Below, piece after piece: positions 1 to 45,214 of a stretch of DNA of 45,214 bases; positions within the stretch are counted from its first letter, which is position 1; each line of letters opens with the position of its first letter. The stretch lies in the NCBI GenBank assembly GCA_039794845.1, contig JAUQVK010000081.1:1-45214 (forward strand), given 5' to 3'. Made by a program: the position numbers and the translations under genes. This DNA comes from Thermostichus sp. DRC_bins_24. Lineage in GTDB: Bacteria > Cyanobacteriota > Cyanobacteriia > Thermostichales > Thermostichaceae. Below the pieces are notes generated by a model. The model saw nothing but the letters and a program-made list of their open reading frames with translations. It did no database searches and was not told the origin of the DNA.

Positions 1-114
1 GTTCTGGTTCACCCAGTTCAACGCCTGCACAAAAGCACCCAGAGTCGCATCCAGTTTTGCGGCCTGCGATTCGGATACCTTGAGCTTGCAAGAGATAGTC
101 AGGACTTAGTTCAT
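1..114 (-). pseudogene. tnpB: tnpB (RNA-guided nuclease OrfB) N-terminal fragment with nonsense codon at position 3
   Basis: Reads ATG AAC TAA then VLTISCKLKVSESQAAKLDATLGAFVQALNWVNQN, a typical TnpB N-terminus. A GGAG RBS lies upstream. The other copy has CAA at the TAA codon. Confidence 0.75.
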
Positions 115-203
115 CACTCCACTTTATTTCATCCCGCTGCCAGCGGCCCATTCCTCCCGACACCCACCCTAAAGGGTAGGGTGCGGGGCTCCTGCTGCCC
201 TAG
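1..203 (-). mobile_element. IS200/IS605-family (tnpB-only, IS1341-like) element, left end plus 5' part of tnpB, running off the window start
   Basis: Reverse complement is homologous to 44940-45214. It carries an imperfect subterminal hairpin (156-187). Homology between the two copies starts at a shared TCAG (204-207, minus strand). There is no tnpA between the left end and tnpB. Confidence 0.8.
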
Positions 204-250
204 CTGAAAGGAGGGATCCTGTTCAGGTTGAGCCAATCCCATTGTCTTCA

Positions 251-1651
251 TCAGGCCCCTCCGTGGTGAACGGTCTTCACCCACTTCAGGCGTTTCGGTT
301 GCACACACATGCGGGCGGTGGTGGCGATCATGACCGGGAACCAGTGCAGCATGTACACCAGCCCTAGCCCGGTGTGCCACCACAGTTGTCGCCCCCGCAG
401 CCCCTCCACCTGCCGCAGTCCGCGGTAAAAGGCCACCGTCAAGCAGCCCATCACCAGGGCATTGAGGGGCAGCAACACCGAAGAATGACCTGTCAGCAGC
501 ACCCAGAGGGTATCGGGCACCAGAGCCATCGGCAGGAGGTACTGGGAGATAAAAAAGGCCCAGAGATCCAGGCTTTTGGCCGCCCCCATGCGGCGACTGA
601 GGATCCCCGGCCAGTAGTCGAGATACCGCTGGTAGCCGCCCTCCGCCCAGCGGCAGCGTTGGTGCCAGAGGCTTCTCCAGGAGGTGACCCCCTCTTCGGC
701 GATGGCAGGCTCAGAGAGAAAGGCAATATCCACGCCCGCCAAGTGCAGCTTGAAGGTGAGGTCCAAATCGTCGGTGAGGGTACTTTCATTCCAGCCGCCG
801 CACTTTTCCAGCACATCCCGCCGCACCAGTTGACCATTGCCCCGCAGTTCCCCAATGCCCCTGACGGCCACCCGCTGTTGTTGCAGGTAACTGTCGGAGG
901 CCATTTCCGCCACCTGTCCCCTTGTCCAAAAATTGATGTTGGCGTTGCTAACGGCCTTGCGCACCTGCACAGCCCCGATGGGGCGTCTGCTGGCACGCTG
1001 GGTTTGGGCAAATAGCGGTAGGGTACGAATCAAGAAGTCCGGCGGCACAACGGAGTCGGCATCGCAAACCAGAATGATCTCGCCATCGGTCAAGGGCAGC
1101 ACTTCATTTAACGCGCCAGACTTGCCTCCGCCGCGACCGGGCTGGCGATGGTAGACCCGCAGATGCGGGATCCGCATTTGGGCCTCCCGCAGAATATCAG
1201 GGGTGGCATCGCTGCTGTCGTCATCGATGGCCCACAGTTCCAGGTGGCTGGTGGGGTAGTTGAGCTGGCTCAGGCTTTGTAACAGACGGGGCAACACCGC
1301 ACTTTCGTTCTTGGCTGGAATCAATACCGCCACGCGGGGTAAGGCCGGGAAGTTTGCCCCAGAAGATACGGTCTCTGCATCCGTTTTGGGTTTGGGATCC
1401 CAAGTGAGGGGAGGCAGGGGTGCCGCCGGCTGCAGACGAAACAGGCGATTGATGTGCACCACCATCAGAGTGGCCAGGCCAATGGTAAACCAGCGGGCCT
1501 CGGGAACCAAGTGCATGAGGCTGACGAGCCCCCACACCAAAACCAGCACCAGTAGAGCTTTCAGGCGACGACGTTGGGCAGGTGTCAGCAGCCAGTCGGG
1601 GAGATGGAGATCCTCAAGAGGTTCAGGCTCTGACCAGACGAACTCAGACAT
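251..1651 (-). CDS. mgdA: GT2 family glycosyltransferase, probable monoglucosyldiacylglycerol synthase
   Basis: N-terminal TM helices and the DDDS, DAD, TDD and QRCRW processive GT2 motifs, with C-terminal WVKTVHHG. ATG 1651 has an RBS; an alternative TTG start is at 1705. Confidence 0.8.
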   Translation of the reverse strand: MSEFVWSEPEPLEDLHLPDWLLTPAQRRRLKALLVLVLVWGLVSLMHLVPEARWFTIGLATLMVVHINRLFRLQPAAPLPPLTWDPKPKTDAETVSSGANFPALPRVAVLIPAKNESAVLPRLLQSLSQLNYPTSHLELWAIDDDSSDATPDILREAQMRIPHLRVYHRQPGRGGGKSGALNEVLPLTDGEIILVCDADSVVPPDFLIRTLPLFAQTQRASRRPIGAVQVRKAVSNANINFWTRGQVAEMASDSYLQQQRVAVRGIGELRGNGQLVRRDVLEKCGGWNESTLTDDLDLTFKLHLAGVDIAFLSEPAIAEEGVTSWRSLWHQRCRWAEGGYQRYLDYWPGILSRRMGAAKSLDLWAFFISQYLLPMALVPDTLWVLLTGHSSVLLPLNALVMGCLTVAFYRGLRQVEGLRGRQLWWHTGLGLVYMLHWFPVMIATTARMCVQPKRLKWVKTVHHGGA

Positions 1652-1824
1652 GGGGATCCCTCTCCCGGGGTGAGCAACTTGGCGCAGCTTTTCCCGCCGA
1701 CTCAAGATCAGGAGGGGAAGCTGTTACTTATTGTCACCTATTGTTTCCACAGGTGAAGTGGGGAATGGCAAATTCGGATCTCCAAGTGAGCTGTAAAGAA
1801 GTGAGCTGAAAGGGAACTTGGCAC

Positions 1825-2286
1825 TTATGGGTTACCGCGGATTTCTTTGATCACCCCATCCTCAAGCAGGATCTCCACCTGCATTTTCTGGATGAGGTTG
1901 TCGCCCTGCTGCACCCGGAAGAAGCTCTCGACATTGCCCTGCAGCACCTCCTGGTTCAGCTCCAAGGTGCCCAGCTGGTTGGCCTGCTGCAGCAGTTGGT
2001 TTTTCTGATCCAGAAGTTTGATCTTTTGTTCGTTGACTCGGCTTTTGACAGCTTCCACCTGCTGAAGAACCTGTGGGCTGTTGGGGTTGGGGCTCTGCTT
2101 TTCCAGCTCGGCAATGGCCCGCTTGCCTTGAAATTCCAGTTGCTGCATTTGGGCATCAGTGGCCTGGATCTGCCGCTGCAGTTGCTCCTGCATTTCGCTT
2201 TTCCAGAGGGAGGTGACCACCACCTTGATGGGAATGTTGCGCTTGAGCAGTAACTGAGTACCGTTGCCGATGTTGTTCTCTTCCAT
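1825..2286 (-). CDS. YlqD family coiled-coil protein
   Basis: LLLKRNIPIKVVVT...GDNLIQKMQVEILLEDGVIKEIRG pattern. ATG at 2286 chosen. Confidence 0.8.
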   Translation of the reverse strand: MEENNIGNGTQLLLKRNIPIKVVVTSLWKSEMQEQLQRQIQATDAQMQQLEFQGKRAIAELEKQSPNPNSPQVLQQVEAVKSRVNEQKIKLLDQKNQLLQQANQLGTLELNQEVLQGNVESFFRVQQGDNLIQKMQVEILLEDGVIKEIRGNP

Positions 2287-2565
2287 AAAACCTAATCCGG
2301 GCAGACTATCTAGCAAATCAGGGGTCTGCGCTCCCGCAGAACCATTCCTTCAGAATTTTGGGGCCGAGAAGGGGGTCTTGACACACCACACTTTTCCCCG
2401 CCGCAACGGAGAACCCGCTTACCTATCCTATCGGCTGGGATCCCTGCGGTAAAGTCTTATTTTCGAGGGAATCCCTGGTTTTGGTTAAGGATCTTGAAGG
2501 CTGACGGCGTGCTCCGGCGTAGATTCAGCTAGCGTGAGAAACAGTGTTCTTGTTTTGCAGCAGCC

Positions 2566-3552
2566 ATGAGCGAATCGGCCTTGACCACCCCTGAGCCCTC
2601 TACCATCGTCACGGAGCCGGTGCGGATTGCCTCCCGCAAGAGTGAGTTGGCTTTGGTGCAAACCCATTGGGTGATGGGGCAGTTACAGGAACACCATCCG
2701 GGATTGATCCTCGAGCTAAACACCCTCTCCACCCAGGGGGACATCATCCTGGATGTGGCGCTGGCCAAGATCGGGGATAAGGGCCTCTTCACCAAAGAGC
2801 TGGAGGTGGGCCTGTTGAAGGGCAGTAGCGATTTGGCGGTGCATAGCCTTAAGGATCTGCCCACACGCCTGCCGGAGGGGTTGGTGTTGGGGGCGATCAC
2901 ACAGCGGGAGGATCCCTTGGATGCCTTGGTGGTTCACGAGAAGTTTCGGGACTACCAGCTCTCCACGTTACCGGAGGGGACGGTGATCGGCACTTCTTCG
3001 TTGCGGCGGCTGGCTCAGTTGCGCCATGCATTTCCCCATTTGCAGTTCAAGGATGTGCGGGGCAACTTAAATACCCGTTTGGCCAAGCTGGACAACGGTG
3101 ATTACGATGGGCTGATCTTAGCGGTGGCGGGTCTGAAACGCCTGGGCAAGGGGGATCGCATCCATCAGGTGTTGGATCCGAGTGTGTCTTTGTATGCCGT
3201 CGGGCAGGGATCTCTGGGGATCGAGTGCCGTCAGGGGGATGAGCGCATTTTGGCCCTGATTCAACCCTTGGCAGATGCCGAGGCGACGGCGCGGTGTTTG
3301 GCGGAACGGGCCTTGCTGCGGGCGTTGGAAGGAGGCTGCCAGGTGCCGATCGGAGTCCACAGCCAAGTGCAGGGGGATACGCTACACCTGACGGGCATGG
3401 TGGCCCAACTGGATGGCCAACGGCTAATCCGCGACAGCCAAACGGGATCCCTGCAGGAGGCGGAAGCGATCGGGGTGGCCCTGGCGGACAAGTTAAAGCA
3501 ACAGGGGGCAGATGAGATTTTGCAAGCCATTTTCGCCCAGGCCCGAAGTTAA
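2566..3552 (+). CDS. hemC: hydroxymethylbilane synthase (porphobilinogen deaminase)
   Basis: [35 protein letters not shown] and LEGGCQVP motifs. Confidence 0.97.
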
Positions 3553-3576
3553 GGGATCCTCAGGCTCAGCCCAGCC

Positions 3577-5061
3577 TCATTCTCTACGGATTGCCAAGCG
3601 GCGCTCAAACTGCAGCCCGATCAGGATCACTCCGAGGCCACTGGACACCAGCGCCACCGATTTGAGCAAAAGGCTGGTATCGTACTCGAAAAAGCGCGTT
3701 AGCGCCACCAGGGTTAGCCCCAGCAGCCCTTGCCAAAAACGGCCCCGCTGCCCTTGCTGCAACCCTTCCCAGCAGAGCACCGCAGAAAACCCCAGCAGCA
3801 AAAGCGTAGCCAACCAAGGGCCGAAAAAGGCCAAGGCCAACCCAACAGTTGAGTCTGTGGTGATCCCACTGGTGACCAGCAACAACAGGGCCAAACTAAG
3901 CAAGCAGCCGAAAACGACCGCATCCTTGAGCCAAGTGGAAAAGGGCTGTGACCGCATCCTCTGCCAACCTTGCCACCAGCCCCAAAGGGTGAGCAGCAGC
4001 AGTCCCGCCCCAGACAGCATAGTCCAAGGATACTCCCCAATATAGGGCCCGATGTAGGGCCAAAGCGGCTCGGCAGAGCGATAATCAACCCAGGCAAACC
4101 GGAAGCTCCAACCATAGAGCAAAAAGCCCAACCCCAAAGAGGCCAGTAACTGCGCCGTCGGGGCCAGATCCAAACCCTGCTGCAGGTCTTCCAAGGCTCC
4201 GGGTTCTGAATCGGAACTGGCATCCCTCAGCAAAACCTGTTGCAGCCAGGGCAACTGACGCTGGTGCCAAAGCCCCAGGCCCCACACCGCCGCAATACCG
4301 AGCAAGTGCACGAGGGTAAACTCTTCTATATCCAAAACCGACCAAAAGCTGTCGGAACCGGTGACCAGGAGTTGCAACGCTAGGGCAAAATTCAGCACCG
4401 CAACGGCGAAAATCCAGCGGGAACAGCACCAATAGGCCAGGGGCAACATTACCCCGATCACCAGCCAGGGGTACAAGGGCGTTTGGTAAAGACCGAGCCC
4501 AGGCCCCCATCCCTCGATGTCGGTTAGTGCAGCCACACTCAGCAAAATCAGGGCCAGCACCCCGCTGGGGCTATGGCGCAAACCGTAGGCCATGGCCAAA
4601 ACCCCCAACCCCCAAGCCAGGAATAGCCCCGCCGGGGATCCCCCCACCTGCATCCACTGGGCCATCAGGCCAATGCAAGCCCCGAAGCTCAGTTCCCCGG
4701 CCAACAGCAACATGCTCCCCAGCCGCCGGGATCCCTGCCGCCAGAGGTGAAAGCCCGAAACCTGCAGGCCCACCATCACCCCCAAGCAGCTCAAGGCCCG
4801 TACCGAGCGCGGGATCTCCGCCCAATTGGCCGCCACAAACGAAATAACGCCCAAACCCACCAACACTGCCCCAAACAGGAGCAGCACCAGGGCAAATCGT
4901 CCGCTAGCGGAGCGATTGAGGGTGTGCAATTGATAAAACTGGCGAAGACGATCCCGTTGCTCTGGCTCGATCAACCCCTCGGTTACCCAGTCATCCAACA
5001 CCCCCGCCAATTGGCGACGGAAGCGTTCGTTGAGGTAAAGGGTGCGTTTCGACGGCGTCAT
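3577..5061 (-). CDS. DUF2157-domain multi-pass membrane protein
   Basis: W..EGLI..EQ N-terminus, GVISFVAANW motif, many TM helices and C-terminal RFFEYDTSLLLKS. Confidence 0.8.
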   Translation of the reverse strand: MTPSKRTLYLNERFRRQLAGVLDDWVTEGLIEPEQRDRLRQFYQLHTLNRSASGRFALVLLLFGAVLVGLGVISFVAANWAEIPRSVRALSCLGVMVGLQVSGFHLWRQGSRRLGSMLLLAGELSFGACIGLMAQWMQVGGSPAGLFLAWGLGVLAMAYGLRHSPSGVLALILLSVAALTDIEGWGPGLGLYQTPLYPWLVIGVMLPLAYWCCSRWIFAVAVLNFALALQLLVTGSDSFWSVLDIEEFTLVHLLGIAAVWGLGLWHQRQLPWLQQVLLRDASSDSEPGALEDLQQGLDLAPTAQLLASLGLGFLLYGWSFRFAWVDYRSAEPLWPYIGPYIGEYPWTMLSGAGLLLLTLWGWWQGWQRMRSQPFSTWLKDAVVFGCLLSLALLLLVTSGITTDSTVGLALAFFGPWLATLLLLGFSAVLCWEGLQQGQRGRFWQGLLGLTLVALTRFFEYDTSLLLKSVALVSSGLGVILIGLQFERRLAIRRE

Positions 5062-5211
5062 CGCGGGATCCTCCTAGCCAAGATTCACAGGGTTGCTTTG
5101 TTTGCGCCTTGTCACCCAAAGGCTGGGTCACCTTCCCGTGCTGCTCCGCAACGCTGATGCAACCGGGGTGCCGTGGGCGTAGCGACAACTGGTCACAGTA
5201 TGGACAGGAGT

Positions 5212-5994
5212 TCAAACCTTTTCCAGCTCGGAGGAGCCAGTTTGTGCACTGACCTTTTGCTCCACCCGCTGTAGCACCTCCTGGTAACCCGCCACCGGAT
5301 CGCCAAGATCAAACCGAAAGAGATCTTTATCCAGCACCCGCTGTTCAGAGGCGCTCTCCCCCGCCAAGTCCCAAAGGCGGCAGGTATCGGGGCTAATTTC
5401 GTCGGCCAGCAAGATTTCCCCGGTCTGATCCAGGCCAAACTCCAGCTTGAAGTCAATCAACTCCAACTGACAGCCCCGGAAAAAGGTCTGCAATTGCTGG
5501 TTTATTGCCAAAGCCAGGGATCCCAACTGTTGAACCTGTGCTGGGGTGGCCAGCTTCAGGAGACGAATGTGATCCTCGGTGATCAAGGGATCCCCAAGGG
5601 CATCGTTTTTGTAATAAAACTCCAGCAAAGGCGGCTCGATGGGCAGCCCCCGCTCGAGGCCCAGGCGTTTGCACAGGCTACCGGCAGCTCGGTTGCGCAC
5701 CACCACTTCGAGGGGCAGAATCTGCAGGGCCTTCACCTGCATTTCGGTTGGGCCGGTTTGGGCGATGAAATGGCTGGGGATCCCCTGTTGGGCCAAGTAG
5801 GTGAACAGGTGGCTGGAAACGGTGCAGTTCACCTCGCCTTTGCCGGCGATGGATCCCCGCTTTTGGGCATTGAAGGCGGTGGCATCGTCTTTGTACCGGC
5901 AGAGATAGACCTGTGGATCGGCGGTGCGAAAAATACGCTTGGCCTTGCCCTCGTAGAGCAACTCCTGCGGGGTAGGGGTGGGTGAGGATGGCAT
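5212..5994 (-). CDS. purC: phosphoribosylaminoimidazole-succinocarboxamide synthase
   Basis: LYEGKAK, KDDATAFNA, DFKLEFG, LADEISPDTCRLWD and DKDLFR motifs. Start moved to ATG 5994 to avoid overlap with the upstream gene. Confidence 0.95.
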   Translation of the reverse strand: MPSSPTPTPQELLYEGKAKRIFRTADPQVYLCRYKDDATAFNAQKRGSIAGKGEVNCTVSSHLFTYLAQQGIPSHFIAQTGPTEMQVKALQILPLEVVVRNRAAGSLCKRLGLERGLPIEPPLLEFYYKNDALGDPLITEDHIRLLKLATPAQVQQLGSLALAINQQLQTFFRGCQLELIDFKLEFGLDQTGEILLADEISPDTCRLWDLAGESASEQRVLDKDLFRFDLGDPVAGYQEVLQRVEQKVSAQTGSSELEKV

Positions 5995-6008
5995 GGGAAA
6001 AGGTGCCT

Positions 6009-7475
6009 CTAGTACCCGGCCAGTTGTCCGCGGATCCCTTGCCAAAGGGTAATGGCGATAATGCGCAGATCCAACCACAACGACCAGTTTTGCACGTAAT
6101 ACAGATCATATTGGGTACGGCGAGCAATACTGGTATCTCCCCGCAGGCCGTGAATTTGGGCCCATCCCGTCAGGCCGGTTTTCACCAGGTGTCGATCCAA
6201 ATATTTCGGGATCTCCTGGCTGAATTGCCGGACAAAATAGGGGCGCTCCGGGCGTGGCCCCACCAGGCTCATTTCCCCCTTCAACACATTCCACAACTGC
6301 GGCAGCTCATCCAGGTTTGTCCGGCGCAAGAGGGCCCCGATCCGTGTGCGGCGGGGATCCCCGGGGCGGGTCCAACCGGGTTGCTCTAGTTGTTCTGCAT
6401 CCACCCGCATGGTGCGAAATTTGGCGATCCAAAAGGGCCGGCCATCCAGGCTGATGCGCTCTTGGTAATAGAAAATCGGGCCGGGGCTGCTGCAGGCGAC
6501 GAGGGCTGCGATCCCCAACAACAGCGGGCTGAGCAGGATTAACCCCAGCAACGCCCCGAGAATATCCATTGATCGCTTCAGGTAACGATTGTGGGCATAC
6601 CGCAGAGGGGGATCCCGCAAAGTCAACAAAGGGATCCCATCCAGAGATTGCAAGCTGAGGTTGACGGTCAAAAACGCAAGAATATCCGGCACCAAGCGCA
6701 CCTGTCGTGAGAGAGCTTGCAAGCTCAACAACAGCGGAGCCGTGGCTAAGTCCGGTCGCCCAAACCAAACCTCTTGAATGGTGGGGTGGCTTTGCAAATA
6801 GGCGATCAAATGGGCCAGCTCGATTCGTTCAATGGCATCGACATTCCCAAAGGGAGGATCTATTCCGGAGCTTGCCAAGGGATCCCCTCCCTCAGAATTG
6901 GACACTTGACCCTGAAAATCGGTGCCCTCACCCGCCCAAGCCACCACCTCAAACCCCAACTGGGGGGAGCGCCCCAATCGTTCCAGTACTTCCCCCAAGA
7001 TCGGGTTGGATCCCACCCAGATCACCTGTCGTCGCCCGTAGCCTTGGGAGCGTAACCAGCCCATGCCCAGCCGCAAACCCGCCCGCATCAGGGTGAGTTC
7101 CAGCAAAGCCAGCAAGCCAGCATAGCCCAGAACCAGCCGCGACAAGGAGACCGAGCGAATAAAGAACGCCCCCGCCAAGACCAAGCCAAAAGTGCAGCTC
7201 AACCCCACCAGCACACTGGCCCACTCCTCAAAGCGAGACAGGCGTTTCGTTTCGCTGTAGCCCCCCAAACCCGCTTGAACGCCCCAATAACTGAGAACGG
7301 TTAACAACCCCAAACCCGCGTACACATCCCAGGGCAAGAGCCGATGGGGAGTGAGGCTGCGCAGGTAATAGGCCAGGGCAAAGGCTAGCCCGATGCAAAG
7401 GCCATCTGTAATGCAGGCCAAGGGCACCCACAAGCGCTGTGGATCCAGCCAGGCCCTCTGGCCCCGTTCAGCCAA
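6009..7475 (-). CDS. undecaprenyl-phosphate glucose phosphotransferase (WcaJ-like priming sugar transferase)
   Basis: N-terminal TMs, then [39 protein letters not shown] and DLYY motifs. Confidence 0.9.
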
Positions 7476-7657
7476 TGGTTTCCTCCCGCCCTCAAAAGAC
7501 TGCCAACAATCTTACATCTCGATTTCATCTCTCGATTTCATTAAGATAGCGAATTGTTTTGGCTCAAACCTACCCAAGGCTCACATGAGCAGAGGAGAAT
7601 CAACAGGGATCCCCGACGGTTTTCTCGAGGGATCGTCGCACCTCTGGAGAGTTGAAC

Positions 7658-8431
7658 ATGCACCCCATCTGGATTGGATCCCTGGGCAGCCTGCTTGCCG
7701 GATTGGCCACCGCTTTGGGGGCATTACCGGCCCTTTTTGTTTCCTCCATCTCAGAGCGGGCCCAAGGGATCCTGCTGGGGTTCGGGGGTGGGGTGATGCT
7801 GGCGGCCACCTCTTTTTCTCTGCTGGTGCCGGGCACAGAGGCGGCCATGGCCTTGGGCTACTCCCAGTTCATTGCGGCCCTGATCATGGGGGCGGGCATG
7901 TTGATGGGGGCGGTTTTTCTGGAGAGTGCCCACCGATTTTTCCCCCATGAGCACTTTTTTAAGGGAGTAGAAGGAGAGAACCGCGCCCACCTGAAGCGCA
8001 TTTGGCTGTTCATCATCGCCATTACGTTGCACAATCTACCGGAAGGGTTGGCAGTGGGGGTGGGTTTTGCCACCGGAGCGGTAACGGATGGATTGCCCCT
8101 GGCAATTGGCATTGGCCTACAAAACATCCCAGAAGGCTTGGTGGTGGCCTTGTCCTTGGTGGCTCAGGGGTATCGGCGGCTGTTTGCCTTGCAGGTGGCG
8201 GTGTTGACCGGTTTGGTGGAGCCGATTGGTGGCATCATTGGGGCAACGGTGGTGTCGTTGGCGCAGCCCCTGTTGCCGTGGGGAATGGCTTTTGCGGCGG
8301 GGGCGATGTTGTTTGTCATTTCGGATGAGATCATTCCCGAATCTCATCGGCAGGGCATGGAACGAGAGGCCACCTTTGGGGTGATGAGCGGATTTGTGGT
8401 GATGATGTTGCTGGATATTGCGTTGGGCTAG
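7658..8431 (+). CDS. ZIP family divalent metal (Zn/Fe) transporter
   Basis: HNLPEGLAVG, QNIPEG and DEIIPESH motifs and a His-rich PHEH loop. Confidence 0.9.
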   Translation: MHPIWIGSLGSLLAGLATALGALPALFVSSISERAQGILLGFGGGVMLAATSFSLLVPGTEAAMALGYSQFIAALIMGAGMLMGAVFLESAHRFFPHEHFFKGVEGENRAHLKRIWLFIIAITLHNLPEGLAVGVGFATGAVTDGLPLAIGIGLQNIPEGLVVALSLVAQGYRRLFALQVAVLTGLVEPIGGIIGATVVSLAQPLLPWGMAFAAGAMLFVISDEIIPESHRQGMEREATFGVMSGFVVMMLLDIALG

Positions 8432-8442
8432 CAAGGGATCCC

Positions 8443-9243
8443 ATGTTAGGCAATGAACCTTTTTTGTGGCGCGGGGCTGAGGGGGAGGCCTCTCCCCAGG
8501 CTCATGCCTGTCTGCTGCTGCATGGGTTGGGGGGCGGTATCTACGAATTGCAGTGGTTGGCGGAACGGTTGCTGGCTTTGGGCCTGACGGTACAGGGCTT
8601 CAACTATCCTGGCCATGATCACCCGGCTCCACGCATGCCGCGCTCCAGCTGGACGGAATGGTATGGGCGGGTTTTGGAGCATTATCTGACTTTGCAGCAG
8701 GACTACCCACGGGTTTCTCTGGTGGGGTTTTCCACCGGATGCCCCTTGGCGCTGCATTTGGCCTTTGCCCACCCCGTTCATAAATTGGTCTTGCTGTCTC
8801 CGTTTTTGGCCATTCGCCACCGTTGGTTTTACGGATTGCGCCCGGAGCAATATCTGAATAGCCTTGGTTGGCTCCTAGAAGATGTGCCCCGCTTCAGGTT
8901 GCCGATTCGAGATGGGGATGCACGAGCTTTGGCGGAGAAAACCGCCTATTTTCAGAGCTTCAATTTGCCCTCGGTGCGCAGTGCCCTGGAGCTGATCGAG
9001 CGGGTGAAAGGGGAAGTGGCCCGCATTCAGGTGCCGACCCTGATCCTGCAATCTCGGCAAGATACGGTGGTGGATCCCGACCAGGCGGAATGGCTCTACC
9101 GGGAACTGGGATCCCAGCAGAAAACCTTGCACTGGCTGGAGCACTCTGACCACATCATCACTTTGGATGGCGAGCGAGAAGCGGTGTATGCCTGGGTTTG
9201 TAACTTTCTCACCCACGATGTTTCTCCGCCCGAATCAACGTAA
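8443..9243 (+). CDS. alpha/beta hydrolase, carboxylesterase-like
   Basis: LLLHG oxyanion motif, GFSTG nucleophile elbow, D-TVV and SDH catalytic residues. Confidence 0.85.
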   Translation: MLGNEPFLWRGAEGEASPQAHACLLLHGLGGGIYELQWLAERLLALGLTVQGFNYPGHDHPAPRMPRSSWTEWYGRVLEHYLTLQQDYPRVSLVGFSTGCPLALHLAFAHPVHKLVLLSPFLAIRHRWFYGLRPEQYLNSLGWLLEDVPRFRLPIRDGDARALAEKTAYFQSFNLPSVRSALELIERVKGEVARIQVPTLILQSRQDTVVDPDQAEWLYRELGSQQKTLHWLEHSDHIITLDGEREAVYAWVCNFLTHDVSPPEST

Positions 9244-10018
9244 CCCTTTGCCAAGCACCACGGGCATCGTAGTCACGGATCAACCGCAGCCCTTGGCGGC
9301 CATCTTCCGGCCGGGGAAACCAGCTCAGGCTCACAGAAAAGCTGCGGTCGCCATGGGTGGTGGGCATGGGCAAGGGATCCGGCCCGGCGATCCACAACCC
9401 GCCCGGCAAGGGATCCCAATCGCTCATCCACTCTGCCCCTGAAAAGCAAACCTCCCTTTCGCTAGGGTGGTAATCTCCAGCCGCAAAGCTTTGGGCAATC
9501 CCCCGCCACTGCCCTTGCAGGCGTTCTCTAAGCTGCTCTTTGGAAATCGGTGGACTCACCCCAGCCGGATCCAGCATTTGACCCCGCTCCTCCAGAATCG
9601 TTGTCACCTCAACCAGACGACCCTGCGCATCCCATTGCTGCACCACCCGCGCCTTGCGATCCCCCCACAGAAATCCTTGCTCGACGGCAAAATCGCTAAA
9701 CGGCGCCAGTTGCACCCGCCCATTGGAGAAGGATCCCTCCGAAAAAAAGCGCAGCCCTGCCGAAAAGTCTTGGTAAACCCAACTGTGAGAGTTCCCTAGT
9801 GTAGGGGATCCCTGCAGGGGGTAGTAGGTATTGGTTTGGCGGATCCCGCTTGCTGCCCCTGAACTTTCGGCAGCAGAGGGCGAGTCTAGGGTTTCAAAGG
9901 TGATGCGGCTGCGTTTTTGCCCGCTCAGCTCCCAACCGTCGGCTGTAGGCCGGTAGTCGGAGAAGAGGCCGTGCCATTCCCCCAAGTGCAGAGCCAAGCA
10001 TTGTTTCTGGGTTTTCAT
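9209..10018 (-). CDS. DUF3598 family protein
   Basis: LGEWHGLF, FFSEGSFSNG and RLIRDYDARGAW patterns typical of this cyanobacterial family. Confidence 0.7.
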   Translation of the reverse strand: MKTQKQCLALHLGEWHGLFSDYRPTADGWELSGQKRSRITFETLDSPSAAESSGAASGIRQTNTYYPLQGSPTLGNSHSWVYQDFSAGLRFFSEGSFSNGRVQLAPFSDFAVEQGFLWGDRKARVVQQWDAQGRLVEVTTILEERGQMLDPAGVSPPISKEQLRERLQGQWRGIAQSFAAGDYHPSEREVCFSGAEWMSDWDPLPGGLWIAGPDPLPMPTTHGDRSFSVSLSWFPRPEDGRQGLRLIRDYDARGAWQRVTLIRAEKHRG

Positions 10019-10068
10019 TAAGCAACGTGAAGTAAGATTGTGGAGACGAAACGCTGGAGAGCAGGCGG

Positions 10069-10431
10069 ATGTGGAAGAAACTCCGAGGGGGCATTCTACT
10101 GGTTTTGGGGTTTATGCTGTCCCCCCTTTCCTGGTGGAATGACTTGTTCTTCAATCTGCCGATTGCCTATGGGGTTGGGTACCTCTGTAGCTTATGGCAG
10201 CCGCAGTGGCTTTTGGGAGGAACTATTGTCGGTTACTGGCTCTCCAATTTGGTCGGTATTGTCATGATGCAGTTCGGGGCTACAGATGTGGTGAAAAAGG
10301 ATGAAAAGCCCCGCAATTTGAAACGGGAGCTGTTGATTGGCCTGGCGTCTTCCACCGCCTACACGTTGGTGATCGTTGGGTTGGTGCAACTCCACATCGT
10401 TGATATTGGCGCTATTTTCCCGCTTTCCTGA
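10069..10431 (+). CDS. conserved cyanobacterial small membrane protein
   Basis: LSPLSWWNDLFFNLPIAY motif and about three TM helices. Confidence 0.75.
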   Translation: MWKKLRGGILLVLGFMLSPLSWWNDLFFNLPIAYGVGYLCSLWQPQWLLGGTIVGYWLSNLVGIVMMQFGATDVVKKDEKPRNLKRELLIGLASSTAYTLVIVGLVQLHIVDIGAIFPLS

Positions 10432-10482
10432 GTGGATTTAAGCAGCGTATTGGGATCCCTGTTTTTGTTCTGGCAAGGCTCT

Positions 10483-11142
10483 ATGCCTCTCACCGTCTTT
10501 TGGACAACATTGGTCGAAGGGATCGTCGCTTTTGTCGCTACGCACATCGACGACTTTTTCTTGCTGGCGTTGTTGTTTGCCCAGGCGCAGATCCAACCCA
10601 GTTGGAAACCCTGGCACATTTGGCTTGGGGGCTACATGGGCTTGGCAGGGCTGATTGTGATCAGCTCCTTGGGCTACTTGGGGGGCCTGCTGTTGCCTCC
10701 GCCCGTGATCGGGCTGCTGGGGCTGATCCCGATCGCTGTGGGCTGCTGGAGATTGTGGCGGCCAGAAGATGAAGAAGGGATTGAGAAAGAACTGGAGGAG
10801 CTCCAAGAACACCCACCCCAGAAAACCTGGATCACCTCTTTGCCCTTCTTGGCCCCACCTGTGCTGATGTCGATGATTCTCACGTTTGCCAATGGTGGAG
10901 ACAACATCAGCCTGTACGTTCCTTTGTTTGCCAGTAGTAGCCCTCTCCAGTTGGCTTTCTTCTGTCTGATTTTTTTTCTGATGAAGGGGCTGTGGTTTGC
11001 GATTGCGCAGAGGTTGGCGATGCAGCCGGCGGTGGTGAAGGTTTTAACCGAACGGGGAGAACGTTGGGTGCCCTGGATCTTAATCGGGTTAGGGGTTTGG
11101 ATCCTGTTTGAGAATGAAACTTGGCGATGGCTATTCCCCTAA
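10483..11142 (+). CDS. cadmium resistance transporter (CadD-like, LysE superfamily)
   Basis: ATHIDD and TFANGGDNISLYVPLF duplicated motifs. An alternative GTG start is at 10432. Confidence 0.8.
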   Translation: MPLTVFWTTLVEGIVAFVATHIDDFFLLALLFAQAQIQPSWKPWHIWLGGYMGLAGLIVISSLGYLGGLLLPPPVIGLLGLIPIAVGCWRLWRPEDEEGIEKELEELQEHPPQKTWITSLPFLAPPVLMSMILTFANGGDNISLYVPLFASSSPLQLAFFCLIFFLMKGLWFAIAQRLAMQPAVVKVLTERGERWVPWILIGLGVWILFENETWRWLFP

Positions 11143-11222
11143 TCCACAGCCGGGATCCCAACCCCTTCTTCAAGTCCTGCTGCCAATTGACCAGCCAACT
11201 CAACTCCTCTTTCGAGCTTGTG

Positions 11223-12716
11223 CTAAGTTTCTCCCAGCGTCGGGGATCCCACACCATCCCGCATCTCCTCTGCCCAGGGGCCTTCGTAGTATTCCGCCAC
11301 CCGCTCTTGAGGGGGACGGGTGAGCAGGCTAACCCCGATCAACACCCCACTACCCACCAACACCGCCGGGATCACCGGTAGCCAGCCGAATCTCCACTCC
11401 TGGGGCAACAGGCCTGCTAGCCAACCCAGGGTGAGAGCGCTCGATACGATTCCCCCCGCCAGCGCCCCCGCCCGACTGGTACGCTTCCAGTACAAACCGG
11501 CAATCAAGACCGGGAACAACATGGCGCTACCTTGAAAGCTCCAGGTGGCAATTTCGACGATCACTCCCGGTGGATGGAGGGCAATGGCAAAGGAGATCAA
11601 GGCGATCCCCAACACCACCATTCGCCCCAGCCGTCCCTCTTGCAGAGGGGATAGGCGCCGGTTGAAGTAGGTGAAGACGAGATCCCGGGTCACCAAGGAG
11701 CTGGTGGTGAGCAACTGGGAATCGGCCGTGGACATCAGGGCTGCCAAGGCGGCTGAGATCACCAAAGCAGCTAGCCCGGTAGGTAGAGTTTGCAACATTA
11801 GGGGCATAATCTGATCCGCCTGCTCCAAAGCGGGAAACGCCAAGTGCCCCCAGACCCCAATCAGGGTTGCCGGAAAGAAGATCAGCAAAATCAACAGTGG
11901 CCAAACCACCATCGTTGTTTTGAAGACCTGGGCACTTTTGGCCATATAAAAGCGTTGGAAAATTTGCGGAAACAGGGGCACCGCCATAAAGATCAGCAGT
12001 TGATAGCTGATTAACCCCTGCCAACTCCAGCGACCGGTTGGTCCCGGTAACCTCAGCCAGGGATCCAATTCTGCACCGGCCTCTGCCCCCCAAGAGCCGG
12101 CGATCATCACAAAGGCCACTCCCATGCCCAGGAGCATGATCAATCCTTGTAGGGTATCGGTCCAGACCACCGCCTGGGATCCCCCCAACAGCACATAGGC
12201 CAAGATCACCACCGCCATCAGTACTGCCAAGGGCCAGTAGGGGATCCCATCCCCCAGCACCGCCGAGAGAGTGCGTGCCCCCGCGATGATCTGAATACTG
12301 ATGTAGGGGGCCGTAAACAGCAGGGCACTGAGGGAGTAAAGCAAAGCCAGCACCGGACTACCGAACCGATGACCAAAAAACTCCGACGGAGTGATGAACT
12401 GAAAGTGTTTGGCCGCCAACCAAAGCCGATAGCCCAAAAGAAAAAACAACACCGAAATGAGGGCATCCGTTACTCCTACCCCCAAAAAAATGCCCAACCC
12501 GTGGGTATAGCCGTCCGCCGGGACACCGATAAAGGTAAAAGCGCTCAACAGCGTGGCCAACATTGTCAGCGTCAGCACCAGGGCTCCCAAGCCGCGCCCC
12601 GCCAAGAAATAGCTGACCGGATCCTGCCCCGTATGGCGATACCCCCAAAAGCCAATGCCCGCCAGCAGCAGCAAGTAAACCCCGACGATACCAAAACTCA
12701 AAACTGTATCAGTCAT
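11223..12716 (-). CDS. sodium:solute symporter (SSS family, PutP/PanF-like)
   Basis: YFLAGRGLG, SAFTFIGVP, GGSQAVVWTD and AALMSTADSQ motifs with about 13 TMs. Confidence 0.9.
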   Translation of the reverse strand: MTDTVLSFGIVGVYLLLLAGIGFWGYRHTGQDPVSYFLAGRGLGALVLTLTMLATLLSAFTFIGVPADGYTHGLGIFLGVGVTDALISVLFFLLGYRLWLAAKHFQFITPSEFFGHRFGSPVLALLYSLSALLFTAPYISIQIIAGARTLSAVLGDGIPYWPLAVLMAVVILAYVLLGGSQAVVWTDTLQGLIMLLGMGVAFVMIAGSWGAEAGAELDPWLRLPGPTGRWSWQGLISYQLLIFMAVPLFPQIFQRFYMAKSAQVFKTTMVVWPLLILLIFFPATLIGVWGHLAFPALEQADQIMPLMLQTLPTGLAALVISAALAALMSTADSQLLTTSSLVTRDLVFTYFNRRLSPLQEGRLGRMVVLGIALISFAIALHPPGVIVEIATWSFQGSAMLFPVLIAGLYWKRTSRAGALAGGIVSSALTLGWLAGLLPQEWRFGWLPVIPAVLVGSGVLIGVSLLTRPPQERVAEYYEGPWAEEMRDGVGSPTLGET

Positions 12717-12966
12717 CTCCGTTCCTCGGCCAACAGGCCCCCACTACGTACAGATTCAAGGGCACCAACAACAGGATGATCAGCCCCGCCCCCAGGTACC
12801 AAGCCGGGATCCCGAACAGTTGCGGCTCTGAGGAGCGAGTGCCCACAAATGTCAGCAGCCACAGCAGCGGATAGAGCCACAAAATCCAAGCCTGCCGCAC
12901 CCGCCCAAACCTTGAGCGGACCGAACCATTCCTGCCACCTGATGAAGAGGGATCCAACCCAGACAT
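12709..12966 (-). CDS. small membrane partner protein of the SSS transporter (DUF3311/DUF997-like)
   Basis: Two TMs with EPQLFGIPAWY. Its stop overlaps the symporter start (ATGACTGA), implying translational coupling. Confidence 0.7.
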   Translation of the reverse strand: MSGLDPSSSGGRNGSVRSRFGRVRQAWILWLYPLLWLLTFVGTRSSEPQLFGIPAWYLGAGLIILLLVPLNLYVVGACWPRNGDD

Positions 12967-13062
12967 TGCTCTGCCCCAATTATGGTAGTTTTCACTATAA
13001 CAGGATTATGGTGTTTTTTACCAAAATCAAGTTCCATTTTCAGGGGGCGCTATTGCGGGTTA

Positions 13063-13259
13063 CAGCCTTTGCGCGGGTTTTCCACAGCAGGACTTATGCT
13101 TCCCGTTCCCGCTACGCAGGGTGTGGAGCCCCATCCGGCCAGAAGGGAACGTCACGGCTTCTGGAGTTGTAGGTAGGAAGGGGGACGGGACGCCATGCTC
13201 TGGTGTTGGGAAGGCCCGACCCCCCAAAGGGATCCCAGTTCTCAATGGGAGGCTCGCTA
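13063..13259 (-). mobile_element. MITE-like element, diverged relative of 38261-38440
   Basis: TA-CAGCCTTT at 13061 and GCTA-TA at 13256-13261. About 110 bp of its reverse complement aligns with 38333-38440. The right boundary is less certain. Confidence 0.55.
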
Positions 13260-13307
13260 TAGTGGATCCAAACAAGGTTGTCCAATGTTGTCGGGATCCC
13301 TGCTGCC

Positions 13308-14042
13308 ATGACCCGTCTGGATGAACATCCCCCGGTTTTGAAAGAGGAAAACCCAAAGGAGATCGATAACGGGATCTGGCTGCCCCCCAGCGATTTATAC
13401 AGTGATGAGCCGCCCTTGGAATCCGATCTTCACCGCCAACAAATAGATTTGCTGATTCGGATATTGCAGTATTGGTGGCGTGACCGCCAGGACTTTTACA
13501 TTTCCGGCAACCTGACCGTCTATTACAATACCCAGCAATTGAAAACGCGGGATTTTCTTGGGCCGGATGTGTTTGTGGTGTTGGGAACCGAAAAGAAAGA
13601 TCGGCGCAGTTGGGCCATTTGGGATGAGGGGGGCAAATATCCCGATGTGGTGATCGAGTTGCTCTCCCCTAGTACGGCCAGAGTCGACAAAGGCGCCAAG
13701 AAAACGCTCTATCAAGATATTTGGCGGCTGCCGGAGTATTTTTGGTTTGATCCCTATACTTTAGAGCTGGCCGGATTTCGCCGCATCAACGGTCGATATC
13801 AGGAGATTGCGGCAACGGAGGCAGGGCGACTGCCCAGTCAAGTGCTGGGCCTACAACTGGGGATCCACGAGGGGAAACTGCGCTGGTTCACGGCGGAGGG
13901 AGGGTTGATCCCGTTGCCGGAAGAGGCAGAACGCCAGCGGGCAGAGCAAGAACGCCAGCGGGCAGAGCAACTGCAGCAGGAACTGGAGCAACTCAAGGCC
14001 GTGATGCGCTCTCAAGGACTGGATCCCGACTCAGTGGGCTAA
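13308..14042 (+). CDS. Uma2 family (DUF820) putative endonuclease
   Basis: [30 protein letters not shown] and EYFWFDP motifs, with C-terminal ERQRAEQ repeats (21-bp tandem at 13929-13970). Confidence 0.9.
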
Positions 14043-15466
14043 CCGGCCAAGATCGCCTGGGCCGCCAAATGCCCTGAAATCGTTGCCCCTTCCATGCTGT
14101 CAATATAGTCTTGGGCGGTGTAGCTACCGGCAAAAAAGAAGTTGGGCACCGGGGTTTTTTGTTGGGGGCGGTAGGGATCCATGCCCGGAGCTTCTCGATA
14201 GAGGGATTGGGCCAGTTTCACCACGCTGTACCAGGTCATGTTCAGTTCCCGGGAAGAGGGGAATAGCTCGTGCACTTGGTGCAACACGTGCTGGGCAATC
14301 TTTTCGTTGGACATGGGAATGAACGGATCCCCCGGGGTAAGCACACATTGCAACAGGGATCCCTGACCGGGTTTGTAATAGTCGGCGGGGCTGCTGAGGG
14401 CCAAGTCGGCGAAGCAGGAAAAATCGGCATCGGCTGTGTAAAGGAGGTTATCGAGGCCAACAGCTTCGGGGTGTTCGCTGGCCCGTTTCGCTTGGCCTTG
14501 AGGGTTCAGCTCGGTGACCCAGCCATCAAAGCGCAACTGCACCGTCGCTACCGGCACCGATTCCAGCTTGTAGAGGTTATCGAACTGGGGCCATTGCCGC
14601 CATACCTCGGGGATCAACCGTTTCGCCCCTTCCACCGCCGCTGCACATACATACACATCCGCCTCGATCTTTTCGCCATCCGCCAATACCAAGCTCGTCA
14701 CCGGGTAGGGATCCGTCTCCTTCACCTGAATTTGACTTACCCCTTTGCGGGTGTGGATCCGGCCTCCACGGGCTTGGATGTAGTTGACAATCGGCTGGGT
14801 GAGGTATTTGTCGGGGGATCCCTTAAGGAGATTCAGTTTGGATGCCTCAGTTTTGCTGGCAAACATCTGGAAAATGGTCAGCATACAGCGGGCCGAGATG
14901 GCTTCCGTATCAATAAAACCCAGAGCATAGGCAATCGGGTTCCACATCCGTTTGAGGCTGCCCTCAGATCCGCCATGCCTGCGAAACCAATCGGCAAAGC
15001 TGATCCGATCCAAGGCCCGAATTTGCCGCATCGCCCCTTCGTCATCCACCAAACCCCGAATCAAGGGGCTGGTGCCCAAGGCCAAGCCATTGCGCAATTT
15101 ATCAAGCCAAGACAGTTGCCCGGTGGTGAAGAAGGCCTTGAGACCGTTGAAGGGGGCCCCCAGCGGAAAGCGAAAATCCAGTGAGCCCGTCTGCCCACCC
15201 CGGTTGATAAAGGTGTGGACATGCTGCTTAGGCAACAGGTTCTCAAAGGATCCCACCTTTTTCATCAGGGCAAACAGGTTGCTGTAGTTGCAGAAAAAAA
15301 CATGCAGGCCCATTTCGATGTGGTTACCATCGGCATCTTGCCAGGATCCCACCTTGCCGCCCACAAAGGGCCGCGACTCGTAGATCTGCACCTCGTGCCC
15401 CGCTTCCACCAGATCCACCGCCGTCACCAATCCGGCCAAGCCCGCCCCAATAATTGCCACCCGCAT
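14039..15466 (-). CDS. crtQ: 9,9'-di-cis-zeta-carotene desaturase
   Basis: [15 protein letters not shown] motif, [31 protein letters not shown] and [11 protein letters not shown]. Confidence 0.93.
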
Positions 15467-15608
15467 ACCAATGCCCTCAAATCAGTCCTGCCTGGGATCC
15501 CGCACCCCAGATCCTGTTGCTCCGCAACGCTGACGCGATTGCGAAGAAAGATGAACTTCTCTCATTCTGGAACAAAATGCGCCGGGGATCCCGCTCTCGA
15601 CCTGTTGC

Positions 15609-15638
15609 TTGACAAACACCCTTAAAGCTTGTCATCAT
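15609..15638 (+). promoter_or_regulatory. sigma70-type promoter of tRNA-Gly
   Basis: TTGACA (15609-14), 18-bp spacer, TGn-CATCAT (15633-38), 12 bp before the tRNA. Confidence 0.55.
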
Positions 15639-15650
15639 GGTCTTCCCAGT

Positions 15651-15722
15651 GCGGATGTAGCTCAGTGGTAGAGCTTCTCGTTGCCAACGAGACGGTCGCG
15701 CGTTCGAATCGCGTCATCCGCT
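15651..15722 (+). tRNA. trnG: tRNA-Gly (GCC)
   Basis: Cloverleaf GCGGATG/CATCCGC, anticodon arm CTCGT-TGCCA-ACGAG and GTTCGAATC T-loop. CCA is not encoded. Confidence 0.97.
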
Positions 15723-15800
15723 TGTTTTTCGCTACCCTACTTTTGGGGAGTGCTCTTGTTATCTTCAGGATCCCTTCCCTATACCCAGGGAGCCCGAAGG

Positions 15801-16769
15801 CTACAGTTTCAGGGCTGCCCGTGGGTCGTAAGATTGAACCTGCTGGAGTTTCTCGTAGAGCTCTCGCTCTTGTTCCGAGACCTGGCTGGGCAGATGGATT
15901 TGCACCACCACGTAAAAGTCCCCGCGTTCGCCTTTGCCCTTGGGAAAGCCTTTGTCGGCTAGGCGCAACTTACGCCCCGGTTGAATGCCCGCCGGGATCC
16001 GCAGCTTAACCACGCCATCAAGGGTAGGCACTTCCACTTGCGCTCCCAAGACAGCTTCGCTGGGACTGATGGGCAGATCGCAGTACACGTCGGATCCCTC
16101 TAAGCGGTAGAAGGGATGATCTTTGAGTTCGATCTTGAGGTACAGATCGCCGGCACCGCCGTTGGGGTTGGGATGCCCTTGGCCCCGCAGTCGAATCCGC
16201 TTGCCGGGGGTAATCCCCGCCGGGAGATTGACTTCTAGGGTACGATCCCCACCTACGCGTAAGCGGCGTTTGCCCCCTTCGTAGGCTTCTGGGATCGTGA
16301 TCTGAATGGTGGCTTCGGCATCGTAGCTGGTGTTGCTTGCGGATCCAGAAAAACCGCTGCTGCGGCCTGCAGATTGGCTTTGCACACGACCCAGCAGCTG
16401 ATCGATGAAATCTTGAAAGTCGTCGAATTGGCTGAAATCAACGCCGCTACCAAACCCGCCAACGCCAAAATCTTCAGAGCCGAAAGGACTGCCGCCAAAG
16501 GGGCCACCTGTGTAGGTATCGCGGCTGGAGCGGAACCCCCCCTGCTGATAATATTGGCTGAATTGGTCGTATTGCTTGCGCTTGTTAGGGTCGGAGAGAA
16601 CTTCGTAGGCTTCGTTGATGTCTTTAAACTTTTCCTCAGCGGTTTTGTCGTTGGGGTTAACATCTGGGTGATACTTGCGGGCTAGACGCCGAAAAGCTTG
16701 CTTCACCTCGTCAGCTGAGGCCGTTTTGCTGACCCCCAAAATCTTGTAGTAGTCCTTGAAGTTTTGCAT
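15801..16769 (-). CDS. dnaJ: type II J-domain co-chaperone (DnaJ/CbpA-like, no zinc finger)
   Basis: [13 protein letters not shown] start, HPD motif, G/F-rich region and DnaJ C-terminal domain. Confidence 0.92.
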
Positions 16770-16992
16770 GGAGGTTTTCGCAGGTTGGTCGGCTGAGGAT
16801 AAGCAAGGGGGTATAGGGCTGAGAGCTTGAGCACAGAAGCCTCCCTCTATCAACCCGCTTGTGATGTGAACACTGGTGTGAACACTGCGGGGGCGAGCTA
16901 CACCCCATCGCCCCTCTCGTCTTCTTCCATTATCTAATGCACCCGCTAGGAGTGGGATCCAACCCGGCATGGGTGGATCCCTGAGGGTCTAC

Positions 16993-18888
16993 TTACTTGG
17001 TCTCGGTGAAGTCGGCGTCGATGACATCGTCGCTCCCTCCGGGACTGGCGGCATGGCCAAAATCACTGCCTCCAGGGCTGGCACCCGGCTGCTGGTACAG
17101 CTCGCTGCTCATGGCGTAGAGGGCCTCCTGCAGGGCCGCTTCCTTGGTCTGGATGGCGCTGTCGTCCTCCCGCTGAATGGCATCGCGCAAGTCCCGAATC
17201 AGGGTTTCGAGATTGGTGCGCTTGTCGGTAGGAATTTTGTCCCCCAGCTCTTTTAACTGCCGTTCCGCTTGGTAAGCCAGAGAGTCGGCCTTGTTGCGTC
17301 GCTCGATTTTCTCTCGCCGCTGGCGGTCTTCTGCGGCAAATTTCTCCGCTTCGGAGACCATGCGCTCCACTTCTTTGCTGTCCAAGGTAGAGGCTCCAGT
17401 GATGGAGATGCTCTGCTCCTTACCGCTGCCCTTATCTTTGGCGGTAACTTTCAGAATGCCGTTGGCGTCGATGTCGAAGGTGACCTCGATCTGCGGCACC
17501 CCCCGAGGGGCGGGTGGGATCCCATCCAGCTTGAAACGGCCCAAGGATTTGTTGTCGCGGGCCATCTCCCGTTCCCCTTGCACCACATGGATTTCCACGG
17601 AGGTTTGCCCATCCTCGGCCGTGGAGAAGGTTTCCGACTTGCGGGTGGGTACGGTGGTATTGCGGGGGATCAGCTTGGTGGCCACACCGCCCAGGGTCTC
17701 TACCCCCAGTGACAAGGGGGTGACGTCCAGCAGCAGCACATCCTTGACTTCCCCGGCCAGCACCCCAGCTTGGATGGCAGCACCCACGGCCACCACTTCG
17801 TCGGGGTTGACGCTTTCGTTAGGCTCTTTGCCCAGCAGATCTCTGACCAACTGCTTCACCGCCGGGATCCGCGTAGAGCCGCCCACCAGCACCACTTCAT
17901 TGATGTCTGACTTGGTTAGCTTGGCATCCCGCAGGGCTTGCTCCACCGGGCCTTTACAACGCTCGAACAGGTCGGCGCAGATGTTTTCGAATTGGGCTCG
18001 GGAGAGCTTCAGCTCCAGGTGCTTCGGCCCGTCGGCGGTAGCAGTGATGAAGGGCAGATTGATGGTAGTCTCAGAAACACTGGAAAGCTCGATCTTGGCT
18101 TTTTCGGCGGCTTCTGTCAGGCGTTGCAGGGCTTGACGGTCGTTGCGCAGGTCAATCCCTTCCATTTGCTTGAATTGGTCGGCCATCCAATCCACGATCT
18201 TCTTGTCGAAGTCGTCACCCCCCAGCTGGGTATCGCCACTGGTGGACTTCACCTCGAAGACCCCATCTCCCACCTCCAGCACTGACACATCGAAGGTGCC
18301 ACCGCCCAAGTCGAAAACGAGGATGGTCTCGTTGTTGCGCTTGTCTAGTCCGTAGGCCAAAGAAGCAGCCGTCGGCTCGTTGATAATGCGCAGCACTTCC
18401 AACCCGGCAATTTTCCCGGCATCTTTGGTGGCCTGCCGCTGGGAATCATTGAAATAAGCCGGTACGGTGATCACCGCTTGGGTGACGGTTTGGCCCAGGT
18501 AGCGGCTGGCATCATCCACCAGCTTGCGCAGCACCATGGCCGAGATCTCTTCCGGGGCAAATTCTTTGTTGAGGCGGGGGGCAGACACTTTAACATTGCC
18601 CCGCTCATCCCGCAACACGCGATAGGCCACGCGCTTGGATTCGGGACTCAGCTCATCGTACTTGCGCCCAATGAATCGCTTAACCGAGTAAAAGGTGTTT
18701 TCCGGGTTGAGCACCGCTTGCCGACGAGCCATTTGGCCCACCAGCCGCTCCCCATCTTTGGTGAAGGCGACCACCGAGGGTGTGGTACGGGTGCCCTCAG
18801 CATTGGCAATTACGGTGGGAACACCGCCTTCCATCACAGCGACAACCGAGTTGGTTGTGCCCAAGTCAATTCCTACGACTTTTCCCAT
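16993..18888 (-). CDS. dnaK: molecular chaperone DnaK (Hsp70)
   Basis: [27 protein letters not shown] and GGSTRIP motifs, with C-terminal DDVIDADF. Confidence 0.98.
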
Positions 18889-19084
18889 CGGCTCCTCGTT
18901 CTCCTCATCAATGTGTCTCTTAATGCGTCGCTCCGGTTACCGCCGCCAGCCCATCCGCTGTGTGAAGTAGCTTGGGCAGTTAATCCATGAATGTTTAACC
19001 GTTTTCTGGGTTGATCCTAGCCAGCCAGGGATCCCATTCAGGGTGAGAATGCCGCCCATTTCCGGCCTGTTGGTTTCGCAGCAG

Positions 19085-19100
19085 TTACGGATCTCCGTAC
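19085..19100. promoter_or_regulatory. K-box / Rre1-site-like palindrome upstream of dnaK
   Basis: Minus strand reads GTACGG-AGAT-CCGTAA, resembling the K-box GTTCGG-NNAN-CCNNAC. It lies about 200 bp upstream of the dnaK ATG. Confidence 0.5.
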
Positions 19101-19152
19101 CTGTGCAAGAGGGCCAGGGATCCCAATCTTTACGAATGCTTTCTGGGAAGAC

Positions 19153-20241
19153 TTATCCCTGAATCTGCTGCAGGGCCGCCAGCCCCCGCTTCACCACCGA
19201 CTCAGCCAGAGGCAGGTAGCCCAACTCTTCCGCCAGCGCTTGCCCCTCGGTGAGACCCCAGCTCAGCACCGCTCGCAGGGCTTCCGCCATGGCGGGATCC
19301 GGGTACTGACGATAGGCCAAAATCCAGGTGTAGGTGACGATGGGGTAAGCCTCTGCCCCCACGGGATCCGGAATAAAGGCCCGTAGGTTTTCCGGCAGTT
19401 CTACTTCCTGGAGGGCCAGGGCCGAAGACTCAGGGGTGGGCAGAACGAATTGGCCACTTTGGTTCTCCAGGGCTGCCACCGACAGATCCAGATCCCGGGC
19501 ATACACCGACTCCACGTAGCCGATCACCCCTTCGCTGAGGAGCATTTGGGCGCTCATGCCCTCGTTGCCCTTTACCCCAATGCCCACTGGCCATTCCAAA
19601 GACATGCCCACCCCAATTTCCGAGCCCCAGGTGGGATCGATGGCGGCCAGATGGCGGGTAAAGGTATCGGTAGTGCCGCTGCCGTCCGAGCGATGACACA
19701 CCTCGATCGGCAAATCGGGAATCTCTCGGTCGGGGTTGAGGGCGACAATTTGCGGATCCCGCCAGGCATCGATTCGTCCGCGAAAGATATCCACCAACAC
19801 CGAGCGGGAGAGCTTCAGCCCAGAGGGGATCCCGGGCAGGTTGTAGCCCACAGCAATGCTGCCCGCCGTCATCGGGATCATCACCACCCCCCGCGCCACT
19901 TCTGCGATTTCAGCGTCAGTCATGGCCACGTCGCTGGCGGCAAAATCCACGGTGGTATCAATAAACTGGCGGATCCCGGCGGCACTGCCCACCGGCTGGT
20001 AATTCACCTCCAGTTGCGGATCCACCTGGCGATAGTCGGAAAACCAGCGTAGGTAAAGGGGAGCGGGGAAGGTGGCCCCGGCCCCGTTGATCAACAAAAA
20101 GTCGCGGCTGGAGCGCACAACGGGATCCCCGCCGCCGGATGGGTCAGAACGGGATCCCCTCTGACAGGCACCTAGGCTGGCAGTCGCAGCCAGCAGGGAC
20201 AGAACCACTTCACGGCGACGGAAACGGGGCAGCTTGGCCAT
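19153..20241 (-). CDS. pstS: phosphate ABC transporter substrate-binding protein PstS (lipoprotein)
   Basis: GAGATFPAPLY, GSAAG, DFAASD, HRSDGSGTT, KGNEG and YPIVTYTWI motifs, with RRR and an LGAC lipobox. ATG 20241 has an RBS. Confidence 0.93.
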   Translation of the reverse strand: MAKLPRFRRREVVLSLLAATASLGACQRGSRSDPSGGGDPVVRSSRDFLLINGAGATFPAPLYLRWFSDYRQVDPQLEVNYQPVGSAAGIRQFIDTTVDFAASDVAMTDAEIAEVARGVVMIPMTAGSIAVGYNLPGIPSGLKLSRSVLVDIFRGRIDAWRDPQIVALNPDREIPDLPIEVCHRSDGSGTTDTFTRHLAAIDPTWGSEIGVGMSLEWPVGIGVKGNEGMSAQMLLSEGVIGYVESVYARDLDLSVAALENQSGQFVLPTPESSALALQEVELPENLRAFIPDPVGAEAYPIVTYTWILAYRQYPDPAMAEALRAVLSWGLTEGQALAEELGYLPLAESVVKRGLAALQQIQG

Positions 20242-20315
20242 CAGTCGATCTCCGGTGTCACCGCCCCGATCCTTGTCTTGGGCCCCTGTTAATGTCAAGC
20301 AGCTTTACCTAGCCT

Positions 20316-21719
20316 TTACCTAGCAGTAATGCGCACCAAGCTAAGACTGCCATTTTTAGGGTTGGAGACCACCACCAAGTTACGCTCGGGAATGAACTCG
20401 ATCCCTTCTGGCTCGAGCTCGGCAGCTTTGTCTTGCCCAACAATACTGGGATTGAGAATCACAGTATCCAAAAGTTTAATATTGGCCGGATCGGTGATGT
20501 CGTGGATGGTCATGGCATCGGAGCGTTCGATGGCTACGAAAGCCAGGGTTTTTCCTTCCACCACACCCACACTTACCACTTCTGGCTCTGGGCCTTTGCT
20601 GTTGCAGCGCATCGGCAGTTGAGCAGCAATGATCGCTTCTTCAATGCTGTCGCCGCTATCCCCCAAGAAAGCTCCGGTTTGAGCATCGTAAACGCTGATG
20701 CTGCGGGTGCCGTGAGGACTGAGGAGCTTGCCCTCATGGGTTTGCTCGTTCACTGCGGTCAGGTTGTCTTCATCGGCGGTGACCAGGTGACGGCCATCAG
20801 GGGTGATGGCGATACCGTCGGGTTCACGGGCGGAAGTGAATTCTTTCCGATCCGCTAGGTTGTAGGCACTGGAGCGGCACTTACCTTCCCCGACTTTGTC
20901 TTCGGTGAGTCCCAAGCCCGTGCGGATCCCGGCATCGAAATTGGTCACGGTGAAGGCATCAGCCCGCAAAGGTGTGGGCAGTTCCGCAGGAACCTCAACG
21001 CGGGCAATGGCGTTGTTTTCCTGCAAAGTCGCAACAATGAAAGAGCTGTCGGGAGCAATGCGCACCGTCTCCGGCTGGGGATCATGGGGGAAAAACGGGA
21101 TCCCTTCCGGTGGGATGGGAACTTCCACCTGGCTCATCAGAGTCGGCCCATTGCGCAAGTCGATGATCGAGAGGGTGCCAGGGCGATTCTTCAAGTTGGT
21201 CAGATCTTCTTCGTTCTCCTCGTCTTCATTGGCAACCACAGCAAACTGGCCATTCGGGGCAATGGCCACAGAATCTGGGCCACGCCCCACCTGCACCTGG
21301 CCGATCACTTCTAGCTCTGGCAAAGAGAGGGCCAAGACTTTACCAGGTACTTCATCGAAGGTTTCTAGGTTGGCATCGTCATCATCTTTAACAGCAACCA
21401 AGACAAAAGCTCCATCCGGGCTAATGGAGAGGCCGGTAAACTCGGCTGCAGTGGAGTTTTCCGGGAGAAACGCTTCCTCCAACTCGTAAGTGCCCCGCAC
21501 AGAAAGGCTGTCATCGCCAATCTCGACCAGGGTGACGGTAGTATCCCCTGCAACGACGGTGAAGGTGCCATCTTTGGAGACCGCCAGCATTTCTGCCCCA
21601 CCCAGATCTGCGAGGGTATCGACCAACTCACCTCGAATGGCAGCACTTGTTTGAGCGGTAACCAGACTTCCCAGGCCCAAGCTCAACAACAGGGATCCCG
21701 CAATCGTTCGCTTCAGCAT
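20316..21719 (-). CDS. secreted beta-propeller protein, choice-of-anchor I / alkaline-phosphatase-associated domain, stand-alone
   Basis: Signal peptide, then GRGPDSV..VVANEDE, LQENNAIA, EPDGIA, GTRSISVYD, KGPEPE, AFVAIERS and EPEGIEFI motifs. AAGGAG RBS. Confidence 0.75.
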   Translation of the reverse strand: MLKRTIAGSLLLSLGLGSLVTAQTSAAIRGELVDTLADLGGAEMLAVSKDGTFTVVAGDTTVTLVEIGDDSLSVRGTYELEEAFLPENSTAAEFTGLSISPDGAFVLVAVKDDDDANLETFDEVPGKVLALSLPELEVIGQVQVGRGPDSVAIAPNGQFAVVANEDEENEEDLTNLKNRPGTLSIIDLRNGPTLMSQVEVPIPPEGIPFFPHDPQPETVRIAPDSSFIVATLQENNAIARVEVPAELPTPLRADAFTVTNFDAGIRTGLGLTEDKVGEGKCRSSAYNLADRKEFTSAREPDGIAITPDGRHLVTADEDNLTAVNEQTHEGKLLSPHGTRSISVYDAQTGAFLGDSGDSIEEAIIAAQLPMRCNSKGPEPEVVSVGVVEGKTLAFVAIERSDAMTIHDITDPANIKLLDTVILNPSIVGQDKAAELEPEGIEFIPERNLVVVSNPKNGSLSLVRITAR

Positions 21720-21780
21720 TGGCTAGAGACTCCTTATGGCAACAGCTTCCTTCGGTTGGCTTTGTTACTTTACGCCCATC

Positions 21781-21799
21781 ACATTAAGCCTCGGTTAAC
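21781..21799 (-). promoter_or_regulatory. Pho box (SphR/PhoB site)
   Basis: Minus strand reads GTTAACCG-agg-CTTAATGT: two CTTAACCT-like units at 11-bp period, followed by a TAAAGT -10-like hexamer, upstream of a pstS-containing unit. Confidence 0.55.
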
Positions 21800-22085
21800 C
21801 TCCCTCTGGGCTGGGATCGAATCCGCTGCTGCTCTAGATCTCCCACACGGCTGTCCTATCCTCCTGCTGTACGCTGCGGTCTTGGGTGAAAGTTGGGATC
21901 CAAACCGAACTCTTGGCGGCAATGTGAAAAATGGAGGATATACGAGTAAATCAAAGCAAAAGAGAGCTTAAGTGAGCATAAAAGAGTTGGAGGATCAAGT
22001 AAGTGGACGGGGATCCCTGAGCCAAATCCTTGTCCGGCAAGGCTTAGCAGGTTTTTGGCCTGGACGGCCTCTCTCAGGAAAAATC

Positions 22086-22115
22086 TTGACATATTCCAGA
22101 AAAAGACAATAGATT
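22086..22115 (+). promoter_or_regulatory. putative sigma70 promoter of speA
   Basis: TTGACA-N18-TAGATT about 55 bp upstream of ATG 22172. Confidence 0.45.
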
Positions 22116-22171
22116 GTAGGTTCTGTGCAGAAATCCTGCGCTGTTCACATCTCGGTATCTGGGGGACTACT

Positions 22172-24118
22172 ATGCCGACTTTGACTCGTTCTCCCTGGAC
22201 ACTGCGAGACAGCGAAAAGCTCTATCGCATCTCAGGTTGGGGGGATCCCTACTTTCGTATCAACGCCGCCGGTCATGTGGAGGTCACCCCGCAGGGCATG
22301 CAGCAACAGGAGTCAGGTATTGATCTGCACCAATTGGTGACCGACTTGGTGGCACGCGGCTTGCAGTTGCCTTTGTTGATCCGTTTCCCAGAGATTGTGG
22401 CGGATCGGATCGGGCGCATCTGCGGCAGTTTTCAGCAGGCAATCGAGCGTTTCGGTTACCCGAATGTTTATCGGGGGGTCTACCCCGTCAAGGTGAACCA
22501 GCAGCGCCACCTGGTCGAGGAAGTGGTGAATCATGGGCGGGCTTATCATTTCGGATTAGAAGCCGGATCCAAGCCGGAACTGTTGATCGCGCTGGCGCTT
22601 TTGGATACCCCAGAGGCTTTGCTGGTCTGCAATGGCTACAAAGACCGTGACTTTATGGAAACGGCCCTGTTGGCACAACGGTTGGGGCGCACCCCGATCA
22701 TCGTCTTGGAGCGACTGCAGGAGCTGGAGCTGGTGCTAGAGGCTGCTGACAAGTTGGGCATCGACCCGATTTTGGGGGTACGGGCTAAGCTCTCGGCGCA
22801 AGGGATCGGCCGTTGGGGCACCTCCGCCGGGGATCGGGCCAAGTTTGGCCTGACGGCGACGGATATTCTGCGGGTGGTGGAGCGCTTGCGGGGAGTGGGC
22901 AAGTTGCATTGCTTGCGGCTACTGCACTACCACATTGGCTCACAAATCTCGACGGTGAGCGTGCACGGACGGGCGGTGCGGGAGGCCAGCCAAATCTACA
23001 TCGAACTGGTCAAATTGGGCGCCCCGATGGGCTATCTGGATATTGGCGGTGGCTTGGGCATCGACTACGACGGCACCCAGTCCACCAATCATTCTTCCCA
23101 GAGCTACAGCCTGGAAGACTACGCCGCCACCGTGGTGCAGACGGTGTTGACCACTTTAGAACCCCACGGGATCCAGCCGCCGGTGTTGGTGACGGAAAGT
23201 GGACGGGCTTTGATGTCCCATCAGTCGGTGTTGGTGTTTGACGTGCAGGATATCAATGCTGCCAGCCCCTACCCCATGCCCACCGAGATCGCCTCCAGTC
23301 GCGCAAGCGGGACGGAATCCTCTGCCGAGGTGATTCAGAAGCTGAGCCAGCTCTACTACGAGATCCAGCCGGAAAGCCTGACGGCCGATTACCGCCGTTG
23401 CCAAGAACTTAAGGATGCTGCCCTGCGCCAGTTCACGGAGGGATCCCTGAGTTTGCAGGAGCGGGCCCAAGTGGAACGGCTGTTTTGGAATTGCTCCGAC
23501 AAGATCTGCACCCTCGCCTACGAACAACACCAAGCGGGCCATCCGGTTTCGGTCGATCTGCTGGATCTCGACGAGATGTTGGCCAGCATTTACTACGGCA
23601 ATTTCTCCTTGTTCCAGTCGTTACCGGATAGTTGGGCCATCGATCAGGTGTTCCCGATCATGCCGATCCATCGCCTTGATCAGGAGCCACGCCAGTGGGC
23701 CACCTTGGCGGATCTCACCTGTGACAGCGACGGCAAGATTAACCGCTTTTTTGGGGATGATGGACGGATCACCTCCGTCCTGCCTCTGCACGACCCGGAT
23801 GGGGATCCCTACCTGTTGGGGGTTTTTCTGGGGGGGGCCTACCAAGAGATCCTGGGGGATCTGCACAACCTGTTCGGCGATACCAACGCCGTCCATATTC
23901 GCTCCCGTCCGGGCGGATACCACGTCTCTCAGGTGATCAAGGGAGACACGATCAGCGAGGTGCTGAGCTGGGTGCAGTACAACAGCGAGGACCTGGCGGA
24001 AACCATCCACCATGCCACCGAAGCTGCCCTGCAGCGGGGGCAGATCACCCTGTCCGAGGCCCGCTCTTTACAACGGCACTTTGAAGACAACCTGCGGGCC
24101 TACACCTACTTGCACTGA
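22172..24118 (+). CDS. speA: biosynthetic arginine decarboxylase
   Basis: GVYPVKVNQ (PLP Lys), GLEAGSKPEL, HYHIGSQI, DLTCDSDG and AYQEILGDLHNLFGDT motifs. Confidence 0.95.
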   Translation: MPTLTRSPWTLRDSEKLYRISGWGDPYFRINAAGHVEVTPQGMQQQESGIDLHQLVTDLVARGLQLPLLIRFPEIVADRIGRICGSFQQAIERFGYPNVYRGVYPVKVNQQRHLVEEVVNHGRAYHFGLEAGSKPELLIALALLDTPEALLVCNGYKDRDFMETALLAQRLGRTPIIVLERLQELELVLEAADKLGIDPILGVRAKLSAQGIGRWGTSAGDRAKFGLTATDILRVVERLRGVGKLHCLRLLHYHIGSQISTVSVHGRAVREASQIYIELVKLGAPMGYLDIGGGLGIDYDGTQSTNHSSQSYSLEDYAATVVQTVLTTLEPHGIQPPVLVTESGRALMSHQSVLVFDVQDINAASPYPMPTEIASSRASGTESSAEVIQKLSQLYYEIQPESLTADYRRCQELKDAALRQFTEGSLSLQERAQVERLFWNCSDKICTLAYEQHQAGHPVSVDLLDLDEMLASIYYGNFSLFQSLPDSWAIDQVFPIMPIHRLDQEPRQWATLADLTCDSDGKINRFFGDDGRITSVLPLHDPDGDPYLLGVFLGGAYQEILGDLHNLFGDTNAVHIRSRPGGYHVSQVIKGDTISEVLSWVQYNSEDLAETIHHATEAALQRGQITLSEARSLQRHFEDNLRAYTYLH

Positions 24119-24280
24119 AGTGCAGGCTCCTCAGTCAAGCAAACCCCCAAGGACAAATCCATAAAAGCCAAAAGATCTCGACCACAAGCCGGGATCTTGA
24201 ACCATTTTCTCCCTGAGTTCTGCTCAAGTGCGCCGTCGCTAGAATACCTGAGTGATTCTTTGTCTGGCTGAGATTCCTTC

Positions 24281-25204
24281 ATGAGTTTGCCTGCAGAACA
24301 CCCCTGGCCTCTTCGCTACGCCTACTATCCCGGTTGTGTGGCCCAAGGGGCCTGCCGTGAGCTGTACGACTCCACCGACCAGATTGCACGGCATTTGGGC
24401 ATTGAGCTGGTGGAGCTAGAAGCGGCTTCTTGCTGTGGCTCCGGCACCTTCAAGGAGGAATCGGAACTGTTGGAAGACACGGTAAATGCCCGCAATCTGG
24501 CTTTGGCAGAGGCACTGGGATTACCCATGCTCACCCATTGCAGTACCTGTCAGGGGGTATTGGGCCGAGTGAACGAAAAGCTAAAAGCCGCCAAAACCAG
24601 CAACCCAGACTATTTCCATCGCATCGAAACCCTTTGCCAGAAAGGAGGCTGCGAGAGCCGCTATCAGGGCACAGGAGACGTGCGACATTTGCTCTGGATG
24701 TTGGTGCAAGACTACGGCCTAGAACGCCTGCAACAGCAGGTGAAACGCCCCCTAAAGGGGCTGCGCTGTGCTGCGTTTTATGGCTGTTATCTGCTGCGCA
24801 CACATGACATTTCCCGTTTTGATTTGGCCCACAATCCCTGCTCGATGGAGAATCTATTCGAGAGTTTGGGGGCTACCCCAGTTTGGTATCGTGGGCGCAC
24901 CCAGTGTTGTGGCTGGCCCATTTCCAGCTATGCCCCGGAGCAGTCTTTTACGATGGCTGGCCACCATTTGCTCGAGGCCCTAGAAGCAGGGGCGGATTGC
25001 TTGGTGACCCCCTGTCCCCTCTGCCACCTGAATTTGGATTCTCGCCAGCCGGAAGTGGAAGGGGTGATCGGGCGCAAACTGGGGATCCCGATCCTGCATT
25101 TGCCCCAGTTGGTGGGGTTGGCGCTGGGGATCCCTGCGGAAAAACTGGGGCTCAACCGTCATGTGGTGCAGGTGGAAACGGTTTTGCAAAAGGTGTACCG
25201 TTAG
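24281..25204 (+). CDS. hdrB: heterodisulfide reductase subunit B-like CCG-domain protein (probable succinate dehydrogenase membrane-anchor subunit in cyanobacteria)
   Basis: YYPGC, CCG, CSTC, FYGC, CCG and CPLC: two CCG domains. Confidence 0.85.
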   Translation: MSLPAEHPWPLRYAYYPGCVAQGACRELYDSTDQIARHLGIELVELEAASCCGSGTFKEESELLEDTVNARNLALAEALGLPMLTHCSTCQGVLGRVNEKLKAAKTSNPDYFHRIETLCQKGGCESRYQGTGDVRHLLWMLVQDYGLERLQQQVKRPLKGLRCAAFYGCYLLRTHDISRFDLAHNPCSMENLFESLGATPVWYRGRTQCCGWPISSYAPEQSFTMAGHHLLEALEAGADCLVTPCPLCHLNLDSRQPEVEGVIGRKLGIPILHLPQLVGLALGIPAEKLGLNRHVVQVETVLQKVYR

Positions 25205-25399
25205 GCCATTGCAGCGCCGAAAAACAAGCCAGGCTGGCAACTGAAAAGACAGGTTCACTCCTAAGGGGATCCCTGGGCAGACTTGAGACAGGGCCTGTTC
25301 TAGCTAGGGATGTGTTATCCTTCCGGGCAAAGCGCCCTCCGAAGAATTATCGTAATATTGTATACATCATATACATCTACTCCTACCTGACAGCTCTCT

Positions 25400-26998
25400 A
25401 TGGTAGTCTCGGATCCCTTTAGTCTTGCTGTGCAAGAGATGCAGCAGGGCGGGCAAGCAGACCGAGTGAAAAAGCTGGTTTACTTCACCTGTACCAGCAC
25501 TTGGGAAAGCGATGTTAATAAGCTGCGCCAGGTGGACTTAAAGAGCCTGTTGGAGCAACTTTGCCGCGAGCACACGACCCTGGAATCTCTGGGCCAACGC
25601 TTCCGAGACGCCATCAGCCACATCAACAAAAAGGCCGAATATGCCCGCATTGCCAAGATGGTGCTGAGCAAGCTGCAGCCTCTGTATCGAAACTCCCAGC
25701 CCGATCTGGCCAACCCATCTGCTCTCCCCCCTGAGGAGGCGCCAGTTTGGGTCGCTCCCCAGCCCGCCCTGCCCTTAGGGTACGGGGGCATGCAACTGCA
25801 AAAGCAAGACTACGACCCCTTCGAGCTGCGGGCAGCGGTGATGCGCCAAACCAGTCCCTTGCGTGCCAAGTTGGTCGTCTTTACGGCCCTGCACCACAAG
25901 TTAGAAGCCAGTTTGCAGGGGTTGGCGGCTTTGCGGCGCTACAGCTTCGACGATCTGCTCAAGGAGCTTTACGATGCCTGTCACTCGCCCGAGGAACTGG
26001 AAACGCGGCTGAAACAGGCAGTACAGCAATTGGCGGAACCGGAACAGAATGGCCAGGCAGCCAACGCCGTGCTGCAGATGATGAAACCCCTCTACGTTTA
26101 CTTGCCCCGAGAAACAGTTGACCATGGCGGGCTTACCGCTGAAGCTTCCCCCGCAGATCTCGACTGGCTCAATGCCGAAGCCTCCGGTACCAGTCACATC
26201 ACCCTGGCTGAGCCTTGGATTCTGGAGTATGGGGACGCCGAAGGAGCAGTGGACGAGGCAGAGGCCCTTGACCCGAATGCCCCTTACCTCAGCCCAGCGG
26301 CTTGGCCGGCAGAGGCTTTTGCTCCCCCGGCACCAACCCCAGCACTCCCCAGCCGCCCTCGGTTTGTTACACCGCCCCCTGTGCGCCTGCAGGATCTGCC
26401 TGAGCGTTCCCGCCAACTGTTGGATCGCAGTGCCAGTTCCCTTATGGCCACCATCGAGAACACCCTGAGCGAATTGGGCAATGCCCTAGACGAACGGCTG
26501 CAAGATGAGGATCCGGCCCAGTACCTAACGCTGAAACACCAGGTTTTGCGCGGCCTCTTGAAAGATATTGAGGGATCCGCCGTCACTTTTATGGGGATCC
26601 TGAAAAAGCTGGAGCAATCGGAACGGCGCTTGGTACAGCCGGATTTGCCCGAGGTGGTGACCGAGGTGCCCAGCAATTTCGAGGATCCCTACTCATCGTT
26701 GCGGCAGGTTTTGGCCACCAGCGCGCTGACCCAGCAGAAGCCGCAGTTGGAGCAGGAGGTGATGCGTTTGGTGCGGCGCAACATCGGCTCCATCAAAGTC
26801 AGCATCGAAAATGCCCTGAGCGAGTTGGGCACTGCCTTGGACGACCAGTTCCAAACCCACAGCCTGGAAGAAGCCCTGTTTTTTAAGTACCAGGCGTTGC
26901 GCACCTTTTTGCATGAGGTGGAGGAGCTCTCCTCCAAATTTGCTGCCCTGCTGGATCGCATGGAAGAGGCGGAGCGCCGTCTGTTTGGCCTAACTTGA
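25400..26998 (+). CDS. hypothetical helical protein with internal domain duplications
   Basis: 532-aa ORF with host-like codon usage, two ~70-aa C-terminal repeats (IEN.LSELG.ALD...ERRL) and a Pro-rich linker. Confidence 0.8.
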   Translation: MVVSDPFSLAVQEMQQGGQADRVKKLVYFTCTSTWESDVNKLRQVDLKSLLEQLCREHTTLESLGQRFRDAISHINKKAEYARIAKMVLSKLQPLYRNSQPDLANPSALPPEEAPVWVAPQPALPLGYGGMQLQKQDYDPFELRAAVMRQTSPLRAKLVVFTALHHKLEASLQGLAALRRYSFDDLLKELYDACHSPEELETRLKQAVQQLAEPEQNGQAANAVLQMMKPLYVYLPRETVDHGGLTAEASPADLDWLNAEASGTSHITLAEPWILEYGDAEGAVDEAEALDPNAPYLSPAAWPAEAFAPPAPTPALPSRPRFVTPPPVRLQDLPERSRQLLDRSASSLMATIENTLSELGNALDERLQDEDPAQYLTLKHQVLRGLLKDIEGSAVTFMGILKKLEQSERRLVQPDLPEVVTEVPSNFEDPYSSLRQVLATSALTQQKPQLEQEVMRLVRRNIGSIKVSIENALSELGTALDDQFQTHSLEEALFFKYQALRTFLHEVEELSSKFAALLDRMEEAERRLFGLT

Positions 26999-27057
26999 GG
27001 GCTAAACCCGCCATTGGGGCACACAAGAACCAGCCCAATCCGTACTTTGGCGGATCC

Positions 27058-27105
27058 GAGTTCAATGAGTTCAATAAGAAACAAGATGCAATAAGAAACA
27101 AGATG
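27058..27105. repeat. compound tandem duplications (GAGTTCAAT x2; CAATAAGAAACAAGATG x2)
   Basis: Exact 9-bp and 17-bp tandem copies seen in the sequence. Confidence 0.85.
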
Positions 27106-27157
27106 ATATTCATTGGGCCTGCTGGCGGTAATCTAAGGGAGCAAGCCAGGTAGTTTT

Positions 27158-28144
27158 ATGGATGCCAAAGATCTGCTCCGTCTGTATCGGGCAGGGCGCA
27201 CCAGCTTCGCGGGGGAAAACCTTGCCGCACTCGACCTGAACCGAGCGGATCTGATTGGGGTGGATCTCTCCCAAGCCGACCTGCACAATGCCAACCTGAT
27301 CTTTGCCTACCTGGGGCGAGTGAAGCTGCAAAAGGCCAACCTCGTTGGGGCCAAGTTAAGCGGGGCTAACCTCAGCCAGGCGGATTTGAGCGAGGCGGAT
27401 CTCAGTGATGCACAACTGCACGGCACCACCTTGCAGGGGGCGGATTTGCATGGAGCCAACCTAACCCTGGCCATGTTGATCGATGCCAACCTTCTGGATG
27501 CGGATCTGCGCTGGGTCAACCTCACCAGTGCGAATCTGTTGGGGGCTTGTCTACGGGGGGCCAATTTCCGTTTCGATAGCCGCCGGGGGGCGGTGTTGCG
27601 CAGTGCCAACCTCAGCCGCGCCGATCTGAGCGGCGCCAATTTGTCCGGGGTGGATTTAACCCGTGCCGATCTAAGTGGGGCCAACCTGAAGGAGGCCAGC
27701 TTGATCGGGGCCAACTTGCAGGGGGCCAATTTGCAACGGGCCTGTTTGCGCGGGGCCATCTTGAGCGAGACCGACCTAAGGGGGGTCTCCTTTTTGGGGG
27801 CAGATATGCAGGGGGTGCAGATGGCGCGGGTGAACTTAAAAGAGGGGATGCTCAGCCAGGTCAATTTAACGGAAGCCAACCTGAGCGAGTCGGATTTGGG
27901 GGGGGCCGATCTTTCCGCCAGTTGCCTGTATGCGGCCAAGTTGGACCGAGCGGATCTGAGCCGAGCCAACCTTGCCGGGTCAGATTTGCGATACGCCAGC
28001 CTTGTGGATGCCTATTTGGGCCGCACCAATCTCGAAAACGCCGATCTCAGCCATGCGATGCTAACCCGAGCCGATCTGAGCACCGCCAATTTGATCGGGG
28101 CCAACTTGCAAGGGGCAACCATGCCGGATGGACGGGTGAATTAA
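27158..28144 (+). CDS. pentapeptide repeat protein
   Basis: Continuous A(D/N)LxxA repeats, N-terminal LLRLYRAGRTSF and C-terminal GATMPDG cap. Confidence 0.95.
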   Translation: MDAKDLLRLYRAGRTSFAGENLAALDLNRADLIGVDLSQADLHNANLIFAYLGRVKLQKANLVGAKLSGANLSQADLSEADLSDAQLHGTTLQGADLHGANLTLAMLIDANLLDADLRWVNLTSANLLGACLRGANFRFDSRRGAVLRSANLSRADLSGANLSGVDLTRADLSGANLKEASLIGANLQGANLQRACLRGAILSETDLRGVSFLGADMQGVQMARVNLKEGMLSQVNLTEANLSESDLGGADLSASCLYAAKLDRADLSRANLAGSDLRYASLVDAYLGRTNLENADLSHAMLTRADLSTANLIGANLQGATMPDGRVN

Positions 28145-28239
28145 GGCGGGGATCCCCCCTGCGGGAGGTGAGGTTTCCCCCTGCTGTGAAGCGGCAACAA
28201 CCGCTACTCTACAGGGGAAGGAGAGGATCAGAGGGATCC

Positions 28240-29796
28240 GTGAACAGCCATCGCTTTCTATCTCTGATGGAGTCCCTGTGGGCTGGTCTGCCCTTACCGG
28301 AGTGGTTGCCTGCTGCCGGGGAAAAGTCCTGGCAGCAGACGGTGGCTGCCCTAGTGCGACTGTGGCAGGAGGTGGGCCAGTTCGGGGTGGTGCTGAGTGG
28401 GCCGGTATCGTGGTTACCCCCCTCGGTGGTTCGGGTTTGCCAAAATTCGGCAAGCGAGGCTCCCCTGCCGCAACTGCCGGTAAGCATTGATACATCGGAA
28501 ACAGCCCGAAAACCGCGGGAGCCGGCACGGGAGGCTCCTTGGCTGTTCACTCCTGATCTTTCGCCCGAATCGATCCTTACCCCCGGCCAGACGGTGATTC
28601 CTCTGCTACCTCGGGATCCACTGGCAGAGGAACCCTTTCTGTTGGTGCTTACTCCGGTTTTTTCGGCGGTGGCCGCCCAGGGGCATCACCCCCATACTCA
28701 GCAAGTGGGCATGATGATTTCTTTTGATCCGGAGGTGGTGCAGCGGGCCTGGCAGAGTTTGGAGCAACGGGTTCAGCAGGGTAGGCCGGATCGGTTACCC
28801 CTGTGGCAGAGTTTGGCCAAGCACTATCCGCTGATGGATCCCCATGTACGGGTTTTGGCGCGGTTTAGCAGTTTGTTGCTTTTGGGGCATTTGGCCGACT
28901 TAGGATCCCAGCCCGCCCGCCTACCCCCCGCCACAACCGAGGTGGAAGCCTCTCCAGAGCCCCGAGCATCGGCAGAAAAGGTGGAGCAACTGGAGCAACG
29001 GATCCCGGCAACCTCCTCTTCTCCTCAATCGGCCCCACCGAGCTCGTCCACCCATGACGTCTCTTCAGGTCAACAGAATGGTCTGTCTGAGGCGGAGCTG
29101 CTGCGGGCTCTGATTCACGAGGTGCAAACGCCCCTCAGCACCATTCGCACCCTGGCCAGCTTGATCCTGAAACGGACCGATCTACCGCCACGGGTACGGG
29201 AGTACGCCGAGAAGATCGACCGCGAATGTACCGAGCAAATTAACCGCTTCAGTCTGTTTTTCCAGGCCACAGAGACGGTGATGCCCGCCCCTGAAGCCCG
29301 GGAAGGACGTCGGCTGCAGCTGGAGCCAATTGCCCTAGTAGACTTGGTACGGCAAAACTTACCCCGTTGGCAGGAGCAGGTGGAACGGCGCGGATCCCGG
29401 TTGGATCTGGATATTCCTGACGAGTTGCCGGATGTGGTTAGCGATCCCAAGGCCCTAGAGGCGGTGTTGTTTGGCATGATCGATCGCATAGCCCGCAGCA
29501 CTCCCCCTGGCAGCCACATTCGCGCCCAGTTGGTTAGCGCCGGGGATCTGGTGAAGCTGCAGGTACAAGTGGATACCACCAAGGGAGGAATCTCCTCTCC
29601 TGCCACGGAGGCCAAACCCCCCCAAGCGATTGGTCAGCTGTTGGTGTTGCAGCCGGATACGGGGGCTGTCAGCCTCAGCATTCCCGTCACCCAAACTCTG
29701 TTTCGGGCCTTGGGGGGCTATTTGACCGTGCGCCACCGCGCCCATCAGGGGGAGGTGCTGAACATCTACCTGCCCCGTCAGTCCCGTCAGTTGTGA
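28240..29796 (+). CDS. hik34: Hik34-like atypical histidine kinase (HisKA intact, HATPase degenerate)
   Basis: H-box HEVQTPLSTIRTL is present but the N, G1 and G2 boxes are missing. C-terminal LLVLQPDTGAVSLSIPVTQTLFRALGG matches the Hik34 family from recall. The start is uncertain (GTG 28240 or ATG 28267). Confidence 0.75.
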   Translation: MNSHRFLSLMESLWAGLPLPEWLPAAGEKSWQQTVAALVRLWQEVGQFGVVLSGPVSWLPPSVVRVCQNSASEAPLPQLPVSIDTSETARKPREPAREAPWLFTPDLSPESILTPGQTVIPLLPRDPLAEEPFLLVLTPVFSAVAAQGHHPHTQQVGMMISFDPEVVQRAWQSLEQRVQQGRPDRLPLWQSLAKHYPLMDPHVRVLARFSSLLLLGHLADLGSQPARLPPATTEVEASPEPRASAEKVEQLEQRIPATSSSPQSAPPSSSTHDVSSGQQNGLSEAELLRALIHEVQTPLSTIRTLASLILKRTDLPPRVREYAEKIDRECTEQINRFSLFFQATETVMPAPEAREGRRLQLEPIALVDLVRQNLPRWQEQVERRGSRLDLDIPDELPDVVSDPKALEAVLFGMIDRIARSTPPGSHIRAQLVSAGDLVKLQVQVDTTKGGISSPATEAKPPQAIGQLLVLQPDTGAVSLSIPVTQTLFRALGGYLTVRHRAHQGEVLNIYLPRQSRQL

Positions 29797-29898
29797 ACTT
29801 GCTTGCAACAGCCGAGACAAAAGTGGCGGATCGGAGGGGGGATGTGGCTAGGATCGATCTGCCAGATCGCTGGCCAGAGGAATCCAGAGATTTTGTCC

Positions 29899-30666
29899 AT
29901 GCCAAGAGCCAGAAAAGCTGTTGAACGCGGTGGTGCCACACACCTTGCAAAGCAAGAGGGTGAGCCCGAGTCTGCTTGTGGAACTGAGGGAGCGCGGGAG
30001 GGGAGGAGCACCCTATCTGCGCAGCAGATCTCCACGTTGCTCCACGAGGTGCGCAACCCTCTCACCGCCTTGAATACCCTGGCCAAGCTGTTGCAAAAAC
30101 GTCTCCCCCCTGGGGATCGCAACCACTGGATTGGCCTCAGCATTGAGCAGGAGTGCAAGCATTTGCAGGATCTGCTGACGGAGTTTGAGCGCTCAGATGG
30201 GAGCCCGGCCCTGCAACCCCTTGCTTTGGCGGAGCTGTTGCGGGAGTGGATCCCGGTGTATCAAGCTTTGGTAGAAACCCAGGGGCACCACTTCCAGGCG
30301 ACAGTGCCACCCCAGCTGCCCTCGGTACAGGCGGATCCACGGGCGCTGCGCCAGGTGCTGGATAACTTGATCGACAATGCCTGCAAGTACACCCCAGCCC
30401 CCGGGGAGATCCGGTTGGCGGTGTCTCTGCAAACCCACTCCCAGCCCAATTCGGTATCGATCTCGGTGTGCGACAGTGGCCCTGGTATCCATCCAGAGAA
30501 TCTGGAGCGCATTTTCGATCCCTTTTTTCGGGTGGATCCCTCCAAACCAGGACAGGGGTTAGGGTTGGCCATCAGCCGTGACCTCGCCACCCGGATGGGT
30601 GGGCAGCTGCAGGTGGAGAGTTCCCCCCAGGGCTCCTGTTTTCACCTGAATTTACCCTTGGCCTAG
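29899..30666 (+). CDS. hik2: Hik2/CSK-like histidine kinase lacking a sensor domain
   Basis: HEVRNPLTALNTLAKLLQKRL..DRN H-box region with intact N (NLIDNA), G1 (DSGPG), F and G2 (GQGLGL) boxes and a very short N-terminus. An alternative ATG is at 29842. Confidence 0.75.
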   Translation: MPRARKAVERGGATHLAKQEGEPESACGTEGAREGRSTLSAQQISTLLHEVRNPLTALNTLAKLLQKRLPPGDRNHWIGLSIEQECKHLQDLLTEFERSDGSPALQPLALAELLREWIPVYQALVETQGHHFQATVPPQLPSVQADPRALRQVLDNLIDNACKYTPAPGEIRLAVSLQTHSQPNSVSISVCDSGPGIHPENLERIFDPFFRVDPSKPGQGLGLAISRDLATRMGGQLQVESSPQGSCFHLNLPLA

Positions 30667-30717
30667 GGAAAGACAAGGGATCCAATCCACGCCACGATCT
30701 GCTTTAGGAGCTGTACC

Positions 30718-31461
30718 ATGCCCTCCATCCCCCCAACACGAACAGAGACCTCTGGAACCGCTGCGCCGGCGAGGGTGATGCTGGTGGACGACGAGCCGGG
30801 TTTGCGGGATGCGGTGCAAGCCTACCTAGAAGACAGTGGGTTTGAGGTGATCCCTGCGGCCCATCCTCAGCAGGCTCTCCAGTTGCTCAGCACCACACAG
30901 CCGCAGCTGATCATCTCCGACATCATGATGCCTGGCATTGATGGCTATCAATTTTTGGCACAACTGCGGCAACTGGAGCCCTACAGCCACTTGCCCGTGG
31001 TGTTTCTCACCGCCAAAGGCATGACAGCCGACCGCATTCAGGGCTATCGCGCCGGGGTCGATGCCTATTTGCCCAAGCCCTTTGATCCTGAGGAATTGGT
31101 GGCCATCGTCTCCAATTTGCTTGAGCGCTCCCGAGCCGCCAATCCTTCCGAGGTCGTAGCCCGAGAGCTGGCCTCTATTCGGGCCCTGCTGTCCGAGCGA
31201 GCCCCGACCTTAGATACCCCCGCTCGTCCGCCGGCCACGTCCCCCTTGCCTCCGCCGATCAAGGTGGAGTTTACGCCACGAGAACAGCAGGTGCTGGAAA
31301 AAGTGGCAGAAGGGCTGATGAACAAAGAAATCGCCAAGCAACTGCAAACCAGCGTGCGCAATGTGGAGAAATACGTAACCCGCCTGCTGAACAAAACCGG
31401 CACCAGCAGCCGCACAGAGTTGGTTCGCTACGCCCTTACCTACGGTTTGATCAGTTTGTAA
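30718..31461 (+). CDS. rre1: NarL/LuxR-family response regulator Rre1/Ycf29
   Basis: LVDDEPGLRDAVQAYLED, SDIMMP, FLTAKGMTADRIQGY and GLMNKEIA..L.TSVRNVEKYV..LL.KTGT.SRTELVRYAL. Confidence 0.9.
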   Translation: MPSIPPTRTETSGTAAPARVMLVDDEPGLRDAVQAYLEDSGFEVIPAAHPQQALQLLSTTQPQLIISDIMMPGIDGYQFLAQLRQLEPYSHLPVVFLTAKGMTADRIQGYRAGVDAYLPKPFDPEELVAIVSNLLERSRAANPSEVVARELASIRALLSERAPTLDTPARPPATSPLPPPIKVEFTPREQQVLEKVAEGLMNKEIAKQLQTSVRNVEKYVTRLLNKTGTSSRTELVRYALTYGLISL

Positions 31462-31605
31462 ATCCAGTCCCTCGACGCATTCTTGCTTGCTATTGACTCT
31501 TGCTATTGACTGGGCTGAGGGTGGAAGCAATATAGCCTCTCTTCCCCCCCCAAATGATGATCTGCTGTAGTCACTTCAAATAAGAAGATACACTTTTTGA
31601 CTCCC

Positions 31606-31624
31606 CTCTCCCAGAGCGGGAGAG
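31606..31624. repeat. CTCTCCC-N5-GGGAGAG hairpin (cyanobacterial REP-like palindrome / possible terminator between convergent genes)
   Basis: Perfect 7-bp stem 3 bp from the pyrC stop, with no U-tract. Confidence 0.4.
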
Positions 31625-31627
31625 AGG

Positions 31628-32953
31628 CTAAGGCTGGTGCCGCGCTGTACAAGGGGGGTGATGGTTCCGACTGGCATCCCCCACTTGGGTGTGCAGCACC
31701 TTGCCGCGAAGGGTTTTCCCCAGCCAGGGTGTTGCTGCGGATTTCGACTGTAGGGTTGCTTCAGTAATGCTCCAGGTATGGGCGGGGTCGAACATCACCC
31801 AATGGTTGGCGGATTCGGGTTGCAGAGTCGGGGGATCCAGATTCAAACAGCGGGCTGGGTATAGGCTCAGGGCAGACCACAGTTGCACAGCGGTAAGGGC
31901 TCCCTTTTCCACCAGGTTTTGCCAGAGGAGGGGCAGAGCCAGTTCCAGGCCAATCGCCCCCACAGGGGCATCGGCAAAGGGCAGGGTTTTCTCCTCGTAG
32001 GTGTAGGGGCGGTGATCGGTGGCGATGCCAAGGCTGCCGGAGCGGATCCCTTCGATTAGAGCTTGACGATCGCTGCTGCTGGGTAAAGGGGGCAAGAGAT
32101 GCAGGTTGGGATCATAGTTTTGCTCGAATACGGCTTCTTCTGACAAAATCAGGTGCATCCAGGGGGTGCTGGCGGTGATCGGCCATCCTTCGGCTTGGGC
32201 CTGTTGGATGAGCTGTAGGCTACGGGCCTGGCTAACCCGCATGATGTGAATCGGAGCGGGAGAGGACACACTTCTAACCACCTCCAAAATTCTGGCCAAG
32301 GCAGCGGTTTCGGCACCGGCAGGGATCCCTTTTAACCCCAGGCGCAACGCCCACACCCCCTCGTACACACTGCCCTGGCCGGCAAGGGAGGGATCCCAGG
32401 CCCAAAGCATCAAGGGTTTATTCTCTATCCGCAAATACTCCAGGGCGCACCGCAAGAGCGCTAAGGAACGCAGGGGCTGATCTTCTGTAAAGCCAATCGC
32501 CCCCGCCCGCGCCAGTTCCCCCCATTCGCTCAGGGCATTTCCTTGGGTTCCCAAACTCAGGGCTGCCCAGGGCAACCAACGGGGATCCCCAGGTTTGCGA
32601 GTATAGCGGGTCAGTTGTTCGGCATGATCCAGCACCGGATCGGTTGTGGGGAGGAGTCCTACGTGGGTAAAGCCCCCTGCCAAAGCTGCCGCAGCCAAGG
32701 AGGTTAGGGTTTCGCGGCTTTCGTATCCCGGCTCGCCACTGTGAGCATACAAATCTACGAGCCCCGGCCCAAGCACCCAACCTGAGCCATCCCATACTGG
32801 CGTATCCTCCGGGCGCTCTGCAGGGCCAACAGCACAGATGCGGCCCTCCTCCAGCCACACGTCGGTTACTTGATCCCAATGGTGCAGTGGATCCAGTAAG
32901 CGCACTCCCTGTACGCACACTTTGGGGGGAAAGATTAGCCCCATCTGCTCCAC
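31628..32953 (-). CDS. pyrC: dihydroorotase (cyanobacterial type)
   Basis: PGLVDLYAHSGEPGYESRETL, ATDHRPYTYEEK and GAIGLELALPLLW motifs. Confidence 0.85.
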   Translation of the reverse strand: MEQMGLIFPPKVCVQGVRLLDPLHHWDQVTDVWLEEGRICAVGPAERPEDTPVWDGSGWVLGPGLVDLYAHSGEPGYESRETLTSLAAAALAGGFTHVGLLPTTDPVLDHAEQLTRYTRKPGDPRWLPWAALSLGTQGNALSEWGELARAGAIGFTEDQPLRSLALLRCALEYLRIENKPLMLWAWDPSLAGQGSVYEGVWALRLGLKGIPAGAETAALARILEVVRSVSSPAPIHIMRVSQARSLQLIQQAQAEGWPITASTPWMHLILSEEAVFEQNYDPNLHLLPPLPSSSDRQALIEGIRSGSLGIATDHRPYTYEEKTLPFADAPVGAIGLELALPLLWQNLVEKGALTAVQLWSALSLYPARCLNLDPPTLQPESANHWVMFDPAHTWSITEATLQSKSAATPWLGKTLRGKVLHTQVGDASRNHHPPCTARHQP

Positions 32954-32960
32954 AATGCCT

Positions 32961-34292
32961 CTACAGTGCTCCAGCTGCCGTGCAGTCCAAAATTTGGCCG
33001 GATAGGTGGGTGGTGAGGTTCAACACCTTCAAGACGGGAGCTCCATCTTTTCCGTCAGGATAGTCAATCACGGTAACGGCGCCATTGCCCTGCTTAAAGA
33101 TCCAAAAGGCTTGCGGGGAAAGGTCAAACAACTGACAGATGACCGCTTTGTTGATGGCATCGTGGGCGACGACAACAGCCGTCCCTTGAGGAAACTGGGC
33201 TTCGGTGGTAGCCAAAAGATCTTGCCAAGCTAGGCGTGTTCGCTCCCACACCTGGCTCAGGTTTTCCCCATTGGGCATTTGCACCTTAGCAGGATCCCGT
33301 TGCCACTGTTCCAGTTCCTCCGGATACTCCGCCTCAATTTCGCTTTGCAGCTTGCCCTCCCAGTCGCCGTGGCTGATCTCCTGCAAATCCGAGACGGGGC
33401 GCAAGATCAGGTTGCTGTGGTTTTCGCAGATGGCATCCGCCGTCGCCCAGGGACGCTTGAGTGGGCTGGAGAACGCCAGTTGCAAAGGCTGGTCTGCCAA
33501 AAATTCCGCCACCTTGGCCGCCTGTTCTATGCCCGTCGCGTTGAGGGGAATATCCCGCTGCCCCTGGAAGCGCTGCTCCCGGTTCCATTGGGTTTCGCCG
33601 TGCCTTACCAGCAAAATGCGCATCCCCTGCTTGCGTTTGGGCATGGCTTGGCCGAGGTGGATGGTGATGTTCAAAGATTCCAGTTGCGGAGGGGCTTGCA
33701 ACCCTTGGGGGAAGTTGAGAACGCTGATGGCGCAATTGTCTTGGCCAAGGCGGTGGTAGTGGTGGGGATCCAGCCCAATGGCGGTACTGATCAGGGCGCG
33801 ATTGATGCCGCTGTGCCCTACCAACAGGATGTTGGTGGGTTCCTCTTGAGTGGGGATCTCTTGCGCCAGAGCCCGCCAAAACTCGCTCGCCTGCTGCCAA
33901 AGATCCCGCACCGGAAAGCGCCCCTCCAGTTCCAAATTCTCGGGGTGCTGCCGCCATAGGTAATGGTCGTCAGGGTACTTCTCTTTCACCTCCGCAAAGG
34001 TCAACCCCTCCCAGGCTGTCAGGTCAATCTCCCGCAGCTGCTCGGTGATTTGCAAGGGGATCCCCTCCCGCTCGGCAAGAACAATTCGGGCTGTATCGAG
34101 GGCACGGGTTAGGGGGCTACAATAGGCTCGGTCAAACGGGATCCCGGCCAGAGCTTTGGCCACACATTTCGCCTGTGATTCGCCGGTAGAGGTGAGGCGG
34201 GATAAATCCGATCGACCTTGAATGCGGCTTTCCAGGTTAAAGGTACTCTCACCATGACGTACGATCACAACGCGGAGAGTGGGCTGAGCCAT
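32961..34292 (-). CDS. two-domain histidine phosphatase (phosphoserine phosphatase PspA / GpmB-like)
   Basis: Two RHG motifs (VRHGES, VRHGET), each with SPL.R and a downstream His. C-terminal LDCTAAGAL. Confidence 0.88.
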   Translation of the reverse strand: MAQPTLRVVIVRHGESTFNLESRIQGRSDLSRLTSTGESQAKCVAKALAGIPFDRAYCSPLTRALDTARIVLAEREGIPLQITEQLREIDLTAWEGLTFAEVKEKYPDDHYLWRQHPENLELEGRFPVRDLWQQASEFWRALAQEIPTQEEPTNILLVGHSGINRALISTAIGLDPHHYHRLGQDNCAISVLNFPQGLQAPPQLESLNITIHLGQAMPKRKQGMRILLVRHGETQWNREQRFQGQRDIPLNATGIEQAAKVAEFLADQPLQLAFSSPLKRPWATADAICENHSNLILRPVSDLQEISHGDWEGKLQSEIEAEYPEELEQWQRDPAKVQMPNGENLSQVWERTRLAWQDLLATTEAQFPQGTAVVVAHDAINKAVICQLFDLSPQAFWIFKQGNGAVTVIDYPDGKDGAPVLKVLNLTTHLSGQILDCTAAGAL

Positions 34293-34502
34293 CTTTCAAA
34301 ATAACTCACTCAAGAACACCTCTAGAGTATCGCCGATTGTGCTCCCCACAGCTTGGAAGACCATCCTGCTGTGCCTCGGTGGATCCCTCCTAGTTCGGAG
34401 GCTAAAACCCACCAAATACGTTCCCACTTCAAACTCGGATCCCACTGTTGAGGGATCCCTTGGAAACAATAAAACCCACTCTGGGAACGGGTTTGAGGGG
34501 TA

Positions 34503-34574
34503 AGCCCACGACGAGGATTGAACTCGTGACCTCCCCCTTACCAAGGGGGTGCTCTACCACTGAGCCACGTGGGC
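34503..34574 (-). tRNA. trnT: tRNA-Thr (GGT)
   Basis: GCCCACG/CGTGGGC acceptor stem and anticodon arm CCCCT-TGGTA-AGGGG. Confidence 0.96.
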
Positions 34575-34582
34575 AACTGAGG

Positions 34583-34668
34583 TGGTGGGCCGAGTTGGAT
34601 TTGAACCAACGTAGGCGTAAGCCAGCGGATTTACAGTCCGCCCCCTTTAACCCCTCGGGCATCGACCC
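34583..34668 (-). tRNA. trnY: tRNA-Tyr (GTA), CCA encoded
   Basis: GGGTCGA acceptor stem, GCGGA-CTGTAAA-TCCGC anticodon arm and long variable arm, in the usual Tyr-Thr tandem. Confidence 0.96.
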
Positions 34669-34806
34669 ATTCATGCCGGCTTCTCATGTTAGCAGAAAGT
34701 GTCGGGGAAGATCGAGAGCCGCCCCGGTGAAACCGGCATCTTGCTTGGACTCAGAATCCCTCGAGAGAAACTTGATATGGTGTAAGACAGTCTTTTTGAT
34801 CCCTTT

Positions 34807-36186
34807 ATGGTTTCTACCCTCGGTACTCTCACCCCAACGGCTCCGTCGCTTTCTCCCAATCAGTCTTTGCATCCGTTGACCAGCCGCACCAACAGCCACG
34901 GACACTTAGAAATTGGCGGCTGCGATGTGGTAGAGCTGGTGCAGCAGTTTGGTTCCCCACTCTACATTTTGGATGAGTGGACGCTGCGACGCGCCTGCCA
35001 GCTTTACCGAGATACCTTGGCCCAGTGCTACGCCGGGGGATCCCAGGTTTTGTATGCCACGAAAGCCTGGAACTGTTTGGCCGTTTGTGCCTTGGCCTTG
35101 CAAGAGGGGCTGGGGCTGGATGTGGCCTCGGGTGGGGAGCTGTATACGGCCTTGCGGGCGGGTGCCACCGGGGAGCAGCTGTACTTGCACGGCAATGCCA
35201 AGTCGGTGGAGGAGCTAAAAATGGCCCTCGAGGTAGGCTGTACCCTGGTTTCAGATAGTTTGTACGAGCTACAGCAGTTAGCAGCCTTGGCCACCCCAGA
35301 GCAGCCGGCTCGGTTACTGCTGCGGGTTAACCCGGGCATCGATGTGCATACTCACGAGTACATTCGCACCGGGCAAACCGATAGCAAGTTTGGCATCGGG
35401 CAGTTTCAGTTGGCGGAAGTGTTCGACTTCTTGAGCCTCCATCCACAGCTTCGGTGCGTTGGGTTCCACGCCCACATCGGATCGCAAATTTTTGATCTAC
35501 AAGGTCATCGAGACTTGGTAGGGGTGTTGGCCCAGATTTGGCGGCAAGGGTTGAGCAGAGGCCTGCCTTTGCAGGAGCTGAATGTGGGGGGGGGCCTTGG
35601 GATCCGCTATGTGGAGTCGGACGATCCCCCCTCGATTCCAACTTGGGTGGAAACCGTAGCCACCGCGGTTCAACAGGGGTTTGGATTGGCCGGGATCCCC
35701 TTGCCCAAAGTGCTCTGTGAACCCGGGCGGTCTCTGATTGGCCCAGCTGCGGTTACTGCCTACACCTTAGGGGGGCAAAAGAGGATCCCTGCCAGCAGTG
35801 ACCTGCCGGAAGGACGCACCTATATCACCATCGACGGTGGTATGTCCGATAACCCCCGTCCCATTACCTATCAAGCCCGCTATACGGCGCTACTGGCCAA
35901 TCGTCCCGAAGCAGAGGGCACTCAACGGATGACCGTGGCGGGTAAGCACTGTGAGTCGGGGGATGTGCTGCTGAAGGATATTCTGTTGCCTGCACCGATG
36001 GCGGGAGAGGTGTTGGTGGTGTTGGCAACAGGAGCCTACAACTACAGCATGGCCTCCAATTACAATCGTTTTCCCCGGCCGGCGGCGGTGCTGGTGCATG
36101 AGGGACAGGCCCAGCTGATTCTGCGACGAGAAACCTATGCCGATCTGGTTCGTCAAGACCTTCTGCCGGAGCGGTTGTTGCGTTGA
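34807..36186 (+). CDS. lysA: diaminopimelate decarboxylase
   Basis: YATKA (PLP Lys), DVASGGE, HIGSQI, EPGRS, HCESGD and GAYNYSMASNYN motifs. Confidence 0.96.
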   Translation: MVSTLGTLTPTAPSLSPNQSLHPLTSRTNSHGHLEIGGCDVVELVQQFGSPLYILDEWTLRRACQLYRDTLAQCYAGGSQVLYATKAWNCLAVCALALQEGLGLDVASGGELYTALRAGATGEQLYLHGNAKSVEELKMALEVGCTLVSDSLYELQQLAALATPEQPARLLLRVNPGIDVHTHEYIRTGQTDSKFGIGQFQLAEVFDFLSLHPQLRCVGFHAHIGSQIFDLQGHRDLVGVLAQIWRQGLSRGLPLQELNVGGGLGIRYVESDDPPSIPTWVETVATAVQQGFGLAGIPLPKVLCEPGRSLIGPAAVTAYTLGGQKRIPASSDLPEGRTYITIDGGMSDNPRPITYQARYTALLANRPEAEGTQRMTVAGKHCESGDVLLKDILLPAPMAGEVLVVLATGAYNYSMASNYNRFPRPAAVLVHEGQAQLILRRETYADLVRQDLLPERLLR

Positions 36187-36383
36187 ACGGAAAGGTTGGT
36201 TTGTGCAAAGCCCAATTGGGCGTCTGGGTTGCAATGGACGTGAGACAAGTGGGAGGTGAGTGGTAGGCTGGTCAGGGGGCCGCAGGTCTGAAGGAAGCCA
36301 CTAGGGCCGGGAGGTTCTGGGGCAAAGGGCGGGGCAGGCAAAGGGTCCGCAATGAGGGGAGAGCGTGAACGGGGTTTTTCGCC

Positions 36384-37298
36384 ATGCTGGCGGCCTTATG
36401 GGCTTGGCTACAGCAATTTAACATTCTCAGCCTCTTGGACTGGGCTCTGACAGTCTTTCTGTTGGCCTTGGCTCTCTATTACACCCGCGAAAGCCGAGCC
36501 GGGGTGATGGTGCGAGGATTCATTCTGCTGTTGGTGTTGTACTTAGCCACCGCCTCTTTGCCCCTAGTTCATCTGGTTTTGGATCGCTTACTCCTGGGCA
36601 CTGCCGTGGCCATGGGGGTGTTGTTTCAGCCGGAGTTCCGACGGCTTTTGGAGCAATTGGCGAGAACAATCCGCATTGAGTGGCCGGGCAACTCGGGAGA
36701 CTACGAGGACGATCCTGAGGAGGATTTGCTAGAGGAACTGGTGCAAGCGGTACGGGAACTCTCCCAGAACCGAACGGGGGCGTTGATTGTGATCGAGCCA
36801 GATCAGCCGATTGACTCGCGAGTGTTTACCGACAGAGGAGTGCCTTTGCAGGCGCGGGTGTCACGGGAGATTTTGCAAACCATTTTCCAAACCTCGACTT
36901 TGCTGCATGATGGGGCCGTTGTTATTCACCGGGATCGGATTCGGGCAGCAGGGGTGATTCTGCCGGTCTCGGAGCGGGTGGCCTCCCGACAACTGGGAAC
37001 ACGGCACCGCGCAGCGATGGGGATCACAGAACAAACCAATTGCTTGTGTATTGTGGTCTCAGAGGAAACGGGTTCCATCTCTCTGGCGGAGGGTGGGCGT
37101 ATGGAACGGCCCTTAACCAGTACAAAATTGCATGAGCTGTTGGTCCAACGGTTACGCAACCCCCGCGATGCCAAACGGGATGTTCCTAGGCTGTGGTCTC
37201 ACCCCTGGTTTCGCAACGGGCCACTGAGCTGGCGGGGATCCCTACGGGATCTGGTCAAATGGCCTCGCAAACCTGAAAAAACTCTTCCCAAAGAATAA
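36384..37298 (+). CDS. cdaA: diadenylate cyclase CdaA
   Basis: Three TMs, [22 protein letters not shown] and VSEETG motifs. Confidence 0.94.
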
Positions 37299-37303
37299 TC
37301 CGC

Positions 37304-38050
37304 ATGACCCTTTCACCTGCCCATCTTCTCCAGTTGCCCGCCGATCTGGATCGACAGTTGTTACCCCACCATGTGGCGGTGGTCATGGATGGCAATGGGC
37401 GTTGGGCGCAGAAACGAGGCTTGCCCCGCAGCGTCGGGCATCAACGGGGGGTGTCGGCCCTGAAGGAGTTGTTGCGCTGCTGCGACGATTGGGGGATCCC
37501 AGCCCTGACCGCCTATGCTTTCTCCACCGAGAACTGGGGCCGTGCCCAGGAAGAAGTGGACTTTCTCATGACCTTGTTCGAGCAGGTGCTCTGGCGGGAA
37601 CTGCGGGAAATGGTGCAGCAGGGGGTGCGCATTCAGTTTGCCGGCCAGTTGTCGGCCTTGCCCAACTCTTTGCAGGAGACGATGTTGCATGCTGTGGACT
37701 GCACCCGCCACAACGAGGGCATTTGCCTAACGGTGGCCCTCAACTATGGGGGAAGACAGGAGATCCTGCAGGCCTGCCGGTCTATCGCCACGCTGGTGCA
37801 GCAGGGGCTGTTAGAGCCGGATCAGATCGACGAGGCGCTGTTCTCACAATTTCTCTACACCACCGGCCTTTCAGATCCCGACCTGTTGATCCGCACCAGT
37901 GGCGAAATGCGCATCAGCAACTTCCTCCTCTGGCAGATGGCCTACACCGAACAGTACTTCACCCCAATCCTCTGGCCCGATTTTGACCGGGCTGCTTTTC
38001 ATCAAGCCCTGTTGAGCTATCAATCGCGGCAGCGACGGTTTGGCAAATAG
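37304..38050 (+). CDS. uppS: undecaprenyl diphosphate synthase (isoprenyl transferase)
   Basis: [22 protein letters not shown] and [15 protein letters not shown] motifs. Confidence 0.96.
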
Positions 38051-38060
38051 AAGCCCAAGG

Positions 38061-38884
38061 GATCCTAAGCAACACAACTCCAAGGACAAGAATATAAGGA
38101 CAAGAATATACAGATCAAGGCAGGAAAGCTGCCAAATGAATGGGAAAGCAAACCTAAAAAGGTTAGCTAGAAGGATAAAGATACTTGATGGACAAGGAAA
38201 AACGGGCAACCCTACTATGGCTACAAGAACCATGTCAATGAGATGTTGAGTATGGATTTACAGCCCTTTACGCCTAGGGCACGCTGGCGCGTTCGCCCAT
38301 GGCGGCCCATAGGGCACCGCTAGTCATGTGTAACAACCATGGAAGTTGAGTTCTAACCTCTGGAGGGCTAGCCCTCCGGGCCCCGCGAAAGCGGGAGCAG
38401 GAAGCACAAGCCCTGTCCTGGAAGACCCGCCTAAGGGCTGTATTCTTTGCTATGCAGTTACGAATGCAGCTGTGCACGACTCACAAGTGCTAGGAGCACT
38501 GCTGAATGCAGAGAACACATCAGGTACATCATGAGGAGACAGCGCTTATCGTAGTGCTTTACCAGAGGAAGTCTTGAAACTGATGGGATTTACAAGTGAA
38601 ATTCATGAGAGGAAATATCGGAATCAAGAACTTACAGAACCACAGGAGCAGGCCAATCAAGAGCGGTCTAAGATTAGAGCTAAGGTTGAGCATAACTTCG
38701 GCAGTTGGGTCAATGAAATGGGAGAGAAAGTTATTGAGACAATTGGGATAGTGAGGGCAGAGACAGTGATTGAATTAAGGAATCTGGCTTACAACTTTAA
38801 ACGATATATTTTTTGGGAGAAGCGAGCTCTGCATCAAGAGCTGCAAGTGGTTTGAGGGGGCAGTTTGTAGAATTTCTAGATGCC
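38061..38884 (+). pseudogene. IS5-family transposase remnant (5'-truncated, multiple stops/frameshifts, interrupted by a MITE)
   Basis: Fragments read PKQHNS..., WTRKNGQPYYGYKNHV, AVHDSQVL, DSAY, RAKVEH.FG and NLAYN. Stop at 38855 and a probable right IR ...TTTCTAGATGCC ending at 38884. AT-rich relative to the host. Confidence 0.85.
38261..38440. mobile_element. 180-bp MITE with 8-bp TIRs and TA target duplication
   Basis: TA-CAGCCCTT...AAGGGCTG-TA. Removing it restores the frame GFILCYAVT of the IS5 transposase. Confidence 0.85.
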
Positions 38885-38891
38885 GCAATCG

Positions 38892-41800
38892 TTACGATGA
38901 CACCACTACCGCCTGTGACTGCACGGGATTCGTAAGCTCGGTGCCCTCTTCGGAAGGGGGGATCACCTGCCAAAACTGGGGCAAATAGCACTCCCAATCC
39001 TGCAGGATGCGCTCCGCTTTCGGGGAATTGGTAAGGCGATAGTGCTCTTGGATCAACCCCTTCAGTTGGGCCTCGGCTGCCGCCGTCTGCACCCGTTGGA
39101 TGCGCACGATCTCCCCATTCACTTTGGCGGGGAAGTTGCCCTGTTCATCCAGCACATAGGCCAGACCCCCCGTCATACCCGCCCCCAGGTTGCGACCCAC
39201 CCGGCCCAGCACCACCACCACGCCGCCGGTCATGTACTCGCAGCAATGGTCGCCAGAGCCTTCGATCACCGCCTGAGCACCGGAGTTGCGCACCCCGAAG
39301 CGTTCCCCCGCCTGCCCATTGGCAAACAGATAGCCCCCCGTCGCCCCGTACAGGCAGGTGTTACCCAAAATCACGTTTTGCGAGGGATCCCGTTGCGCTT
39401 CCACAGGCGCCAGAAGGACGATCTCGCCGCCACACATGCTCTTGCCCACGTAGTCGTTGGCTTCCCCCGTCAGGGTGAGGCGCATTCCCGCCAGGGTAAA
39501 AGCCCCAAAACTCTGGCCGGCACTGCCCCTGAAACGCAGATCCAAGCGGCCCCCCTGTTGGGCAAACCCTGTATCTCCATACAAACGGGCAATCGCTCCG
39601 GCAATCCGCCCCCCCACGCAGCGATCGGTATTGACGATCGGAGTCTCTACCGTTGCCGTGCCACAGGTGTCCAAAGCCTTCTGAACCTCCGGCTTGGCCA
39701 GGATCTCCTCATCCAGCACCAGCCCATTGGAGTGCACCGCCTCATGCTCCAGCCAGTCGGGGAGAGAAGCCGTCGCCGTTGAGCCACTCTGCAACAGACA
39801 ACTCAAATCCAGGGATCCCGTTTTTTCCAGAACTGCATCGGCACGAGGTTGCAGCAGATCCCCCCGCCCAATCACCTCCTTCAGGGAGCGATACCCCAAC
39901 TGTGCCAAGATCTGACGCACCTCATCGGCCACAAAGGCAAAGAACGTCACCACATGGTCGGGAGTGCCGGGGAAGCGTTTGCGCAACTCCTCCTTTTGGC
40001 TGGTCACCCCCACGGGGCAATTGTTGGTGTGGCAAACCCGCGCCATAATGCAACCTTCAGCAATCATGGCCACAGTGCCAAAGCCAAACTCCTCCGCCCC
40101 CAGCATCGCCGCCATCACCACTTCCCAGCCGGTGCGGATGCCGCCATCCACCCGCAAAATCGAGCGATGCCGCAGACCATTGTCTAGGAGGGCTCTGTGC
40201 ACCTCCACCAATCCCAGCTCCCAGGGCACCCCGGCGTGCTTGATGGAACTCAAGGGGGAAGCCCCCGTGCCCCCTTCGTGGCCGGAGATTTGGATGATAT
40301 CGGCGTTGGCTTTGGCTACTCCTGCCGCGACCGTGCCGATGCCAATTTCCGATACCAGCTTTACCGATACCTTGGCCTGGGGGTTGACCTGGTGCAGGTC
40401 GAAGATCAGCTGGGCCAGATCCTCAATGGAGTAAATGTCGTGGTGGGGAGGCGGCGAGATCAGGGTTACCCCCGGCTTGGACCGACGCAGCTTGGCAATG
40501 TAGGAGCTGACCTTTTTGCCCGGCAGTTGTCCCCCTTCCCCCGGTTTAGCCCCCTGGGCCACTTTGATCTCAATTTGTTGGGCGTTGATCAGGTATTCCG
40601 GCGTCACCCCGAAGCGACCGGAAGCCACCTGTTTGATGGCGGAGCTGGCATTGTCTCCCGGCTGCAGACCCTTCAGATGCGGGAACCGTAGTGAAGTACC
40701 GTCGGCAGTGACATCGGTGATGATCAAATAGCGTTCCGGGTCTTCCCCCCCTTCGCCGGAGTTGGACTTACCGCCAATGCGGTTCATGGCAATGGCCAGG
40801 GTTTCGTGGGCCTCGCGGCTGAGGGCCCCCAGAGACATACCGCCCGTGGCAAAGCGCTTAAAAATCTCAGTCGCCGGTTCCACCTCCTCCAGGGGAATGG
40901 GATCCCGGTCGCTCTGGAAGTCCAGCAAATCCCGCAGAGCAGTGGGAGTGCGACCCCGCAAATGGGCCCTGTAGGTTTCGTAGTGGGAGGGCTGGCCGGA
41001 TTCGATGGCTTTGTGCAGCAGCTTGGCCATCTCTGGGCTGTTGATGTGGTATTCCCCTTTGGGTCGGGCTTGAATAAAGCCAAAGTTCTCCAGCTTCTTC
41101 AGGCTCAGCTCCGGAAAGGCCCGCTGGTGGTTCAGCATCCCCTCCCGGGCCAGATCCGCCAGGGTCATGCCCCCCACCCGCGAGACGGTACCCCGGAAGG
41201 CCAGCTCGATCACCTCCTGACTGAGGCCAATCGCCTCAAAAATTTGCGCCCCATGATAGCTAGACAGCAGGGAAATGCCCATTTTGGAGAGGATTTTCAA
41301 CAATCCTGCCTCGATTCCGGCTCGGTACTTCAGTTGCACCTCCGCCAGCGAAAGCTGGGGCAATTTGCCGGATCCCATCTGGGTTTGGGTTTTGGGTTTG
41401 TGCCACCACTGCCGCACCGACTCATAGGCCAAATAGGGACAAATGGCACTGGCCCCGTAGCCGATCAGGCAGGCAAAGTGATGGGTGCTCCAGCATTGGG
41501 CAGTTTCCACCACCAGAGAGGTTTTCAAGCGCAGACCCTGCTGGATCAGGTGATGGTGAATGGCTCCCACCGCCAGGAGAGGGGGCACCAAGGCCTGCTC
41601 CGCATTCAAGCCCCGATCCGAAAGAATCAGAATTTCCGCCCCCGCTTGTACCGCCGCCACCGCCTCCGCGCAGAGGGATCCCAGCCGCGCCCGTAACCCC
41701 TCCGGGCCGGCCGCCACCGGGTAAAGAATCGAGAGGGTTTGGCAGGGGAAGGGGGTGTGTTGGAGGGCGGCCAACTCGGCTTCGTTGAGCACCGGGCTGC

Positions 41801-43487
41801 GCAACTGCAACAGGCGGGCATTTTCCGGGCGGATCTCCAGCAGGTTACCCTTGGATCCCAGATACACATCCAAGGACATCACCAAACTTTCCCGCAGCGG
41901 ATCGATGGCGGGGTTGGTTACCTGGGCAAAGCGTTGCTTGAAGTAGTCGTAGAGGGGATGGGGCTGGGTGGAGAGCACCGCCAGCGGCGCATCATCCCCC
42001 ATGCTGAAGGTGGGTTCCTTGCCCGTTGCCGCCATCTCCTCGAGGATCATCTCCACATCTTCCAGGGAATAGCCGAAGGCGGTTTGAGCCTGCAGCAGTT
42101 GCTCCTCCGAAAGGTGGGCGGTGTCTTCAAAGCCCTGGGCACTGAGGGTGATGCGGTGGGCTTTCAGCCAGTCGCCGTAGGGGTGCTGGGCGGCCACTTG
42201 CGTTTTAATTTCCCAGTTCTTGCACAGTTGCCCGCTCTGCAGATCCACCGTCAACATTTGCCCCGGCCCCAGCCGTCCTTTTTCCAGGATCTCCGCCTCC
42301 GGCAATTGCACCACCCCGGCTTCTGAGCCGACGGCGATCAGCCCATCCCGGGTTACCGCGTAGCGAGCCGGACGCAGGCCGTTGCGATCCAAGGTGGCGC
42401 CGATGGTTTTGCCATCGCAGAACACCACCATCGCCGGGCCATCCCACGGCTCCTGTAGCCCGCCAAAGAACTCGTAAAAGTCCACCACCTCCGGGTGTTC
42501 CTGCAGTTCCGGCTGGTGGCGATAGGCCTCCGGGATCAGCACCATCATCGCCTGCTGGGTGGAGTAGCCCGATTCGATCAACAGTTCGAACACCGCATCC
42601 AGACCGGCTGAGTCGCTGGTACCGGGGTCGATAATCGGCTTCAGGTCTTCCACCTCCTCCCCCCAAATCGGGTGGGAAAGGGTTTGCTGACGGGCGGCCA
42701 TCCAGTTGACATTGCCCAGGTAGGTGTTGATCTCACCGTTGTGACAGAGGTAGCGGAAGGGCTGGGCCAGCGGCCAACGGGGCAAGGTGTTGGTGCTGAA
42801 GCGCCGGTGGTAGGTGGCGTAGGCGGTGGTGTAAAGGGGGTTTTGCAAATCCCGATAAAACTGCCCCAAGACCGCCGATTGCACCATGCCCTTGTAGACG
42901 ATCACCCGGCAGGACAAAGAGGCAAAGTACAGGGAATAAAAACCAAACTGGGCCTCCACCCGTCGCCGGATCCGCCGCCGCAGCAGGTACAGTTGGTGTT
43001 CCAGGGCATCGCCCTTCAATTGGGGGTGGGTGAGGATCAACTGCCAGATGGAGGGCATGGTCTGCCGCGCCATCAGCCCCAGTCGGGCGGGATCCACCGG
43101 CACCGGTCGCCAAGCCAGCCGCCGCCACTCGGTGGTGGCCAGATAGCCATCGATCCGATCCCGAACCGCTTGAGATTCCCCCTCTTCCTGAGGCAGAAAC
43201 ACCATGCCCACCGCGCTGTGGTCTGGATCCAGGGATCCCACTTCCGCCTGAATCAACGGCCAAGGGATTGCTGTGGTAATGCCCGCCCCATCGCCGGTTT
43301 CGTTATCACCCCCACAGCCCCCCCGATGCTCCATACAGGTGAGGGCCGTCAGGGTTTGTTGCAGCAACTCGTGGCTGGCGCGCCCCCGCTGATCCACCAA
43401 GAACCCCACCCCGCAGGCATCCCGCTCCTGAACGTGCCAGCTTTCGTCGAGAATAGGGGCTGCAGGCTGAGAATGATGAGGGTGCAT
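38892..43487 (-). CDS. gltB: ferredoxin-dependent glutamate synthase (large-subunit type)
   Basis: ERDACGVG (GATase Cys1), HRRFSTNT, SNSGEGGE, KVAQGAKPGEGGQL, CIMARVCHTNNCP Fe-S motif and GXGXG domain. No gltD adjacent. ATG 43487 chosen. Confidence 0.96.
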   Translation of the reverse strand: MHPHHSQPAAPILDESWHVQERDACGVGFLVDQRGRASHELLQQTLTALTCMEHRGGCGGDNETGDGAGITTAIPWPLIQAEVGSLDPDHSAVGMVFLPQEEGESQAVRDRIDGYLATTEWRRLAWRPVPVDPARLGLMARQTMPSIWQLILTHPQLKGDALEHQLYLLRRRIRRRVEAQFGFYSLYFASLSCRVIVYKGMVQSAVLGQFYRDLQNPLYTTAYATYHRRFSTNTLPRWPLAQPFRYLCHNGEINTYLGNVNWMAARQQTLSHPIWGEEVEDLKPIIDPGTSDSAGLDAVFELLIESGYSTQQAMMVLIPEAYRHQPELQEHPEVVDFYEFFGGLQEPWDGPAMVVFCDGKTIGATLDRNGLRPARYAVTRDGLIAVGSEAGVVQLPEAEILEKGRLGPGQMLTVDLQSGQLCKNWEIKTQVAAQHPYGDWLKAHRITLSAQGFEDTAHLSEEQLLQAQTAFGYSLEDVEMILEEMAATGKEPTFSMGDDAPLAVLSTQPHPLYDYFKQRFAQVTNPAIDPLRESLVMSLDVYLGSKGNLLEIRPENARLLQLRSPVLNEAELAALQHTPFPCQTLSILYPVAAGPEGLRARLGSLCAEAVAAVQAGAEILILSDRGLNAEQALVPPLLAVGAIHHHLIQQGLRLKTSLVVETAQCWSTHHFACLIGYGASAICPYLAYESVRQWWHKPKTQTQMGSGKLPQLSLAEVQLKYRAGIEAGLLKILSKMGISLLSSYHGAQIFEAIGLSQEVIELAFRGTVSRVGGMTLADLAREGMLNHQRAFPELSLKKLENFGFIQARPKGEYHINSPEMAKLLHKAIESGQPSHYETYRAHLRGRTPTALRDLLDFQSDRDPIPLEEVEPATEIFKRFATGGMSLGALSREAHETLAIAMNRIGGKSNSGEGGEDPERYLIITDVTADGTSLRFPHLKGLQPGDNASSAIKQVASGRFGVTPEYLINAQQIEIKVAQGAKPGEGGQLPGKKVSSYIAKLRRSKPGVTLISPPPHHDIYSIEDLAQLIFDLHQVNPQAKVSVKLVSEIGIGTVAAGVAKANADIIQISGHEGGTGASPLSSIKHAGVPWELGLVEVHRALLDNGLRHRSILRVDGGIRTGWEVVMAAMLGAEEFGFGTVAMIAEGCIMARVCHTNNCPVGVTSQKEELRKRFPGTPDHVVTFFAFVADEVRQILAQLGYRSLKEVIGRGDLLQPRADAVLEKTGSLDLSCLLQSGSTATASLPDWLEHEAVHSNGLVLDEEILAKPEVQKALDTCGTATVETPIVNTDRCVGGRIAGAIARLYGDTGFAQQGGRLDLRFRGSAGQSFGAFTLAGMRLTLTGEANDYVGKSMCGGEIVLLAPVEAQRDPSQNVILGNTCLYGATGGYLFANGQAGERFGVRNSGAQAVIEGSGDHCCEYMTGGVVVVLGRVGRNLGAGMTGGLAYVLDEQGNFPAKVNGEIVRIQRVQTAAAEAQLKGLIQEHYRLTNSPKAERILQDWECYLPQFWQVIPPSEEGTELTNPVQSQAVVVSS

Positions 43488-43703
43488 AGCAGTGAAAACA
43501 GTCTGGAATAAATCCACACCATTGGATGTGGAAAACCAGCATATCCCAATCCAAAGCAATGGGAAAAGGGGTCAACCCCAAGTCAGGGCTGGATTTTGCC
43601 AACACTGTAACGCAGTGTTTCTTTTTGAAGAGCTATGCCAAATAAGAGCCAAAAATGCTCATAGCGAACAGATTTTTTCAAGCTTTTCTCTCAACTCTTC
43701 TGC

Positions 43704-44786
43704 TCAGAAGAAATCCGAGAAAGTTTCCTGCAGATCCGAGAGGAGATCGTTAAAACAGGTGAGCTGGTCTCCGGTAGAGTCCACCATCGTCAGGTCAACC
43801 CGCCCCGTTGCGCCTTCCGCTCCGAGGAGGGGGACACTGAGACGGCTGGGATCGCTGGGGTTGCGGGAAACGCGAATCACGGAGCGGTCTCGGCCAAACT
43901 GGTAGGCTTCGGCCACGTAGCGGATCGGGCGGCTCAAGCCGGGATCCACCAGTAAGCTGGGAGCCGGGAGCAGATCCACCAGCTCGGTAAAGCTGCCACT
44001 TCTAAGGCCGACCACAGCCGCAGCCCCCAGCTGGTTGCAAATGGCGATGAACACAGGTTCTTGGTCGCTGGCAGCGAGGTTGGCCAAAGTGATGGTGACA
44101 GTGGCACGGCTGCCGGCAGGCGGATAAGTGACTTCAAAGGTGGAGCCAAAGGCATTGCCCAACTCATCGCGAGCCCGGAAGCGAAGCCTGCCCGTATAGG
44201 GCAGGATCGAAGAAAAATAGAGGCCGAAGCGATCGCTGGGACCACGTCCGGGGATGTTGGTCTGGCCAGGCACGTAGGCTAGAGCAGCCCGGGCTTGCCA
44301 ATTGTCGGGTGGAGCATAGGGCAGTAGTGGGCCACTGTCGATGCTGGGAGGTTCTTTGGGGGGCAGATCCGGCTGGCCATCCCCGTTCAGGTCGAGGCCG
44401 TTGCCCAAAAAGGCAACCGAGCGCTGCAACAGAATGGGGCGATTTTGGTTGTCGAGCAGGGGATCCTGTCCCTCTACCAGGCCGACATTGTCCACGTAGA
44501 CATTGAAGGGACGGTTGAGAATTTGATTATCCCGTTGCCGCCGAATGTTGAACTCCAAGTAGGCTCCCACGGCCCCTGCTGCGGTGGAGCCGCCGGTCAC
44601 TTGAAAATCATCCGCTCGCAGGAAGACATTTTCTAAAGGAGCCAGGGGAGTGGTTCCCTCGCCACAGCCTGCCAAACTCAGGAGCAGGGGCGATAAGACC
44701 AAGATGGGCCACCATTGCCTGAGGCTATTGCCTGTGCCGCCACGGCATAGATGCACGGGCCGGGAGGCACGCTTATGCTCTACCAT
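43704..44786 (-). CDS. hypothetical lipoprotein
   Basis: 360-aa ORF with a hydrophobic signal ending in an LAGC lipobox and a GAGGAG RBS upstream. Confidence 0.75.
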   Translation of the reverse strand: MVEHKRASRPVHLCRGGTGNSLRQWWPILVLSPLLLSLAGCGEGTTPLAPLENVFLRADDFQVTGGSTAAGAVGAYLEFNIRRQRDNQILNRPFNVYVDNVGLVEGQDPLLDNQNRPILLQRSVAFLGNGLDLNGDGQPDLPPKEPPSIDSGPLLPYAPPDNWQARAALAYVPGQTNIPGRGPSDRFGLYFSSILPYTGRLRFRARDELGNAFGSTFEVTYPPAGSRATVTITLANLAASDQEPVFIAICNQLGAAAVVGLRSGSFTELVDLLPAPSLLVDPGLSRPIRYVAEAYQFGRDRSVIRVSRNPSDPSRLSVPLLGAEGATGRVDLTMVDSTGDQLTCFNDLLSDLQETFSDFF

Positions 44787-44939
44787 TCATCTCCTCTCCA
44801 CAACAGACACCGTGGTGACGGTCTGACCCAGTTGACCTGCTTTTGAGGGGAGTCAAGAACCCACCCGCAACCCACCGGAGCCACCTGACCCACTATATCG
44901 CGATCGTGAGCCTGAGGTTGGCTCCCATCACCTCCTCAG

Positions 44940-45214
44940 CTAGGGCAGCAGGAGCCCCGCACCCTACCCTTTCGAGGAGGGGTCGGGAGGAATGCGCCGC
45001 CGGCAACAGGATGAAATAACACAAACCAACTCCTGACCATCTCTTGCAAGCTCAAGGTATCCGAATCGCAGGCCGCAAAACTGGATGCGACTCCGGAGGC
45101 GTTTGGGCAGGCGTTGAACTGGGTTAACCAGAACACACCCGAAAAGATGGTCAATGCCCTCAAGCTGCAATCCCTTTGCTACCACGAGATTCGCGCTCAC
45201 TTTGGCCTGTCGAG
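44940..45214 (+). mobile_element. IS200/IS605-family tnpB-only element, left end plus 5' tnpB, running off the window end
   Basis: Homologous to 1-203 in inverted orientation. Preceded by TCAG (44936-39), with a degenerate subterminal hairpin at 44956-44987. Confidence 0.8.
45024..45214 (+). pseudogene. tnpB: tnpB N-terminal fragment lacking RBS and start codon
   Basis: Frame reads NQLLTISCKLKVSESQAAKLDATPEAFGQALNWVNQNTPEKMVNALKLQSLCYHEIRAHFGLS. The AGTGGAGTGATG seen in the left copy is replaced by CACA, and there is an in-frame TGA just upstream. Confidence 0.72.

What the first reader, a model, noticed from the sequence alone, without database searches (positions are those of the whole stretch)
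28240..31461. Contiguous Hik34-like pseudokinase + sensor-less Hik2 + Rre1: a candidate split two-component heat-sensing module
Seen: three co-oriented genes. The first has a long N-terminal region and an intact H-box but a degenerate ATP-binding domain (no N/G1/G2 boxes). The second has a complete kinase core but only about 45 residues before the H-box, so no GAF sensor. The third is Rre1/Ycf29. Established: Hik34 and Hik2 have each been linked to Rre1 in heat and salt responses of Synechocystis and S. elongatus, where from recall the genes are not adjacent. Inference: the two kinases are complementary halves, a sensor without ATPase and an ATPase without sensor. They may act as a heteromeric sensor kinase, and the clustering in an early-branching thermophile may preserve the ancestral operon.
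Basis: partly seen in the sequence, partly recalled or inferred. Interest (0 to 1): 0.75.

Follow-up and report, generated by a model that had tools for sequence, protein, structure and literature searches.

The report
Hik34, sensor-less Hik2, Rre1 operon
Three neighbouring genes of a hot-spring cyanobacterium encode two histidine kinases (one without ATP-binding residues, one without a sensor domain) and one response regulator; all three families are already known, and only their tight clustering seems to be new.

Summary
Gene 1 (28240-29796) has a long N-terminal domain, an intact H-box and a kinase-shaped C-terminal domain without the N, G1 or G2 residues. Gene 2 (29899-30666) is a complete kinase core with 48 unconserved residues before its histidine. 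Gene 3 (30718-31461) is a receiver plus LuxR-type regulator.

Most of this is in print. Hik34 is described as having only the HisKA motif yet autophosphorylating in vitro (PMC4390874). GAF-less "class II" Hik2 is described for Synechococcus JA-3-3Ab, JA-2-3B'a and Gloeobacter (PMC5904244).

New here:
- The trio keeps its order in 5 of 5 related loci with enough downstream sequence, two of them with different flanks. It is absent from 74 crown-cyanobacterial loci.
- The ATP-site loss holds in 236 of 236 Hik34-family proteins, including lineages whose Hik2 has a GAF sensor. "Complementary halves" is therefore not special to this lineage.
- Both kinases share response-regulator docking residues that 62 other kinases lack.
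- The Hik34 N-terminal domain is DICT-like.

Best reading: both kinases act on Rre1. Hik2 donates phosphate, and Hik34 modulates, probably as a phosphatase or phosphate sink. Orthology to slr1285, slr1147 and slr1783 is indirect.

The parts
28240..29796 (+). Gene 1: Hik34-family protein, 518 aa. DICT-like N-terminal domain, disordered linker, DHp with phosphoacceptor His, and a CA-shaped domain without ATP-binding residues.
   Evidence: ORF. Pfam HisKA only. Family alignment. AF2 model, mean pLDDT 71.7.
28267..28902 (+). N-terminal input domain of gene 1 (residues about 10-221), alpha/beta, DICT-like.
   Evidence: AF2 of this part: pLDDT 81.9, pTM 0.77. hhalign against DICT kinases: 99.3%, E 6e-21, from column 113 onward. 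Pfam DICT at E<=1 in 5 of 28 family members, not in this protein. No PDB fold match at E<=0.001.
29089..29280 (+). DHp helical hairpin of gene 1 (residues 284-347). His293 codon at 29116-29118, HExxT motif, invariant Cys330.
29317..29778 (+). CA-like domain of gene 1 (residues 360-513). N-box Asn replaced by Arg, no G1 DxGxG, and G2 replaced by the family motif QP[DE]TG..SL. The lid region 449-479 is modelled below pLDDT 50.
29797..29898 (.). 102-bp spacer between gene 1 and gene 2. No terminator-like site inside it.
   Evidence: The spacers are 4 bp in L004 and 22 bp in L020, by longest ORFs.
29899..30666 (+). Gene 2: sensor-less Hik2-like kinase (class II Hik2), 255 aa. It has 48 unconserved residues, then HisKA (His49 codon at 30043-30045) and an intact HATPase_c.
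   Evidence: Trees.
30667..30717 (.). 51-bp spacer between gene 2 and gene 3.
   Evidence: One weak terminator-like site at 30618-30635 lies inside the end of gene 2; the scan found 4 sites against 5.7 expected.
30718..31461 (+). Gene 3: NarL-type response regulator (receiver at residues 20-131, GerE/LuxR helix-turn-helix at 185-239), Rre1-like.
   Evidence: It is 69-88% identical in the five related trios.

Best explanation
The three genes are an operon for the cyanobacterial Hik34 / Hik2 / Rre1 stress-signalling module. In model strains this module is scattered over the chromosome.

Both kinases are predicted to dock on the same regulator, Rre1. Gene 2 (class II Hik2) is the only canonical ATP-using kinase. 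With no input domain, it is probably the phosphate donor.

Gene 1 (Hik34) carries the input domain (DICT-like) and an invariant His-Glu-x-x-Thr DHp motif. Its catalytic domain has lost every ATP-contacting residue. It therefore most likely sets the level of phosphorylated Rre1. It could do so as a phosphatase or phosphate sink for Rre1, or by acting on Hik2, rather than as a conventional autokinase.

What is shown: gene order and its conservation, domain make-up, loss of the ATP motifs, and shared docking residues.

What is inferred: co-transcription, the partner identity, and the division of labour between donor and modulator.
For: - Order conserved. Gene 1, gene 2, gene 3 occur in that order in L001, L002, L003, L004 and L020. 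That is 5 of 5 related loci with enough downstream sequence. L005 ends 489 bp after gene 1 but already holds the start of a gene 2 homologue.
- L004 and L020 share none of the six tested flanking genes with the window. Their trio genes are 4 and 2 bp apart (L004), or 22 bp apart and overlapping by 23 bp (L020).
- Eleven gene 1 / gene 2 homologue pairs have matching contig lengths. This is indirect.
- Docking residues at DHp positions +11 and +12 after the His are Thr and Leu in 182 of 236 Hik34-family proteins, in 28 of 30 gene 2-family proteins, and in 0 of 62 other kinases. GAF-type Hik2 proteins have Thr in 7 of 7, then Phe in 6 of 7.
- In 236 Hik34-family proteins: His 236, Glu at +1 235, Thr at +4 236. 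The N-box Asn is kept in 55, the G1 Asp in 0, and the first and third G2 Gly in 0.
- The gene 2 family keeps all catalytic residues in 21 of 21.
- Literature, passages read: Hik2-Rre1 and Hik34-Rre1 pairs, and Hik34 as a negative regulator of heat-shock genes at normal temperature (PMC3264485, PMC4390874). Hik2 phosphorylates Rre1 (PMC4751278).
Against: - Recombinant Synechocystis Hik34 is reported to autophosphorylate with ATP in vitro despite lacking the motifs (PMC4390874 and PMC3264485, citing Suzuki 2005, not read). It may therefore be a real, non-canonical kinase.
- The invariant His would not be needed by a pure phosphatase.
- Orthology to slr1285, slr1147 and slr1783 was not tested directly, because no reference sequence could be obtained.
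- One paper states that Thermostichus strains have no Hik2 homologue (PMC9953108).
- No transcript data were available.
- The Rre1 motif GTNCGGK is absent from 28145-28239, the spacer upstream of gene 1, and is not enriched in the window (35 found, 44 expected).
- The "other kinases" used as background came from one hit list, not from a random sample.
Confidence: 0.5

Rival explanations
1. Heteromeric sensor kinase. The Hik34-like and Hik2-like DHp domains pair, the Hik2 ATPase phosphorylates the Hik34 histidine in trans, and the Hik34 N-terminal domain gates the complex.
For: - The genes are adjacent, with tight spacing kept across divergent genomes.
- The first DHp helices are very alike.
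- An invariant Glu-Cys sits at the same position of the second DHp helix in both families (236 of 236 and 21 of 21), where GAF-type Hik2 has Ser (7 of 7).
- There is a solved precedent for kinase-kinase pairing. RetS and the RetS-GacS co-complex 7n0e are among the best sequence and fold matches of gene 1.
Against: - The ATP-site loss is family-wide, including lineages where Hik2 has its own GAF sensor and lies more than 10 kb away.
- Hik34 alone is reported to autophosphorylate (PMC4390874).
- No interaction test could be run.
- Similar DHp helices are equally expected from a shared regulator.
Confidence: 0.2
2. Two independent kinases with one regulator. Hik34 binds ATP in a non-canonical way and phosphorylates Rre1 on its own signal. 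Hik2 does the same on another signal, such as salt sensed through its DHp. The operon only co-expresses them.
For: - In vitro autophosphorylation of Hik34 is reported (PMC3264485, PMC4390874).
- His293 is invariant, and the replacement motif QP[DE]TG..SL is strongly conserved.
- The CA fold is kept, and HATPase_c is still detected at E<=1 in 25 of 28 members.
- Salt sensing by the Hik2 DHp alone is reported (PMC5904244).
Against: - None of 236 proteins keeps the G1 Asp or a full G2.
- The N-box Asn varies among R, N, K and S.
- The lid region is variable in length and modelled at low confidence.
- A conserved enzyme site would not be expected to vary at its magnesium ligand.
Confidence: 0.25
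3. Gene 2 is not the Hik2 orthologue. It is a lineage-specific minimal kinase that is simply the cognate partner of the adjacent regulator, and gene 1 is an unrelated neighbour.
For: - PMC9953108 reports no Hik2 homologue in Thermostichus.
- The gene 2 H-box is HEVRN, not the HQ[FL]RN of GAF-type Hik2.
- Identity to GAF-type proteins is only 33-38%.
- A profile search of 1.8 billion proteins ranks many generic multi-domain kinases above them.
Against: - The short family and the GAF-type clade are sisters: SH-aLRT 98 with 66 rows and 92 with 70 rows that include 30 of the top generic hits.
- The first DHp helix and the following KRL.P.D.N stretch are shared.
- Gene 1 carries the same docking residues and stays linked where the flanks change.
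Confidence: 0.1

Closest known systems
Hik34 (slr1285) of Synechocystis sp. PCC 6803
   Same: HisKA motif only, no conserved ATP-binding motifs, soluble, restricted to cyanobacteria and nearly universal there, linked to Rre1 and heat-shock genes (PMC4390874, PMC3264485, PMC2779907, PMC2853384: passages).
   Different: Here it is encoded directly upstream of a Hik2-like kinase and an Rre1-like regulator. Orthology rests on the matching signature and on elimination, not on a sequence comparison with slr1285.
Class II (GAF-less) Hik2 of Synechococcus sp. JA-3-3Ab, JA-2-3B'a and Gloeobacter violaceus (Ashby and Houmard 2006, as cited; Ibrahim et al., PMC5904244)
   Same: Kinase core only, no GAF, found in early-branching thermophilic relatives. 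The core is sister to GAF-type Hik2.
   Different: In the passages I read, that paper does not mention the neighbouring genes. The H-box has Glu after the His where GAF-type Hik2 has Gln.
Class I Hik2 (slr1147, Synpcc7942_0453) with Rre1
   Same: Soluble kinase that phosphorylates the LuxR-type regulator Rre1. The first DHp helix is very similar.
   Different: Class I has an N-terminal GAF domain, reported to hold a 3Fe-4S cluster (PMC13421787). Its gene is an orphan, and none was found within 10 kb of hik34 in 74 crown loci.
RetS-GacS of Pseudomonas aeruginosa and DivL-CckA of Caulobacter (non-canonical kinases that act on another kinase)
   Same: A kinase-shaped protein modulates signalling of a true kinase. 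RetS, the RetS-GacS DHp co-complex 7n0e and DivL are among the best PDB matches of gene 1.
   Different: These matches reflect the shared kinase core, not close relationship (about 19% identity). No binding between gene 1 and gene 2 was tested. That RetS and DivL act this way is from my own knowledge and the PDB titles.
DICT-domain histidine kinases (Pfam PF10069 + HisKA + HATPase_c)
   Same: Homologous to the Hik34 family from the end of the N-terminal domain through DHp and CA (hhalign 99.3%).
   Different: They keep all ATP-binding residues. They lie next to hik34 in 36 of 74 crown loci but not in the trio loci.

Membership tests
Hik34 family | HisKA phosphoacceptor motif present | tested here: met
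   Pfam HisKA, E 2e-07. His invariant in 236 of 236.
Hik34 family | No conserved ATP-binding motifs (N, G1, G2), as PMC4390874 describes for Hik34 | tested here: met
   HATPase_c scores 12.1 bits against a cut-off of 26.4. G1 Asp in 0 of 236, N-box Asn in 55 of 236.
Hik34 family | Soluble, no transmembrane segment | tested here: met
   Maximum Kyte-Doolittle value over 19 residues is 1.52, inside a modelled beta strand.
Hik34 family | Cyanobacteria-wide distribution | tested here: met
Of the 80 loci kept, 71 carry taxonomy and 70 of those are cyanobacterial; the one exception is labelled Acetobacteraceae. 2963 proteins found from a Chroococcales query.
Hik34 family | Reciprocal best hit with slr1285 | not testable with these tools
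   No Synechocystis or S. elongatus sequence was returned.
Hik2 (class I) | N-terminal GAF domain | tested here: not met
   No GAF in gene 2. Its 48 N-terminal residues are unconserved. No Hik2-type GAF is coded anywhere in the window or the 80 loci.
Hik2 (class II, GAF-less) | Kinase core most closely related to that of GAF-type Hik2 | tested here: met
   Sister clades, SH-aLRT 98 and 92. These are quick searches, and the sample was drawn from hit lists.
Hik2 (class II, GAF-less) | Complete H, N, G1 and G2 boxes | tested here: met
   Invariant in 21 of 21.
Hik2 | H-box LLHQ[LF]RN, as read from the His185Q primer of PMC4751278 and from 9 GAF-type proteins | tested here: not met
   Gene 2 has LLHEVRN.
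Rre1 / Ycf29 | Receiver domain plus LuxR/GerE helix-turn-helix | tested here: met
   Acceptor Asp and partner residues are present.
Rre1 / Ycf29 | Orthology to slr1783 / Synpcc7942_1860 | not testable with these tools
   No reference sequence was available. NCBIfam has no Rre1 model among the best 25. The Atlas names are generic.
DICT sensory domain (PF10069) | Match to the Pfam model | tested here: inconclusive
   No hit for this protein at E<=1. 5 of 28 family members hit, best E 0.005. The profile-profile match to DICT kinases starts only at column 113.
Pseudokinase (no ATP turnover) | Does not bind or hydrolyse ATP | not testable with these tools
   The sequence predicts loss of the site. 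Print reports autophosphorylation for the Synechocystis protein (PMC4390874).

The most novel reading that the evidence does not exclude
Hik34 is a family-wide pseudokinase across cyanobacteria. Its invariant histidine is served by Hik2 (phosphorylated in trans, or used to strip phosphate from Rre1), so Hik34, Hik2 and Rre1 form one three-protein circuit rather than two parallel two-component systems. The tight operon of the early-branching thermophiles would then be the surviving ancestral arrangement. The DICT-like domain of Hik34 would be the circuit's stress or temperature input, standing in for the GAF domain that class II Hik2 lacks.
Probability: 0.2. Interest if true: 0.7.

Novelty: new variant of a known kind. 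Interest (0 to 1): 0.42.

Why it matters
Hik34, Hik2 and Rre1 are among the few signalling proteins kept by nearly all cyanobacteria. They control the chaperone and stress regulon. The literature assigns Rre1 to Hik34 in some papers and to Hik2 in others, and how an ATP-motif-less Hik34 signals remains unexplained.

An operon that holds all three genes and survives changes of its flanking genes is genomic evidence that they work together. It also offers thermostable proteins with which the donor, phosphatase and heteromer models can be separated in vitro.

The gain is modest. The parts were known, and the mechanism is still inferred.

Tried and rejected
- Named Synechocystis or S. elongatus orthologue: three homologue searches and the genome scan returned none. 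Atlas names were generic.
- Suzuki 2005 (PMC1176413) is not held. The id I recalled for Ashby and Houmard 2006 (PMC1489541) was also not held.
- The supplement of PMC9953108, which should list the Thermostichus "triad", cannot be read. Table 2 shows 1 triad per Thermostichus genome (2 in JA-2-3Ba) but not its composition.
- Terminator and promoter scan of 27000-32500: 4 terminator-like sites against 5.7 expected, and 1 promoter-like site against 1.7 expected. Uninformative.
- Rre1 motif GTNCGGK: 35 matches against 44 expected, none upstream of gene 1.
- Fold search of the N-terminal domain: 0 PDB matches at E<=0.001. The best were PLD/Zucchini-like and TrmB-like at E 0.17-0.5, which I do not trust.
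- Profile search of 1.8 billion representatives with the gene 2 family: dominated by generic multi-domain kinases, so it says nothing on Hik2 kinship. About ten short representatives were recovered.
- Split-off GAF gene near the trio: none.
- Rfam and tRNA scans: nothing in the cluster.
- My H-box pattern missed all 9 GAF-type proteins because they have HQF. I read them separately.
Full report
**What is in the sequence.**

Window 28240-31461 holds three co-oriented ORFs on the + strand.

- Gene 1 (28240-29796, GTG start, 518 aa) matches only Pfam HisKA.
- Gene 2 matches HisKA and HATPase_c (E 2.7e-29) and nothing else. Five homologues begin MP[RS].[RK], which places its start at ATG 29899 rather than TTG 29803. 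That gives 255 aa with 48 unconserved residues before His49.
- Gene 3 (30718-31461) is a receiver plus GerE/LuxR regulator with the usual acidic pocket, Thr and Lys.
- The spacers are 102 and 51 bp, and none of the three has a hydrophobic segment.

**Gene 1 and its family.**

The family is large and cyanobacterial.

- 267 proteins were found from the window protein and 2963 from a Chroococcales member.
- Precomputed Pfam shows HATPase_c in only 6 of the 120 listed proteins and 7 of the 120.

I aligned 236 of 237 usable family sequences to the gene 2 family.

| Position | Hik34 family (of 236) |
|---|---|
| Phosphoacceptor His | 236 |
| Glu at +1 | 235 |
| Thr at +4 | 236 |
| N-box magnesium-binding Asn | 55 (Arg 84, Lys 51, Ser 38) |
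| G1 Asp | 0 |
| First and third G2 Gly | 0 |

- A weak HATPase_c match survives in 25 of 28 members at E<=1; the window protein scores 12.1 bits against a cut-off of 26.4.
- The AF2 model keeps the CA fold, with a low-confidence lid at residues 449-479.
- The best PDB matches by sequence and by fold are ZraS, RetS (including the RetS-GacS co-complex), CpxA and DivL.

This is the signature that PMC4390874 (passages read) gives for Synechocystis Hik34: only the HisKA motif, no conserved ATP-binding motifs, no transmembrane domain, no orthologues outside cyanobacteria, and yet autophosphorylation in vitro. PMC2779907 and PMC2853384 (passages) list hik34 among the five kinases kept by nearly all cyanobacteria. 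The other four are Hik2, Hik33, SphS and SasA. I recall their domain make-up (a GAF domain, transmembrane segments with PAS, or a KaiB-like domain) as different from gene 1's; no call tested this.

I therefore file gene 1 as Hik34-family. The assignment rests on signature and elimination, because no slr1285 sequence could be obtained.

**The N-terminal domain.**

- Residues about 10-221 fold confidently (pLDDT 81.9 when modelled alone).
- The model has no significant PDB neighbour (0 matches at E<=0.001).
- A profile of the family aligns with DICT-HisKA-HATPase kinases at 99.3% probability (E 6e-21), from column 113 through to the end.
- Pfam DICT itself is seen in 5 of 28 members at E<=1, with a best E of 0.005, and not in the window protein.

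The domain is best called DICT-like. No paper in the library holds both "Hik34" and "DICT".

**Gene 2.**

- Its close relatives (E below 1e-45) are all 209-288 aa. Where named, they come from Thermostichus or Thermostichales-type genomes.
- The next hits are 427-473 aa cyanobacterial proteins with GAF, HisKA and HATPase_c.
- Those proteins carry the H-box LLHQF[RK][NS]P, with His near residue 184-194.
- The His185Q primer printed in PMC4751278 reads D-L-L-(H)-Q-L-R-N, so they are Hik2-type.

In a 66-row tree of kinase cores, the short family (21 rows, SH-aLRT 96) is sister to the GAF-type clade (9 rows, 100), and the union has support 98. After I added 30 of the best generic hits, the 24 rows were still one side of a branch, with support 92. 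Both trees are quick searches on rows picked from hit lists.

PMC5904244 (section 13 and passages) already describes a GAF-less "class II Hik2" in Gloeobacter PCC 7421 and Synechococcus JA-2-3B'a and JA-3-3Ab, following Ashby and Houmard 2006. PMC9953108 (passages) says instead that Thermostichus has no Hik2 homologue. Both agree that no GAF-bearing Hik2 is present there.

**Synteny.**

The one genome scan returned 80 loci.

- Gene 1, gene 2 and gene 3 homologues follow one another in L001, L002 and L003 (three Synechococcus sp. hot-spring isolates), in L004, and in L020. Gene 1 identity across these loci is 44-77%.
- L005 ends just after the start of its gene 2 homologue.
- L004 and L020 share none of the six tested flanking genes with the window. 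Their trio genes are almost touching or overlapping.
- None of the other 74 loci has an Rre1-like gene (best identity 34%) or a gene 2-like gene next to hik34.
- None of the 80 loci codes a Hik2-type GAF.
- Caveat: 50 of the 80 loci are Nostocales, and several are short contigs.

Rre1 is called an orphan regulator in the model strains (PMC9321951). I found no paper that describes the cluster:

- Hik34 + Rre1 + Hik2 gave 11 papers.
- Hik2 + JA-3-3Ab gave 4.
- Hik2 + Gloeobacter gave 9.
- Hik34 + pseudokinase gave 0.

The key review of 2006 is not in the library. PMC9953108 counts one "triad" per Thermostichus genome without naming it in the readable text.

**Do both kinases serve the same regulator?**

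I read the DHp positions known to set partner choice, +7, +8, +11, +12 and +15 after the His. The choice of positions comes from my own knowledge of EnvZ and HK853 work.

- The commonest pattern is T,T,T,L,L in both families: 124 of 236 and 17 of 30.
- Thr-Leu at +11 and +12 occurs in 182 of 236 Hik34-family proteins, 28 of 30 gene 2-family proteins, and 0 of 62 other kinases from the hit list.
- GAF-type Hik2 has Thr in 7 of 7 and Phe in 6 of 7.

This fits the published links of both Hik34 and Hik2 to Rre1 (PMC3264485, PMC4751278, PMC9321951). Similar helices would also favour heterodimers, so this result does not separate the models.

**Mechanism.**

Three readings remain.

- (a) Donor plus modulator. 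Sensor-less Hik2 supplies phosphate. Hik34 has an invariant HExxT, which I recall as the phosphatase motif of HisKA kinases, and no ATP site. It removes or buffers phosphate on Rre1 under control of its DICT-like domain. This fits Hik34 being a negative regulator of heat-shock genes at normal temperature (PMC3264485, PMC4390874).
- (c) Two independent kinases, with Hik34 binding ATP in an unknown way, as the reported in vitro autophosphorylation suggests.

I prefer (a), but only moderately. The family-wide loss of the ATP site, present also where Hik2 has its own GAF and lies elsewhere, weakens the idea that the two proteins are complementary halves peculiar to this lineage.

**Ancestry and heat.**

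The Hik34 tree and the Hik2 tree each put the trio-bearing lineages and the crown on two sides of a branch. That fits either loss of an old operon or a later gathering of the genes. Gloeobacter could not be examined. Nothing in the sequence speaks to temperature sensing; that part is borrowed from work on mesophiles.

**Verdict.**

The family labels are probably right. Two of the three "striking" features are already published. The conserved operon, the shared docking residues, the family-wide motif counts and the DICT-like input domain appear to be additions. It is a useful genomic hint for an open question about a known system, not a new kind of system.

Noticed in passing
L009, L011, L012, L014, L016 and 31 further loci (e.g. 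L011:12016-13446 minus strand; L035:13680-15323 plus strand): In 36 of the 74 non-trio loci, a DICT + HisKA + HATPase_c kinase with intact ATP motifs lies 43-5350 bp downstream of the hik34 homologue. It is convergent in 35 loci. Most are Nostocales, but Aphanothece (L023), L062 and L035 also show it. This kinase is a distant paralogue of Hik34.
   Followed up: partly
window 29224-29229 (gene 1 Glu329-Cys330) and 30151-30156 (gene 2 Glu85-Cys86): An invariant Glu-Cys sits at the same position (+36, +37 after the His) of the second DHp helix in both families: 236 of 236 and 21 of 21. GAF-type Hik2 has Ser there in 7 of 7. It could be a redox or pairing site.
   Followed up: partly
stored proteins P0156, P0158, P0160-P0164, P0166, P0201: GAF-type Hik2-like kinases have Gln, not Glu or Asp, directly after the phosphoacceptor His (7 of 7, all 9 by eye). 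The sensor-less gene 2 family has Glu in 19 of 21. From my own knowledge, the acidic residue is usually needed for autophosphorylation.
   Followed up: no
window 15801-18888, minus strand: A dnaK (Hsp70, 16993-18888) and dnaJ (15801-16970) pair lies about 9.3 kb upstream of the trio. dnaK2 is a reported Rre1 target and feeds back on Hik2 (PMC13421787). No GTNCGGK motif lies in the 18889-19152 spacer.
   Followed up: partly
window 25400-26998, plus strand: A 532-aa ORF with no Pfam match. By eye it has two similar C-terminal segments (IEN.LSELG.ALD...). It is conserved upstream of the trio in L001 and L002 at 60-64% identity.
   Followed up: no
window 27158-28144, plus strand: A pentapeptide-repeat protein lies directly upstream of gene 1, with a 95-bp gap. 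It is kept in that place in L001-L003 (80-84% identity) but not in L004 or L020. It may or may not belong to the transcript.
   Followed up: partly
literature: Two papers disagree on Thermostichus. PMC5904244 counts a GAF-less class II Hik2 in JA-3-3Ab and JA-2-3B'a. PMC9953108 reports no Hik2 homologue in Thermostichus strains.
   Followed up: partly
L027 (record title: uncultured Acetobacteraceae bacterium): This locus carries a Nostoc-like hik34 and DICT kinase (88% identical to the L011 kinase). The contig is probably cyanobacterial and mis-binned.
   Followed up: no
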